A stretch of DNA of 63,676 bases, the filler included, from Actinobacteria bacterium UBA7524 (GTDB lineage Bacteria > Actinomycetota > Coriobacteriia > Anaerosomatales > UBA912), in assembly GCA_002478275.1 (NCBI GenBank). It is 7 parts of 6 records of this genome, joined end to end, with 100 filler letters (N's around TTAATTAATTAA, not from the genome) between each part and the next. Parts side by side here need not be neighbours in the genome. Positions count along the whole stretch, not along the records: positions 54,364 to 59,883 come from DLMY01000018.1; 6 more parts are not named here. The stretch is one strand, 5' to 3'. Both the position numbers and the translations under genes were made by a program. Positions within the stretch are counted from its first letter, which is position 1; every line of letters begins with the position of its first letter. This document shows positions 1-63,676 of the stretch, one piece after another. The notes beneath the pieces were generated by a model. The model was not told the origin of the DNA, searched no databases, and saw nothing but the letters and a program-made list of their open reading frames with translations.

Positions 1-1781
1 GTGTACTTGATGGCGTTGTCGAGGAGATTGTCCAGCGCCACTGCTATGTCGGTGGGGTCGGCGACGGCATACAGGTCGACGCCGGCGGTCCCACGCTCCT
101 CGACCTTGAGTGCGAGTTCGCGGCGTTCCGCGGCGACACGGTGACCCGCCAGGGCGTTGGAGAGTACCTCCCTGACGTCTGTGACGGCATCGATCCGTGC
201 GGCCCCTTCGAGTCGTGAGAGATCCAGTAGATCGCCGACGAGACGGGAGAGGCGACGGGACTCCTCGGCGATTTGAGATGCGAACGCGAGCGCCTGCTCG
301 ATCTCCCCGTCCTGTGCGGCATGGTGGACGGATTCGGCCAGAAGGCCGATCGCTGCGGTCGGCGTCTTGAGCTCGTGACTNNNNNNNNNNNNNNNNNNNN
401 NNNNNNNNNNNNNNNNNNNNNNNNNNNNNNNNNNNNNNNNNNNNNNNNNNNNNNNNNNNNNNNNNNNNNNNNNNNNNNNNNNNNNNNNNNNNNNNNNNNN
501 NNNNNNNNNNNNNNNNNGTCGGCGTCTTGAGCTCGTGACTTGCGTTCGCTACGAATTCCTTGCGCATCCGATCCACGCGCGTTCGCTCGGTTATGTCGCT
601 GACCACGATCAGCGTGCGCCGATAGGTGTCGGTCGGATTCAGGTATACGGTGGCCACGCGCAGGAATCGCCCTGCGGGGTCGGGCCCGAACTCTGTGGCG
701 GCCATCGCCGCTCCCCGGACCGCCGCGATGATCGTGGCTGTCATCGAGGCCGGTAGCCCCGCCTGCTCGATGTCGAGCCCACGCCAGCCGGAAGTAGGGG
801 NNNNNNNNNNNNNNNNNNNNNNNNNNNNNNNNNNNNNNNNNNNNNNNNNNNNNNNNNNNNNNNNNNNNNNNNNNNNNNNNNNNNNNNNNNNNNNNNNNNN
901 NNNNNNNNNNNNNNNNNNNNNNNNNNNNNNNNGGGCGAGAACAGTCGCCCCGCCGCATCGTTCGCATATCGTATCTCGGTCTCGTGCAGCAGGAAGACCG
1001 CATCGGTCATGCCGTCAAGCACGGTTCTGAGATTGTGCTGTTCCGTCTGGAGGTCGTCGATACGGATCCTCATCTGCTTGCGGAGATCGGTCAAAGCCGA
1101 GGAGAGCACCGCCAGATCTCCCGCCTCAGCGGGTATCTCGGCGGAGAGGTCGCCGTGGGCCATCGTCTCGGCAGCATGTGAGAGGCGCTGGATGGGCTGA
1201 TATGCGGTAGCTGTGAGGCGCCTGACCAGTGGGACCGCGATGAGCAGGGCCGCTCCCATCAGCATGAGGCCGCTGCGCCTGGCTGACGCGGCGATGCGGC
1301 CTATATCTTCGAGCGACTCGGAGACCCTCAGCGCGCATGCCTCATCCTCGAATGTGACCGGCACGGCGACGTAGATGCGCTCGTTGCCCTGTGTCTCGCT
1401 CAGACGCCGGTCGAACCCGTTCTCGCCACCGAGAGCGGCCGCGACCTCCGGCCTGGAAGCATGGTTCTCCATGGTGGCGGGATCCGCATCGGAGTCGGCG
1501 ATGACGGTACCGTCAGCAGCGACGAGCGTCATGCGCAAGTCCGTCTCTCGCACCAAGCGTGCGATGGCTGTCTCCGGATCTGCACCGGGCAGCTCTATGA
1601 CTTGCGTACCTGCATGTGCGACGGCCAGCAGGTTGGTCTGCTGACGCTCTATCACCGTGGCCGTGAGCGGCCCGGCCAAGCTCCACGCCCAGGCTCCTGC
1701 GAACAAGCTGACGACAAGGAGGTAACCGACACCCAGGCGCGTTCTGTACGACTCGGACCATCGCCGGGTGAAGTCGGCCAT
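1..1781 (-). CDS. phoR: PhoR/SenX3-like sensor histidine kinase (HAMP, PAS, HisKA, HATPase); interrupted by two N gaps and truncated at the window start
   Basis: N-terminal TM helix, extracellular domain, second TM and HAMP. The H-box RKEFVANASHELKTP reads at ~520-570 and the N-box ALDNLLDNAIKYT at 1-40. It follows an OmpR-family regulator divergent from pstS. Confidence 0.85.
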
Positions 1782-1787
1782 GGTGTC

Positions 1788-2543
1788 CTACCGGCCTTCA
1801 CTTCTTGAGCCGGAGGCGGCTTCCGCCTTGGGTGTGGATGCGTGCGCTTCAGGCTTAGGGACCGGATCGAACCGATAGCCCATGCCGTGCACGGTGTGAA
1901 TGTAGAGGTACGCAGAGGGCTCCTCGACGGCCTGGCGCAGTCGCCTGATGTGGACGTCGATCGTACGGGACGAGGGCAGGAAGTCGTAACCCCAGACCTC
2001 CTGCGCGAGGTGTTGGCGCGTACGCAGCGCACCGGGATGCGTCGCCAGCGCCACGAGCAACTGGAATTCCTTGAGGCGGAGTCTCGCGGGTTCGCCCGCG
2101 ACCGAGACCCGCAGCTCGCTGGGCTCTATCAGCAAGTCCCCCGATTCTATGGACGCCTGGCGTTCGAGCACGTCACGCTCTCGCACACGTCGCAGGTTCG
2201 CGCGCACTCGCGCGAGCAGTTCTTCCACCGAGAAAGGCTTGGTGATGTAGTCGTCCGCGCCTGCGTCCAGGCCGCGCACCTTGTCGCGCTCCTGGTCCAG
2301 TGCCGTGACCATGATGATGGCGGTGCTCTTGTCCTCGGAGCGCAGGGTCTCTGCGAACGTGTAGCCGTCGATGCCCGGAAGCATCAGGTCGAGCAGGATC
2401 AGGTCGGGCTTTTCGGACACTGCGATGCCGAGAGCCTCACGACCGTCGGCCGAAGTGAGTGTTTCAAAGCCTGCCCGCTTGAGCGCGTACTCGACGGTCT
2501 GCCTGATGATCGGGTCGTCTTCTACGACCAGGATACGTGCCAT
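1788..2543 (-). CDS. phoP: OmpR/PhoB-family response regulator (PhoP/RegX3-like)
   Basis: Receiver motifs ILVVEDD, LLDLMLPGIDG and GADDYITKPF; winged-helix RTIDVHIRRLR...TVHGMGYRF; divergent from pstSCAB. Confidence 0.9.
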   Translation of the reverse strand: MARILVVEDDPIIRQTVEYALKRAGFETLTSADGREALGIAVSEKPDLILLDLMLPGIDGYTFAETLRSEDKSTAIIMVTALDQERDKVRGLDAGADDYITKPFSVEELLARVRANLRRVRERDVLERQASIESGDLLIEPSELRVSVAGEPARLRLKEFQLLVALATHPGALRTRQHLAQEVWGYDFLPSSRTIDVHIRRLRQAVEEPSAYLYIHTVHGMGYRFDPVPKPEAHASTPKAEAASGSRSEGR

Positions 2544-2607
2544 CTCGCTGCTCCTTCTGGTGGGTACCGTGGGTCATCATCGCACGGCGAGGATTGGTTT
2601 CAAATGC

Positions 2608-2657
2608 GTTTAACAGAAGTGTTACATAGCCGACACGAGTTTAACAGGCGTGCAACC
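2608..2657 (+). promoter_or_regulatory. Putative Pho box: two pairs of 11-bp-spaced direct repeats
   Basis: GTTTAACA(2608)/GTGTTACA(2619) and GTTTAACA(2639)/GTGCAACC(2650) in the phoP-pstS intergenic region, resembling the TT(A/T/C)ACA Pho-box repeat. Confidence 0.6.
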
Positions 2658-2745
2658 AATCACCTGAGGTCGAGACATACGATGCTCCGTGGCCGGCGGG
2701 TTTCGCGTCGGAACGACGTAGTCAGATTGAGAAGGAGACGGACAG

Positions 2746-3642
2746 GTGAAAGCGGAAAGATGGATCGCGGTTGCACTCGCCGCAGTTCTCACGCTCGGTA
2801 CGTTCGGCATGGCGGGGTGCACAGACGGCGGTGCAGGGAGCACGGAAGCGGAGGAGCCGGAGGTCGTTGAGACTGCGGAGATCAGCGGTTCGGTCAACGT
2901 CGGCGGCTCGGACACGATGGTCAACCTCGGCCAGGCTCTCGCCGAGGCGTTCATGGAGGAGTACGACGCGGTCGATATCTCGGTGACCGGTGGCGGCTCC
3001 GGCACGGGAATCGCGGCCCTCATCAATGGGTCGGTGGACTTCGCCAACGCGTCGAGGGCCATCAAGGATGAAGAGGTTGATGAGGCCGAGGCGAATGGTA
3101 TCGAGCCAGTCGAGTATACGGTCGCGTTCGACGGCATCGCGGTTGTGGTCAACCCGGCCCTGGGTGTCGAGGACCTTACGTTCGAGCAGCTCGGCGCCAT
3201 CTACCGCGGGGAGATAACGAACTGGAAGGATGTCGGCGGACCCGACAAGGATATCGTCATCCTCTCCCGGGACACGTCTTCCGGCACGTACGCGTTCTTC
3301 CTCGAGCATGTCGTGCAGGCGGATGACAAAGAGGCGGTGTACTCGCCGAATGCTCGCCTGATGCCGTCGACGCAGGCTATCGTCGATGAGACCATCGCCA
3401 ACGACGCGGCGATCGGCTATGTCGGGCTTGGCTATGTCGTTCCCGAGATCGATATCGTCAAGATCGACGGAGTCGAGGCCAGCGCCGAGGCGGTTCAGGA
3501 CAAGAGCTACAACGTCTCGAGGCCGCTGTTCATGTACTCGGCCGGTGAGCCCGCTGCAGCCGGCAAGGCCTTCATCGACTGGATCCTGTCTGCCGACGGT
3601 CAGGCGGTCGTCGCCGAACTCGGCTTCGTTCCGGTCAGCTAG
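2746..3642 (+). CDS. pstS: Phosphate ABC transporter substrate-binding lipoprotein
   Basis: Lipobox MAGC; motifs GSDTM, GGGSGTGIAAL, ANASR and SRDTSSGT. Confidence 0.95.
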   Translation: MKAERWIAVALAAVLTLGTFGMAGCTDGGAGSTEAEEPEVVETAEISGSVNVGGSDTMVNLGQALAEAFMEEYDAVDISVTGGGSGTGIAALINGSVDFANASRAIKDEEVDEAEANGIEPVEYTVAFDGIAVVVNPALGVEDLTFEQLGAIYRGEITNWKDVGGPDKDIVILSRDTSSGTYAFFLEHVVQADDKEAVYSPNARLMPSTQAIVDETIANDAAIGYVGLGYVVPEIDIVKIDGVEASAEAVQDKSYNVSRPLFMYSAGEPAAAGKAFIDWILSADGQAVVAELGFVPVS

Positions 3643-3647
3643 TCGAT

Positions 3648-4571
3648 ATGGCACGCTCCTCCACAACACGGAGGCGCATCGGCCGCCCGGTCAGTAGTCG
3701 GGCGGCCGATGGTGCTGTCAGGAAGCTGATCACCGCGAACGGGTTGGTCGCCATTCTGATCCTGGCGGCCATCTTCTTGTTCCTGGCGTTCAACTCACAG
3801 CGGGCATTGCAGGAGGTGGGCATCCTCACGATGCTCACAGGCAGGGAGTGGTATCCCACCATCGGGGTGCCCAGATTCGGTTTTCTGCCACTGATGGCGG
3901 GGTCGATGGTCGTCACGCTGACGGCACTCGTCATGTCCGTGCCTGTGAGCATCGCTGCGGCGGTGTTCGTGTCCGAGTTCGCCACGCGGAGGGTCAAGGA
4001 GATCTCCAAGTCGATCATCGAGTTCATGGCAGCAGTTCCGTCCGTGGTCTACGGATTCGTCGGTCTCGCGGTCGTGGTGCCCTGGGTCAAGGAGGTGTTC
4101 CAGCTGAGCAGCGGGCTGTCCGCTCTCTCGGCGGCCGTCGTGCTGGCTTTCATGATCGCGCCCACGATAGTATCGATCGCAGAGGACGCCCTGCACGCTG
4201 TGCCTAACGAGTTGCGTCAGGGCTCGCTTGCTTTGGGTAATACGCGCTGGCAGACCACGTACAAGGTCGTCCTTCCTTCCGCGTCCTCTGGCGTTCTTGC
4301 CGGAGTGATGCTGGGGATGGGACGCGCTATCGGTGAGACCATGGCAGTGCTGATGCTCACCGGCAACGCCGCGATCCTGCCCAGCTCGGTGTTTGATTCC
4401 GTCAGGACCATCACCGGGACCATAGCGGCCGAGATGGGAAACGTCGTCCAGGGCGGGTTGCACCAATCGGTACTCTTCAACCTCGGACTCGTGCTGTTCA
4501 CGATCACCTTCATCATCAACCTCGTGGCTGATCTGGTTCTTGAGAAGCAGCGCAAGAGGTGGCGCAGATGA
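3648..4571 (+). CDS. pstC: Phosphate ABC transporter permease
   Basis: VPSVVYG, EAA-like loop and GRAIGETMAV; follows pstS. Exact start is uncertain. Confidence 0.95.
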   Translation: MARSSTTRRRIGRPVSSRAADGAVRKLITANGLVAILILAAIFLFLAFNSQRALQEVGILTMLTGREWYPTIGVPRFGFLPLMAGSMVVTLTALVMSVPVSIAAAVFVSEFATRRVKEISKSIIEFMAAVPSVVYGFVGLAVVVPWVKEVFQLSSGLSALSAAVVLAFMIAPTIVSIAEDALHAVPNELRQGSLALGNTRWQTTYKVVLPSASSGVLAGVMLGMGRAIGETMAVLMLTGNAAILPSSVFDSVRTITGTIAAEMGNVVQGGLHQSVLFNLGLVLFTITFIINLVADLVLEKQRKRWRR

Positions 4572-5428
4572 GAACCAGGATCAGGCGTGCCAAGGCCGCT
4601 CAGACGGCGGCGATGGTACTCACGGGCCTTGCTGCGGCGTTCATCGTGGCTGCCGCACTGTATCTCCTCGCAATCATCGTGATGCGGGGACTGCCGGGTG
4701 TGAGCTGGGAGTTCCTTACGCAGCCGCCTCGTGGTCAGATGAAGGAGGGCGGCATCTTCCCGGTGATCGTGGGAACCCTTGCGCTGACCGGGCTGACGGC
4801 AGCAGTCAGCCTCCCGGTGGGTATCGCGGCAGGGATCTACTTGTCGGAGTACGCGACCAGGGGGCGCGTGACCCGGATCGTGAGACTGGCGATCAGTAAC
4901 ATGGCCGGTGTGCCATCGATCGTCTACGGACTGTTCGGCCTGGCGCTGTTCGTGAACCTCATGGGGTTCGGTAAGTCCATACTCGCGGGAGGACTCACCC
5001 TTGCGTGCCTCACCTTACCGGTCATCATCACCGCCACCGAGGAGGCCTTGCGCCAGATACCGTCGGACCTGAGACAGGCTTCGCTGGCTCTGGGAGCGAC
5101 GCGCTGGAGGACGATCTACCGCGTAGTGCTGCCCGCGGCGGCCCCGGGCATCGTCACGGGTTCGATACTCGGCCTCTCGCGAGCGGTCGGCGAGACGGCC
5201 CCCATCCTCTTCACCGCGGTGGCGTACTACAAGCGGCAGCTACCCACATCGCTCCTGTCCGATGTCATGGCGCTGCCGTATCACATCTACATCATGGCGA
5301 CCCAGGTGACAGGCCGCCCTGACGAGATCGTTTGGGGCACTGCGCTGGTGTTGGTGGCTGGTGTGACGCTGGTCAGCGTCGCCGCCGCAGGATGGCGCTC
5401 GCTTCAGAGAAGAAAGGTGCGATGGTGA
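4568..5428 (+). CDS. pstA: Phosphate ABC transporter permease
   Basis: [11 protein letters not shown] and [15 protein letters not shown] at 4568 overlaps the pstC stop (ATGA). Confidence 0.95.
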
Positions 5429-6225
5429 TCGGGATCCACGAGAACAGCAGCAACGGCGGCGAGTTCGAGCTGAGAGATGTATCGGTGACGTATGGTTCGG
5501 AACTCGCCGTCGCAGGGGTCTCGATGGATATCGAACGCTGTGCCGTCACCGCTTTGATCGGTCCGTCGGGATGCGGCAAATCCACGCTATTGCGGTGCCT
5601 CAACCGTATGAACGATGAAGTCAGCAATGCAACGGTCGGTGGCTCGATCAAGCTGGACGGGACCGACATCTATGGAAAGGACATGGACCCCGTCGAGCTT
5701 CGGACGCGTGTCGGACAGGTCTTCCAGAAACCCAACCCGTTCCCGATGACGATCTATGACAACGTCGCGTACGGACCGCGTACGCAGGGGCTGCGCCAGC
5801 GGGGTGCGCTTGACGACCTGGTCGAGCGCTCGTTGAAGCGCGCCGCGCTGTGGACCGAGGTCAAGAAGGACCTCAAGAAGCACGCTTTCGAGCTTTCCGG
5901 CGGCCAGCAGCAGCGTCTGTGTATCGCGCGTGCTCTCGCCACACAGCCCGAGGTCCTCTTGATGGACGAGCCTGCGTCTTCGCTCGACCCGATCTCGACG
6001 CAGCAGATCGAGGACACCATCGCCGAACTCAAGTCCTCGGTGACCATAGTGATCGTGACCCACAACATGCAGCAGGCCGCGCGCATCTCCGACTGGACCG
6101 CTTTCATGCTGCGGGAATCGATGGAGGAGCCGGCAGCTCTCGTGGAAGTAGGAGAGACGCGCTCGATGTTCACCAATCCCGGCGACAAGCGCACCGAAGC
6201 CTACATCACCGGTCGTTTCGGCTAG
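5422..6225 (+). CDS. pstB: Phosphate ABC transporter ATP-binding protein
   Basis: Walker [34 protein letters not shown] and C-terminal YITGRFG. ATG at 5422 follows AGAAAGG. Confidence 0.95.
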
Positions 6226-6433
6226 ATCCGCCGAGGAAACCGTTTCTTGCTGAAGGACCTGCCGCGGCGGGTCCTTGGCGTTCCCAGGGCCACCCCGATC
6301 CTGCTGCCTTGCGCAGACAGCACACCTGAGCTGCGGGTTAAGAGTCTGTTTTGAGGTGGATATGTATCCTCGGCCAGTATCGGTCACGCCTGGCCGGGCG
6401 TTGGGTTAGCCGATACGAGGGGAGAGGAATGAC

Positions 6434-7105
6434 ATGGATATCGTACATAGAGTGGTCTTGGGGTGTGTGACCGCCGCGATGTGTGTGAACCTGGGGGCGC
6501 CGGTTGCGGTAGCTGCGCCGGACGGCCGGGGTGCGGAACCGCCGCGCCAGTGCTTCGATGAGAGGCCGGCCATGCCGAAGGACCCGGACCTTCTGGTGCC
6601 TGAAGGCCTCGACGTGCCACCGGAAGAGGCCGGCTCGACCGGAGATGGTTCGAACAACTTGTCGTTTGCGCAGTTCCGAGATGGCGACATCGTGGTCGCG
6701 ATGGAGAGCCTGAGCGTTGGCCATGCCGGTATCTGGGATGCGCGTTACGCCACGGGTGACCGCTCACTTTGCGTCTGGAGTGCGGTCAAGTCAGTTCCGG
6801 CATGTGTGCTGCGCGAGGCGCCGGTGAGGTACCGGACCTATGACAAGGCGTTCGGGCTCTACGTCCCAGGCGTGGCCGCGGCTACAAGGGCCCTGGTACG
6901 CACGTACTGCGCAGCACAGAATGGGGAGCCGTACGACATCTCATCGAGCAAGACCAACGAGAGCAGATGGTACTGCAGCAAGCTCGTGTGGGCGGGCTAC
7001 TTCCGCAGGGCGAATCGCGACATCGACGCTAACGGCGGCTACTGGGTGAGTCCTGCCGACATCTACAGCGATAACGATACAGTCGTGTTCGCTGCCGGTA
7101 ACTAG
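6434..7105 (+). CDS. Secreted permuted papain-like (YiiX/YebB-like NlpC/P60) protein
   Basis: Signal peptide; GDIV, GHAGI, PYD, WYCSKLVWAGY and VSPADI motifs, with His preceding Cys (permuted order). Confidence 0.8.
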   Translation: MDIVHRVVLGCVTAAMCVNLGAPVAVAAPDGRGAEPPRQCFDERPAMPKDPDLLVPEGLDVPPEEAGSTGDGSNNLSFAQFRDGDIVVAMESLSVGHAGIWDARYATGDRSLCVWSAVKSVPACVLREAPVRYRTYDKAFGLYVPGVAAATRALVRTYCAAQNGEPYDISSSKTNESRWYCSKLVWAGYFRRANRDIDANGGYWVSPADIYSDNDTVVFAAGN

Positions 7106-7118
7106 GGGGCTGGGGAGG

Positions 7119-8234
7119 ATGACGGTCATGGGCCGGAGTCACGTACTGAGGTTCACCGCGATCGTGCTTTGCATCGTGTGTGTGATGTCGCTGTGCGGGT
7201 GCGATGGTATTCGAGACGTCTGGCGCGCTGCTGGAGCACCGAAGTCCTTTGAGCCCGTCTCGGGACCCGTGGCCGTCGTCCTCGGCAGTAGACCCCCGCG
7301 GCTGATGTTGGTTGACCCGGATACACTTCAAGTTCGCCATGAGGTGAAGTTGCGGTCGCTTGCCATCGACATCGAGGTCGATGGAAGGTATGTGGTCGTT
7401 CCCGTGTGCGGACCGCCCGGTGCGGAGAGCGATACCGTTGTCGGCGTGGTCGACCTGTCTCAAGGAACTGTGGACTACATCGATACGGGAAGACTTGGAC
7501 CCGACCGTACGTGGGTGGCCGACGGAGGCTGGGCGCTTATCATGAGCTCCGAGGTGCTCGAAGGTGGGATGTCCGGGTTCTCACTGGACATGGCATCTCT
7601 TTCGGGAGTGCCCCTGACGCTTCCCCACGGATCCGGTGCCGGAGCTGTGGTGGGTGATGAGGTCTGGCTGGTTGAGCGGATCGCGCAAGAGGGAGATCCA
7701 GAGGGAGCAGGAGGGGACCTCGTGGAGCGAGTCTGGGCATTCAGCGAGGGCGGCGAAGTCCGCGAGGTGGTGCTGGACGCACGAGACATCGTCAGCATGA
7801 CCGCGGTTGCAGACCACATCGTGCTGGTCCGGGGGTATCCCGCGAGCGGTGAACAGCAGTCGCTCGAGATACTCAGTCGCGAGAACCTGTCTGAGGGTGT
7901 GGTTCGTGCGCTCACGGAGGCGACCGGACCCGTGCGTGCGGTCAGCGCGCTGCCCGGGGGACGCGTGGGTGTGTTGACCGGTTCGGACTCCGCGACGGCT
8001 GACCCGAACGGCCGACTGATAGTAGTCGATGTGGAGACAGCCCAGACAGTGGGGGTCGTGGACGAACTGGATGGGGCTGTCGCACTGTCCGTGGCAGGAT
8101 CGCGGATTCTCGTGCTGTGCGAGGAGTCTGCCGAACTGGCCTGGGTGGACACCGAGCGCTGGGTCGTTGGTGGTCGCACTCGCATCGGCTCTGAGCCTTA
8201 CGATCTTCTCGACTTGTCGTACAGTGAACGGTGA
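7119..8234 (+). CDS. Putative lipoprotein, probable beta-propeller
   Basis: Lipobox-like LCGC after a hydrophobic stretch; repeated VVD/IVVD beta-strand blades. Confidence 0.6.
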   Translation: MTVMGRSHVLRFTAIVLCIVCVMSLCGCDGIRDVWRAAGAPKSFEPVSGPVAVVLGSRPPRLMLVDPDTLQVRHEVKLRSLAIDIEVDGRYVVVPVCGPPGAESDTVVGVVDLSQGTVDYIDTGRLGPDRTWVADGGWALIMSSEVLEGGMSGFSLDMASLSGVPLTLPHGSGAGAVVGDEVWLVERIAQEGDPEGAGGDLVERVWAFSEGGEVREVVLDARDIVSMTAVADHIVLVRGYPASGEQQSLEILSRENLSEGVVRALTEATGPVRAVSALPGGRVGVLTGSDSATADPNGRLIVVDVETAQTVGVVDELDGAVALSVAGSRILVLCEESAELAWVDTERWVVGGRTRIGSEPYDLLDLSYSER

Positions 8235-8250
8235 AACACCTCGATAACGC

Positions 8251-8295
8251 GACAGGACGCGCCGAGGGGGGGAGGAGGCGCGTCCTGTCATATTT
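8251..8295 (+). terminator. Intrinsic terminator-like hairpin
   Basis: 13-bp perfect stem GACAGGACGCGCC/GGCGCGTCCTGTC followed by ATATTT, just after the 8234 stop. Confidence 0.6.
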
Positions 8296-8449
8296 GAGTG
8301 GCGTTACCCGCCCCGAGGGGGGAGGGGGATAGAGCGGGTCGCCATGCTCTGCGACTACATTAGCAAGCTTCATGCCGAAGTTGCCACAAGAAGTCGCTGA
8401 ATAGGATAATGCCAATAGTGGATAGTCGTGTCAAGGCTGGACGTGTTGC

Positions 8450-8471
8450 GAGCGCGTAAGGTTTCGGGGGG
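8450..8471 (+). repeat. 22-bp sequence at a scaffold end, exact reverse complement of 11521..11542 (possible IS or repeat terminus)
   Basis: GAGCGCGTAAGGTTTCGGGGGG here; CCCCCCGAAACCTTACGCGCTC at the start of a different scaffold. Confidence 0.6.
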
Positions 8472-8515
8472 NNNNNNNNNNNNNNNNNNNNNNNNNNNNN
8501 NNNNNNNNNNNNNNN

Positions 8516-8527
8516 TTAATTAATTAA
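8516..8527. other. Artificial scaffold linker TTAATTAATTAA (also at 11465, 37320, 49126, 54308 and 59928)
   Basis: Identical six-frame-stop 12-mer embedded in N runs at six positions. Confidence 0.97.
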
Positions 8528-8571
8528 NNNNNNNNNNNNNNNNNNNNNNNNNNNNNNNNNNNNNNNNNNNN

Positions 8572-9951
8572 CAGATGTGCTTCCGCTGCCACAGCCTGGT
8601 GAGTGACTTCGGCGAAGGCGCGGGCAAGCAGCCCGGTACCCCGAAGCCGTCCGACTACGTGGATTGGTACGGCACGCAGACGATGAAGAAGTCCAACGTC
8701 GTCATCTATCAGCAGATGTTGGACTCCAACAACACGCACGGCCACAAGCCGCACCTCTATCACAACATCCACCTGCTCGACGAGGTCGATGAGACCCAGG
8801 CCTACATCAGTGCCAACAAGCACGTCGAGTGTGCTGACTGCCACAACCACCATGCGGTGGGCACGGCACGTCACGAGTTCGGCACCACCAACGAGGTCTC
8901 AGACGCCATCAGAGGAGTGACAGGCCAGGCCTTCAACTCCGCGGCGATCGGCACCACGAACTTCCCGACCGACGCACAGGTCAATGCTCGCCTGAGCTGG
9001 AAGGGATACGCACAAGGGTTCTCGACCTACGAATACGAGATCTGCCTCAAGTGTCACTCCTCGGCGAACACGAACTACGCCAGCTGGGGCGGCAACAAGA
9101 CGAGTGTGTCGAACGTCGGCAACGCCAAGCCCTACGGCTGGGCGGCCTACACAGGCCCTAATCCTGCTGTGACCGTCCCGCGCTGGACGAATGTGGCAAG
9201 AGAGTTCAGCCTGGGCAACCAGTCGCGCCACCCGGTTCTCGCGCCAGCTCCGACTACCGACCCAAGCACGAGCTACGGCACGAGCAGAGTCTTCGCCGGA
9301 CAGCTCTCCGCAGGATGGAAGCCTGGTGACACCATGTTCTGTTCGGACTGCCATGGCGACCCGAACGCACCGAGCCCGTGGCTGCTCGACGTCAACGGCA
9401 ACGTGGTACTCGACGGCAACGGCGAGCCGACTATGAACCCGGATATGCTCAACTATGCACAAGGTCCGCACGGCTCCTCGGTGGCGTTCTCGCTGCGCGG
9501 GCCGCGCACGGACTGGCCGGTCGCGACCACCGGACCTCAGGCTGGGCAGCTCATCACGATGAACATGCTGCTCAACACGAGCTACGACAACCTCTTCTGC
9601 ACCAACTGCCATCCAGGGGTACGTGCGAACAAGGTCCACGGCGGAGGTCAGGGTGCTCACGCGGCTGCCGCATGCATCAACTGCCACATCCTCATCCCGC
9701 ACGGCGGTGCGATGTCGCGCCTGATCGGTGATGGTGAAGGTGCTACGAACGGTACGCCGAGCGGCATGCCCGCGCGCTACGCCTACAATAACGACCTGCG
9801 TACCATGTATGTCAGGAGCTTCAACAAGAAGGCCGACCCCAACACCTACGCCAAGAACGACTGTACGGCGACGACATACAGCGGCACCAACTGCGGCGGC
9901 GGTGGCTCCAAGCACTCGTCAACCCAGAACTCCTCGCACGAGAACTGGTAG
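8572..9951 (+). CDS. Multiheme cytochrome c, C-terminal part (5' truncated)
   Basis: Six CxxCH motifs (CFRCH, CADCH, CLKCH, CSDCH, CTNCH, CINCH), extra His ligand candidates (RHPV, GPHGS) and a terminal C-X9-C-X6-H. Confidence 0.9.
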   Translation, partial: QMCFRCHSLVSDFGEGAGKQPGTPKPSDYVDWYGTQTMKKSNVVIYQQMLDSNNTHGHKPHLYHNIHLLDEVDETQAYISANKHVECADCHNHHAVGTARHEFGTTNEVSDAIRGVTGQAFNSAAIGTTNFPTDAQVNARLSWKGYAQGFSTYEYEICLKCHSSANTNYASWGGNKTSVSNVGNAKPYGWAAYTGPNPAVTVPRWTNVAREFSLGNQSRHPVLAPAPTTDPSTSYGTSRVFAGQLSAGWKPGDTMFCSDCHGDPNAPSPWLLDVNGNVVLDGNGEPTMNPDMLNYAQGPHGSSVAFSLRGPRTDWPVATTGPQAGQLITMNMLLNTSYDNLFCTNCHPGVRANKVHGGGQGAHAAAACINCHILIPHGGAMSRLIGDGEGATNGTPSGMPARYAYNNDLRTMYVRSFNKKADPNTYAKNDCTATTYSGTNCGGGGSKHSSTQNSSHENW

Positions 9952-9964
9952 GCCCCCGTCTGCA

Positions 9965-9997
9965 GGATGAGTGGGGGAGGTCGTACCCCACTCATCC
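9965..9997 (+). terminator. Terminator-like hairpin after the cytochrome gene
   Basis: 12-bp stem GGATGAGTGGGG/CCCCACTCATCC. Confidence 0.55.
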
Positions 9998-10307
9998 GCG
10001 CTGTTCGCCAGTCTGTCCCTTCGTCACCGCGGTATGCCATATTTCCTGCTCTCCGCGTTGCCCGCCCGGGTACTCCTTAACTATGATGAATGATGCCTGG
10101 CTGCGCGTTCTCGTGCACGTAACCGGGTGCTGTGGGCTCGTGGAGGCCACTCCCTGATGTTTGGGTCGCGGGGGTTCTGTCGCCGTCCTACACAGCGTGT
10201 TTCTAGGGGTAAAGGGTGGTGTCGGCGGAGGGGCGCGTCCGGCAGCGGGACACGGACCGAGATGCCTGGAAGATCGCCGGTCCGGTGGCGACAGGGAGTG
10301 ACTTCAT

Positions 10308-11420
10308 ATGGGCAGTCCGCGATGCGTTCGGCGTGCCGCGCTCGCAGTGGTCGCGTGGACCACTATTCTACTTCTCGTGCCCTCGCTGGTGCATGCTGCA
10401 GGTGATCCGGCTGCGAATGCCGACTGCTTGACGTGCCATGCCGCCAAGACCGATTTCTCCGTAACCCCTGTCGACCGCGATGCCGTCTGCATCAAGTGCC
10501 ACCTTCCCGGCTTCGTCTTCACCCATCCTTACCACCAGATCGGCTCCACGTGCGGCGCGATGTGTCATCCCGGCTGGGGCGACACGCTCATGTTCGCGGT
10601 GCCCTCGCATACCGATCCCTCATCGGGCGCCGCGTTCGCTACCGAGTTTTCGAAAGACACCCACTCGTCTCTGATCCACATCATCCACTCCAAGCCCCGC
10701 TGGCCGGGCGGCGTGGACACGTCAGTGAGCGCGTGTTCGAGNNNNNNNNNNNNNNNNNNNNNNNNNNNNNNNNNNNNNNNNNNNNNNNNNNNNNNNNNNN
10801 NNNNNNNNNNNNNNNNNNNNNNNNNNNNNNNNNNNNNNNNNNNNNNNNNNNNNNNNNNNNNNNNNNNNNNNNNNNNNNNNNNNNNNNNNNNNNNNNNNNN
10901 NNNNNNNNNNNNNNNNNNNNNNNNNNNNNNNNNNNNNNNNNNNNNNNNNNNNNNNNNNNNNNNNNNNNNNNNNNAACTCGCTGCGGACCGGCGGACGCTA
11001 CAGCTACTCGAGCCAGGCGGGCGCCACTATGAAGATCGCCTTCACTGGTACGCGCGTCGAGCTCGTCGCCGACAAGGACCCCTACCGGGGACGTGCGCAG
11101 GTCTTCATCGATAGCGAGCCCACCCCCAGGACGACGATAGACCTGTACTCGCCATCGACCACTGTTCAGGTGGTGGTGTTCGCTGCTGACGATCTTGGTC
11201 CCGGCGAGCACACGATAACGGTGAAAGTCCTCGGCCAGAAGAGTTCCGCGTCGCGTTCGACGATGGTGCTGGTCGACGGTTTCCGGGTCTACTCCGAGCT
11301 TCCTGAGTCGATCACGCCCGACTGTGTGAGCTGCCATGATTCGCACGGCAGCTTCGACCACGAGGCATCCCAGACGGTCGGCGTCTACCCCGGACCCGCT
11401 CCCGACTACGCGTGCACGAC
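10308..11420 (+). CDS. Secreted multiheme cytochrome c with an inserted beta-sandwich (CBM-like) domain; internal gap, 3' truncated
   Basis: Signal peptide; CLTCH, CIKCH, CGAMCH, an ACS.. motif running into the gap, then FTGTRVELVADKDPYRGRAQVFID, CVSCH and YACT.. at the scaffold end. Confidence 0.8.
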
Positions 11421-11520
11421 NNNNNNNNNNNNNNNNNNNNNNNNNNNNNNNNNNNNNNNNNNNNTTAATTAATTAANNNNNNNNNNNNNNNNNNNNNNNN
11501 NNNNNNNNNNNNNNNNNNNN

Positions 11521-11542
11521 CCCCCCGAAACCTTACGCGCTC
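11521..11542 (-). repeat. Second copy of the 22-bp scaffold-end repeat
   Basis: Exact reverse complement of 8450..8471. Confidence 0.6.
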
Positions 11543-11546
11543 AGTC

Positions 11547-12191
11547 TTATGCGGTCCGGGAACGCACCACGAGAACGCGACCCGAGTGCACGGTGACAGA
11601 AGAACGACCCGGTTCCGTCACGTTGCTCAACCCCAGAGAGGACAAAGGATCGAGCAACTGGTTCTTCAGAGGGTAACGAAACCCTCTCAGCGTGACCCGG
11701 GTCTCCTCGGCGAGGGCGAATACGGATACTGTATCGCCGTTACCTGGAAGGATGAGGTGGGTCTCCCCCTCTGGCTGTAATAGCCAGCCATCGAGTTCGC
11801 GTTCCCAGATCGACAAATCCGGAACCGGAGAGCTAGCTATCGACCCGACCGCTGCCAGGGTGTGATCGAGTCTTCCTCCGAAGACCGCCGTCAGGTTGGC
11901 TCGGCGAAACCCGATCTCGTGTGCTACCGCCAGCGCGGCGTCGAGGTCGGTGATGTCTTTGTCCACGGGCAGCTGCCGTATGTCGACACCCTTGGAAGTC
12001 GCGTGTTCGAGTCCCTCGAGCGAGATCGAGTCCATGTCACCGACCAGGACGTCCGGAGTCCTGTCCGCCTGTCGGCACAGATCCCCTCCGGAATCCACGG
12101 CGATCAGGTGAGTGGCCGCTTGAATCAGGGGCGTGTACGCGGCGCTGTCGGAGACGGGAGCTCCGCAGACGATGAGGGTCGACGTGCTCAT
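11547..12191 (-). CDS. thiN: Thiamine pyrophosphokinase
   Basis: AVDSG, GDMDS, DKDITD, GGRLDHTLA, GFRYPL and LGLSN motifs. Confidence 0.93.
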   Translation of the reverse strand: MSTSTLIVCGAPVSDSAAYTPLIQAATHLIAVDSGGDLCRQADRTPDVLVGDMDSISLEGLEHATSKGVDIRQLPVDKDITDLDAALAVAHEIGFRRANLTAVFGGRLDHTLAAVGSIASSPVPDLSIWERELDGWLLQPEGETHLILPGNGDTVSVFALAEETRVTLRGFRYPLKNQLLDPLSSLGLSNVTEPGRSSVTVHSGRVLVVRSRTA

Positions 12192-12787
12192 CGGGCGTTC
12201 TCGGGCAGATCAGTCCCGGTGGGCCGGTCACGTTCCGAGTGGATGCGGGACAGTACCGGCAAGATCACTGCGGCAGCGGCGAAGACAGCGGCGGCGGAGA
12301 CCGGGACGTACAGGTTGTAGATCGCCGAGTACAGAAGAACAGGTTGACCCTCCGGAGCATATTGGCCGAAGAAGACAACACCTGATATCACGTGCGCGAT
12401 GTAGCGGAGTCCCGTTCCCAGAACGACTGCAGGGAGTAAGACCGTCCACACCGCGAGTCGGGCCCGGTCCGCGGCAGCCGAACGCTTCCACTGATACGAA
12501 AGGACGCCAGCGAATCCGACGACCCCGTATGCGACCGGGTAGTCTAGGAGCACCTGCAAGGGATAGTAGATCGCAGGATCGATCATCAGGTCGACCAGAC
12601 CGTACAGGGCACCGGTGACAAGACCTGCGAGTAAGCCCCTACGAACCGCGATGACGAGCAGGGGCAGCATGACAAGCGAGACGGTCCCGCCTTGCGGCAT
12701 GTGGACGATCCGCAATGCGTTGAGAACGGCGGCCAGCGCGATGGCAAGAGCCATCTCCACCAGAACATCGGTACGTAAAGACTTCAT
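12188..12787 (-). CDS. thiT: ECF-type thiamine transporter S component
   Basis: MPQGGTVSL, QVLLDYPVAY and SGVVFFGQYAPEGQPVLLYS are ThiT (YuaJ) signatures; coupled to thiN. Confidence 0.92.
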   Translation of the reverse strand: MKSLRTDVLVEMALAIALAAVLNALRIVHMPQGGTVSLVMLPLLVIAVRRGLLAGLVTGALYGLVDLMIDPAIYYPLQVLLDYPVAYGVVGFAGVLSYQWKRSAAADRARLAVWTVLLPAVVLGTGLRYIAHVISGVVFFGQYAPEGQPVLLYSAIYNLYVPVSAAAVFAAAAVILPVLSRIHSERDRPTGTDLPENAR

Positions 12788-12843
12788 CGACTACCTCCAG
12801 GTCGGGGGAGCGACGAAGTCACCGATGAACCAGCACGGTGTCC

Positions 12844-12940
12844 TACCGTGTTGCGTGTCCCGCATTACCGGGACAGTCATTCCGGTCGTGGTCACTCCAG
12901 ACCACCTCTCAGCCACTTCGCAGTAGCTCCCGATACGGTA
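12844..12940 (-). ncRNA. TPP-riboswitch-like aptamer (variant) upstream of thiT-thiN
   Basis: Minus strand: P1 UACCGU/ACGGUA, GGGAG, P3 CUAC/GUGG, CUGAGA, P3a GUGGUC/GACCAC, GACCG, and P5 with the GUAAUG loop. The J4/5 and J5/4 residues are atypical (see findings). Confidence 0.85.
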
Positions 12941-13027
12941 TGCGGTTTGTACCAGCACATCCTGTCACACGATACGCCGCCGTGCAACCGCAGGCGCTCC
13001 GCTCCGCTCCGTTCCGGCTGCCGAGGA

Positions 13028-14125
13028 TCAGGGAGTGGTGAGGTACTCACCAAGTCCGCGGTATAGGCGCCGCGCCAGCTCATCGGCCCAGACCGGATCT
13101 CGGAACGCGGCCATATCTGAATTGTCGATCGTGGACCCGAGAACGATTCTGACAGCAGGAAGTGCACGACCGGCCGTCACCTCATCGGCATTGATCTGGC
13201 CCGTAGTCGCCGGTGTCCCGCCTTCCCGGAGTTGTGCCAGGATCGAATCGGCAAGGCGTTGCGTGTCGGCGCTTACCGAGGATCCGCCCGAAACGACCGT
13301 GCGAACTGCCAGTCCCGGTGGTGCTACAGAGATCACGTCGAGGCCTACCACGAGCTTCGCCTCGGTCGGTACGGCTGCCGCACGACCAGCCGGAGTGGTG
13401 TCGGTGCTGGTCAGTGATCGCGTCAGCACGACCGTCGCGCCGGATGCTTCAAGCAACGAGCGCAGTCGCCGTGCGACCTCAAGGGTCACGTCACTTTGAC
13501 CTTCCTGCATCGGAGAAGGATCCAGCGCCAACGTGATGCCTTCGATGTCGTACGGCAGCAGCGCAGTGTCCTCGCGAGTCTCCACCGCGACGGTCAGTCG
13601 CACAATGTCGCCTGTGCGCACCGTTGCGCCCGGTGACGGATTCGTCGAGATGACCGTGTCCTTTGCGGCGTCGGACTCCTCCTGTTCGACGCGGACGGTC
13701 ACTCCTTGCGCCTCGAGCTGACTTTGGGCGATGCGCAAGGGCATACCCAAGACATCAGGCATGATGAATTCCTCGGTGCCGGCTGAAACCGTGAGCACCA
13801 CGATGGTGTCGGCGGTCACTCGCGTACCAGCAGGAGGCTCCTGTGCAAGGACGGTACCCGGTGGAGAAGGATCGAAGATGCGCTCCCCGATCTGGCTGCT
13901 CAGCCCCGCCTGCGTGAGGTTCACCGTGGCGACAGAGTCGGTCAGGCCGACGACATCGGGAACGTCAACCAAGTTCCTCTCAGAGAAGAACATGACTGAC
14001 GCAAGTACTATCGCCAGCACGGCGAGGGCCACGACAGCGGAGATCGGGACCCAACGCGGGATGAAGTGTGGCCTTTCCGGCCGATCGCGAGGTACTTCTG
14101 GGATCTGTGTGGTGGCGGAAGTCAT
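13028..14125 (-). CDS. Membrane-anchored protein with 2 PASTA domains and a degenerate Amidase_3 domain
   Basis: N-terminal TM; VPDVVG..A...L...GL and MPDVLG PASTA repeats; C-terminal LALDP...VARRLRSLLEASGATVVLTR...PAVRIVLG amidase fold. Confidence 0.8.
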   Translation of the reverse strand: MTSATTQIPEVPRDRPERPHFIPRWVPISAVVALAVLAIVLASVMFFSERNLVDVPDVVGLTDSVATVNLTQAGLSSQIGERIFDPSPPGTVLAQEPPAGTRVTADTIVVLTVSAGTEEFIMPDVLGMPLRIAQSQLEAQGVTVRVEQEESDAAKDTVISTNPSPGATVRTGDIVRLTVAVETREDTALLPYDIEGITLALDPSPMQEGQSDVTLEVARRLRSLLEASGATVVLTRSLTSTDTTPAGRAAAVPTEAKLVVGLDVISVAPPGLAVRTVVSGGSSVSADTQRLADSILAQLREGGTPATTGQINADEVTAGRALPAVRIVLGSTIDNSDMAAFRDPVWADELARRLYRGLGEYLTTP

Positions 14126-14280
14126 CTTCTCCCAATCTCATATCACGACGGATGCCGGCGGTCCCGCTTCCCTATCGACCCGTCCGGTATTGCGGTGGAC
14201 GCCTGGAACGCGGTAACCTGCATCGCTGGTCGCACAGAACCACATCGCACGATTCTGTATCACCTGAAGGAGCATGTCTA

Positions 14281-14556
14281 ATGCCAGCGTACGACTACCG
14301 TTGTATCACCTGTGATGCGACTTTCGAAGTCATTCGTCCCGCCGGCGACACGCGATCACCCGCGTGTCCGCAGTGTGGCGGCAGCTCCAAACGTGTCTTC
14401 ACCCCCGTCGGGGTCGTCTTCAAAGGCTCCGGGTTCCACAACACGGACTACAGGCCTGCTCCACAAGCGGAGAGCGAGAAAGCGGCGCCTGCCACAAGCT
14501 GCGAATCCGCAGGCTCGAAGAGCGCCTGCTCGAACTGCCCCGCAGCGTCGGACTGA
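14281..14556 (+). CDS. FmdB-family zinc-ribbon protein
   Basis: MPAYDYRCITC...CPQCGG...VFKGSGFHNTDY; AAGGAG Shine-Dalgarno upstream. Confidence 0.9.
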   Translation: MPAYDYRCITCDATFEVIRPAGDTRSPACPQCGGSSKRVFTPVGVVFKGSGFHNTDYRPAPQAESEKAAPATSCESAGSKSACSNCPAASD

Positions 14557-14611
14557 AACCAGCGGCTCCGAGGCGACCCTCATTCTCGGACCCCCGGTGC
14601 GCAGCTCGCGC

Positions 14612-15577
14612 TCAGTCCATTCGCACCCAGAACCTCTCATCACCGGTACGGTACACCGTTTCGACGAACCGGACCGTCCCGGTCTTGCCATCCATCGCGA
14701 CCGAGTGGGTTCTCGCCCCGGTGCCGAAGTACTTCACTCCCCGCAACATCTCGCCGTCGGTCACGCCGGTGGCGATGAAAGCGGCACTGTCCGTGGCGAC
14801 CAGGCAGTCCATGTCCAGAACGCCATCGATGTCGCAACTCGACATCTGTTCGGCCCGGGCCCTCTCTTCGTCGTTACGGAAGGCGAAACGACCCATGAAG
14901 CACCCGCCGATGCAGCGCATGGCGGCGCACGCGAGTACGCCCTCGGGTGCTGCGCCGATCCCGAGGTACAGATGGATACCGGTACCCTCGATGGCTGTCG
15001 CGACCGCTCCGAACACATCACCGTCACTGATCAGTCGGATGCGCGCCCCGGCTTCGCGTACTTCCTGGATGAGATCGACATGGCGGTCTCTGTCCAAGAT
15101 GCATACGACTATGTCTTCGACCGGACGCTTCAGCGCCGCTGCAACCGCCTTGACGTTCTCTGTAGGCGTGGCATCGATATGGACGACGTCCGCAGCTGCC
15201 GGCCCGACGGCGACCTTGTTCATGTAAGTGTCGGGCGCGTGAAGCAGCGTTCCCTCCGGAGCGAACGCCAGTACCGCAAGAGAATTCGGCTGACCGTATG
15301 CGGTCAGGTTCGTTCCCTCAAGCGGGTCGACGGCGATGTCGACCTTCTCACCACCGCAGCCGACCTCTTCGCCGATGAACAGCATGGGAGCTTCGTCACG
15401 TTCGCCCTCACCGATGACTATGCGTCCAGCGATGTCCAGCCCGTTGAAAGCCGTTCGCATGGCTTCGACCGCAGCATCATCGGCGGCATGCTTGTCACCC
15501 TTCCCCATCCAGCGGCCGGCAGCGAGCGCCGCAGCCTCGGTGACCTCAAGCATCTCCACGATTCTCGTGTTCCGCAT
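14612..15577 (-). CDS. glpX: Class II fructose-1,6-bisphosphatase
   Basis: VIGEGERDEAPML, AVDPLEGT, ISDGDV and ATGVTDG. Confidence 0.96.
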   Translation of the reverse strand: MRNTRIVEMLEVTEAAALAAGRWMGKGDKHAADDAAVEAMRTAFNGLDIAGRIVIGEGERDEAPMLFIGEEVGCGGEKVDIAVDPLEGTNLTAYGQPNSLAVLAFAPEGTLLHAPDTYMNKVAVGPAAADVVHIDATPTENVKAVAAALKRPVEDIVVCILDRDRHVDLIQEVREAGARIRLISDGDVFGAVATAIEGTGIHLYLGIGAAPEGVLACAAMRCIGGCFMGRFAFRNDEERARAEQMSSCDIDGVLDMDCLVATDSAAFIATGVTDGEMLRGVKYFGTGARTHSVAMDGKTGTVRFVETVYRTGDERFWVRMD

Positions 15578-15653
15578 CCTGTCTCCTCCCTCGGTTCGAG
15601 CTCCTTACGATGGTGTGACGCGACTGTCAGAGCGGGCCGCCACCACTTTCGCC

Positions 15654-17021
15654 TCACTGTGTTCGATGTCGCTGCAGAAGGGCACAGAAGTGTCCGTCGG
15701 GGCCATCCGGCGCGGGTAGCGTCTGGAAGAAACCCTCAGGCGTGACGGCACTGCGCATATGAGGCGTGATGTACACGCCGATATCCACAAGTGAGAAGCC
15801 GTCCCCGCCTGTTTCGTCGAGAAAACCTCGTACCACGTGCTGATTCTCGGCAGGCAACACCGTACACGTCGAGTACACCACGAAACCACCTGGCCTCACA
15901 AGGCGTGCTGCAGACGCCAGGAGCGCACCCCCGAGTTGAGCGAGCTCGTCGATGTCGTCGGACGCAAGCCGCCACTTCCGCTCGGGGTGACGCCTCAGCG
16001 TGCCGGTTCCCGAGCAGGGGGCGTCCACGATCGCCAGGTCGAAGCCTTCCCCCACCGAAGCGGAAAGCCGATCGCCGTCAGAAGCGTCCAGCGTGAATAC
16101 TTCCACATCCGGTGCACCGAGGCTTTGCATCCTGCGTCGCAAGAGGTCGACTTTGAACCGGTGAAGGTCGACTGCGCTGACCGAGATCTCGCAACCGGAC
16201 CTTCGAGCATTCGCGTACAGCAGCAGGGTCTTCGTACCCCTGCCCGACGCAAGCTCCAAGACCCTGTCCCCGGCCGACAACGGGATCGCGGCTACGATCG
16301 CCTGGGCTGATGCGTCGGCGACAATCGCAAGCCCCTCACGGAGCGCTGTCGAGGAGACCGTGGCTGCAGGATCGTCACAAGACACGCAGCCGGGCGGCCC
16401 GAAGGGCTGCGGCTCGCAGTTGTCTGCGCGCAGACTGTCGAGGAGTTCCTCGAAAGAGCCCTTGAACGGGTTGTGGGCCACATACAGTGGTGCCCGGCCG
16501 GAATCGGCCTTCATGACAGCGGCGCCCGCATAGTGACCCAGGTCCTGGACCAGACGTTGCGCGAGCCACAGCGGAAAACCCGTCGCCCGCGCCAACACGT
16601 CAAGCTCGACCTCAGGATCCCCCCAGGGAAACGAGGGAGCGGCCTCCGCGATGCGCCGCAAGACAGCGTTGGCGAGGCCTGCTGCTCGTGGAGCGACCGT
16701 GCGTGCGAGTTCGACACCCTGATCGACGGCGGCATGGGGTGAGACATCGAGAAAGAGCAGCTCGTAGGCGCTTACACGCAAAGCATCACGAAGGCGAGGA
16801 TGAATCTTGCCGGGGTTGGTGGCGAAGCGGTCGATCGCCTCGTCAAGCGTTCCCCACATCTCGACCGCGCCGTAAGCGAGACGCGTCGCGAACGCCCGGT
16901 CGCGTGGATCCATCTGAGTAGTAGCCAGGGCCGTCTGCAGGGCGTCGTGGGTCCATGCGTTGTTCGCGCGAACCTTCCAGACGACATCCAGGGCGACTCG
17001 ACGCGCCTGACTGACCCCCAT
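15654..17021 (-). CDS. rsmB: 16S rRNA m5C967 methyltransferase (NusB-like domain plus RsmB)
   Basis: N-terminal NusB-like domain; VDAPCSGTG, YSTCT and ENQ..V motifs; ATG overlaps the fmt stop. Confidence 0.9.
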   Translation of the reverse strand: MGVSQARRVALDVVWKVRANNAWTHDALQTALATTQMDPRDRAFATRLAYGAVEMWGTLDEAIDRFATNPGKIHPRLRDALRVSAYELLFLDVSPHAAVDQGVELARTVAPRAAGLANAVLRRIAEAAPSFPWGDPEVELDVLARATGFPLWLAQRLVQDLGHYAGAAVMKADSGRAPLYVAHNPFKGSFEELLDSLRADNCEPQPFGPPGCVSCDDPAATVSSTALREGLAIVADASAQAIVAAIPLSAGDRVLELASGRGTKTLLLYANARRSGCEISVSAVDLHRFKVDLLRRRMQSLGAPDVEVFTLDASDGDRLSASVGEGFDLAIVDAPCSGTGTLRRHPERKWRLASDDIDELAQLGGALLASAARLVRPGGFVVYSTCTVLPAENQHVVRGFLDETGGDGFSLVDIGVYITPHMRSAVTPEGFFQTLPAPDGPDGHFCALLQRHRTQ

Positions 17022-17941
17022 CAGACGGGCTCCCATCGCGCGTCTGTGCCGGGACGAGCCCCACACGCGAAGGCGTGGCCCTCGATCGGCCGCTTGCCCT
17101 CGGCGCGAACCGTGTCCAGCGTGATCGCTCCGTCAGAGAACCCAGCGACCAATGCGGTGCCGTCGAACACGATGCGACCCGGCAGTGCGGACACGAAGCT
17201 CTCGGTAGCGGCGATGACATCGATGCGCTTCCCACATACGATCATCTTCGATCGGGCGCTCGCAGAAGACGCCCTGACCCTGCGCAACGCCTGTTCCGTG
17301 GTGAGTTCCGGGTGTAGTGCCAAGTCGACGTCTTCGACCTTGTGGGCGTACGTTGCGCGGCTATCATCCTGGCGCATCCACTCCACGGTGCCCGCTTCCA
17401 GCTGCTCCAACGTCTCCAGGAGTGCCTGAGCGCCTTCCTCGGCGAGCTCGGCGGTCAATCGGGGGAGGTCCTTGTCGCTCACCTCGACCCTGCGCACGCT
17501 GGTGAACGGCCCGGTGTCGAGGCCTTCCTCCATCAGCATGATCGCAACACCTGTCTCGACATCTCCCTGAAGGATCGCGTGGTGTATGGGGGCGGCACCA
17601 CGATGTCGCGGGAGAAGCGAGGCATGCACATTCAGGCACCCGAGGGGCGGGATGTCGAGCACTTCGCGCGGCAACAGCAGGCCGTATGCTGCAACACAGA
17701 TGACCTCGGGCGCATGTTCGCGAAGTGTGGAGGCAGCAACCGGGTCACGAAGGGTCGCCGGCTGATAGACGGGTATGCCGAGCTCTACTGCTACGTCCTT
17801 GACCGGAGATGCGATCGGATCTTTCCCGCGGCGGCGCGGCCGGTCGGGTTGCGTGAATACAGCTGCGACCTCATGCGCTCGCGCGAGAGCACGGAGTGAC
17901 GGCACAGCGAACTCGGGAGTCCCCATGAATACGACCCTCAT
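17021..17941 (-). CDS. fmt: Methionyl-tRNA formyltransferase
   Basis: MRVVFMGTPEFA, NVHASLLPRHRGAAPI and GLDTGP. Confidence 0.96.
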   Translation of the reverse strand: MRVVFMGTPEFAVPSLRALARAHEVAAVFTQPDRPRRRGKDPIASPVKDVAVELGIPVYQPATLRDPVAASTLREHAPEVICVAAYGLLLPREVLDIPPLGCLNVHASLLPRHRGAAPIHHAILQGDVETGVAIMLMEEGLDTGPFTSVRRVEVSDKDLPRLTAELAEEGAQALLETLEQLEAGTVEWMRQDDSRATYAHKVEDVDLALHPELTTEQALRRVRASSASARSKMIVCGKRIDVIAATESFVSALPGRIVFDGTALVAGFSDGAITLDTVRAEGKRPIEGHAFACGARPGTDARWEPV

Positions 17942-17966
17942 GACAGCAAGCCCCCTCCGAAGCCAC

Positions 17967-18458
17967 CTACAGTGGAGTCTCGATCGCCTCACGATATCTT
18001 TGTAGTGCGGCTTTGCGCTCCTCTGGCGTGGCCCGATCGATGATCAATACCCCGTCGAGGTGGTCTATCTCGTGCTGCAACAAGCGGGCGAACAAGTCCT
18101 CGGCCTGAAACACGACCGGCTCCCCATCCAGGTCGACCGCCTCACACGTGACCGACACTGCGCGCTCGATGGGCACTCCTATGCCGGGAAGCGACAGGCA
18201 ACCCTCATCGTCTGTGGCGGTCTCGTCAGACCTCTCGACGATACGCGGGTTACAGAGGGCGGTGAGATTCTCATCCAGGTCGAAGACGATGAGGCGCTTG
18301 AGTACTCCGACCTGCGGAGCCGCAAGGCCGATGCCAGGCGCCTCGTACATCGCTTTGGCCATCGCTGCCGCAAGCCGCCTCAGGTCCGGGTCCGTCGACA
18401 CGTCGACCTCCGCAGCGCGCTGGCGCAATACCGGATTCGGATGATTCAGTATCTCCAT
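17967..18458 (-). CDS. def: Peptide deformylase
   Basis: GIGLAAPQVG, EGCLSLP and QHEIDHLDG. Confidence 0.97.
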   Translation of the reverse strand: MEILNHPNPVLRQRAAEVDVSTDPDLRRLAAAMAKAMYEAPGIGLAAPQVGVLKRLIVFDLDENLTALCNPRIVERSDETATDDEGCLSLPGIGVPIERAVSVTCEAVDLDGEPVVFQAEDLFARLLQHEIDHLDGVLIIDRATPEERKAALQRYREAIETPL

Positions 18459-18588
18459 CTAGCGAATGCCTTCCGACGAATCGGGTGTTCCTGACATGGC
18501 GCCGGGTCTGCGGCGCCGGGCTGGGCGAGCGACAGGCAGCAATTATCCTGCCTGGATACCGATTCTACCTGTTGCACCCCGCCCTATG

Positions 18589-20823
18589 CTAAAGCAGGTC
18601 TACAGGATCGACGTCGACTGCCAAGGTCACGCCCGCAAGGCGAAGGCCTCCAAGAGTGTCACGCAACAAGCCGGGTACTGCAGCGCCTGGCGCACCTTTC
18701 ACGAGAACGTGCCAGCGATATGCCCGCTTGATGCGCTGCAACGGGGCCGGGCTCGGCCCGACGACCAGATAGCCTTCCGATGCTGAGGTCCTGAGAGCTT
18801 CGGCCACCTGAAGCGCCGTCTGACGTACACGGGACAGCTCATCTCCCGAGACGATGATGTTCGCCAGACGCGAGAACGGCGGATAGCGCAGCTCCTCGCG
18901 TAGACGGAGTTCCTGAGCATGAAAGACCGACGGGTCGTGCAGCCGGACGGCTTCGATGGCCGGGTGGTGCGGCCAGTACGTCTGGACGATCACGCTGCCC
19001 CCCGCCGGGCCGCGCCCCGCTCGCCCGGACACCTGCGCCAGGAGCTGGTGCGTGCGCTCGGCAGAGCGGAAATCCGGCAACTGGAGTGTCGTATCCGCGT
19101 TGAGCACACCCACCAGAGTGACTTCCGGGTAGTCCAGCCCCTTCGCAACCATCTGCGTGCCGAGGAGAACCGCCGAGTCGTGCGACTCGAACTCAACGAG
19201 GCAGCGCTCGTGGCCACCCTTGCCTGTCGTCGTATCGGCATCCATCCGGATGACGGGCAACTGGGGTAGGAGCGCCTGCAGCTCGGCATGGACGCGCTGC
19301 GTCCCGGCACCGAACTTCCGCAGGTAGACGCTTTGGCACTCGGGACACGCCGAGGGCACCTTGCGCCTTGCACCGCAGTGGTGACACGCCAGTACCGGCC
19401 CGGTCTCGTGGTACGTCATCGAGGTCGAACACGAGTCACAGCGTGGCACATGACCACACTCGCGGCACAGCAGGAACGAGGCGAAACCGCGGCGGTTGAG
19501 CAGAAGGACGGCCTTCTGACCTCGCTCTGCCACGTCGAACAAGGCCTGTGTAAGAGGACGCGAGAACATCGACCGGTGCCCGGCGGCGAACTCCCCCGCC
19601 ATGTCCACCACGGTGACGGCAGGCATCGCTCCCCCGGCGACTCGCTGATCCATCACGATGCGGTCGTAGAGGCCCTCACTCGCCGACCGGATCGACTCAA
19701 GCGACGGAGTCGCGCTTCCCAGGACTAGTTTCGCACCCCGCAACGCGCACAATCGCCTCGCGACATCTCTCGCGTGATAGCGAGGCGAGGAGCCTTGCTT
19801 GTACGACGATTCATGTTCCTCGTCGATCACCACCAGAGCCAGGTCCCGCACGGGCGCGAAGAGCGCTGATCTGGCCCCGACTACCACGCGGGCTTCTCCG
19901 GACCGGATGCGGTCCCACTCATCGAACCTCTCTCCAACCGAAAGGCGGCTGTGCAGGACGGCTACCCGTTCGCCGAAGCGCGTCCTGAAGCGTCCCACTG
20001 TCTGAGGGGTCAGCGAGATCTCCGGCACCAGGACGATCGCCGTCGCACCCGTAGCGAGGACGGCCTCGATCGCCTGCAGATAGACCTCCGTCTTGCCCGA
20101 GCCGGTGACACCGTCCACCAGAACGGGAACCTCCACGGCTCGCTCATTCCCTATCGCGTCCAGTGCGTCGCGTTGTCCGCGAGTGAGTGCGGAGGGTATG
20201 CCGGCCGCCTTCTCCTTGAAAGCCGGAGTCCGGTAGCGTCTGCGCTCCTCGACGACGACCGCCCCTTTTCGGACCAGAGCGTCAACCGCTCCCCGTGCCC
20301 CGCTACCGAGAGTCGCTGTGATCTCGTGCAGGCTCAGGGGGCCCGACTCGACCAGATCGAGCAACGCCCTTTGAACCACCGCCCGCGGCCCGGGAGTGAA
20401 AGGCTCCGACGTGCGAGTCACCCATCGCTCATCGACCGCTGAGGCCCGTGCGGGCTGAAGCGACCACGCGCCATCGTCCCCGTCACCACCCCTGGTCAAC
20501 CTCGAGTTGAATCCGGGCGGCAACAGAAGACGTACCGCGTCAGACAGCGGCGAAACGTACTCCTCGGCGATCCAGAGGGCGAGTTTCGCCGAAACGGCGT
20601 CGAACAACGCCTCAGTGAGCACCTCGGTAATCGGGCTTGGATCGGAGACCGCGGCCTGCTCGGGAAGGTCGACAACCCAGCCGACCAGATCACGTCCACC
20701 GAACGGGACGACGACGGCCACGCCTATGTCGACCGCAGCATCCAGCCGCTCAGGGACGAGGTAGTCGAAGGGTCTGTCGATCCCCCTGACCGGTATGTCG
20801 ATGACGACTCTGGCGGTGCGCAC
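18589..20823 (-). CDS. priA: Primosomal protein N'
   Basis: GVTGSGKTEVY, LVPEISLTPQ, DEEHE and two CxxC pairs. GTG at 20823 follows GAGG; the ORF extends to 20877. Confidence 0.95.
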   Translation of the reverse strand: MRTARVVIDIPVRGIDRPFDYLVPERLDAAVDIGVAVVVPFGGRDLVGWVVDLPEQAAVSDPSPITEVLTEALFDAVSAKLALWIAEEYVSPLSDAVRLLLPPGFNSRLTRGGDGDDGAWSLQPARASAVDERWVTRTSEPFTPGPRAVVQRALLDLVESGPLSLHEITATLGSGARGAVDALVRKGAVVVEERRRYRTPAFKEKAAGIPSALTRGQRDALDAIGNERAVEVPVLVDGVTGSGKTEVYLQAIEAVLATGATAIVLVPEISLTPQTVGRFRTRFGERVAVLHSRLSVGERFDEWDRIRSGEARVVVGARSALFAPVRDLALVVIDEEHESSYKQGSSPRYHARDVARRLCALRGAKLVLGSATPSLESIRSASEGLYDRIVMDQRVAGGAMPAVTVVDMAGEFAAGHRSMFSRPLTQALFDVAERGQKAVLLLNRRGFASFLLCRECGHVPRCDSCSTSMTYHETGPVLACHHCGARRKVPSACPECQSVYLRKFGAGTQRVHAELQALLPQLPVIRMDADTTTGKGGHERCLVEFESHDSAVLLGTQMVAKGLDYPEVTLVGVLNADTTLQLPDFRSAERTHQLLAQVSGRAGRGPAGGSVIVQTYWPHHPAIEAVRLHDPSVFHAQELRLREELRYPPFSRLANIIVSGDELSRVRQTALQVAEALRTSASEGYLVVGPSPAPLQRIKRAYRWHVLVKGAPGAAVPGLLRDTLGGLRLAGVTLAVDVDPVDLL

Positions 20824-20916
20824 GCATGCCTCGCTTTCGACCGTTGCTCGTTGCAGCATACCGAAGGCCACCGACACGTCGCGCGCCGGTGGCCTTTCGG
20901 ATCACACGTCGATACG

Positions 20917-22176
20917 TCAGTCGTCGAGCCCGGCGGCCTCGGCCAGCTGATCGGCACGGTCGGTGCGCTCCCAAGTGAAGTCCTTGTCACTGCGCCCGAA
21001 GTGCCCGTAAGCTGCGGTCTTGCGGTAGATCGGCCGGCGCAGGTCCAGGTCGCGGATGATCGCACCGGGGCGCAGGTCGAACACCTGAGAGATCGCGCTC
21101 TCGATTGCGCCAACGCTGACCTTCTCGGTGCCGAACGTCTCGATCATCACCGATAGCGGATGCGCGACGCCGATCGCGTAGGCCAGTTCGATCTCGCAGC
21201 GGTCGGCAAGCCCCGCGGCCACCACAGTCTTTGCGACCCAGCGCGCGGCATACGCGGCCGAACGGTCGACCTTGGTGCAGTCCTTGCCGGAAAACGCGCC
21301 GCCACCGTGACGCCCCATGCCGCCGTACGTGTCGACGATGATCTTTCGCCCGGTCAGACCGGTGTCGCCCATCGGTCCACCGATCACGAAGCGGCCCGTC
21401 GGATTCACATAGATATCCGCCGAGGAATAATCTATCCCCTCCAACTCGAAAACAGGCTTGATCACGTGCTCGATGAGATCCGGCTTCAGCAACCCTTCGA
21501 TGTCCACGCCGTCGGCGTGCTGCGTGGAAAGCAGGATCTTCTCGACGGAAACAGGCTTGTGGTCGACGTAACGGACCGTGACCTGGGACTTGCCGTCTGG
21601 CCGCAGATACTCCAACACTCCCGCTTTGCGCACCGCGGTCAACCGCTCGGCCAGACGATGGGCCAGATAGATCGGCAACGGCATGAGCTGAGAGGTCTCG
21701 TTACACGCGTAGCCGAACATCATGCCCTGGTCGCCGGCGCCGATCAGGTCGAGCGGGTCGCCGTTGAGGCCGTGCTGGACCTCGAAGGATTCGTCGACCC
21801 CCATCGCGATGTCCGTGCTCTGCTCGTGGATCGTCGTGATCACGCCGCACGTCTCGGAGTCGAAGCCGTACTTCGCGCGGGTGTAGCCGATATCCTGGAC
21901 CACGTCACGTACCACGGCAGGCACGTCTACGTACGCGTGAGTACGGATCTCACCGGAGACGACGACGAGCCCCGTGGTTATCAGCGTCTCGCATGCGACT
22001 CTGACGTAGTCCGGCGCGGCCTTCGTGCCGCTGGGCGCCACGAAGCCGGCCTCGGCGAGTTCGGCCTCCCGCTTGATGATTGCGTCGAGGATGGCGTCGG
22101 ATATCTGATCGCACATCTTGTCGGGGTGGCCCTCAGTGACCGACTCCGAAGTGAACAGGTACTCTCGCTCAGGCAT
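20917..22176 (-). CDS. metK: S-adenosylmethionine synthetase
   Basis: [19 protein letters not shown] and GGGAFSGKD. Confidence 0.98.
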
Positions 22177-22215
22177 TCGTCCTCCTTCTGGCTCCGATCC
22201 GGCACTCATGCCGGG

Positions 22216-22249
22216 AAACAAAACAACCCTTGCCTGTGCAGACAAGGGT
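22216..22249 (-). terminator. Intrinsic terminator of the SAM-I expression platform
   Basis: Minus strand ACCCUUGUCUG-CA-CAGGCAAGGGU followed by UGUUUUGUUU, between the aptamer and metK. Confidence 0.8.
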
Positions 22250-22286
22250 CTCGCTTCCGGGCCGGGCAACGCCGTCCGCAGCTATT

Positions 22287-22417
22287 CCCTCATCTTCCAG
22301 GCTCACGCCTGCCGAGATTTGGCACCATACGCTGTTTTCGGCGCTGGTTGCCGGGGTTTCACAGGGCTCGGTCCCTCGACCCACTGCGGTCGACATTCGA
22401 CCGCCTCTTGATGAGAA
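22287..22417 (-). ncRNA. SAM-I (S-box) riboswitch upstream of metK
   Basis: Minus strand CUCAUCAAGAG...GAGGGAC..GCCC.UGAAACCCCGGCAACC...GGUGCCAAAUC...GGAAGAUGAG; carries an extra hairpin. Confidence 0.92.
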
Positions 22418-22551
22418 CGAATGAACCTTACCATGCGCGACCCATCGAATTCCATAGCTTCCGGGCGGTTGGCGAGGTTTGACGCCTTGCCCGCCGGAGG
22501 GGAGTAAGGGTGTCAGATTACCCCGCGCTGCGTGCGAAGGACGTGGTCGCC

Positions 22552-23109
22552 TCAGCGTTCCTCTACGTCACGTAGCATTCGACCAAGGAACTCAAGATCG
22601 GCCCCTTCCGAAGGATCAGCCTCTCCCGCGGAGATCGCCTTGCGAAGCCACTCTGCGGCCGCATCGTATTCCCCCGCCCGCAACTCGATGTTTGCTAACG
22701 CCATCAGCGGAGTGACCCGAAACTCCGACACAAACCCGTAGCGTGTCAGCTTCGCACGGGTGCCTGGTATCTCTATTCCCGGTGCATCCATGCGCTCGAG
22801 AGCATGGATGAGGCTTTGACTCGCACGTTCGTCGTCCTTCTCCAAGGCCGCAATTCCTTGGTAGTAGTACCAGTTCCCCGCCACACGGGAAGCTGGTCCG
22901 ACCGAAAACAGCGCCAAGACAAGAATGGACACAAGAGCCCAGTTGCTGATCGGTCTGCGAAGAAACGGAAGCATCATCAGCGGAAAAAGCGCACAGACAA
23001 TCTGCATGAAGATGATCGGACGCGGATCGATCGCACTCGCAAACCTAAGAAGGCCTAGGGTGACCATGGCCACCGCGACAACCGCCCACGCATTCACGCG
23101 CGTCTTCAT
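22552..23109 (-). CDS. Membrane protein with a C-terminal TPR-like region; candidate Rhs immunity protein
   Basis: Three N-terminal hydrophobic helices; ALANIELRAGEYDAAAEWLRKAI is TPR-like. ATG overlaps the Rhs stop (ATGA at 23106-23109). Confidence 0.65.
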   Translation of the reverse strand: MKTRVNAWAVVAVAMVTLGLLRFASAIDPRPIIFMQIVCALFPLMMLPFLRRPISNWALVSILVLALFSVGPASRVAGNWYYYQGIAALEKDDERASQSLIHALERMDAPGIEIPGTRAKLTRYGFVSEFRVTPLMALANIELRAGEYDAAAEWLRKAISAGEADPSEGADLEFLGRMLRDVEER

Positions 23110-26100
23110 TCCCCGCTCCAAAGGCTCGTCCACCAGGTTATGAACCGATTGTATCCGTCAGAAACGAAGCTCTCAGGGCCAAGGCCGGATGCGACACCCG
23201 CGGCGCCTTGGGCAGGGCCAGCAGCGTACTGACCGGCGTAGTCCCTTTGCGCCTCGCAGTTTCTTTGCTCCTGCTCCATAGCGTCCTCGGGAGTAATGCT
23301 TCCGTCTCTGACCATGTCCTCCAAACTCGCAGATTGATCCCGCCTGCTTGCTGCGTCCTGAACTGCATCGTTCGACGAATCGAGAAGCAGGTAGCCCCCG
23401 ATAACCGCCACGGCAACGACCACAATCGCGCCAGCCGCCAACCCACTCGGATCCACCAACCCCACCGGGTCGCCCAGGCAATACCCGTAGAGGTTAGCAT
23501 CCCCTCCGGCAAAGCCGATCGGGTCTTTTGCGATCCAGCGCCCAAGCGCCGGGTCGTAGTCGCGCGCGCCGAAGAGCACAAGGCCGGTGTCACTATCGCA
23601 AAGCCCTCCCGCGAAGCCGAGCGGGATCTGAAGCGCGGGGTTGGTATCTTCGGTCACGTTGCCGAAGCTGTCGTGTGCAAGCGTCTTGAGCACCGCACCC
23701 GCCTCATCGGTGACCGCACGCAAGCTCCCGACCTGGTCATACGCGAAGAAGATGCGGCCTGTAGGCGTGTCTGCCGCATACGGCACGCGGGCATCGGCGT
23801 AGAGCATGCGCATCTGCAGCGCACCGGCACCGTCATAGACCGCGAGCAGGCGGGTGGTATCTGCCCACAGATAGCGCTGGGTGGGCGTGCCGTCTATCGC
23901 CTTCGAGGTCCTGCGTCCGGCGGCGTCGTAGGTGTATGAGACCTCACGTCCGTCGGCAAGCGTGACGCTTTCAAGCTCTCCGAAGGCAGAGTACGCGAAA
24001 GTCGTGGTGCCTTCTAAGGAGTGCTTGAGCGACAGATAGCCGTCGGGGGTGTAGGTGTAGGTGGCATCTCCGACGGATGTTGCGCGGTCCTCGGTGTCGA
24101 AGGAGGCAGCAAGCGTGGTGTCGATGCCGCGCAATGGCGCGCGATGCGCGGTGCGGTTGCCGTTTTCGTCATAGGCGTAGGACTCCGCGAGCTGCCCGTC
24201 GAGCGTGACTTCTGCAAGGCGGCCCAATGTGTCGTAGGTGTAGTCCCAGGTGCGTGTGGTGGCAGATGTCTCCTCGGCCTTTTGCGTGATGCGGCCGGAG
24301 ATGTCGCGCGTGAGCGTGTAAGCGTAGGAGCCGTAGTCGGCAGAATCGATCTCGCCGTGCTCGTTGTAGGAGCGCTCAAGGGCGAAGCCGGGGGCGGTCA
24401 CGGCCTCAGGCAGCGCGTTATCGGCCCTGCGCGCGATAGTGAAGGGGGCGGCCGATACCAGAAGGCCGTCTGCGTCGTATCCGTAGGTCTGCGTGGAGCC
24501 CGCATAGGTGAACGAGACCGGGGCGAAGTCGGTGTTGTAGGTCCAGGCAAGCGAGGCGGCAGCGGCGCCTTGGCGCGTCTCGGTTATGGGCAGCGAGCCT
24601 TCGTAGGTGAAGGTGGAGCGCTCGGATGCGCGCTGCGTGGCCAGCACGATCCCGCAGATCGCGCGGGTGAGGGCGATGGTGTCGGCACCTGAGCTGACCG
24701 ATGTGAGAAAGTCGTGCGTGTAGCCGTAGTCGATCGCGGTGCCCGACGGCATGGCGACCTTATCGAGGCGGCCTGCGGCGTCGTAGGCATACGCGTACGC
24801 GCCGGAGACCGGCGTGTCGTATGAGGTGCGAGCGCCCGTGGAGTCCGCGTCGAAGACGTGCGCGGCGTCGCGCGGTGTGACAAGTGTGGTCATGTTGCCC
24901 GCGGCGTCGTAGTCGAAGCGCACGGTGGTGTTGTCGGGGCGGACCTGCGTGGTGGTGCGGCCCAAAGCGTCGTATTCGAAGCTCGTGGTCTTGCCGTCGG
25001 GTGCGGTGATCGCCTCGACGTTGCCTGAGGTGTCGTAGCTGTAAGACGTAGTGCGCTCCCCTGCTGCCACGGCGCTGACTCGGCCCCGGGCGTCGTAGTC
25101 GTAGGTGACCGGGGCGAGCCCGGATGCCTCGACGCTTTGGGTGAGCAACGTATCGGTGTCGTAGTGCGAAAGCACGCTGCGGCCCGCCGGCGAGGTCGCG
25201 CGGACCGTGCCGGCTACGACGTCATCGCGGATGGTCGAGGTGCGTCCGTTGACGGTGACGGCTTCGGTGCGCGCCGTGAAGGTGCCGTCTGCAGCCAGGT
25301 TCTCGTACTGGCGCGCGAGGCTGGTCGACTTCGTAAGTCCAGAGGGCAGGCGCGTGCTCGTCGAACGGGTATAGGGCACGTTGAAGACGAAGTCCCATCC
25401 CTTCAAGGCCGTGACCTTGGTCCCGTCCTGATAATCCACGCGGCTCGTCATATCGTCCTTGGCCACCCAAGAGCGTGTCACTGAGCCCGCGTCGTTGATC
25501 ATCGTCCGCGTCGTGCCGCGATCATCGGTACGCGTCATGCGCGTCATCTCGGTAAGCGAGTTCGAGCGGGCCGTCGTGATGCCTTCGGTGGGCGATGTCG
25601 ACCGCGCGTAGGTGAACGGTCGCCCTTCGGCGCTCGCGGAGGAAGCGAGCCGGCCCTGTTTGTCATAGGAATGCGTGGCGACGCCACCGCGCGGGTCGGT
25701 GACGTCGGTGATGAGGCCGGCGGCCGTGTAGTCCATGCTCACGGTGGCGCCGTCGGCGTAGGTCACGGAGGCCAGACGGTCTTCGGCGTCGTGCTTCAGT
25801 TCGGTCCGGTCGCCGTCTGGACTCACGAGCGCGATGGCTTCACCGGCGCCGTTGCGTTCGATCGCAAGCGTCTGACCGAAGCGATCAGTGACTCCCACGA
25901 GGCGCTCTCCGGCATCGTAGGTGAACGAGAGCGCAGTCATGCCATGAGTCGGGTCGAACGTCTCGAGATGGCGACCATCGGCGCTGAAGCGGTGCCCGGT
26001 GGAGCCGTCCTCGATGACGACGTGCTCGTCGGCGGCCAGGTAAGGTGCTTGGTACTTGGTGTCAGAAACTCGCACGAGGCCATCTTTGGTGACGATGAAG

Positions 26101-29100
26101 ATCGAGCCCGCGGGGTCCACGCTCACCGAGACCGGTAAAGGCGTGTACTTGAGTCGTGCAGGAGCGGGCCACTTGGCGACCGCATTGGACGAATCCATAG
26201 TCCCCGCTCGTGTCACAAGGACACCGCTTGCGTCAACCTCGTAGATTAGACCCGAGAGCCTGCTACTGATGAAGAGTCGGCCACCCGCGTCCACGGCCAT
26301 GTCGGAGATGTTCAGATATGCATCGAGGGCGTCGGTGCCGCCGAAATCGGTCGAATAGCGGACCGCATAGACGGCCGGGTCCAAAGAACCGGCGACCTTG
26401 GTGAGGTTGCCGCTGGGATCGACGGCCCATACCTCGCGTTCAGTTCCCAGGTAGACGGTGCCGTCGGGCGAGACGGCCACTTGCCTCGACCGGAGGGTGG
26501 TACCGGCTGCTGGAGCTCCGTCGGCCGGTGGAGTCGAACCGTCGCCGGCAATTCGATGGATCGTGCCGGCTGGAGTGATCTGAAACGTAGGGTACCGAGA
26601 GGCGGACCCATCGGACAGGTATGCTGCCACGTAGACATTTCCGTCTGCATCCGCGGCAACATCGAATGGGCAGAAACTCGCCTCGAGCGCGGAGCCTCCG
26701 TTCTCGTACTCCGCGCCAAAGACACCGTTGCCTGCGACCGGGACCTTCGTGCCATCCGGCTCGATCCGATAAACGTAGTACGGATTCGACGAGCAAGCGT
26801 AAACCGTCCCATCCGGGGCGACCGCGACACTCGAGAACTCGCCTGTCGCTACCTTCGTCGCTTTTCCCGTAAACGGGTTCACTCGCCACAATCCATGCCA
26901 CATCCAGTCATAGACCGCTGCGACGTAAGCGTGCCCGTCCGGTGCCACGGCAACGTGCCTGAAGGAGAAACGACTGGTATTGACCGTACCGTCGTCATCC
27001 TTCAACACTATCGACGCGATCTCACTCGGACGATCCTCCACGCGCCCGTCGCCCGTGTAGATGACTTCCGGCTCATCCGGATCAAGGATGTGATGCACCG
27101 AAAGCGTCCAATCCTCGGCGATCTGGTCGTTTTCGACCGGTCGAGTGATCTCGATCTCGTGGGTTCTGGTCGTTTTGCCCTTCGGCCCGTCCGGCGGTGC
27201 ATAGACCGGTCCGGTCGCCGAAGTCAACGCTGATGCCTGAACGGCGAAAAAGCGCCCGCCCTCGACGACGGTAGATCCAACGGCACTCAACCATGTTGAT
27301 GATCGCGTCTGCGGCGCGGTGCCAATATAGACCAACGGATACGAGTACGTGATCTCCACCGTCGCGTTAGTGCGTCCTTCGACTTGCGCGCCTCTCCAGT
27401 CCCGGCCGTCCCACTCGAAGTGGGCCACGGCGTTCGGCTCTAGCGCAACGCTCTGCTCGAGAAGGCGACCGGCTACGTACACACGGACGAGTATGCCTCG
27501 CAGAGCCTCTGGCACGTCGTCACCGAGGACCGAGACATCCAGGCTCGTAACGTAACCGCCGGTGCGCGACGAAGAGTAGTGCAACGTCGCACCCGTTCCG
27601 GCAACCGGGAGATCCTCGTGTGTCACGCCCGCGGCGATATCGACGGTCGAGTGGCCAGCAAGCCGGCAGTCCTCCTCGGCATCGCTCTGTGCAGTCGAGG
27701 CACTGTAGAGATCACCAACGAAGTCGGGCACCCACCAGGGCCAGTTGCAGTCGTAAGGCGTGAAGTGATCGATATCTACCCGCCAGAACACAGCACCAGG
27801 CACGAACCGTGGGCCACTCAAGCCCTGGACCTCGTCGCTCAGCTCACCGTCGTCGTCGAAATCGTCAGCGATGCCATCCGAGTTGACGTCACAGCCGTCC
27901 ACGACCCCGTCGCCGTCGGTATCGAGCAGCTCGACCACGACGCCATCATCGATCGACTTCCATGCTCCGGCGTCACGGTCATAGTAGCCGGTCGGCACGG
28001 TAACGCCCGGACCGAAGCCGATGAAGTCCTCGACCCACAAGGTCACTGGCCTATCGAAATAGACGTCATCCGCCTCGTCTGCGGACAGTTCGACGCAATA
28101 TGTGAAAGCAGATGCGGGCGGCAGTACCGCGGGCATGGCTTCGGGTGTCGTGAACTCTGTCGCGCGGATCGTGAGCGAGTCAAGGTCGATTCGCGCACCC
28201 TGTTCATCGGTCGTCCACGCTCCGGCATCGCCGGGCAGTACCAGCGTCGCCGTGCGCTCCCCACGCGCGTCTGTCACCACGGACGACTCGTGCACGAATA
28301 CACTGTCAGGGTCGCCGTCGAAAACAACGGCGGTCGAAGCCTCATCATAGGCGACCAGCACGACTTCTCCGGTGTCGACGGCATCGTTCCAGGGAACTGT
28401 GACGACACGCTGAGACGAGACGTACCCCTTCTTCTCGAATACGACGCGCTCTGCCGCCCCGCCGTCGCACGGCAAGACCCAGGTCCCGTCGGTCTGCGTC
28501 ATGACAGTGCCGTACTCTGGCTTGCCTAGCACACTCACGGTCACGCCCGAAAGCTGCGAACCGTCTTGGGAAAGCACTCGGCCCCTTAACACAGCGAACC
28601 GATACGGATCGTACGCTTCGATCGTGGCGTCGACAGGGATGAGGTCTTCGTATGTAGCTCCGAAGCTACCCGCGGGCAGCGGTTCGACGTTCAGCACCTC
28701 TAACACCGCAGTGTCCGTGGCGATCCCCCCCGGACCCGTCGCGGTTATCGTGTAGGTGGTCGTGACCGCCGGACTCACGACACGCATGCCGGTCGGCGGC
28801 ACCAACCCGACCAAAGGCTCGACGCTCACGATGTCGGCATACGAGCAGCTCCATGAGAGAACAGCGGACTGCCCGGCCAACACGCGAGTTGGCGTGGCTT
28901 CGATCAAGGCCACCGGAGCGGGAGACGTGACCTCGATGGTCACGGATTCGCTCGGGCCCGAGACGTTCCCAGCGGTGTCGACGGCATGAACCGCGTACTC
29001 GTATGCGACTCCATTTACCGTCGTTGTGTCTGTGCAGTTCGTCGAGACGGTCTCGAGCAGGGTCAGCCCGTCACGGAAGACCCTGTAGAATGCAAGGTCG

Positions 29101-31970
29101 GGTTCCGCGTTCGGCGACCAGCTCAGTGCGATCGCTCCACCACCATCGCCGGACACGTCGGCGGCGACCAAACCGACAGGAGCGAGAGGCGCGACATCGT
29201 CGACGGGCGAAGCCCATACGGGCGCTGATTCGGGCGACATGTTCCCGGATGTGTCTACCGCGACTGCGGTGAATCGGTACAGTAGGCCATTGGTAAGTCC
29301 GCTCACCGATCCCACGAGGTCGAGCGCGGCAAGTTCAATGGTCGCAACAAGCGTCCCGTCTGCCGCATACGCGTAGACGAGATAGCCGTCGAGGTCCTCG
29401 TCGGCCACCGGCACAAGTGTCACGAGGACCGTACCAGCTTCATCCATGGGCGCATCCACGGCAGACATGATCGTCGGTGTCGCAGGGGGTAGGTCGTCCG
29501 TTGCTATCGCCACGGCGGGTTCACTTGGAACGGACAGGTTCCCCGATTCGTCGTACGCGCGCACCACGTAGGTGCGCTCAACCGCCCCAGCACTCGTATC
29601 CTCGTAGCTTGTGGCCGATGTGTCGGCGATCAGTTCACCATCCCTGAACAGCAGGTAGCCCGCGAGATCCGGTGCGTCCGAGGGCGTCCATGTCACATCG
29701 ATGACACCACCCTGATCCCCCGGGTGATCTTGCGCCGTGACGCTCACCGCGTCAGGCGGCAGCTCGTCGTTGGCCGTAGCGGTCACCACGGCACTCGGAA
29801 GCGATTCGTTGCCGTTCACGTCGAAGGCAAACACCGTAAACGAATACGACCCACCCACGACCAGCCCCTCGAAGAGCTGTGAGGTCGAAAACCCGGTGTC
29901 GATCGTGGCAACGACTTCGCCTGATTCGTTCACACATCTGAGCTTGTAGCCGGCGAGGTCCGGTTCCTCGTTGGCCGTCCACGACACAACGATGCGACCG
30001 CCCTGATCCGGGATCACATCCGTCGCGGTGACGTCCGCCGGCGCCGCTGGAGCCAGGTCGTCTATCGGCGTGCAAGTGGCTTCGATCGCCGTCGACAGGT
30101 TCCCCGATGGGTCGAACGCCGCAACCGTCACCAGATGCTCAGACCCCGTGGACAACCCTTCGAACACGACCTGGACAGGGATCGTCACGTCTCGCGAGGC
30201 GACCGTATCGCCGGAAGGCCCGTACACGACCAACCGATAGCCCGCTACATCGACCGAGATGCTTCCGATCCACTCGACCGCCAGAGCACCACCCTGATCA
30301 TCTGGTACGTCTACGACAGTGATGCCGAGCGGGGGCGATGGCGCGAGATCGTCGGTGGAACCGGCCAGCGCCACGTCGCTGGGCGTCGAGGCGTTGCCTG
30401 CCAAGTCCACAGCGATGATCTGATAGGCATAGGTCGAGCCGACCATCGCGAAATGGTCGACCCATTCAGTGTCAGGAGCTGGGACGTACGCGACCGGTAT
30501 CGCACCAGCCATCGCGACGAGAGGATCGACGCCTGGCGAAACGAGAGCACGGTATAGGACGTAGCCGTCGAGATCGGGCTCCGGATTCGGGTGCCATGCT
30601 AGCGCGATCGAGCCGCCCTCGTCGTCTGGAACATCCCGGGCGGTCAAACCGACCGGGGCGTCCGGAGCAAGGTCGTCGACGGGAACGGCCGTGACGGGTT
30701 CGCACGAATCGCCCTCGTTGCCGAAAACGTCACGTGCCGACAGAGAGAACTCGTATGTCCTGCCCGGCACGAGGTCTCCAACGGTGAACGTGATCGAGTC
30801 GGCTGGGAGTCCGATGGTCCAGGTTTCCATTTCAACCGTGTCGACCACCCTGAGCGAGTATCCCGCGAGATCAGGTTCCGTGTTCCCCTGCCATTCGACA
30901 ACGAGCGCGGTGCCCTGGTCAGCCGGTACGTCTCGTACCGACAGTCCTGTGGGGGTCTTCGGGGCAAGATCGTCGGTCGGAGTCGCTGAAGCGATGGAAG
31001 ACAGGTCGCTCTCTTGTCCGGCATCATCGAGGGCACTCACTGCATAGTGGTAGGTAGTGCCATCCTGTAGTCCTGTGTCCACGTAGTTCAAGGCGTGCTC
31101 CACGGTGGCGACCAATGCGAATGACCCCGTGGACTCGATGGAACGATAGACGCGGTAGCTATGCACATCGGCTTCGCCGACCGTCTGCCAGTCCAGCCGG
31201 ACCGCACCGCCTTCGTCTTGCGGGACATCGGCAGCGACAAGCCCGAACGGCGACTCAGGTCGCGGATCGTCACCGAGTTCGATCACGATCCGTCCCGACG
31301 TTTCATCAGTGTTGCCCGCGCAGTCGCTGACTGACAGCGTCACGATGTACTCGCCAGGGGAGTTCCACGAGTGCACAACGATCGGCTCTGTCGAGACCGA
31401 ATCGAAGACTCCATCCGATTCGAAGTCCCAGGAAAACGTGTCAAGCATGCCCTTCTCATCGTACGAACCCGAGCCGTCAAGTGTCACGCTCTCTCCGACG
31501 ACGGCGTACTGTGGCGTCTCCAGCACGGCGATCGGCGGCCATTTGTCCTCTCGTACGTGAAACCCGCGGCGGTCGATGCTCGTCAGACCCATATCATCGG
31601 TCACGCGAAGTCGAACGAACTGACATCCTCCGTTTCCGAAGGTGTGCGTGTAGCTGGGATCCAGCGTGAGCGCATCCCAGACGCCGTCGTCATCGATGTC
31701 CCACTCGTACGACACGATCCGACCGTCGGTGTCATGCGACCGAGAGCCGTCGATGACGAACGGCGTACCCGTGTACGCGTTCACCGTACCGCCCATGATC
31801 GCGAGCGGTGGCTTATTGCGAGAATGGCCTGGCGGCGAGGCGCCGGACGGAACAGCTGCGGCAGTCGGAGCGATACTCAGTCCCGCCACAAGCAGCGCCA
31901 CTGTCAAGACTACAGAGATCGCTCGTGTCGCCAGATCGATCCCACGGCGGCAGATACGTCGCAACGTCAC
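23106..31970 (-). CDS. Teneurin-like Rhs/YD-repeat protein (signal peptide, 2 PKD, 8 FN3, TTR/FN-plug-like, NHL propeller, YD shell, RHS core, C-terminal extension)
   Basis: 2954 aa; PKD [10 protein letters not shown]; 8 repeats of D.P.D.GG...W...DLAGY; NHL repeats; many YD repeats; core [44 protein letters not shown]. Confidence 0.92.
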   Translation of the reverse strand: [2954 protein letters not shown]

Positions 31971-32161
31971 CTGGCCTCCCCTTCCCGGTCACGTCCCCCA
32001 AGTCCGGTGATTACCCTCGGGGGTAAGCGTATCAGAAGTGGCGCCGTCGCGAGAAACCGGCCCCCAGACCGAGTCGTGAACTATCACCTGCCCCACGGCC
32101 GCGCCAAACGCGATAGGATATCCCTCGTCACTGACACCACCTACGCCGAGGAGTGCACGTC

Positions 32162-33625
32162 GTGCCCGATACCGTACGAGTCAGGTTCGCACCAAGCCCC
32201 ACAGGCCATCTGCACATAGGCGGCGCACGCACCGCCATCTACAACTGGGCGTTCGCGCGTCATCACGGCGGTTCGTTCGTCCTGCGCATCGACGACACCG
32301 ACAAGGAACGCTCCACCGAGGAGAACACGGAACAGATACTGCGGTCTCTTGCGTGGCTCGGCCTGGATTGGGACGAGGGTCCCGACATCGGAGGCGACCA
32401 CGGCCCATACCGGCAGACGGAACGCAGCGCGATCTACGCCGAGTCACTCGAGATACTCAAGTCCAACGGCCAGGGGTACCCCTGTTTCTGCACCCAGGAA
32501 TCCCTTGAGCGTAAACGCGACGCCGCCCGCGCCGCCGGCGGCTACTCGGGTTACGACCGGACTTGCCGCGCCATCCCGCGCGAAGAAGCTCTGGCCCGCG
32601 CCACCGCCGGCGAGCCGCACGTCTGGCGCGTGAAGGTTCCGACGGACCGTGACGACATCACGCTTGACGACGTCATCCGCGGCCCTGTGAACTTCCCGCT
32701 GAGCGCCATGGACGACTTCATCCTGGTGCGCACCGACGGCTCCCCCACCTACATGTTCGCCAGCGTGGTCGATGACTGGAAGATGGGCATCACGCACATC
32801 ATCCGCGGCGACGACCATTTGTCCAACACACCTCGCCAGGTCGTGGTGTTCGAGGCCCTGGGTGCTCCGGTCCCCGCGTTCGCCCACATGGGACTGATCT
32901 TCGGCGCCGACGGCAAGCGCCTGTCCAAGCGCCACGGGGCCACGAGCGTCGAGGCGTACCGCGACATGGGTTACCTGCCCGAAGCACTCCTGAACTACCT
33001 CGCCTTGCTCGGTTGGTCTCTCGAGGAGACGAACGTCTTCGACCGCGACACGCTCATCGCCGAGTTCGAGCTTTCACGCGTCTCGAAGAACCCTGCCATC
33101 TGGGATCCGGGCAAACTCGAGTGGATGAACGGCGTCTACCTGCGCGATATGTCCGCCGAGGAGTTCATCGACCGCATCGTGCCGCTGCTGGCAGATGCCG
33201 GACTCATAAGCCCTGCAGAGGCCACCGAACGCCGCGAGTGGCTGCTCGAACTGGCCCCCCTCGTGGCCGAACGAATCAAGACACTCGACGAGCTGGTCCC
33301 CATGGTCGCGTTCCTGTTCACCGAAGACCTCGTGATCGATGAAAGCGCCAAGGAGAAGGTACTGGCGAAGGAAGGCGCGGGCCGTGCTCTGGATGCGGTC
33401 GACTCGGTACTGGCCGACGTAGACATGGTGCCTGAGGCGGTAGAGACCGCGATGCGCGCCTTACCCGAACAGCTCGGCCTCAAGCCCAAGCTCGTCTTCC
33501 AGGCCGCTCGTGTCGCCGTCACCGGCTCGACCGTCTCTCCTCCGCTCTTCGAGTCGATCGTACTTCTGGGTAGGGAGCGTTCCCTGGACAGGCTGCGTCT
33601 CGCCAGGGCCGTTTCGGCCGACTGA
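32162..33625 (+). CDS. gltX: Glutamate--tRNA ligase
   Basis: RFAPSPTGHLHIGG (HIGH motif), IRGDDH and RLSKRHG (KMSKS motif); GTG at 32162 follows GAGGAG. Confidence 0.97.
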   Translation: MPDTVRVRFAPSPTGHLHIGGARTAIYNWAFARHHGGSFVLRIDDTDKERSTEENTEQILRSLAWLGLDWDEGPDIGGDHGPYRQTERSAIYAESLEILKSNGQGYPCFCTQESLERKRDAARAAGGYSGYDRTCRAIPREEALARATAGEPHVWRVKVPTDRDDITLDDVIRGPVNFPLSAMDDFILVRTDGSPTYMFASVVDDWKMGITHIIRGDDHLSNTPRQVVVFEALGAPVPAFAHMGLIFGADGKRLSKRHGATSVEAYRDMGYLPEALLNYLALLGWSLEETNVFDRDTLIAEFELSRVSKNPAIWDPGKLEWMNGVYLRDMSAEEFIDRIVPLLADAGLISPAEATERREWLLELAPLVAERIKTLDELVPMVAFLFTEDLVIDESAKEKVLAKEGAGRALDAVDSVLADVDMVPEAVETAMRALPEQLGLKPKLVFQAARVAVTGSTVSPPLFESIVLLGRERSLDRLRLARAVSAD

Positions 33626-33634
33626 CTGCTGATA

Positions 33635-33663
33635 TTGACAGCCCCATAGCTGCTCGGTAGCAT
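33635..33663 (+). promoter_or_regulatory. Sigma70-type promoter for tRNA-Gln/tRNA-Glu
   Basis: TTGACA, 17-bp spacer, TAGCAT. Confidence 0.8.
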
Positions 33664-33697
33664 AGCAACTCGCGTCCGCGCTCCGGCGCAGAGGCGT

Positions 33698-33773
33698 TGG
33701 GGTGTGGTGTAACTGGCAACACGTCGGATTCTGGTTCCGAAGAGTCTAGGTTCGAGCCCTAGCACCCCAGCCA
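33698..33773 (+). tRNA. tRNA-Gln(CTG)
   Basis: Cloverleaf TGGGGTG...CACCCCAGCCA; anticodon arm TCGGA-TTCTGGT-TCCGA; GGTTCGAG T-loop. Confidence 0.96.
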
Positions 33774-33778
33774 GACGC

Positions 33779-33854
33779 GGCCCGTTCGTCTAGCGGCCTA
33801 GGACACCGCCCTCTCAAGGCGGAGGCACGGGTTCGAACCCCGTACGGGCTACCA
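33779..33854 (+). tRNA. tRNA-Glu(CTC)
   Basis: GGCCCGT...ACGGGCTACCA; anticodon arm CCGCC-CTCTCAA-GGCGG. Confidence 0.96.
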
Positions 33855-33864
33855 CGAGTCTCAC

Positions 33865-33900
33865 GAAACCGTCCCGGTCCGGGGCGGTTTCGCTCGTTTA
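33865..33900 (+). terminator. Terminator after the tRNA pair
   Basis: CGAAACCGTCCCGG/CCGGGGCGGTTTCG hairpin followed by a T-rich tail. Confidence 0.65.
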
Positions 33901-33938
33901 CGGCACTCCTCGGCATACGACCTGCTAGACTATCGTGT

Positions 33939-34286
33939 GGAGTGGGTCAGGCGATCGCGCGTGTCGAGCGTAGGCACGTGAGGAAAGTCCGGACTCCACA
34001 GGGCAGGGTGCCTGCTAACGGCAGGGCGGGGCGACCCGACGGAAAGTGCCACAGAAAAGAAGACTCCACAGGCGGAGACGTCTGCGGAAAAGCTGAAACG
34101 GTGCGGTAAGAGCGCACCAGCGTCGCGGTGACGCGGCGGCTTGGCAAACCCCACCCGGAGCAAGGGCATATAGGAGCGGTCAAGGCTGGCCCGGCCGGCG
34201 CTCGGGTAGCCCGCACGAGGTCATCGGCGACGGTGGTCCCAGATAAATGATCGTCCGCGACAGAATCCGGCTTATCGACCCACTCC
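33939..34286 (+). ncRNA. rnpB: RNase P RNA (bacterial type A)
   Basis: GAGGAAAGTCCGGACTCC, GGAAAGTGCCACAGAAA and ACAGAATCCGGCTTA; P1 GGAGTGGGTC/GACCCACTCC. Confidence 0.97.
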
Positions 34287-34300
34287 CACCGGACACGAGA

Positions 34301-34326
34301 AGGGCGGCCTTCACGGGCCGCCCTTG
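34301..34326. terminator. Bidirectional terminator hairpin after rnpB
   Basis: AAGGGCGGCC-TTCACG-GGCCGCCCTT between convergent genes. Confidence 0.7.
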
Positions 34327-34357
34327 GTGTTGCTGGCTCATATCGAATTCTAGGACC

Positions 34358-35887
34358 CTAGCGCGGTTCCACCCTGACCGCGTTCGGCGCTACCCGGATG
34401 ATCTCGTAGTTACGCACGGTGGTCACGCGAGGGCTCGTCCAGGCCTGGTTGCCGGCCTGATCGATCGCCTGAAGCCTGTACGTGTACGTCATGGACTCGG
34501 GCAACACGCTACCAAGTGAATCCGCGCCGTCCCATGTAAGAGTCGCCCACCCCGGACCGCGAGGGGCGGACCGTGAGGTGTACAACGCGCCGTCCGAGCC
34601 GTAGATGTGAAGGTAGGCGTTGACCGCTTCGGAGACGTGGAAACGCACGTTGACGTTGTCCTTGTAGCCCTCACGGATGATCGGGTAGAACGGTTCGGGA
34701 GACTGTGATATCTGCGAGATCACCGGAGGTGTCTTGTCGAGGAGGAACGATACGCTCTTCGAGACCTCGCGTCCGAACATGTCCGTGACCTTCACAGTGA
34801 AGCTGTGGCGGCCGTTGGCGTAGTCGCGCAGATCGAGTTCAGCGCTGTAGGGTGCCTTGGTCAGCGTTCCGACGAGTGTGCCGTCGATGTAGAACTTCAC
34901 ATTGCGGACACCCGCGTCGTCTTCGGCATTGACCGAGAAGGTGGAGCGTGCGGGCACCCATGCGTCGGCCTTGGGACGGACTATCGAAAGAGTCGGCGGT
35001 TCAGTATCGACCTGGAAGTACGTGGTGACCGGATCGCTGCGGTTCGTGGCCCTGTCCACCGCCCGTACCTGGATCTTGTTGCGACCGGAAGGCAGATCCT
35101 CGATCGTGATATCTCTGCGGGTATGCCCCAAGTGGTAGACGTACGCCGGTTTGCCGTCCTGACGCTCAAGGACCTCGTCGTTGAGGAGGATCTCATACAG
35201 GGCGACTCCGGAGAGCGCGTCGTACTCCTTGTCCTCCCACTCGATCTTGGCCCGGTTCTGGGCGAACCACACATCGCCCGTCGGACCCGTGTAGCCCGAG
35301 CTGGGCTTCGCCACCAGCCGACTTACCGGCAATGGTGGCGTGAGGTCGATGCCGAACGGAGCTGAGACCGTCGTGGTAGCGACCTGGTAATTATCGTAGA
35401 AGCTCCAATGGAACCACCATACGCCTTCGATCGGAACGCGAGCTCCGGGGTACGTCTCCGCGAGGTTCACCGGATCTGACTGGAGGATTCCGTTCACGTC
35501 CAGAGTGTGGTTCATCCATGAACCGGACGAATCCGAGGCGTTGTAGTAGCGTTCCAGGAAATCGCGGTTGATCTGGGTGAATGGATCCCGATCCACCGTG
35601 TAGTAGATGCCGAGGACGAAGAGACCGTCCTCGTTGCGATCGATGGTGGTCCCCTCAGGGAGATTGAGTTTGAACTGTGGATGCAGGGTATTTCCCCATC
35701 CGTAGCGCCACCAGACGTCGGGGTCTGTCCCGTCAATCGGATTCGTGGACGACGAACCGAGAGTCGGACTCGGCCAGTTGTTGATGGCTTCAGGCGAGTA
35801 CGCGAATACGGGTGAAGTCGTCAGAACCATCGCGATCGACGTCGCGACGACAAAAGCGACCGTACGGCGAATCCTGGTGCGAAGCAT
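34358..35887 (-). CDS. Secreted Ig-like domain protein (FN3/Big domains, C-terminal FlgD-Ig-like)
   Basis: Signal peptide ending VFA; DDAGVRNVKFYIDG...APYS Big domain; PEPFYP...LTWDG.D..G..LP...YTYRLQAID. Confidence 0.75.
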   Translation of the reverse strand: MLRTRIRRTVAFVVATSIAMVLTTSPVFAYSPEAINNWPSPTLGSSSTNPIDGTDPDVWWRYGWGNTLHPQFKLNLPEGTTIDRNEDGLFVLGIYYTVDRDPFTQINRDFLERYYNASDSSGSWMNHTLDVNGILQSDPVNLAETYPGARVPIEGVWWFHWSFYDNYQVATTTVSAPFGIDLTPPLPVSRLVAKPSSGYTGPTGDVWFAQNRAKIEWEDKEYDALSGVALYEILLNDEVLERQDGKPAYVYHLGHTRRDITIEDLPSGRNKIQVRAVDRATNRSDPVTTYFQVDTEPPTLSIVRPKADAWVPARSTFSVNAEDDAGVRNVKFYIDGTLVGTLTKAPYSAELDLRDYANGRHSFTVKVTDMFGREVSKSVSFLLDKTPPVISQISQSPEPFYPIIREGYKDNVNVRFHVSEAVNAYLHIYGSDGALYTSRSAPRGPGWATLTWDGADSLGSVLPESMTYTYRLQAIDQAGNQAWTSPRVTTVRNYEIIRVAPNAVRVEPR

Positions 35888-36031
35888 GTTGCTCCCCCGT
35901 CCGTTATCACGAGCGGCGTCTGCTACTACGACTGGTCTGCTATACCGAAAATGATACACCAGAAGATGTATCGGACGCTAACGGATGGTTCTTGACCTCG
36001 AGCGGGACGTTTCGTCACACCGGTAAGGCGG

Positions 36032-37275
36032 TTAGAGACGGGTACGTACCGCCTCGGCCATGGACTTGCCGTCAAGCGCAGTCAGCCGGATGTGTTCTCC
36101 ACCCGCTGCGCGCGCGACTTCCCTGGCGCCACTCACCGAGCGTGGCCCGGAACCGGTGTCCAGAACAAGGGTGTTGATCTTGGCTGCCCTCAAGCGGGCA
36201 GCGACCGCCCGTGCGTCTTCGCTACCGAGCCCTCCGTTGAGACCGACGTTCGCTCTACCATCGGTGACTATCACCAGCCAGGGAATGACATCGGCATCTC
36301 GGCGCGCTTCGGCTTCCAAGAGCTCCATGCTGCGCACCATGCCGGCAGCGAGCGGCGTAGCTCCTCCGGTCGGCAGTGACTTGAGTTTGAGTTGAGCAAG
36401 CTCCACGCTGGCGGTCGGAGCCAGGACGACCTCCGCATCGTCACCCCGGAACGAGACGAGACCGACGCGATCCCTGCGTTGATACGCATCGACGAGCAGA
36501 TCAAGAACAGCGGCCTTGGCTGCATCCATACGATCAGCCGCACCCATCGAGCCGCTCGCGTCCACGCACACGATGATGGAAGCGCCGACCTTGCGCTTGC
36601 GGACTTTGGTCATCACGTCTGAGCGCTCGATGTTGATCGCCATCTCACCATCACGCTGGGACTGGAACGGCGCCGCAGCACGTATGGTGGCGTCGAGCGC
36701 AACGTCGGTTGATGAGCCGCGTGCGGGCTCTGCGCGGGTATACCGGCCCCTGCCATCGTTCGAGACGGTCTCATGGCGCCTGCCGGAGATCGATCGCCTC
36801 ACGTCATCCAGCTGTCGTTCGACGTCGAGCGCGACCGCCGCGACCGCCTGAAGGTCGCCGTCGGCCTGTGCCGTGACCAGTGTAGCGGGCGCGGATTCGC
36901 CGTCACCGGCCGAATCCGGCGTCTGTGAACCGTCCCCCGCTGTAGTGTCGCCGCCGGACAGGACGGACGAGATGCCCGAATGCATCTGCTCCAGTGAGCT
37001 GGCCTCCTCATCGAACGGGTTGCGCCGCAGACGATGAGCCAGGACCAGTCGTGCTACTGCGTGGATGTCGGCACGTTCGACCTCTGTGCGTCCTTCCAGG
37101 GCGGCATGGGCCGTGGCGGCCCGCGACATGATGATGTCGGCCCGGTGTCCGTCGACACCCAACTCTGAGCAGAGTGTCGCAATTACGTGCAGGAGCTCGT
37201 CGGAGGGCTCCATCCCCGGGAGCCGGAGCCTGGCATGCTTGAGTCTCACCTTGAGTTCGTCCTCGGCATCGACCC
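36032..37275 (-). CDS. Magnesium/cobalt chelatase D-subunit-like protein (AAA lid plus VWA), 5' truncated
   Basis: LGVDGHRAD, LAHRLRRNPF, VDASGSM, DAYQRRDRVG, GGATPLA and VTDGRAN. Confidence 0.88.
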
Positions 37276-37375
37276 NNNNNNNNNNNNNNNNNNNNNNNNN
37301 NNNNNNNNNNNNNNNNNNNTTAATTAATTAANNNNNNNNNNNNNNNNNNNNNNNNNNNNNNNNNNNNNNNNNNNN

Positions 37376-38919
37376 ACCTCGATGATCTTGTTCGCCACCG
37401 CCCTGATCAGATGGCGGTCGTGCGTGATCAGGACCAGGGTGCCGGTGAACCGTTCGAGCGCCTGCTCGAGCACATCGCTCGAGGCGATGTCCAGGTGGTT
37501 GGTGGGTTCGTCCAGACACAGCAGCGGAGCGGGCTTGACGAGCATCTTCGCAAGCGCCAACCGGCATCGTTCGCCGCCCGAGAGCACGGAGACCTTCTTG
37601 TCCACGTCATCGCCACTGAACAGGAAAGCCCCCAAAAGGGAACGGACCTGCGCCTGGGTCCATCCGGGTGCGACCGAGTCGACCTCATCGAACACGCGCT
37701 TACGCACGTCGAGGGCCTCGAGTTGGTGCTGCGCGAAGTAAGCCACCGAGACATTGTGCCCGAGTTCGCGCTGACCGGAATCAGGGTCGAGTACTCCAGC
37801 AAGCATCCTGAGCAGGGTGGACTTGCCCGCGCCGTTGGGACCCACAAGAGCGACCTTGTCACCGCGATACAGCGTCAGGTCCAGATCGTGGTAGACGACG
37901 TTGTCGCCGTACGCCTTGCCGACACCCTCGAGTGCGATGACTCGCTCCCCCGTCCGCACCGGCTGAGGAAACGCGAACTTGACCTCCTTGCGCCCCTCGG
38001 GAAGCTCGACGAGCTGGGCTTTGATCTTCTCGATCCGCCTGATGCGGTCCTGAGCCGCCTTCGCCTTGGTGTTCTTGTAGCGGAAGCGGTCGACGAAGAC
38101 CTGCATGTGTGCGATCTCCTTGAGCTGCGCCTCGCGGGTCTTGGCCATCTGCTCCAACGCGAGCTCCCGGGCGGCGAGGTACTCGCGATAGCCGCCCGTG
38201 TACTGGATGACGCGCCGCTCGGAGATCTCGGCCACGTGGTCCACGAATCCTTCTATGAACGCGCGGTCGTGGCTGACAAGGACGATGGCGCCCTCATACG
38301 TGCGCAAGAAGCTTTCCAGCCACGTCACCGATTCCAGGTCGAGGTGGTTGGTGGGCTCGTCGAGCAGAAGGACGTCCGGACCACCGAGCAGGAGTTTGGC
38401 AAGCGCAAGCCGCATGAGCCAACCGCCGGAGAACTCGTCCACGCCACGGGAGAGGTCCGATTCCCTGAAGCCCAGCCCGGTGAGTATCGTGCGGGCCTCC
38501 ACTTCGACCGAGTAGCCGCCCGCGTGCTCGAACCTCTCGCGCAAGCGCCCGTACTCGGCAAGCAGCCGCCGCTGAGAGTCCTCGTCGGTCTCCTCGGCGA
38601 TCTGGGTCTCCAGCATGCCCAGCCGGTGCTCGAGGGTCGAGATATCAGCTGCCGAGGACAGCGCTTCGGACAGCACGTCCCGGCCGTGCATCTCGATGGC
38701 TTCCTGACGCAAATAGCCGACTGCGGCGTCGCGCGCGACGGTCACCGTGCCCGAATCGGGAGATTGGATGCCGGCGAGGATCTCGAGCAGCGTGGTCTTG
38801 CCCGAGCCGTTCGGGCCCACGAGCGCCAGACGGTCACGGGCGCCGACCCGCAAGCTGGCGTCGGCGAACAGGACCCGGGAGCCGAAGGTCTTGGTGAGAT
38901 TGTCAGCGGAGATGATCAC
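37376..38919 (-). CDS. ABC-F family ATP-binding protein, 3' truncated
   Basis: Two ABC domains ([22 protein letters not shown] and [22 protein letters not shown]) and no TM segments. Confidence 0.93.
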
Positions 38920-38992
38920 AGCGAGTCAGTCTACCAGCCGTGGCGCCTCAGCACGAAAGCCGCGGCGAGCAACGAAGGTGCACGCAAGGCAA

Positions 38993-39355
38993 CTATGGAA
39001 GCCGTCCGACTGCCTCTCGCATCTGATCGAAATGCTGAGTCACCAGATCCGATGGTGCTCCCCAGCCCTGGGCCTCGCCCTCCAGGACCTCGATCGCCCT
39101 AACGAGGTCTTCGGCGGCCGGATCGTCCCATTCGAGTCCGCACTCCTTGAAACACAGGCGCACGGACTCCAGTACGGTGCGCCGCATCTCGCGCTGGATG
39201 GTCAAGTCGTCGACGATCGACGGTATCCTGCGGTCGGGAATCGTGTGCAGCCGCAGACAACACTCGACCAGCAGGTCACGCGCGCGCCCAGGGGTCATCG
39301 CATCCAGTTCGCTCTCGCGAATGACCCAGTGGCCACCAACTTGCCGCTGCTCCAC
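38993..39355 (-). CDS. Hypothetical small helical protein
   Basis: 120-aa ORF filling the intergenic space, with a plausible SD and an amphipathic pattern; no recognisable motif. Confidence 0.55.
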   Translation of the reverse strand: MEQRQVGGHWVIRESELDAMTPGRARDLLVECCLRLHTIPDRRIPSIVDDLTIQREMRRTVLESVRLCFKECGLEWDDPAAEDLVRAIEVLEGEAQGWGAPSDLVTQHFDQMREAVGRLP

Positions 39356-39607
39356 CCTCTGCTCCCATCCGTGCGTAGTCCCCTCGGCCCCTCAACCGGG
39401 TGACTGCCCTACTGCGCGGATAGCGCCGGTCCGCTCAGGAATCATAAGACAAATGTACTCTGTCGAATAACGTATACCACAGTTCTGACATTGCAGCGAA
39501 ACCTGCCGGATTCCCGCCGACGGAGGGTCAGAATACGAAACGGGACCCCTCTCGGAGTCCCGCTCATTCACTCAAGAGCGTGTCGTCGCGACCGCTCTGC
39601 TGTCACA

Positions 39608-39682
39608 TGGTGGGCGATACTGGATTTGAACCAGTGACTTCTACCGTGTGAAGGTAGCACTCTCCCGCTGAGTTAATCGCCC
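39608..39682 (-). tRNA. tRNA-Val(CAC)
   Basis: Minus strand GGGCGAT...ATCGCCCACCA; anticodon arm CTACC-TTCACAC-GGTAG. Confidence 0.96.
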
Positions 39683-39774
39683 TCATACCGCCTCAGACAC
39701 CACATCATCCCGAGACAACGAAAGACATTCTAGCATCTTCACGCACACGCGAAAGTCCCCGTTCACACGCAACA

Positions 39775-40773
39775 TCACGACCCGGCACCCGCGTACCCGC
39801 TCGGATGCGAGGAGTGCCATCGCCACGCGTCCGCGACGATCTGCGCAAGATCCCCATGCCGAGGAGCCCACCCGAGCTCCTCACCCGCGCGCTTCGCGGA
39901 CGCCACCAGGCGTGCCGGATCCCCCGCACGGCGCGGCCCCAGGACGACTTCGACATCGTGGCCGGTCTCCTCGGCACATGCGCGGACGACCTCAAGGTTG
40001 CTGTATCCCTCGCCGTTGCCGAGGTTGTAGACGCCGCCCGGCCCGCCCGCGACCAGGCGCTCGAGTGCGAGTTGATGTGCTTCGGCCAGGTCACAGACGT
40101 GGATGTAGTCGCGCACGCACGTACCGTCAGGCGTGGGGTAATCGCTGCCGAAGACCTCGAAGCGCCCCTGCCCCGCCCCCATCGCGAACAGGATGCGCGG
40201 GATGATGTGCGTCTCAGGCGCGTGCGCCTCGCCGATCGAACCGTCGGGCCACGCACCGGCGACGTTGAAGTAACGCAGCCGCACCGCGCGAGTCCCGTGG
40301 GCGACGGCCGCCCAGTCGAGCAGCTGTTCGAACGCGAGCTTGCTCAGCCCGTAGGCGTTCACCGGGCGCGTCAGGGAGTCCTCGGTGAGCAGATCGGTGT
40401 CGGTGTCGGGCTCGCCGTAGACCGCCGCTGTCGAGGAGAACACGATCGCCCCCACGCCATGATCGCGCATCGCCTCGAGCATCACCGCGGGTTGCGAGAC
40501 GTTGTGCTCGAAGTACTTCGCGGGGTGCCGCTGCGACTCGGCGACCTCGATCAGGCCGGCCAGGTGCATCACCGCGTCGCAACCGGGCAGGCACTCGTCG
40601 AGCTTCTCGCGCTGCCCCACGCTGCCGACCACCAGCGTCGCCCGAGGATCGACCGCGGCGGGGTGCCCACGCTCAAGCGAATCGAGCACCACGCACTCGT
40701 GTCCCGCGTCGAGCAGGAGACGTGCGGTTATCGACCCGATGTATCCGGCTCCTCCGGTGACGAGGACACGCAT
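39775..40773 (-). CDS. galE: UDP-glucose 4-epimerase
   Basis: VTGGAGYIGS, FSSTAAVYG, YGLSK, LRYFNVAGA and DGTCVRDYIHV. Confidence 0.95.
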   Translation of the reverse strand: MRVLVTGGAGYIGSITARLLLDAGHECVVLDSLERGHPAAVDPRATLVVGSVGQREKLDECLPGCDAVMHLAGLIEVAESQRHPAKYFEHNVSQPAVMLEAMRDHGVGAIVFSSTAAVYGEPDTDTDLLTEDSLTRPVNAYGLSKLAFEQLLDWAAVAHGTRAVRLRYFNVAGAWPDGSIGEAHAPETHIIPRILFAMGAGQGRFEVFGSDYPTPDGTCVRDYIHVCDLAEAHQLALERLVAGGPGGVYNLGNGEGYSNLEVVRACAEETGHDVEVVLGPRRAGDPARLVASAKRAGEELGWAPRHGDLAQIVADAWRWHSSHPSGYAGAGS

Positions 40774-40784
40774 GCAGGCCTCCC

Positions 40785-41891
40785 TTATGTCAGCGGGGTC
40801 ACGCCACGCCTCAGGATTCGGACGATGCGCTCCGAGACCGCCCTGTCCCAGCGCTTCGGAGTGACCCACGCGCGCTTGGCCTCTCGCGCCTCCGCCACAC
40901 ACGCCGAAATCGCCCGAGGATCCGCTTCACACAGCCTGTTGGCCCCCACCTTGATCGTGGCGGTGTGCTCTGTGGTCGGACGCACCGTCACGCATGGCGT
41001 CCCGATCGTACACGATTCCTCCTGCACACCACCCGAGTCCGTCACCACCACAGCCGCATCACGCTGCAGCGCGAGCATCTCGAGATACCCCACGCGCTCG
41101 CTGACCATGAGCGCGGGCGGCGCGTCGATACCCCATTCCTCCATCGCCGAGGAGAACCCGTTCGTGTCGGGAAGGACCACGCTCAGGCCCAGATAGCCGA
41201 GCCCGGCGACGATGTTGGCGAAACGTTCTTGCGAACGCAGGTTCTCCGGGCGGTGGAACGACGCGAGGACATACATACCGGCCTCCACCCCGTACTTCGG
41301 AAGCGAATCGAGTCTGGCGATGTCGTCCATATGCCGCAAGACGGACTCGGCCATCATGTTGCCCACGAAATGGATGCGGTCGGTGGACACCCCTTCGGCT
41401 TCGAGATTCTCCATGCTCTCCTCGGTGGAAGTGAGATGGAGCGAGGCGATGTGAGAGATGAGGACGCGGTTGACTTCCTCGGGCACGGTCATGTCACCGC
41501 AGCGCAGTCCTGCCTCCAGGTGGACGAGCGGGAGATGCAGTTTCGCCGCCGCGATGGCTGCCGCCAGGGTGGGATTCACGTCGCCAACGGCGAGTACGGC
41601 ATCCGGGCATTCGGCGGCGAAGAGCTCCTCGAGCGCGATGAGCGCCTTGCCGGTCTGGACACCGTCCGTCGCCGCACCAGCGTCGAGGAACCACCGGGGT
41701 GTCGGGAACGGGACACCGAAGAATGTGAGCTCGGCGGCGTGTCCGCTGGAGTACAACGTCCCCTGGCGCTCGGCCTCGCGCGAACCGGTGAACGCCACGT
41801 CGTACGAGATGCCGGCGCGCTGGAGGTGCGGAAGCAGCGGCCCGACCTTCACGAGGTTCGGACGCGCTCCCACGACGATCAGCAATCGCAC
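40785..41891 (-). CDS. wecB: UDP-N-acetylglucosamine 2-epimerase (non-hydrolysing)
   Basis: GARPN, HLEAGLR, PEEVNR, HRPEN and TDSGGVQEE; GTG follows GGAGG. Confidence 0.88.
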   Translation of the reverse strand: MRLLIVVGARPNLVKVGPLLPHLQRAGISYDVAFTGSREAERQGTLYSSGHAAELTFFGVPFPTPRWFLDAGAATDGVQTGKALIALEELFAAECPDAVLAVGDVNPTLAAAIAAAKLHLPLVHLEAGLRCGDMTVPEEVNRVLISHIASLHLTSTEESMENLEAEGVSTDRIHFVGNMMAESVLRHMDDIARLDSLPKYGVEAGMYVLASFHRPENLRSQERFANIVAGLGYLGLSVVLPDTNGFSSAMEEWGIDAPPALMVSERVGYLEMLALQRDAAVVVTDSGGVQEESCTIGTPCVTVRPTTEHTATIKVGANRLCEADPRAISACVAEAREAKRAWVTPKRWDRAVSERIVRILRRGVTPLT

Positions 41892-42058
41892 AGGGCAGAC
41901 CTCCAGGCATGTCGCGAGCGGGTATGGCAGCCGCGGCGCTTGAAGCGCAGCGGACGTCGCACCGGGGGGCACGGCGATGTAGGGATGCTACCCGAATAGC
42001 AGGCAGCTAAACGAACGGACTGACACCCTCTGAAGCCGCTATCACTTAGAATCATGTC

Positions 42059-42829
42059 ATGGCCTACGAAGAACACCCATGGATCCAACGCAGAGCTAAA
42101 CTCCTCGACTGTGTAGTGGATCCACTGGACATGGACGAATCCGTGCTCGCATGCTGCCGACTCATCGAGTCCTCGGTATGCGCGCATCACGTCAGCGTGA
42201 ACGCAGGGAAGCTGGTGCTGGCGCACGACGATCCTGAGCTGGCCTCGATCGTCGAACAGGCGGATCTGGTCAACGCTGACGGCCAGTCCGCGGTATGGGG
42301 GGCCCGCATGCTGGGCATCCCGGTTCCAGAGCGCGTCACAGGGATCGACCTGATGATGCGGCTCATCGGAGAGGCCGAGACGAGGGGGTGGCCGATATAC
42401 CTGTTAGGAGCGACGCAGGAGGTCTGCACACTCGCCGTCAAGGCGATCGAGTCTCGATATCCCAACGTCACCATAGCCGGCTTTCGTAACGGCTACTTCA
42501 GTGATGACGAGAGCGTCGCGAAAGATGTCTTAGCGTCCGGAGCGCGGTTACTCCTCGTCGGTATGCCTTCACCGCGAAAAGAGCACTTCATCCACGAACA
42601 AGCGGAAAGACTCGGGTCCCTGCTGGCTTTCGGAGTCGGAGGCAGCTTCGACATCCTCGCCGAGAAGACACGTCGCGCACCGAAATGGATGCAATCGGCT
42701 GGGCTGGAATGGTTCTACCGATTCACTCAGGAGCCCAGACGCATGTGGAGACGATACCTCGTGGGCAACGCCAGGTTCGTGCTTCTGCTCATACGGCAGA
42801 TGATCGTACGGTCCTCTCGCCCTCAGTAG
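42059..42829 (+). CDS. WecG/TagA/CpsF-family glycosyltransferase
   Basis: NADG, PERVTGIDL, VGMPSPRKE, GVGGSFD and RAPKWMQSAGLEW. Confidence 0.92.
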   Translation: MAYEEHPWIQRRAKLLDCVVDPLDMDESVLACCRLIESSVCAHHVSVNAGKLVLAHDDPELASIVEQADLVNADGQSAVWGARMLGIPVPERVTGIDLMMRLIGEAETRGWPIYLLGATQEVCTLAVKAIESRYPNVTIAGFRNGYFSDDESVAKDVLASGARLLLVGMPSPRKEHFIHEQAERLGSLLAFGVGGSFDILAEKTRRAPKWMQSAGLEWFYRFTQEPRRMWRRYLVGNARFVLLLIRQMIVRSSRPQ

Positions 42830-44301
42830 GCGCCGCGCGCAAGAAGGACTGCGGGAATCGTACGGATCATAAGTGAGATATCGAGTCCGACCGACCAGTT
42901 CTCGATGTAGAAGAGATCGAGCCTGACCATCTCATCGAACGTGAGTCGCGAGCGACCTGAGACTTGCCACAAGCCTGTCATCCCCGGAACGACCTCAAGA
43001 CGGCGCCAGTCGTGCATCGTGTACTCGGCGACTTCTCGGGGCAGAGGCGGTCGAGGACCGACAAGGCTCATCTCCCCCTTGAGCACATTGATGAGCTGCG
43101 GGAACTCATCGATTGAGAACTTGCGCATCCAACGCCCCACTGACGTCACTCTGGGATCATCATGCATCTTGAATATGGGTCCGCTCGCCTCGTTCCGCAA
43201 CTCCGTTAGACGATCCTCGGCATCGACCACCATGGAACGGAACTTGTACATCGCGAAGTACCTGCCGCGCCGACCGACCCGATCCTGACAGTAGAAGACT
43301 GGACCCTTGCTGGTGATCTTGATAGCGACCACGATGGCAATCCAGATGGGGAGACCGAACAGGATGACAAGCAAGGCAACGACTATGTCGAATACGCGCT
43401 TCGTCAACAGGTTGAGAGGCGTCAGGGCGATCCGCTTGACGGTGATGAGCGGCATGCCGCCGATCTCGCGGACGAGAACCCGGCTGGTCAGAACCTCAAA
43501 CAACCCCGAGGAGATGTGGATATCGACGTCGATACCGCGCAGTTCACCGATCATCCGCGCCAGGACATCATGGTCGAAGGCGCTAGACGCTATGATCACT
43601 GTGTCTACCGCGTGCTCGTCGATCACAGACCTCAGTTCGCGGGCATCGCCCAAGCAGGGCACATCATCGGCACACCAGTCCAGAGCCAGTTTCTCCGCCT
43701 GGGACGAGGCAAGACAGCCAATGGGCACCAAACCATGTGCAAGCGAACCCCGAAGGGTTCTGAGGATGTCTGCTGCCTCCGCATTCGACCCGACGATCAG
43801 TGTCGCTTTTCTCATACTGCCCTTGCGCCTGCGCGACTCTATCCACCAGCGGATCAGCAAGCGGCCGGATACCACCAAGACGACGGCGGAAGACCACACA
43901 AGCAGGGTCCATGCGCGAGAGAGTCCTTCAAGCTTCAATACGTATGTCAGAAGCAGCAAGGCCACGAGCCCGACCGACAAGGCACGGATCACACGCCGGA
44001 TCTCGCCAGTACCCCATGAGAGGCGCTCCATGTCGTACAGACCCTCGGACCAAAGCATCAACACCCATAAGGGTACGAGGAGTAGCCCGACCTCGAGGAA
44101 CTGTACCTCGGACTCCACGCCCTCGAAAGCAACGTACTGTATGAGGGACCCGAAACGCAGGAAGGTGGCAAGCAGTGCCGCGGCTAGAATCGCAAAGGAA
44201 TCGGCGGCAAGTAACGATGCGATCACACGCCGACGACGAGCAATGCGTAAGCTGCCGCTTGACGCCGTCTGTCCCTTCGCGACGATTCGCTCCTGAACCA
44301 C
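42823..44301 (-). CDS. Polyprenyl-phosphate priming sugar transferase (WcaJ/CpsE-like)
   Basis: N-terminal TM bundle and a C-terminal Bac_transf domain: KRVFDI, YKFRSM, DEFPQL, GEMSLVGPRP, PGMTGLWQVSGR. Confidence 0.93.
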   Translation of the reverse strand: MVQERIVAKGQTASSGSLRIARRRRVIASLLAADSFAILAAALLATFLRFGSLIQYVAFEGVESEVQFLEVGLLLVPLWVLMLWSEGLYDMERLSWGTGEIRRVIRALSVGLVALLLLTYVLKLEGLSRAWTLLVWSSAVVLVVSGRLLIRWWIESRRRKGSMRKATLIVGSNAEAADILRTLRGSLAHGLVPIGCLASSQAEKLALDWCADDVPCLGDARELRSVIDEHAVDTVIIASSAFDHDVLARMIGELRGIDVDIHISSGLFEVLTSRVLVREIGGMPLITVKRIALTPLNLLTKRVFDIVVALLVILFGLPIWIAIVVAIKITSKGPVFYCQDRVGRRGRYFAMYKFRSMVVDAEDRLTELRNEASGPIFKMHDDPRVTSVGRWMRKFSIDEFPQLINVLKGEMSLVGPRPPLPREVAEYTMHDWRRLEVVPGMTGLWQVSGRSRLTFDEMVRLDLFYIENWSVGLDISLMIRTIPAVLLARGAY

Positions 44302-44552
44302 TCACTGATCCCTTCGGGCGACATGCGCCTGAGTGCAAATTCTACCAATAGCCGCAGCATAGCACGCTTTCCGACAGGCGGAGTCAAATGGCAGACCAGC
44401 GGTCACAGATTCTGTGTTCTTGCTCACAGTCACCCTCATGAAGAGCTGAGTCCCCGCCGACAATTACTACTAGACGCGTTGGGTGCGCGTCTGTTGGCGT
44501 ATGGACGGGAAGTCGCCGCTTAGGTGGGCGGCCATAGCCGGAGGTGTAGACG

Positions 44553-47500
44553 GTGGTATCTGCAATCTCGCGTGGGCGATGGGGTGTGGGTCTCTCGGTG
44601 GCCCTCGTGCTTCTCGCCTACGTCGCTCTAGGTGCGCCGGGTCTCGGCATCGCGAGCGGAACCGGTCCCTCTCCCCTCGATGAATACCGCTGGACGACAG
44701 ACATCGGAGCGGGACGAAGCGCAATGCCGTGGGGTCTCGCACTCGACTCCGCAGAGAACGTCTACATCCTCGAAGACACCCAGATCGCCAAGTACGCCGC
44801 AGAAGGCAGTACCTCCACACCCGTCGCCACGTTCGACACTTCCGACTCCGGCGCCACTCCGGCAGACCTGAGCTACCCCGAACACCTCGCGGTGGACTCG
44901 AACGGCCGCATGGTCGTTGCCGATACCGGCAACGATAGGCTCATGATCATCAGTGGCGACGGTTCGTTTGTGCGCAGCATCAATTCTTTCGGCGAAGGAG
45001 AGAGTGGCGGCTACCTGGCCCAGCCTTATGGTGTGACGGTGGATGCGTACGACAACATCTACGTCTCCGACACCTACAACGACAAGATGCAGGTTTACAC
45101 GTCGGGCGGAGGTTGGCTGCGTGGGTGGGATGTTGCAGGCGACATCCCAAGCCCCGACGGCGTGTGGGTCGACGACGACCAGAACGTATGGGTCACGTGT
45201 TCGTACTCGGACGAGATTCGCAAGTACAGCTCGACCGGCACGCTGCTGGCAACCATCTCTTCATGGAACGACGGCGGGCAGACGAACTACTTCAACGGCC
45301 CGCTGGGCATCACGGTTGATGACGAAGGCACGATCTATGTGGCTGACACCTTCAACAACAGGATCGTCATCTTCCGGCAGGACCTCGGTGAGATCAGCTT
45401 CGTCCAGTCATTCGGTACGTACGGCACCGGACATGGACAGTTCATGTGGCCGTATGACTTGCGGGTGGACGCTGCCGGTAACCTTTACGTCGCCGACAAC
45501 GGAAACGAGCGAGTGCAGTTCCTGCGATACATCCCCGATTCCACGGATGAGACTCCACCTACCACGACATCGAACATACCGACCTCGTGGGTCAAAGCCC
45601 CCTTCAACCTCACGCTCACCGGTGACGACGGCGAAGGCGGCTCAGGTGTAGCGAACACGTACTATTCCCTCGACGGCACCTACCCGTCGACTCGCTATAC
45701 AGGACCCGTCACCGTCTCCCAACACGGTGAATACACAGTCAAGTACTACTCGGTGGACATCGCCGCCAACGAAGAGACTCCCACAACGGAGCTACTGCGA
45801 GTGGACGGCATCCCGCCAGAGACGACCTCGACCGTGCAACCGCTGTATTTCGGCCAGGCCGTGATCGATCTCATCCCAAGCGATGAACACTCCGGAATCC
45901 GGGAGACGTGGTACAAGCTCAACAACGGGCCACAGACAGTAGGCACCAAGGTCATCACCTCCCTGCTCGCCACACAGCACAAGCTCGAGTTCTGGTCAGA
46001 GGACCACGCAGGCAACCTCGAACCTGTCAAGACCGTCTACTTCGCAGTCGAGCCGGTCGATGACGAACCCCCCGTGACTTCGTCCAACATCACCCCTAAC
46101 TACTGGTACCGGGAGAACTTCCAGGTCAGCCTGAATGCTCAGGATCCGATCACCGGAGTGGACGTCACCTACTATTCCACGGACGGCACCACACCTACCG
46201 TTGAGTACACGGCGCCCTTTTGGGTCACATACGAAGGAATCACTCCTGTGAAGTTCTATTCCATCGACAAGAGAGGCAACGCCGAGACGGTCAAGTCCAT
46301 CGACCTGAGGATCGACAAGACCGCGCCGGTCACCGGCATCACCATCCCAGAGAGCATCGTGGACTCGGGCACGGTGATACTGACTCCCACCGACAGCCTA
46401 TCCGGAGTCCAGTCGACCTGGTACAAGGTCAACGGAGGGGCGTTGCAGGAGGGGACGTCCATACACATCTCCGGCGTCGGCAACCACACTGTCGAGTTCT
46501 GGTCCGTAGACTTCGCAAGCAACACCGAGAACGCCAAGGTGCGAAACGTCACTATCCTGCCCGTCGACAACGACCCACCCGAGACAGAGTCCAATGTCCC
46601 GCCGGGCTGGACGACAGCTCCTTTCTACCTGGAGTTCTTCCCATGGGACGAGGTCTCGGGTGTTGCAGCCACGTACTACTCCATCGACGGGACCACGCCG
46701 ACAGTCGAGTATACCGAAGGTGAGGTCGTCACAATCACGCCTCCCGGCGCCCACACGATCAAGTTCTACTCGGTAGACACGCGCGGCAACGTCGAACCGG
46801 TCATCACACAGATCCTGACACTCGATGGCCAGGCGCCGGTGACCTACTCTGACAACATCGGGCTCTACATCGAGTCGGCGACCATTAGGCTTTACGCAAG
46901 CGACGATCGCTCCGGCGTGTCCCAGACACGATGGCGCTATGGCACGAGCGGTAACTGGAACTTGGGCAATACGATCGTCCAGAACACGTATGGTGACTAT
47001 ACGCTTCAGTTCTACTCGATCGATGCGGCCGGTAACAACGAGGCCATACACACCGAGTATTTCTCGGTGATGCCGCCCGACACCGAGCCACCGGTCACGA
47101 CCTCGGACATCCCCGAGGGATGGCAGACGTCGAACGTCACGGTAAGCCTCACGGCGACCGATGCCGTTTCGGACGTGGCAGCCACGTTCTACTCGATCAA
47201 CGACGGCCAGTACCAGACGTATGAGACACCGTTCACCATCACCGCCGAGGGCTCCACCAAGATCATGTACTTCTCCCGCGACACACGAAACAACACCGAA
47301 AACGCAATCACCGAATACGTGCGCATCGACCGCACCAAGCCTGTGACGACCTCCGACAACGGAGGCAGCTATCAGGGCGAGGCCGTGATCAACCTCCTGC
47401 CCACCGACGCTCACTCAGGTGTCAAGGAGACCTGGTGGAAGGTGGACAGTGGCGCCTGGCAGAAGGGCACCGTCGCCACCAGCTCCATCTGGGGCTGGCA

Positions 47501-49081
47501 CACCCTGTATTACTACTCGGTCGACAATGCGGGACATGTAGAGACGACGAAGTCGGAGTCGTTCAGGGTGCGGCTCGTGACGAACACGTACCAGGAGACG
47601 AATTCGAATCTGGTACTGCAGGGGCCGTGGACGACGGTGACCGGATCCGGCAACGGAGGCTCGTATGCGTGGGTTGCCTCAGCGGGTTCGAGATCCCACG
47701 TCTACTTCAATGGCGAGCGCATACAGTGGTATTCGCCCAAGGGGCCTGACTACGGCATAGCTAATGTGTACCTCAACGGCCAGTTCATGGGAGCGGTCGA
47801 TCTGTACAACAACGCACTCCAGACCGACCGAGCCGTTTGGGACTCTGGTCTCATCGACTACAGGTACAACATGCTAACAGTCGAATGGACTGGAACGAAG
47901 AATGCCGGAGCGACGGGAACTCGCATCGGCGCGGATCGCTTCAACGTCGACGGGGTGCTGGTCTTGGTTCCCGACGATCAGGCTCCGGTTACGACCTCCA
48001 ACGCACCGGCGGTTTGGGTGAACGCGTCACAGCTTGTGACGCTCACCTCTACCGATACGACCACCAATGTGGCAGCGACGTACTACTCGATCGATGGGTC
48101 GAACCCCACCTTGCTGTACACGGGACCGATCTCGGTGACGGCTGAGGGTACAACAATCGTCAAGTACTACTCCGTTGACTCGCGCGGGAATGCGGAGAGC
48201 GTCAAGACCGACTACGTGAGGATCGACCGCTCGCCGCCGATAACGACGAGCAATGCGCAGACGAACTACCTCGGCGCGGCAACCATCACGCTCTCCCCTT
48301 ATGACAACATCACGAGTGTTGCCTCGACGCACTGGCGCCTCGATGGCGGAGAGTGGCAGACTGGCACGACTGTCAGCGCGCCTTACGAGCTTGGTCAGCA
48401 CACCCTCGAGTGGTACTCGGTCGATACCGTAGGCAACACCGAGAGTATCAAGTCAGCGACATTCACCATGCTCGCTCGCCACGAGCAGACCGACTCGCGC
48501 ATCGTCTACAAGGGCACCTGGGGTACCGGCAACAACGTCAACCACTCAGGTGGTTCGTGGAAGTACGCCAACAGCGCCGGAGCGGTCGCCTACGTGGTCT
48601 TCGAAGGCACGCGCATCGACCTGATCGGCGCGAAGGGGCCGGACCATGGCGTAGCGCGTCTGCGGATCGATGGTGACTTCGCTGCGGATGTCGACTTCTA
48701 CTCCGCAAGCTATCAACGCGCACAGCGACTCAAGTCACTCACCGACCTCGAGTACGGCGAACACGTGCTCACAGTCGAATGGCTGCCGACCAAGAATCCA
48801 TCCTCGACAGGTTACATAGTGGGCATCGATGCGATCGATATAGTCGGCACCCTTGAGGCCGACACGGTCTCCCCCGTCACCGCCGATGACGCGCCTGAAG
48901 GCTGGGTCACCGGACCTGTCGACGTCACGCTGGTGTCAGCTGACGCCCACACCTACGTCACGGATACCTACTACCGAGCAAGCGGGGGTGAGAGTACACT
49001 CTACGTCTCGCCTATTGAAGTATCAGCTGAGGGCACCACGACGATTGAGTACTGGTCGGTCGACGCGGTAGGTAACACCGA
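44553..49081 (+). CDS. Large secreted surface protein: NHL propeller, at least 11 Ig-like (OmpL47/chitobiase-C-like) repeats and 2 CBM-like domains; 3' truncated
   Basis: Signal peptide; P.G..VD..G.IYVADT.N.R NHL repeats; repeated D..PP.T.S...SGV..TYYS.DG...YYSVD..GN.E units. Confidence 0.85.
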
Positions 49082-49195
49082 NNNNNNNNNNNNNNNNNNN
49101 NNNNNNNNNNNNNNNNNNNNNNNNNTTAATTAATTAANNNNNNNNNNNNNNNNNNNNNNNNNNNNNNNNNNNNNNNNNNNNGTCAAGCGTCATGA

Positions 49196-49258
49196 ATCTA
49201 ACGTTCTTTGGCTTCAGCTGCGCCGCGAAGCGGCGTCTGCTGGAAGCCAGGGTTAGCC
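49196..49258 (-). mobile_element. Integron attC recombination site (63 bp)
   Basis: Minus strand: R'' GGCTAAC, spacer CCTGG, L'' CTTCCAGC (extra C), core AGACGCCGCTTCGCGGCGCA, L' GCTGAAG, spacer CCAAAGAAC, R' GTTAGAT. It lies 28 bp after the helicase stop. Confidence 0.85.
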
Positions 49259-49286
49259 CCTTCACGGCAACCCTGAAGACAACACC

Positions 49287-51841
49287 CTATCCGTACGCTT
49301 CCACCGCCTCTTCCCTCGCCACCACGGTGTCATACAGACCGTAATGCGTCAGCCCGGGATGACTGTCGATCCCTGTGTAGCGCAGCGACGCATCCTCATA
49401 TCGGCGAAACGCGAACACAGCCTGGTTCATGCGCTCTGTGTTGAACACCCTCAGCTGAACAAGTAGGTGGAAGTCCTTGACCGTAAGGCCGGTGACCGCG
49501 AGGAACAACTCCGGCTCGAGCTTGGTGATGACGTCCTGGAGCGTGTTCTCGCGAAAGTCGGTCAGGTACATGAACGCGGGAATCCGCGTAGCGAACTTGA
49601 TCAGCTTCTCCTGGACGAGCTTCCGCTTGGACTTGTACTCCTTCTCCTCGTCCGTCAGTTCCCGCTTCTCTTTCGCCGTCAACGTGCCATCTTTCGCCTT
49701 GTTCTTGAGCTCCTTGATCTTGTCGCTCTGGTTGATGATCGTCTCGATGACGTTGTCGCCGAGAGCGCGCCAGCCCTCGATGCGCTCAACGGCGGCCATC
49801 GCCTCTGGGTTGTCCAAGATGCGCCGAAGGGTGTCGTTATCGACATTGACGAGCAGCGCCGACTCCCACTTGCGGGCAAGCAGCGTGCCCGAGGTGCCCG
49901 CCATCGCGATATCGAGAATACTGCCTGCGTCAACCGCCACCATGTTGGCGCCGTCGTAAGCCAGGACGGGCAGGAAGGAGACGAGGTCTCTGACCGCGTT
50001 CTCCGGGTTCGTCTCATTCGGCGAGAGGCCCAGCCCATACTCGGACAGCTGCCGCAGCGCCCGGGTCGGCGCGAAGTCGAACACGAAGCAGATCGGCTTC
50101 AGGATCTCTTCTTCGTTCGGGTCGTCGCCGTTGGGATTCTTGATCGCCCATGGCGACTGCACGCGGAACGCGGCCTGGAAGTACGTCTCCGGTGACGTGA
50201 GATTCCTGAGCATCAGGATGGAAGACCACTGCGGCACCGTCACGCCGGTCGTCAGCTTGCCGCACGACAGCGTGATGGTCTTCGTGTCGAATCCGCTGCC
50301 GATCGCAGCGCGCACGGGCGGCAACGCATCCAGACCTATGCCCGCCGAAGCCCCCGCCGCCACCACGACCTTGTAGTCGTGCCAGAAGGTGTTGTGTCTC
50401 GCAGCCAGCAGGTTCGCCATCGCGTGACAAGCCGCGACATTCGGCATGAACCAGAACGAGTGCTGCAAGTACGGCAACAGACGCACATCTGAGTACGGCC
50501 AGGGCGGTCGGGTTGCAGTCCTCAGGGCATCCACGGTCTGAGGCATGTATGCCCCCCGGATGATATCGAGCCACTTCTGTACCGCATCTTCGTGCTCGAA
50601 CCGAGCGGTGGCTCCTGCACCCGTGGCTGCGAAGAACGCGTTGAGGTCGAACTCGTCGAACTCCCCCGTGCTCGCGATGGCCAACAGCTCGTCGGGCATC
50701 TGGTACGTGAGCAAGCGCATTTCCGGCAGAGCCGCATAAAGGTTCCACTCACCGGGGTGCTTCGACGCGAACTCTTCTTTGGCGCGCTGTTCGTCCGTGT
50801 ACGTCCAGTTGAAGATCTGCTCTTCGATGAACTCACCGGTTGCCAGTGCGCGAAACGGTGTCCCTGAGAGGTACAGATACGCCTTCGTGGTGATAGGCAG
50901 GAACTCGGTCTCCTTCTCCGAGAGCGTGCTGAGATCCTCGTTCACCACCTCAAGACCTGAAGCGTACTCGAGGCTGGTCTCCCTCTTGGCGACCTCCTCG
51001 TCCTCGCCCTCGAAGAGCTCCTTCGCGGTGTCGCGCCAGGCTCCGAAGTGGTACTCGTCGAAGACCACGAGATCCCATTCCACCTTGTGGAGCCACTGGT
51101 TCTTGGGCTTGATGTTGCCAGCATCGTCGCGACCGAGGAGGTCTTGGAACGAGCCGAAGTAGACCAACGGCGTCCTGCGATCGACCTTGCTGGGGTCGAG
51201 ATCGGAATGGCGCGACATGTACAGCCATCCGTCAAAATCCGCGTGCGTCTCTAGATCCGTGCGCCACGCGTCCTCGACGGCCGGCTTGAACGTCACCACG
51301 AGCACACGCCTCGCACCGAGCTTCTTGGCCAGCTGGTACGTGGTGAAGGTCTTGCCGAAGCGCATCTTCGCGTTCCACAGGAAGCGTGGAACCGCGTGCA
51401 TATCCTCGGCCCAGACAGAGTGGAAGTACGCGTGGGTCTTTTCCACGGCCTCGGCCTGCTCGCGACGCATCTGAAACGTCTCGTGGTGGGTGCCGGTGAA
51501 CTGCTGGCCAGTGCGCAACTCGACCAGCACGGTGCGCACGTCAGCGACCGAACACCGCACCCACTCCAGCTCGACGCGCTCGAAACCCTTCTTGACGAGA
51601 GCCGCACGCACGTCGTGGTCGCTGAACACCGTACCGTCATCGCGCTCGGCGGGTTCGTCGATCTCGATCCGGTAGTTCTTGATGGCGGCCGTCTTGACCT
51701 GCTCGGCGATGCGCTGTTTGACGTCGCGGGTGGTCTGTCCGATCTTAAGCAGCCCTCTGTGCGCCTCATCGTCGATCGAGTACGCGTAGATGCGCGGTCG
51801 CGCCTTGGGCTTGGGCGCGAGGATCTCTTCGATAGAGCGGC

Positions 51842-51845
<4 letters not shown>
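49287..51845 (-). CDS. GIY-YIG (T5orf172-like) nuclease fused to a SF2/ResIII-type helicase domain; putative restriction subunit
   Basis: N-terminal RIYAY...LKIGQT.R.V.QRI..Q...EW; Walker A variant NAKMRFGKT; Walker B DEYH; LSGTP; YFQAAFRVQ. ATGA-coupled to the upstream MTase. Confidence 0.85.
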
Positions 51846-53460
<1,615 letters not shown>

Positions 53461-53464
<4 letters not shown>

Positions 53465-54117
53465 TCTGCCTCCACTGGGTCATCCGACGCAGACACACGG
53501 GCCAGCTCGCGAACCGTCATCGGCGGGTAGGTCTTGATGGGCACGAAGATGTCGTGCCTGGCCAGATCGGCGAAGAGCGTGCCCTCCTGACTGAACGCCG
53601 CTGATTGAGCCAGAGCGTCAAGCCGAAAATCGCGTCGCTGGAACTTGCCCTTCCCGAGGTAACCCCATTCAGCAAAGGAGATAGGCTGATCATCGATGGT
53701 GCGCATCGACAGCGCATCGCCGTGGACGAGGTTCTGCGACAGCACATACGAGGCAGCGCCGTAGAGGTCATCTGATTCCTCGAGCTGCAGATAGCTGGAT
53801 AGGACCTCGAGCATGTTGGCGCGACACTCGGTGATGTTGTCCTCGAGGAGCTCGATCCCGTAGCAGCACATGAGGGCGAGTAGGGCGTAGTGACGCCTCT
53901 CATAGTCGGACCTGCCGAACTTACTCTCGACAGCTTCAAACTTGCGCTGCAACACACGGACGAGGAAGTTGCCACTGCCACATGCAGGTTCAAGGAAGCG
54001 CGAGTCAATCCGCTCGGTTTCGCCTCTAACGAGGTCAAGCATCGCACCAACGAGCCACGGGGGCGTGAAGACCTCCCCGTGGTCGGCGACGCGCTGCTTC
54101 GACTTGATCAGGTTCAT
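53461..54117 (-). CDS. Small N-6 DNA methylase-like subunit (motif I only)
   Basis: HGEVFTP, FLEPACGSGNF and YGIEL; no NPPY/DPPY; GTGA-coupled to the next gene. Confidence 0.85.
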
Positions 54118-54240
54118 ACGCCCATTGTATTCGAGGGGCTGACGTTCGCTCGAGGAGCTGATTGAGCGCGGAAGTCAGCACTTATGCGCCTTCAGCGGCG
54201 GCAGAGGTCGATACTCATGCACTGACAATGCGCTGAATGG

Positions 54241-54263
54241 GGCTAACGCTCTTGGGCGTAACC
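54241..54263 (-). mobile_element. Right half of the preceding attC site (cut by the scaffold end)
   Basis: Minus strand GGTTACG-CCCAAGAGC-GTTAGCC, with the same 9-nt L'-R' spacer pattern as the 49196 attC. Confidence 0.65.
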
Positions 54264-54363
54264 NNNNNNNNNNNNNNNNNNNNNNNNNNNNNNNNNNNNN
54301 NNNNNNNTTAATTAATTAANNNNNNNNNNNNNNNNNNNNNNNNNNNNNNNNNNNNNNNNNNNN

Positions 54364-55330
54364 TGCGGATCTGGCTGCCGAAGGTGATGTCCTTCTTCTC
54401 GCCGCGAAGCGCGTCGAGTTCCTCGCGGCGCTTCTGCTCTTCGAGCTCGTAGAGGCGCGAGCGCAGGATCGTCATCGCGGTCTCTTTGTTCTTGATCTGG
54501 CTCTTCTCGTTCTGGCAGGTCACAACGATGCCTGTCGGGATGTGCGTGATGCGCACCGCCGAGTCGGTGGTGTTGACCGACTGCCCGCCGGGGCCGCTCG
54601 AGCGGTAGACGTCGATGCGCAGGTCCTCGTCGCGCATGTCGACCTCGATGTCTTGCGGCAACACGGGCAGGACCTCGACACCGGCGAAGGTGGTCTGGCG
54701 GCGCTTCTTCTCGTCGGTCGGGCTGATGCGCACGAGACGATGCACGCCCGCTTCCGAGGAGAGCATGCCGTAGGCGTTACGGCCATGCACGGTGAAGACC
54801 GCCCGGTCGATGCCGAGCTCCACACCTTCCGGCGCGTCGTGGATGTCGATCTTCCAGCGCTTGGACTCCGCGTACTTCGAGTACATCTTGAGCAGCATCT
54901 CGGTCCAGTCCTGCGCTTCAAGCCCGCCCTGGCCGGGCAGGATCGTGAGAATCGCATCACCGGCGTCGAACTCGCCGGAGAACCACGTGTCGACCTCGAG
55001 TGCGTCCAGGCTCTTGGCGAGAGCCGTGAGGGAGGAAGCGACCTCCTCGGCCATGCTCTCGTCGTTCTCGGAGAGCGCGAGCTCGTTGGCCACCTCGACG
55101 TCCTCGATGGTCGCGCGCGCCGATTCGTAGTTCGCGATCTCGTCTTTGAGCGCCGAAAGCCTCGCCATCGCCGTCTGCGCGGTCTGCTGGTCGTCCCAGA
55201 ATCCAGGCGCGCCGGACGCCTCCTCGAGCGAGGCTATCTCGGTTCGCTTGGCATCAAGGTGCAGGTACTCGGCCATGCGCTCGATGCGCTTGGCGAACGC
55301 CTGGATGTCGTTGGTGCGATCTTGGATCAT
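54364..55330 (-). CDS. prfB: Peptide chain release factor 2, 3' truncated
   Basis: [21 protein letters not shown] and [17 protein letters not shown]; continuous frame with no +1 frameshift. Confidence 0.95.
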
Positions 55331-55536
55331 GGTGCTCTCTGGCGCACTTGGCGCGGGCCGGGACGGTACAGGGCACACGGATTGTAGCACGCATGCGGGG
55401 GCGGTAGCGGGGAGGCCCGAACGTGGCGTGATGAGCTGCGATGGGCATCAACTACGTAGCTTTCGCGCAGTGCGCGTCAGGGGGCGGATGTTCGTTCGAT
55501 GTGGGTCGCGTGCGCGGGGACAGGAGGCCGATACGG

Positions 55537-56346
55537 GTGAGCAGGCGTGGGCCGACATTCGCGCTGGTATGCGCTGTGGCGTGCGCGCTGCTGACGCTCG
55601 TGTGCGCGACCGGGTGCCGGGATAGCGAGGACGCGAGCGGTGAGGGCGGGATCAGCATCGCCGAGGAGACCGTGACGGCCGTGGGAGCGGGCGCGGATGC
55701 GAGCGCGGACAGCACAGCGGTGCTCGCGCTCGGCGTCGAGGCGATCGACTTCGGCAGGATCGCGCAGGACGAGGTGGTCGAGAGCCGGGTGATCGTCACG
55801 AACGTCGGCGACGGGGATCTGGTGATCTCGCGCGTCAGCTCGAATTGAGGTTGCCTCACCGGGCTGGTCAGCACCACGACAGTGCCGCCGGGCGAAACGG
55901 CGGATCTCGAGCTTGCGCTCGATCCTGCCGGCAAGTTCGGCGAGACGACCAAACTGCTGAAGGTGTACTCGAACGACCCTGCCTCCCCGGTCACGGAGTT
56001 GCCCGTCCGAGCGATGGTGCTGCACGGCGTCGACCCGGGCTCGACGCTGTCGGTGGAGGAGGCGCTGTTCGGCCAGGCCCAGTGCGCACGCTGTCACTCG
56101 GCGCCGGCCCGCGACCTGACCGGTGAAGCGCTGTACGAAGCCGTGTGCGAGATGTGCCACGGGCCGCTGGCACAGTACGCGCAATCGATCCCTGTCGATC
56201 GTCGCTCGCGCGAAGCGCTTCACCGATGGACAGCGTACGGACAGGACGGCACGAGCATGCCGGGTTACCTCTACGCGCACGGGGGACCGCTCTCCTCGGC
56301 ACAGGTCGAATCGCTGGTGACACTTATGAGTGGTGTGGTGGAGTGA
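55537..56346 (+). CDS. Predicted selenoprotein: DUF1573-like Ig domain (U-G-C motif) fused to a di-heme cytochrome c, lipoprotein
   Basis: AGGAGG plus GTG at 55537; lipobox ATGC; IDFG.I...VTNVGDGDLVISRVSSN-TGA-GC continues in frame to CARCH, CEMCH and MPGY. Confidence 0.8.
55861..55875 (+). promoter_or_regulatory. Bacterial SECIS-like hairpin
   Basis: GG-GCUG-GU-CAGC-A-CC starts 12 nt after the in-frame UGA (55846-55848); same layout as the E. coli fdhF SECIS upper stem. Confidence 0.65.
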
Positions 56347-56356
56347 GGGGTTGCCC

Positions 56357-59300
56357 TCACTCCACGAGCTTAGCCACCTCGTCTCGCACTCCCTGACTCA
56401 CGGCTGCCGTGCCGCCGATGAAGTACACGGAGTGTATGTCTGCCTTGTGCGTGGTCAGCCGCGTGCGTGCGACCTCGACCAGGCTCGTCTGCTTGGTCAG
56501 CAGCAACACGGAGCCGGCGCGTCCGAGCATCGCCCCTCCGGACAGCGCATCGGGAAACGCCATGCCTGTGGCGATGCCCACGCCGTCCCAGTGCATGCCG
56601 AGTCCAACGCCGTGATCGGCGATCTTGGCCGCCGTGTCGTAGCGGTCCTTGCCACCCACACGCACGACGTTGGCCGAGCCCAGTGCGGTGCGCACCGCCG
56701 ACTCGGTCGCAGGTGTCACGGCCGCCTCGCCGCCCAGGATCGTGGCGCGCTTGACCGCTGTGGGCAGGTAGGGCGCCGCATCGGGCTTGGCGAGCAGTAT
56801 CGGACGTGCCGAGGACGCGGCGAGCGGTGAGGCTCCAAGTGCATCGGGGAAGTTGGCCCCGGTGGCCACGAACGCGTCACCGGAGTAGCCGCCGCCCTTG
56901 ATGCGGATGACCTCGTCGGCGACCTTGTTGGCCGTGGCGTAACGAGTGGGACCGAAGATGCGGGTCACCTTGCCGCTGAGCTTGGCATCCAGGCTGTCTT
57001 GGACCTGCTGGGAGACGGCCGCGGTGCCACCGAGCACGTAGGCGTCGGTAGCGCCGAGACGGGTGAGCTCGGTGACGACCGCATCAGGCAGCGAGGTCGG
57101 CTTGACGAGCAGGAGCGGACCGTCCACAGCACCGGCCAGCGCCGAGCCGCCAAGGGCGTCGGGCCAGTTGGCGCCCGTGGCGATGACCACGGTGGAAGCA
57201 CCGGCGGGATAGGCCTCCTTGGAGGCTTCGACCGCCGTCTTGTAGCGGTCAGCGCCCGCGATGGGCACGAACTCGCACGGCGCGGCGGTGACCGTGAACT
57301 GCCTGGTGCGCGTACCAGCATCTCCGTCCTTGTCGGTCACCGTGCAGGTGACCGTGTACGTGCCGGCGGCGGCGTAGGTGTGAGAGCCGGTCACCGTGCC
57401 GTTGCCGCCAGCCTCGCTGACCGCCCCGGCTCCGCTCGTACCGTCACCCCAGGTCCACTGTGCCGTGTGTGTGTCGAGACTACCCGGATCCGTGAACGGA
57501 GCGGAGAACTGGACGAGCGTACCGGCCACAGGGGCCGGGTCCGACATGACGACAGGCGAGACCGTCGGCTTGACGTTGGTGACCGTGACTTGTATCGAGT
57601 CGGTGCCGGTGCCGCCGTCGTCATCCGCGACCGTGACGGTGACGGTGTAGGTGCCGTCGTCGGCGTAGGTGTGGGATGGCTGCACGTTGCCCGAGGTCTC
57701 CTCGGCAGGGCGGATCGGTTCGGACTTCGACTCTTCGCTGCCGTCACCCCAGTCGACCGTGACGGTATGGGTGTCTTCCAGGCCCTGATCGCCGAACTCC
57801 ACGTCCAGGGTGAGTTGCGAGCCTTCGGTTGCGGCGTCTGGGGGCACGACGACTACCCGGGGCTCGGAGTTCGCGACGGTGACGGTCGCCGTGTCTTCGT
57901 GAGTCAGGCCGCCATCATCGGTGACGCGCAGGCGGATCTCATACTCTCCGTCGTCTGGGAACGTCACTTCAGTGACCTCTCCAGAGGCGTCATCGAACTG
58001 GCCGTCGCCATCCAGGTCCCACTCCCAGGACTCTATCCAGCCCCCGGGTTCGTTCGGGTCGCTTGATGCGGACCCGTCAATCTCGACAGCGGCCCCCTCC
58101 GTCGCGAAGTAGGGTCCCCCAGCATCCGCTACGGGTGGCGTGTTGAGCACCGTGACAGCAAGCGAGCGCACGTTGTTGGCCTCGTTGCTCTCGTCGACCA
58201 CATCAGGCGCGTCTGCAACAGCAAGCAAGTGATACTCCCCGGGAGGAACTGTGGCAGGCACCGTCAGCGTCGTGCTCCGCGAGCTAACTGCGGTGTCAGG
58301 CGCCGTGGAATGGGGGGTCAAAGCAGGCAGACTGCGGGTTCCCAGCAGCAGGTCATCGCTCTCATCGAAGAGGGTGTCCTCGGACAGGTAGAACGCGACT
58401 GTCGTCTCCGAGCTCATTGAACCGCCGGTATTCACGAAGGTATCGTCATACCGGTAGCTCTGTCCCACCTCGACTGGCCCAAACCCGACCAGCGCCGAAG
58501 CGACAAGGTCGGGCTTGCCGATAACCACCGCCTGGATCGTATGGGTGTTGTTTCCCTCATTCGACTCATCGACGACGTCTGCGGCATCGACCTCGAGAAG
58601 CAGGTAGTAGATGCCCGGAGGTGCTGCAACCGGCAACTGAGCATAGAAGAGCGGGGACGTACTCGACTGCTGATTGACCAAGGGCAATGCGTGGTCATAC
58701 AACACCACGTCATCGACATCCACAAGCGTGTCAGCGGAAAGGTACAGCCGCAACGTACAGGCCTGCGATTGCGAGCCGCCGTTGTTGTTTACCGTGGGGT
58801 ACACGTAGAAGATCCCACCAGCGACGCTCCCGGCGTCCGAAGAAGCGCCTGTGATCCTCAAGTCGGGCTTGGAGATCGTGACGGGCGACGAAATGACGTA
58901 GACGTTGTTGCTTTCGTTCGACTCGTCTACGACGTTTAACACATCGATCTCAAGGATAAGGTAGTAAGTTCCTGGAGCTGTTGCCACGGGTATCGATGCC
59001 GAGTAGCCTGGATACACAGAGGACTGAGCGTACAACGACGTGAAGGAGTAGTCGCCCAGTACAGTGTCACCTGCATCGACGATCCCGTCGGTTGACAGGT
59101 AGAGCCTCAACGTACACGGACCCGACGTGGAGCCGCCGTTGTTGTTTATTGTGGCTCCGACGGTGAAGCTGGTACCAGCGATGCTACCAGCGTTCGAAGA
59201 ACCGGCTGTTATCCTCAAGTCAGGCTTTCCGATGACCATGGCACCGGAGCTACGGGTGTTGTTGGATTCGTTGCTTTCCGCGACGCTGTTGGTTATATCC

Positions 59301-59683
59301 GCTACCACTATGATGTAGTACGTCCCCGCCGAAGTGGCTACACCGATGTTCACCGTGGTGTTCTCTGTAGTTGTTCCCCCGGCTGCAAGCGAACCGACCA
59401 CCCTTGTTGCCAGCAGCTGGTCACCCCCATCGAAAACAGTGTCGGCGGAAAGGTACAGACCCACCAGGAACCCCCCGGTAGGTGTGTCTCCCTGGTTGTA
59501 CACTTGGTTGCCGACCGTGATCGACTGGCCGGCATAGCAGGTCGGAGGTATGGCGACCTGTGTCACCACCAGATCAGGCCCTACGGCCGCTGAGGCCTCC
59601 TGCGTAGGCGCCAGCACCGCCAATGCACACAGCACGACAACGACCAGCGCATAGCAATAGATCGTACGCGACTGCTTGACCAT
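56357..59683 (-). CDS. Cell-surface protein with 4 CARDB, 3 PKD and 3 cell_wall_binding_2 repeats
   Basis: Signal peptide; PDL...YLS.D...GTYY....D....V.ESNE.NN x4; PKD VDWGDG/HTYADDG; IAGADRYKTA, ATGANWPDAL and ATGANFPDAL. Confidence 0.9.
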   Translation of the reverse strand: MVKQSRTIYCYALVVVVLCALAVLAPTQEASAAVGPDLVVTQVAIPPTCYAGQSITVGNQVYNQGDTPTGGFLVGLYLSADTVFDGGDQLLATRVVGSLAAGGTTTENTTVNIGVATSAGTYYIIVVADITNSVAESNESNNTRSSGAMVIGKPDLRITAGSSNAGSIAGTSFTVGATINNNGGSTSGPCTLRLYLSTDGIVDAGDTVLGDYSFTSLYAQSSVYPGYSASIPVATAPGTYYLILEIDVLNVVDESNESNNVYVISSPVTISKPDLRITGASSDAGSVAGGIFYVYPTVNNNGGSQSQACTLRLYLSADTLVDVDDVVLYDHALPLVNQQSSTSPLFYAQLPVAAPPGIYYLLLEVDAADVVDESNEGNNTHTIQAVVIGKPDLVASALVGFGPVEVGQSYRYDDTFVNTGGSMSSETTVAFYLSEDTLFDESDDLLLGTRSLPALTPHSTAPDTAVSSRSTTLTVPATVPPGEYHLLAVADAPDVVDESNEANNVRSLAVTVLNTPPVADAGGPYFATEGAAVEIDGSASSDPNEPGGWIESWEWDLDGDGQFDDASGEVTEVTFPDDGEYEIRLRVTDDGGLTHEDTATVTVANSEPRVVVVPPDAATEGSQLTLDVEFGDQGLEDTHTVTVDWGDGSEESKSEPIRPAEETSGNVQPSHTYADDGTYTVTVTVADDDGGTGTDSIQVTVTNVKPTVSPVVMSDPAPVAGTLVQFSAPFTDPGSLDTHTAQWTWGDGTSGAGAVSEAGGNGTVTGSHTYAAAGTYTVTCTVTDKDGDAGTRTRQFTVTAAPCEFVPIAGADRYKTAVEASKEAYPAGASTVVIATGANWPDALGGSALAGAVDGPLLLVKPTSLPDAVVTELTRLGATDAYVLGGTAAVSQQVQDSLDAKLSGKVTRIFGPTRYATANKVADEVIRIKGGGYSGDAFVATGANFPDALGASPLAASSARPILLAKPDAAPYLPTAVKRATILGGEAAVTPATESAVRTALGSANVVRVGGKDRYDTAAKIADHGVGLGMHWDGVGIATGMAFPDALSGGAMLGRAGSVLLLTKQTSLVEVARTRLTTHKADIHSVYFIGGTAAVSQGVRDEVAKLVE

Positions 59684-59744
59684 CCTAGGCTCCCTCCCAC
59701 TTGCGAGCTTCTCTGCCCGCCCCAGCCCCGACGCCAGCCTGTCG

Positions 59745-59778
59745 AAAGCAAAGGCCGACCCTTGGCAACGGATCGGCC
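59745..59778 (-). terminator. Intrinsic terminator ~60 nt upstream of the CWB2 gene start
   Basis: Minus strand GGCCGAUCC-GUUGCCAA-GGGUCGGCC followed by UUUGCUUU. Confidence 0.6.
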
Positions 59779-60036
59779 CCCAGACATGCGATGGAAGAAG
59801 CGAACGAAGCATCTCCCCCGCGGCATCGTCACTCCCCGTGCCCCGGCCACTCACGAACACTTGCGTGCTGGCAGGTTCATTGTNNNNNNNNNNNNNNNNN
59901 NNNNNNNNNNNNNNNNNNNNNNNNNNNTTAATTAATTAANNNNNNNNNNNNNNNNNNNNNNNNNNNNNNNNNNNNNNNNNNNNACCACTACCGGGGACGT
60001 TAACAGAGCACGTTACCTCGAGCTACTCGTTGGGTC

Positions 60037-61395
60037 CTACTTGGAGTGGTTGTGCTCTTGGAGGGACACTGCAATCCGCTGCACAACTCCCACGACCAAA
60101 GCATTCCCCATGCAGAACGCCCGTTGTGCCGGCGACATGCCGTCAGACGTCCATCCTCGGGGGAAGCCATTGAGATCCTCGAGTTCCTCGGGAGTCAAAC
60201 GCCTCAGGCGACCATCACCGCTGTCGACTATGTGCTTGAATCTCGAAGCGGATGCTCCACCCTCACCTGTAAGAATCGTACGTGAAGGACGGTCGAGCGC
60301 GTCAGGGAAGGTCATCGCCCCTTCCGAGTAGAAGTACTCGAACCCCGACCGATGCGTGCGCCTCTCCTTCTTGGACCCTTTCTGATAGGCCCATTTGTCC
60401 AGTGTGGCAGGGTCGACGAAGTACGAGGAATCGACACGCCTCGTCCTGCGCACGACATCGCCGAGGGTCCGCCTCCTGAGACCGCTTGCATCGGGACTTA
60501 GATTACCGTGAAGGCCCTGACCCCCGTACATGATGCCCGCGCTTTGAAAGGGCCCCGAGCTGCCTGGCAATCCGTACTCCTTGCTCACGAAGTACGGGAA
60601 GTGCGGGTTGGCTAGGTCATCGAGATTCCGACGGAGAAGGAAGCGGTCGAGGCCGGCGGCATCGACATCGACCAATCCGCGCTCTCGAATCGGGAGCGCT
60701 CCGGCCAGAACGCCTGACCGCAGCAGACGATCAAGTAGACGTTCCTCGAGATGCCCGCCGGACTCCTGGTCAACGCGCTGGGCGAAGATGAAGACCCGGC
60801 GCCTGCGTTGGGGGAAACCGTAGTCCGCGGCGTTGACGACCCTCCATTCGACGAGGTAGCCGAGATGCGCGAAGCAAGCGAGAATGACCGCAAAGTCACG
60901 CCCGCGCTGCACCGCCGGGGACTTCAGCAGCCTGTCAACGTTCTCAAGCAGCACGTACCGAGGGAGATCGGCGGATATGCGTTCGTGAATCTGCCACCAG
61001 AGCACGCCCTTCTTGCCCTCGATGCCCGACGCTTGTGGAAGCGGCTTCGCCACCGAGTAGTCCTGGCATGGAAAGCCACCGCAGAGCATGTCGTAATCGG
61101 GCAGCCGGTAGCGGCCGGCCTTCAGACCTTCATTGACGATCGCTATGTCCTCGTTCTCAGGGGGGAGAGTCTCGTCTGTAGCTCCGAAATGGCTGCTGTA
61201 GCACCGAAATGCGAACTGCCTGGCGAGAGTACCAGGTGGTTCCCATTGGTTGGACCAGACGACGCGGAACCCATGGTTGGGCCAGCGACGACGCTCTGCC
61301 TGCTTCGGGTGGCCTTCCAGACCGAGCCGAAAGCCTCCTACGCCGGCAAACAACTCGATGACGCGTATGTCATCCCGCTCGGTCATGGTTGACAC
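60037..61395 (-). CDS. dcm: DNA (cytosine-5)-methyltransferase, M.Sau3AI-like
   Basis: ELFAGVGGFRLGL, WSNQWEP, GGFPCQDYSVA, GKKGVLWWQI, ENVDRLLKSP, QRRRRVF and MGNALVV. Confidence 0.93.
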   Translation of the reverse strand: MSTMTERDDIRVIELFAGVGGFRLGLEGHPKQAERRRWPNHGFRVVWSNQWEPPGTLARQFAFRCYSSHFGATDETLPPENEDIAIVNEGLKAGRYRLPDYDMLCGGFPCQDYSVAKPLPQASGIEGKKGVLWWQIHERISADLPRYVLLENVDRLLKSPAVQRGRDFAVILACFAHLGYLVEWRVVNAADYGFPQRRRRVFIFAQRVDQESGGHLEERLLDRLLRSGVLAGALPIRERGLVDVDAAGLDRFLLRRNLDDLANPHFPYFVSKEYGLPGSSGPFQSAGIMYGGQGLHGNLSPDASGLRRRTLGDVVRRTRRVDSSYFVDPATLDKWAYQKGSKKERRTHRSGFEYFYSEGAMTFPDALDRPSRTILTGEGGASASRFKHIVDSGDGRLRRLTPEELEDLNGFPRGWTSDGMSPAQRAFCMGNALVVGVVQRIAVSLQEHNHSK

Positions 61396-61504
61396 CTGAT
61401 ACTCCTCTGGAGGGCCTTGGACGGATTGTAGAGGTTAGCAGTGACAGGATCAAGCGGGGAGGCGTCCCATCGCTGACCCGGTACTAGGAACAAGAACAGG
61501 GAGG

Positions 61505-63676: not shown

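Follow-up and report, generated by a model that had tools for sequence, protein, structure and literature searches.

A TPP-like aptamer was located on the minus strand (12940..12844) of the window, i.e., the whole 63,676-nt stretch of DNA that was analysed, coming from the draft assembly (60 contigs) of Actinobacteria bacterium UBA7524. The aptamer lies 5' of the genes encoding ThiT and thiamine pyrophosphokinase, and the start of thiN overlaps the stop of thiT (ATGA). The original prediction had quoted the aptamer sequence correctly and had described a non-canonical arm upstream of thiT-thiN. Both the arm and the genes are present, the latter identified by matches to PF09515, PF04263 and PF04265 downstream of the element, and the minus-strand location is a point that the prediction lacked. 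The features of the locus are as follows:

12935..12940, minus strand: 5' strand of P1 (UACCGU), which pairs with 12844-12849.
12930..12933, minus strand: 5' strand of P2 (UCGG), making up with G12929 and A12928 the GGGA(G) of the pyrimidine-sensor helix.
12912..12927, minus strand: P3 hairpin (GCUAC-UGCGAA-GUGGC), helix 3.
12907..12912, minus strand: J3/2 (CUGAGA), the T-loop that binds the pyrimidine (HMP ring) in TPP riboswitches according to the accessible text of PMC3764141.
12888..12905, minus strand: P3a hairpin (GUGGUC-UGGAGU-GACCAC), helix 4.
12882..12885, minus strand: 3' strand of P2 (CCGG), helix 2.
12876..12878, minus strand: GAC, i.e., the junction G and A followed by a C that pairs with G12854 (conserved columns).
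12869..12875, minus strand: 5' strand of the merged P4-P5 helix (UGUCCCG), with U-G-U set at C58, U59 and G60 by Infernal.
12863..12868, minus strand: L5 docking loop (GUAAUG; conserved columns).
12856..12862, minus strand: 3' strand of the merged P4-P5 helix (CGGGACA), with A-C-A in place of the J5/4 C77-G78 region.
12852..12855, minus strand: one-nucleotide bulge (C12855) followed by G-C-A, which closes the arm at the junction (alignment columns).
12844..12849, minus strand: 3' strand of P1 (ACGGUA), helix 1 of the 100-sequence alignment.
12834..12839, minus strand: ACCGUG, complementary to the P1 3' strand CACGGU (12850-12845), a putative competitor of P1.
12794..12798, minus strand: Shine-Dalgarno (SD) sequence GGAGG, 6 nt upstream of the ATG at 12787.
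12188..12787, minus strand: thiT, S component of an ECF-type thiamine transporter, 199 aa (PF09515, E 5.9e-51).
11547..12191, minus strand: thiN (TPK), thiamine pyrophosphokinase, 214 aa (PF04263, E 4.1e-22; PF04265, E 2.2e-9).

A permissive scan of positions 12600-13100 against all 4227 Rfam families gave RF00059 as the sole match. The match was full-length and weak (12834-12943, minus strand), with 27.1 bits and an E value of 0.0028 versus the gathering score of 54.3, and it was the only TPP-like match in the entire 1.81-Mb, 83%-complete assembly. At Rfam gathering thresholds the window contained RNase P, three tRNAs and a SAM riboswitch, and no TPP element. In the Infernal alignment to RF00059, proposed as a check in the original prediction, the mismatches were confined to P4 and J4/5, the non-standard pairs were all found in P4 and the pocket positions deviated. 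The single-sequence minimum free energy (MFE) fold did not reproduce the aptamer and was not used for the architecture. The covariance model R1, described below, placed the aptamer at 12845-12940 (minus strand), and the sixth P1 pair, U12940-A12844, was read directly from the sequence.

The element shares the three-way junction, P1 and the P2-P3 pyrimidine arm with the TPP riboswitch or THI element (RF00059; e.g., E. coli thiM, PDB 2GDI). It also has the invariant GGGAG and CUGAGA, the optional P3a, the (G/A)UAAUG L5 and the location in a leader of thiamine transport or salvage genes. The fold, the pyrimidine-sensor residues, the L5 adenines and the gene location agree with membership of this family, whereas the gathering score and the pocket do not. 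Unlike the canonical TPP riboswitch, the variant does not keep the conserved J4/5-J5/4 pocket (G60, C77 and G78) or U59-A80, with the two strands pairing with each other and the 3' strand being shorter.

The conservation of the arm was examined in related genomes. Scanning of 61 relatives with RF00059 revealed 19 sub-threshold matches, and the RF00059 gathering threshold was passed by none of the 61. By eye, the matches formed two kinds: class A with the canonical arm and class B with a short arm as in the window. R1 was built as a covariance model from seven class-B sequences. With a cut-off of E ≤ 0.01 it matched 133 of the 146 genomes of the order, and in 126 of these 146 genomes there was one strong match (60.4-105.1 bits), the next best match scoring 41.6 bits.

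A structure-fitted alignment, A2, comprised 100 of the 126 variant elements; the 26 outside it were L030, L032, L039, L043, L048, L049, L067, L069, L081, L100, L103, L106, L119, L121, L123, L126, L129, L132, L136 and L138-L144, with the last eight among the lowest scorers. Standard pairs occupied 95.9% of the cells in A2, in comparison with 30.6-45.6% when the 3' partners were slid by 1-3 columns. Both sides changed in 18 of the 27 pairs, the five measures used were reached by none of 500 shuffles and all five helices were supported. Because fitting A2 to its own model biases it towards the structure, and because its members are mutually related, the slid-partner control is the more telling one. 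P1 was 93.7% paired (both sides changing in four of five counted pairs), P2 99.0%, P3 99.8% (two of five) and P3a 95.3% (five of six), and in helix 5, the merged P4-P5, six of seven pairs changed on both sides. The GGGAG segment (alignment columns 10-16) and CUGAGA (columns 43-48) were invariant in all 100 sequences.

The arm in A2 starts at the junction with G (96 of the 100 sequences), A (99) and C (97), followed by a 5' strand of 7 nt with the consensus N-G(96)-Y(91)-N-C(98)-C(94)-G(100). L5 is R-U-A-A-U-G (G/A 84/16, U 98, A 100, A 100, U 100 and G 98) and the 3' strand is C(100)-G(97)-G(98)-N-R(92)-C/U(97)-N. An extra 3' nucleotide (column 118) is absent in 29 of the 100 sequences, and the arm ends with G, C and A in columns 119, 121 and 122 (89, 80 and 99 of 100, respectively), after which come two variable positions and P1. 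Together, P4 and P5 make up an almost uninterrupted helix of seven pairs, with 0-2 extra nucleotides on the 3' side, a C:G pair and the junction G.A; in the window, the arm reads GAC-UGUCCCG-GUAAUG-CGGGACA-C-GCA. The junction of the variant, G-A-C ... G-C-A, keeps the G and A of one strand and the A of the other and differs from the TPP riboswitch in the place of the canonical consensus G, where C was found in 80, G in 12 and A in 7 of the 100 sequences. By analogy with the k-junction described in the accessible part of PMC10573300, A:C may stand here in place of A:G.

These data refine several statements of the original prediction. The retention of the pyrimidine half and L5 is borne out, GGGAG, CUGAGA and GUAAUG all being present. 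The compensatory nature of the changes is likewise upheld by the arm pairs changing on both sides, with G60, C77 and G78 gone, and the thiT leaders gathered from relatives show covariation in the new helix. The proposed map onto thiM numbering is correct as to the replacement of the pocket by pairs and approximate in its positions, since Infernal deletes A61/U62 and G78 and sets U, G and U at C58, U59 and G60. The CCU/AGG P4, which had been described as lost, persists as covarying pairs and a conserved C:G, merged with P5.

According to the accessible text of PMC3764141, U59, A80, G60, C77 and G78 are highly conserved residues of the second arm; G60, C77 and G78 interact with the metal ion coordinating the pyrophosphate, and G78 also contacts the pyrophosphate directly. 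A preprint also concerned with the pocket residues (bioRxiv 10.1101/2025.01.21.634073) gives, in its accessible part, affinities of the E. coli aptamer for thiamine and TMP that fall short of that for TPP by about 3 and 1.4 orders of magnitude, respectively. It further describes mutants with randomised A61, C63, C77 and G78, which answered a designed ligand and not added thiamine. The canonical positions were mapped in the variant by the Infernal alignment and by comparison with the near-canonical actinobacterial arms L279 and L214, whose 5' strand has an equal length. The place of U59 was occupied by G in 96 of the 100 sequences and that of G60 by C or U in 91, with G kept in 9. The place of C77 had G or A in 92 sequences (G in 81) and C in 3, whereas that of G78 had C or U in 97 and G in 1. 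The conserved pyrophosphate pocket (G60, C77, G78 and U59-A80) is therefore not kept among the 100 aligned copies, and it is a well-founded expectation from these base identities that the variant would not read the pyrophosphate. The new helix is not featureless, as a conserved G:C (or G:U) stands next to a Y:R pair, and some specific contact may remain.

Class A elements (L002-L007 and L009-L011) come from the same order, share the pyrimidine arm and L5 with the variant and also score below the Rfam gathering threshold (33.0-43.2 bits). They differ in having a hairpin inserted in J4/5 and a canonical pocket, the residues of which are kept in ACCUG ... CCGG-CG-CAGGGA. In 8 of the 8 loci examined they preceded genes for a ThiS-ThiF fusion (two loci), ThiM (five) or ThiE (one), and not ThiT. 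Class A and the variant coexist in three genomes (G018, G020 and G037). A sub-threshold Rfam score was considered as a definition of the variant and ruled out, because near-canonical actinobacterial elements (L279, 42.0 bits, and L214, 39.5 bits) also fail, which makes the Rfam threshold a weak criterion in this phylum. Among 20 assorted loci compared with RF00059, 12 had matches of 36.6-46.7 bits, all below gathering, and the other eight had none at E ≤ 0.01.

The gene association of the variant was uniform in the order. A ThiT homologue was encoded downstream, on the same strand, for 125 of the 126 variant elements, the exception having 51 nt to the contig end, and, where 1300 nt or more of downstream sequence was available (28 loci), ThiT was followed by a pyrophosphokinase homologue in 27. 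The architecture, conservation and covariation of the variant and its association with thiT are established features of the order. ThiC and ThiE were not found in the source genome (G000), which is 83% complete. ThiE was above the cut-off in 15 of the 146 genomes of the order, eight of which also carry the variant; as read from the table, 118 of the 126 variant genomes had no ThiE. On the ThiE contig of 14 of these 15 genomes there was a low-scoring R1 match, and 12 of the 14 were canonical-arm elements. The host bacterium is likely B1-dependent.

Outside the order, R1 matches at E ≤ 0.001 were detected in other orders of the class, in 2 of 2 genomes of f26, 9 of 10 of f28, 3 of 3 of f30 and 1 of 1 of f32. 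Twenty loci were fetched from other orders; 15 had the compact arm, 13 of them with ThiT downstream, and five (families f27, f29 and f31) had canonical arms. A variant-specific DNA pattern, matching 115 of the 126 variants and none of nine class A loci, was run over one genome per GTDB species and identified at least 120 loci. According to record titles, the matches listed came from Coriobacteriia, many Nanopelagicales (Ca. Planktophila and Ca. Nanopelagicus) and a few Mycobacteriales, Frankiaceae and Pseudonocardia; among the matches listed, the arms of the last three groups were near-canonical. R1 scored 67 of the 68 tested pattern loci at 38-71 bits, and several Nanopelagicales copies had a fully continuous helix. 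One pattern match, L206, looks like chance. The counting of paired runs over the pattern matches listed could not split the variant from near-canonical arms, since a G60:C77 pair can be drawn in canonical actinobacterial arms as well; base identities were used instead.

A ThiT homologue was found downstream in 20 of 120 loci among the matches listed. Among the sampled pattern matches, the compact arm was also present 5' of genes for Pnu-family transporters (PF04973; L165 and L234), ThiD (PF08543; L170), ThiM (PF02110; L193) and cytosine/purine-type permeases (PF02133; L226 and L229), the Pnu-family association occurring in Nanopelagicales and the thiD, thiM and permease associations in other Coriobacteriia. 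A ThiT-specific thiamine sensor as a general rule was ruled out by these genes, which also weaken the argument from gene logic (an importer together with a kinase acting on thiamine) put forward in the original prediction. The accessible text of PMC5301498 describes acI strains as thiamine auxotrophs with a putative pnuC/PnuT gene preceded by a THI element, and carries no remark on the arm of that element.

The leader downstream of the aptamer was analysed for a possible expression platform. No terminator-like site was found in the leader, and the MFE fold puts the SD inside a long hairpin. No sigma-70-like promoter sites were detected in 12150-13150, a scan that carries little information for this phylum. 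Other orders provided 14 compact-arm elements for comparison; nine of these have an SD beginning 11-14 nt past L5, at the place taken here by the P1 3' strand, and in three of those elements (G164, G156 and G166) P1 finds its best partner in the SD itself. With no terminator, the SD in a predicted hairpin and the SD at the P1 3' strand elsewhere, the direction of the switch is most likely OFF, with a predicted action on translation.

The energy calculations were made for 122 leaders. Duplexes between the aptamer 5' part and the leader had a mean of -16.2 kcal/mol versus -13.5 kcal/mol for shuffled sequences, with 43 of the 122 leaders beating their own shuffles by more than 3 kcal/mol, and leader/SD duplexes had a mean of -16.5 versus -15.1 for shuffled ones. 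In 71 of the 122, the two leader segments (anti-aptamer and anti-SD) shared 4 nt or more. For 118 leaders with heuristic start codons, the predicted SD accessibility was 0.297 with P1/P2 enforced versus 0.336 with P1 barred; the bound state had the lower value, by more than 0.1, in 20 leaders and the higher one in 7. The leader of the window showed no excess of aptamer complementarity over shuffles (-11.8 versus -11.0 kcal/mol), and its predicted SD accessibility was 0.414 in both states. The competitor of P1 suggested in the original prediction is thus real as regards the complementarity of ACCGUG, but the energy calculations show no difference between the states of its own leader and a weak trend over the leaders as a whole. 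CGAC/GUCG, suggested there to enclose the SD, does flank GGAGG; neither this feature nor ACCGUG was seen by eye as a conserved motif in other leaders.

Variants of this kind have been hinted at before. The accessible text of McCown et al. 2017 (PMC5473149) mentions numerous TPP variants with a mutated pyrophosphate core, then unpublished (Roth et al., in preparation), which show comparable affinities for thiamin, TMP and TPP and occur in many bacteria, sometimes sharing the genome with other TPP riboswitch types. The element described here resembles them in its mutated pyrophosphate core, TPP-like aptamer, wide distribution and coexistence with another type (in G018, G020 and G037). The ligand data are theirs, and the accessible text is without a consensus, sequences or taxa; going by the description given there, the element in the window most likely belongs to the same variants. 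A later full account of them was not found in open-access PMC and bioRxiv. A 2022 review of riboswitch ligands (PMC9971707) names TPP and HMP-PP as ligands in its accessible part, and not thiamin itself.

The reading favoured here, and given a little better than an even chance, is that the element is a lineage-wide TPP riboswitch variant acting as a phosphorylation-blind sensor of the thiamine moiety and a translational OFF switch. The intact J3/2 pocket would still bind the aminopyrimidine end of thiamine compounds and the second arm would still dock through L5, while the pyrophosphate would no longer be read in the canonical way. With the pyrophosphate readers gone, the RNA would respond alike to thiamine, TMP and TPP and serve as a sensor of the thiamine pool. 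A bound ligand would favour P1 and the folded state of the aptamer and would reduce the translation of thiT-thiN via the ribosome-binding site. Since neither ThiC nor ThiE was seen in the 83%-complete G000, all thiamine species would come from import by ThiT and one kinase step, and a pool sensor might be enough to shut the uptake. The idea of an unphosphorylated ligand in the original prediction is supported as far as pyrophosphate seems not to be needed, but the only published statement, in the accessible text of PMC5473149, describes a loss of discrimination and not a switch to an unphosphorylated ligand. A bolder proposal, tentative and rather doubtful in its full form, is that the compact-arm elements are a riboswitch class of their own sensing thiamine (the B1 pool). 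In that proposal, the L5-docked conserved G-Y/R-C step would close over the thiazole end, a mode unseen in solved TPP structures. Such a class would be characteristic of thiamine-auxotrophic Actinomycetota (uncultured Coriobacteriia and freshwater acI/Nanopelagicales) and would gate uptake of the ThiT or PnuT type.

Other explanations of the remodelled arm were weighed against the pool sensor. A non-functional TPP riboswitch, whether decaying or mis-sequenced, would fit the sub-threshold Rfam score (27.1 bits) and the draft state of the source genome (60 contigs). However, the arm covaries and recurs in 126 of the order's 146 genomes as well as in other orders and classes, and the homologues are without the canonical G60/C77/G78 pattern. 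Such a conserved, covarying arm rules out decay or sequencing error, the chance of which is taken as negligible. It is also conceivable, if unlikely, that the RNA is still TPP-selective and that only the architecture has changed, the pyrophosphate and metals being read by the conserved G-Y/R-C step and the small 3' bulge. Each strand indeed retains a conserved guanine (at the place of U59 in 96 of 100 and at that of C77 in 81 of 100), and bases conserved beyond the needs of pairing could provide a new metal or phosphate contact keeping the TPP selectivity. The 5' strand of the arm is as long as that of the near-canonical L279 and L214, so the arm geometry may be preserved, and the genes found across lineages (thiT, Pnu-family transporter, thiD, thiM and permease) form a normal TPP regulon that requires no new ligand. 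On the other hand, the metal- and pyrophosphate-binding residues given in the accessible text of PMC3764141 are not kept, and the randomised A61, C63, C77 and G78 mutants in that of the preprint (10.1101/2025.01.21.634073) answer the designed ligand, not added thiamine. Moreover, about 29 of the 100 copies lack the bulge nucleotide and several Nanopelagicales helices are fully continuous, with no obvious pocket, and the sole published statement on such variants, in the accessible part of PMC5473149, speaks of no discrimination.

Selectivity for a ligand that carries no phosphate, either free thiamine or just the HMP pyrimidine, with rejection of TPP, is regarded as improbable. It would agree with the loss of the canonical pyrophosphate residues and with the strict split in the order, where the canonical pocket is found on ThiS-ThiF, ThiM and ThiE (8 of 8 examined) and the variant on ThiT (125 of 126). 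The presence of both types in one genome (G018, G020 and G037) is typical of cases in which two specificities are in use, but the split may merely reflect leaders inherited with their own operons. Nothing in the sequence excludes phosphate, the helix being smooth and free of an obvious clash, and PMC5473149 in its accessible text gives similar affinities for thiamin, TMP and TPP and not TPP rejection. An OFF switch responding to free thiamine would also repress the kinase that consumes it, an odd arrangement.

No riboswitch class is more widespread than the TPP riboswitches, whose pyrophosphate pocket is held to be essential for affinity and selectivity. The variant is well defined and widespread, and its novelty is limited, because such variants and their relaxed specificity were announced by the Breaker laboratory in 2017, as the accessible part of PMC5473149 indicates. 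A natural, covarying replacement of the pocket by base pairs in hundreds of species offers a system for studying changes of aptamer specificity and a natural scaffold for thiamine sensors with no need of the charged pyrophosphate. The leader in acI has been described as an ordinary THI element, and the accessible text of PMC5301498 makes no remark on its arm. The apparent auxotrophy of the variant genomes (118 of 126 without ThiE) suggests that vitamin-dependent lineages might sense the vitamin pool and not the finished cofactor. Thiamine regulation is under-annotated in uncultured Coriobacteriia, as the Rfam TPP model misses the variant.

Rfam also holds a model of the HMP-PP (thiS motif) riboswitch. 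This riboswitch (PMC6478431) resembles the pool sensor proposed here in belonging to the thiamine pathway and sensing something other than TPP. It differs in being an unrelated, small aptamer embedded in a terminator, and the scan of the window's leader gave RF00059 only.

The junction position occupied by G in the canonical GGGA was C in 80 of the 100 variants, the aligned copies of the compact-arm TPP-like element from the same order, implying that in the k-junction of these RNAs the second sheared A:G pair would be replaced by an A:C. In the window, the strands concerned and the gene upstream of the riboswitch are located as follows:

12876-12878 and 12852-12854, minus strand: strands of the three-way junction
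13028-14125, minus strand: protein with two PASTA domains (PF03793) fused to an N-acetylmuramoyl-L-alanine amidase domain (PF01520), upstream neighbour of the riboswitch

Downstream of the element, the stop codon of thiT overlaps the start codon of thiN in an ATGA (window 12188-12191), which suggests that the two genes are translationally coupled and that both may be governed by one riboswitch.

The TPP elements with a canonical pocket found in the same order (loci L002-L007 and L009-L011; for example L002:1501-1629) have an additional GC-rich hairpin inserted in J4/5, between P4 and P5. These elements are followed by ThiS-ThiF, ThiM or ThiE. Because they score only 33.0-43.2 bits with the Rfam TPP model RF00059, they are also missed at the Rfam threshold.

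Another order of the same class contains a compact-arm element at the following position:

G198:C1:906501-906596, minus strand: compact-arm element (locus L153)

The ORF after it is not ThiT, and its start resembles, by eye only, the ThiD-like ORFs of loci L178 and L183.

A compact arm as in the window was also observed in leaders of Pnu-family transporter genes of Nanopelagicales (acI), e.g. L165, L195 and L234, which are named plain THI elements in the literature (PMC5301498). Among the matches listed from other GTDB species (L165-L283), the bulge was often absent altogether from the compact arm of these leaders, and a GGAAAGG-type Shine-Dalgarno sequence was located directly 3' of this arm. 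Two arm subtypes could be distinguished among the same listed matches, one keeping C-G after P5 and the other having U-U or U-G at this place.

The window appears to span several contigs of the draft genome, so long-range synteny inside it is not to be trusted; positions 1-8471 are its sole portion on contig C1, and the riboswitch belongs to contig C3 (C3:1314-1423). Other RNAs encoded in the window were:

22287-22417, minus strand: SAM-I riboswitch, 51.1 bits (gathering score 44.4)
33698-34290, plus strand: two tRNA genes and a bacterial class A RNase P RNA (294 bits)
39611-39682, minus strand: third tRNA gene, further on from the RNase P RNA locus

Both tRNA genes of the plus-strand locus are situated immediately upstream of the RNase P RNA. 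In the printed alignment, the SAM-I riboswitch has an insertion of 34 nt at a place that comprises 12 nt in the model consensus.

Follow-up and report, generated by a model that had tools for sequence, protein, structure and literature searches.

The locus and its reading frame

The window, by which we mean the whole stretch of 63,676 nucleotides that was analysed, contains two open reading frames on the plus strand, 55441..55848 and 55882..56346, which share a frame and are interrupted solely by a TGA at 55846-55848. The context is VSSN-U-GCLT, and both the coordinates and this context are as given in a preliminary description of the locus. Read as one, the coding sequence occupies 55537..56346 (+) and comprises 269 codons followed by a stop, the gene's own terminator codon again being TGA (56344-56346). 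With the one internal TGA read as selenocysteine (Sec), the orthologues align over the full length. The likely start is GTG 55537, which a Shine-Dalgarno-like AGGAGG (55522..55527, +), read from the sequence, precedes by 9 nt.

Divergent from the gene lies prfB (54364..55390, minus strand), encoding release factor 2 (RF2), which matches TIGR00020 at 417.6 bits against a cut-off of 370 and has both PCRF and RF-1 domains. Its presence in the genome indicates that UGA serves as an ordinary stop codon in this organism. At the other end an inverted repeat, its 10 bp perfectly matched around a loop of 4 nt (56340..56363, assigned to neither strand), spans the stop of the gene and that of a convergent surface-protein gene. 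The repeat may terminate transcription from both sides, but it lacks a run of T and was not picked up by the consensus terminator scan.

Is the TGA itself read correctly? TGC or TGT in the reads at 55846 had been named as evidence to the contrary, and a Logan contig of run X1, the work of a second assembler, carries the whole gene in identical form, TGA included, at a depth of 20; X1 is probably the source sample and the agreement is hence not independent. X1 was the single DNA run listed as containing the gene, and no RNA run was among those listed. The public protein collection contains just one piece of the gene, the C-terminal 154-residue ORF P0019, in keeping with the early expectation that automatic annotation would split it.

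Leader sequence

The protein begins with a putative signal peptide (55537..55617, +), read from the sequence as two Arg and a hydrophobic stretch, that ends in a lipobox-like A-T-G-C, the Cys of which (Cys27, 55615-55617) is a candidate for lipidation. The bacterial lipobox follows the pattern [LVI][ASTVI][GAS]C. Positions -1 and -2 of the present motif fit and Ala at -3 is non-canonical, such that the lipobox claimed in the preliminary description is there in outline but departs from the pattern at one place. Among the orthologues the leader of G245 has a canonical L-V-G-C, that of G226 A-M-A-C or C-G-G-C. A lipid anchor on the protein is more likely than not.

The DUF1573 domain and its U-G-C motif

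A DUF1573 domain (PF07610), an Ig-like or PapD-like beta-sandwich, is matched at 55738..55992 (+) with a Pfam score of 65.8 bits against a cut-off of 26.1. The match (E 3.7e-18) runs through the TGA and, in P0001, covers residues 100-184 with U at 136. The U-G-C motif (55846..55854, +) consists of Sec104, encoded by the TGA at the conserved TGA/Cys column, Gly105 and Cys106. That DUF1573-type domains carry C-G-C at this column had been stated beforehand, and the C-G-C homologues agree with it. An AF2 model of the protein (mean pLDDT 86.2, pTM 0.65) builds the domain from eight strands, with block-mean pLDDT values of 87-98, and places U-G-C in a turn between two of them. The closest fold in the PDB, 2qsv, aligns over the Ig domain, though it has no C-x-C at the motif position and is therefore uninformative on the site.

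A selenoprotein family of this kind is already in print. Named OS_HP2 and corresponding to pfam07610 with UxC, or DUF1573 'UGC', it was described by Zhang and Gladyshev in 2007 (PMC1976440) and 2008 (PMC2398784) and appears in two reviews (PMC9312934, PMC13188914). In the available parts of these four papers it is a domain-only family from worm symbiont and ocean samples to which no function is assigned; the GOS table, in the portion available, counts 2 Sec against 354 Cys sequences. Our protein shares with OS_HP2, as excerpted, the Ig-like DUF1573 domain, Sec as the first residue of U-x-C and Cys in most homologues. It differs in having a C-terminal cytochrome c module with two CxxCH motifs and a lipoprotein-type leader, where OS_HP2 is described as the domain only. 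Against the curated model NF041425 (OS_HP2) it scores 48.1 bits, below the cut-off of 100, with its orthologues and the Cys forms in the range 46-63.5 bits, and it ranks as a relative of the curated family but not as a member. The selenoprotein family is thus known; the fusion of DUF1573 to a two-CxxCH cytochrome c, in Coriobacteriia-like genomes, is new.

C-G-C DUF1573 proteins that carry no cytochrome at all also occur (P0013-P0018), and in one of them, P0016, the homologous DUF1573 domain is fused to a rhodanese domain.

The cytochrome c module

The C-terminal part matches class I cytochrome c (56116..56322, +), as Pfam Cytochrome_CBB3 (PF13442) at 29.9 bits against 27 and as PF00034 at 22.5 against 21.3, both above the gathering threshold, and in the PDB the family profile finds chains of CcoP and cytochrome c6. 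The AF2 model contains the helices expected of such a fold. There are two CxxCH motifs, each invariant in all 38 sequences of the family alignment. The second, C-E-M-C-H (56146..56160, +), is the canonical class I site and the Pfam haem site, and it ends helix 170-182 of the model. The first, C-A-R-C-H (56083..56097, +), is an extra motif N-terminal to the class I fold; it falls within the short model helix 155-161 and lies near the domain junction. Within M-P-G-Y (56257..56268, +), Met and Pro of which are likewise invariant (38/38), Met241 probably provides the canonical haem with its sixth ligand. CARCH, CEMCH and MPGY are all where the preliminary description had placed them, and its layout of an Ig-like domain followed by a cytochrome c is borne out by the Pfam matches, the alignment and the model.

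For the first haem a candidate distal ligand is His163 (56023..56025, +) at the end of the Ig domain. It is invariant in the four Sec forms, not in the 38-sequence alignment; members of the non-Sec clade have a His and a Met after the second CxxCH. Genes for the maturation of cytochrome c are present in the genome (G000), which has five of the PF01578 (CcsA/ResC) type above the cut-off. From the motifs and their conservation, at least one haem is in all likelihood bound, and the binding of two is likely.

Orthologues and the alternation of Sec and Cys

The gene was found in five of 401 genomes of the class, all of one order and each with one internal TGA. The TGA lies in U-G-C, at the same column, in G000, G014, G226, G245 and a decayed copy in G142, as well as in the metagenome contigs L043-L045. 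The G142 copy has lost its N-terminal half, and its second CxxCH is without the His. The four intact orthologues share 40-47% identity with each other and retain all family-invariant residues, with both halves intact; identity to the orthologues is 38-42% over the 40 columns preceding U and 45-48% after it. A search of the genome contigs with the single protein as query found no relative, and relatives were recovered with the four-orthologue alignment (A2) as query.

Elsewhere the column is occupied by Cys. This holds for 11 of 11 database proteins. The 35 metagenome loci divide into 24 with C-G-C, six with C-F-C, three Sec forms and two that lack the Ig domain, and the 22 genome loci into 18 Cys forms, three that are the Sec genomes and one spurious hit. 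The counts of Cys forms (11, 30 and 18 in the three collections) may overlap, the collections not having been de-duplicated against each other. An alternation of Cys and UGA at this column, which the preliminary description proposed looking for, is therefore what the homologues display; non-Cys residues, named there as evidence to the contrary, are absent from the Cys-type homologues examined in all three collections. In the family tree the five aligned Sec forms make up a single branch (support 99/98). Sec forms of the fusion are confined to one Coriobacteriia-like order, and Cys forms come from genomes labelled Acidobacteriota, Zetaproteobacteria and Verrucomicrobiota.

A SECIS-like hairpin

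A candidate bacterial SECIS hairpin is located at 55861..55875 (+), 12 nt 3' of the TGA, where the sequence reads GGGCUGGUCAGCACC. The 5' strand GGGCU and the 3' strand AGC, bulged A, CC form 5 bp around the loop GGUC (55866-55869), which lies at +21 to +24 from the U of UGA. The hairpin had been noted at this position in the preliminary description and is conserved in nucleotides; the two-nucleotide GU loop drawn there cannot form, the loop being GGUC.

The argument for function is one of conservation. A 10-nt core, GCUGGUCAGC, begins 15 nt past the UGA and is invariant in the four intact orthologues; in a gap-free codon alignment of 660 nt, 224 positions of which are invariant, it is the only invariant run of at least 7 nt. 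Invariant residues with four- or six-fold degenerate codons use identical codons in three of three cases within the hairpin, against four of 39 elsewhere. The orthologues can form an unbroken 7-bp stem. When these seven pairs are scored, 85.7% of cells are paired, compared with 18-46% if the partners are slid, and three pairs of the lower stem show compensatory changes on both sides among the four orthologues. The shuffle control for covariation gave 40/500, with an alignment of four sequences only. Among the 24 and 18 Cys forms listed, the motif occurs at this place in none.

Thermodynamics is of less help. Among the four hairpins that of G000 is weakest, with -4.5 kcal/mol for a 27-nt stretch, and the 24 Cys forms are on average more stable, with -6.3. 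Folding z-scores for the G000 region (+0.31 and +0.91) are not significant and the hairpin is missing from the minimum-energy fold of 45 nt. With single-sequence folding not significant, stability alone is insufficient for the SECIS argument. Rfam gave no match at gathering thresholds, nor at E values up to 10 on 55700-56000, and may hold no bacterial SECIS model.

Comparison with the E. coli fdhF SECIS is informative. Both are small stem-loops just 3' of UGA with an apical GGUC loop. Of the 13 nt around the loop they share 11, and the other two make up a swapped A-U / U-A pair. The 17-nt stem-loop in the K-12 record begins 11 nt after UGA, as stated in the earlier account. Its loop is at +22 to +25, so that in our gene the loop is one base nearer the UGA, and its bulge is a U in the 5' strand, against an A in the 3' strand of the G000 hairpin. 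A further hairpin in G000, that of a selD fragment, places its loop at +20 to +24 from the UGA of the fragment. Taken as a whole, the nucleotide-level conservation supports the small hairpin at 55861-55875 as a candidate SECIS.

Selenocysteine machinery

The preliminary description called for a search for selA, selB, selD and selC. Completeness of the G000 assembly is 83%, and the tRNA genes identified in it by ARAGORN number only 28. Contig C37 carries at its end an N-terminal fragment of selD, in which S-K-A-G-U-A-A-K contains an in-frame TGA. Neither selA, selB nor tRNA-Sec was found in this incomplete assembly: selA gave no match, the best candidate for tRNA-Sec is tRNA-Ser according to ARAGORN, and the best selB match reached 143.6 bits against a cut-off of 242. 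We judge this last to be tuf, since a Tyr-Thr-Met tRNA cluster lies about 400 bases upstream of it on contig C9. In this assembly the search thus recovered a fragment of selD and no other component.

Relatives are better provided. In G014 selA, selB and tRNA-Sec are all above the cut-off and adjoin selD. For the other carriers the search covered selA, which is above the cut-off in G245 and G142 and in pieces below it in G226; G002 likewise has selA above the cut-off. In the order as a whole selD exceeds the cut-off in 36 of 41 genomes, and 33 of these 36 genes contain exactly one TGA. G001, of the same family and 96% complete, has neither selA nor selD above the cut-off, which indicates that the Sec trait can be lost in the family.

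Gene neighbourhood

The 58 ORFs from 12 loci that were compared with Pfam revealed no conserved operon. The neighbours are housekeeping genes that vary from locus to locus, among them prfB, trigger factor and ClpP, thymidylate kinase, CysRS and GreA. A di-haem peroxidase gene occurs at one of the 12, and a gene for an HMA (heavy-metal-associated) domain is found at another single locus, directly upstream of the Cys form at L048. No sox gene adjoins any of these 12 loci.

Assignment and proposed chemistry

The locus 55537..56346 very probably represents a genuine selenoprotein gene, one divided in two by gene callers. Judged by the sequence comparisons, there is little doubt that Sec would be inserted at UGA 55846. 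We have considerable confidence in the composite assignment, namely one exported selenoprotein of 269 residues, with a U-G-C Ig domain and a two-haem cytochrome c, proposed to serve as a redox enzyme or relay.

What might such a protein do? SelB and Sec-tRNA(Sec), recruited by the hairpin at 55861-55875, would decode UGA 55846 as Sec. The signal peptide and lipobox-like Cys, in what is presumably a single-membrane, Coriobacteriia-like organism, would then put the protein on the outer face of the cell membrane, and the System II maturation proteins of the genome would attach haem c at both CxxCH motifs. The second of these, with Met241, would form the canonical class I site, and the first an extra site by the domain junction. 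The pair Sec104 and Cys106 could alternate between a selenol/thiol form and a selenenylsulfide ring, passing electrons to and from the haems, and the protein might in this way act as an extracytoplasmic redox enzyme or relay whose substrate is a small sulfur or selenium compound or one that reacts with thiols. A redox-cycling U-G-C pair coupled to the haems is the most tentative element of the scheme; we put it at somewhat less than an even chance.

Selenoproteins with covalent haem have been described. The c-type cytochromes in the accessible portion of PMC13188914 (multihaem ExtKL, CXXCH proteins of the GSU2204 family and octahaem proteins of the tetrathionate reductase family) are, as proposed for ours, exported proteins in which Sec is found together with covalent haem c. 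They appear to be of unrelated folds and families; in our protein Sec is on a separate Ig-like domain and not in a multihaem domain.

Alternative explanations

The strongest competitor accepts the selenoprotein and assigns the U-G-C motif to binding a soft metal such as Cu(I), Hg(II) or Zn, with the haems changing the oxidation state of the metal or sensing it. UxC and UxxC do occur in metal-handling selenoproteins, including a Cu/Zn efflux transporter with UxC, a cation ATPase and MerP/MerT-type proteins, as listed in the part of PMC13188914 (2026) available, and the HMA-domain gene upstream at L048 fits such a role. That neighbour is, however, found at just one of 12 loci, the rhodanese fusion in P0016 points toward sulfur chemistry, and the 38-sequence alignment contains no further conserved metal ligands near the motif. 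We consider a metal site unlikely, at about one chance in four.

Redox cycling of the U-G-C pair, the chemistry we prefer, must also be set against more intimate links between Sec and haem. In SoxY a reactive Cys is carried on an Ig-like domain, on a C-terminal arm, and in the SoxAX and TsdA systems c-type haems accept the electrons of oxidative sulfur conjugation. The likeness is one of analogy only, with a C-x-C turn here in place of the C-terminal arm of SoxY and no sequence relation shown. Sec might be wired directly into haem chemistry, either as the distal ligand of the first haem or as a SoxY-like carrier selenol loaded oxidatively with a sulfur or selenium substrate while the haems take the electrons; we regard this as a long shot. 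The ligand version, in which Sec104 (or Cys106) occupies the distal axial position at the first haem and a His/Sec c-type haem performs oxidative sulfur chemistry like the His/Cys haems of SoxAX and TsdA, is by itself more doubtful still. It gains something from the position of the first CxxCH near the domain junction in the model, and from the finding that, besides the CxxCH His pair and Met241, only the C-x-C Cys pair are potential haem ligands invariant in all 38 sequences. Other residues could nonetheless take this place, His163 in the Sec clade and the His and Met after the second CxxCH in the other clade. Moreover the cytochrome-free C-G-C proteins P0013-P0018 and stand-alone OS_HP2 exist, and a C-G-C DUF1573 domain without a cytochrome implies that the motif has a function of its own.

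It is very improbable that the TGA is a true stop, which would leave a pseudogene, or a 103-residue lipoprotein fragment with a separate 154-residue cytochrome starting at GTG 55882. Exactly this 154-residue product is what gene callers yield (P0019); the failure to find selA, selB and tRNA-Sec in the G000 assembly and the clear decay of the G142 copy are also in its favour. A stop would, however, sever the Ig domain in mid-fold. The TGA has been retained in four lineages as diverged as the orthologues are, with the halves intact and the family-invariant residues kept, while the remaining homologues all have Cys; the hairpin is conserved at synonymous sites; and across the orthologues no start codon or ribosome-binding site 3' of the TGA is kept. 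A sequencing or assembly error for TGC or TGT, or a code in which UGA is sense, for which there is just the general possibility that attends any metagenome-assembled genome, can practically be discounted: the Logan contig (depth 20, probably the same sample) is identical, independently assembled genomes and contigs have the same TGA, no stop interrupts the frames of G000 that matched translation GTPases and CcsA-type proteins, and a sense reading of UGA is rejected because RF2 is encoded adjacent to the locus.

Implications

DUF1573/OS_HP2 'UGC' has been among the prokaryotic selenoproteins since 2007, in the available text of the sources without an assigned function. The gene reported here is a conserved natural fusion of this domain to a two-CxxCH cytochrome c. 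Together, the cytochrome c fusions and the rhodanese fusion point to a redox or a sulfur/selenium-handling role of the C-x-C / U-x-C turn, and that role is testable on one small protein. Were Sec indeed wired into the haem chemistry, the protein would represent a seleno-haem enzyme of a new, extracytoplasmic type, and would offer a first clue to the function of the widespread DUF1573 C-x-C domain.

With this gene the lineage, nearly all searched genomes of which have a Sec-containing SelD, also gains an exported selenoprotein. It further exemplifies how a selenoprotein is split by current pipelines, scoring below the NCBIfam cut-off and being represented in a public collection by its C-terminal half only.

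Gene structure

Judged from its sequence, the locus is very probably one gene and not two. As the preliminary description had it, the open reading frames at window 55441-55848 and 55882-56346 share a frame and are parted only by a single TGA (55846-55848), the context reading VSSN-U-GCLT once this codon is translated as selenocysteine (Sec, U). The best start is the GTG at 55537, with AGGAGG 9 nt before it, giving a product of 269 residues. In the source genome it sits on contig C5, which is 5.5 kb long. The Logan contig of sequencing run X1 is identical across the gene at a depth of 20; this is not independent of the assembly, because X1 is probably the source sample.

A search of Pfam with the recoded product (P0001, in which the Sec is residue 136) reveals a DUF1573 match over residues 100-184 (65.8 bits, E 3.7e-18), unbroken over U136, and a Cytochrome_CBB3 match over residues 226-294 (29.9 bits, cut-off 27). 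The nearest NCBIfam model, NF041425 'OS_HP2 family (seleno)protein', scores 48.1 bits, under its cut-off of 100. The AlphaFold2 model, calculated from a 38-sequence alignment (mean pLDDT 86.2, pTM 0.65), predicts an eight-stranded sandwich and then a helical cytochrome module, with U-G-C placed in the turn joining model strands 69-76 and 81-85. Foldseek groups the sandwich with PapD-like and HYDIN-type Ig domains. The top match, the uncharacterised P. gingivalis protein 2qsv, lacks C-x-C at the position aligned to the motif.

Automatic annotation had been expected to split such a gene, and indeed its sole form in the protein collection is a 154-aa C-terminal ORF (P0019). Another entry, P0020 (163 aa, 60% identical), starts two residues past the place of U-G-C and is probably another split Sec form.

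The SECIS-like hairpin

A hairpin with a two-base GU loop had been proposed downstream of the TGA. The sequence GGGCUGGUCAGCACC does occur twelve nt on, at 55861-55875, but a two-base loop is impossible and the hairpin comprises GGGCU, the loop GGUC and AGC-(A)-CC. In fdhF, the formate dehydrogenase H gene of E. coli K-12, the sequence confirms a 17-nt stem-loop beginning 11 nt after the UGA, as previously stated, with its GGUC loop at +22 to +25 compared to +21 to +24 here. Around the loop 11 of 13 nt are identical between the two genes, the remaining two being a swapped pair.

Alignment of the DNA around the TGA shows GCUGGUCAGC to be invariant among four orthologues. This 10-mer is the sole invariant run of at least 7 in the 660-nt gap-free codon alignment, where 224 positions are invariant. 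Among invariant residues whose codons are four- or six-fold degenerate, all four sequences use one and the same codon at 3/3 sites in the hairpin versus 4/39 elsewhere. When a 7-pair stem is drawn around the GGUC loop, 85.7% of its cells are paired; sliding the partners by 1-3 columns lowers this to 18-46%. Three pairs are changed on both sides, and a shuffle control matches the observed covariation in 40 of 500 trials, with only four sequences contributing. The motif is absent from the same place in the Cys forms compared, 24 from metagenomes and 18 from genomes. Other points speak against the hairpin. That of the source genome is the least stable among the four, at -4.5 kcal/mol, and Cys forms average -6.3 kcal/mol over this stretch; the hairpin does not appear in the 45-nt minimum-energy fold, its folding z-scores are not significant and the region has no match in Rfam.

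Selenocysteine machinery and the meaning of UGA

The assembly of the source genome (1.81 Mb, 60 contigs, 63% G+C) is 83% complete, and in it selA and tRNA-Sec were not found and nothing scored above the selB cut-off. The top Rfam match for tRNA-Sec proves to be tRNA-Ser, and only 28 tRNA genes are predicted across the assembly by ARAGORN. The best selB match we take for tuf, since a Tyr-Thr-Met tRNA cluster lies some 400 bases upstream of it. Contig C37 ends, over its final 192 bases (contig positions 55908-56099; 1489-1700 of locus L010), in the N-terminal 70 codons of selD, which are cut at the contig edge and have a TGA in frame at the catalytic site, S-K-A-G-U-A-A-K. This selD would itself need Sec insertion, which would imply the machinery. 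When folded, the fragment forms a hairpin whose loop falls at +20 to +24 from the fragment's UGA.

The remaining sel cluster is not in the assembly. In G014, a carrier of the gene from the same order, selD (with U) is followed by a small gene, selA and selB, with tRNA-Sec slightly further on, all above cut-off; on this gene order the missing genes would fall just past the end of C37. Of 41 genomes of the order, 36 have a selD above cut-off, and in 33 of these the gene holds exactly one TGA. The selA gene is above cut-off in the carriers G245 and G142 and in another relative, G002, and is in pieces in the carrier G226. In a further relative, G001, selA is absent and selD is not above cut-off. 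The selD of G014 (locus L023, G014:C1:593911-597054) is interrupted by a frameshift. The assembly has 3 contigs, yet a marker completeness of 51%, and in its DUF1573-cytochrome orthologue, too, the N-terminus lies out of frame. We suspect a long-read assembly with many frameshift errors.

UGA is a normal stop in the source genome since RF2 is encoded there (prfB, 417.6 bits, cut-off 370; divergent and just upstream of our gene). The gene's own stop codon is TGA. A programmed +1 frameshift is common in bacterial prfB; here (54364-55390, minus strand) there is one continuous frame and no sign of such a frameshift, the 3' end entering a masked N stretch.

Relatives and novelty

Stop-tolerant translation was used to search first 41 relatives, then 401 genomes from the class. 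Five genomes carry the gene, all from one order and each with one internal TGA. In G014, G226 and G245 the TGA occupies the same column as in the source genome, within U-G-C, and the whole products share 43-44% identity with it. The copy in G142 (locus L042, C65, 100-510, minus strand) keeps TGA-GGA-TGC; the N-terminal Ig half and hairpin motif are gone, the second CxxCH is C-Q-M-C-R, with the His lost, and the copy looks decayed.

The alternation of Cys and UGA sought at this column is observed, with Cys in 11/11 full-length database proteins. A metagenome scan yields 35 loci (3 Sec forms near G245, 24 C-G-C, 6 C-F-C and 2 of the cytochrome part only) and a genome scan 22 (the three Sec genomes again, with the same contigs and coordinates, 18 Cys forms and one spurious 29-residue match), Cys counts that may overlap as the collections were not de-duplicated against each other. 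These three Sec genomes are labelled 'Coriobacteriia bacterium', 'uncultured Actinomycetes bacterium' and 'uncultured Eubacteriales bacterium'; labels of Cys forms in the genome scan are Acidobacteriota, Zetaproteobacteria/Mariprofundaceae, Verrucomicrobiota and a few oddly labelled MAGs. A maximum-likelihood tree built from the 38 aligned sequences unites the five Sec rows in a single branch (support 99/98); its place among the Cys forms is tentative, the tree being flagged for long branches.

The selenoprotein family is already known. OS_HP2 was described as new from the metagenome of the Olavius symbiont (PMC1976440). It was identified as pfam07610 with the motif UxC, and GOS data contain 2 Sec and 354 Cys sequences of it (PMC2398784). 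Two reviews list a 'DUF1573 domain-containing protein, UGC' (PMC9312934, PMC13188914); the table of the latter, from 2026, includes Sec-containing c-type cytochromes of other families, and the tables of both give no cytochrome fusion for the DUF1573 UGC family. Relative to these tables, the cytochrome-fused architecture and its presence in a Coriobacteriia-like lineage appear to be new.

Predicted haem sites and proposed function

The C-terminal half contains the motifs originally noted, CARCH (56083-56097), CEMCH (56146-56160) and MPGY (56257-56268), all on the plus strand. All 38 of the 38 sequences keep the two CxxCH motifs as well as the Met and Pro of M-P-G. The Pfam alignment places the second CxxCH at the class I haem site; in the model it closes the N-terminal helix, with Met241 in the loop preceding the C-terminal helix. 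The first, 21 residues earlier and close to the domain junction, has no obvious distal ligand. His163 is conserved within the Sec clade; in its place the Verrucomicrobiota/Acidobacteriota-type clade has His and Met right after the second CxxCH. Five CcsA/ResC-type genes are above cut-off in the source genome, so haem c attachment is available. The leader has two Arg, then a hydrophobic stretch and A-T-G-C; the lipobox reported earlier is thus lipobox-like, but with Ala at position -3.

We propose that SelB would recognise the hairpin and Sec be placed at residue 104, that the chain would be exported unfolded and probably lipid-anchored, and that the two haems would be joined on the outside of the membrane. 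The Sec-Gly-Cys turn could then alternate between a reduced form and a selenenylsulfide, with electrons passing to or from the haems. The main rival is that U-x-C forms a metal-binding site. A second natural fusion, the 409-residue database protein P0016, in which DUF1573 is joined to rhodanese (PF00581), fits sulfur or selenium chemistry and hints at sulfur chemistry for the C-x-C domain. The boldest rival has Sec ligating haem directly; the two C-x-C cysteines are the only family-invariant potential haem ligands in the 38 sequences besides the CxxCH residues and Met241. Gene neighbourhoods provide no clue to the substrate of the proposed Sec-Gly-Cys redox turn.

Surroundings

At 56340-56363 an inverted repeat with perfect 10-bp arms and a loop of 4 nt overlaps the stop codons of two convergent genes, and is uncalled by the terminator scan because it has no T run. 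The letters of UGAGG-UUG-CCUCA (55846-55858), a 5-bp mini-hairpin in which the Sec UGA pairs, resemble this repeat, which lies at the true stop codon. Orthologues do not share the mini-hairpin, which is therefore probably a coincidence. The convergent gene (56357-59860, minus strand) encodes a 1167-residue surface protein, the C-terminal 494 residues comprising PKD domains and three repeats of the cell-wall-binding type CWB2, a make-up that fits a single-membrane cell envelope. Runs of N occupy 381-517, 801-932, 8472-8571, 10742-10974, 11421-11520, 37276-37375, 49082-49181, 54264-54363 and 59884-59983; several consist of 44 N, 12 bases and 44 N, and contig breaks of the source genome fall at N runs. 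Elsewhere in the window are, at 33698-34290 (plus strand), two tRNAs followed by a class A bacterial RNase P RNA (294 bits), and further a tRNA (39611-39682, minus strand) and a SAM riboswitch (51 bits; 22287-22417, minus strand).
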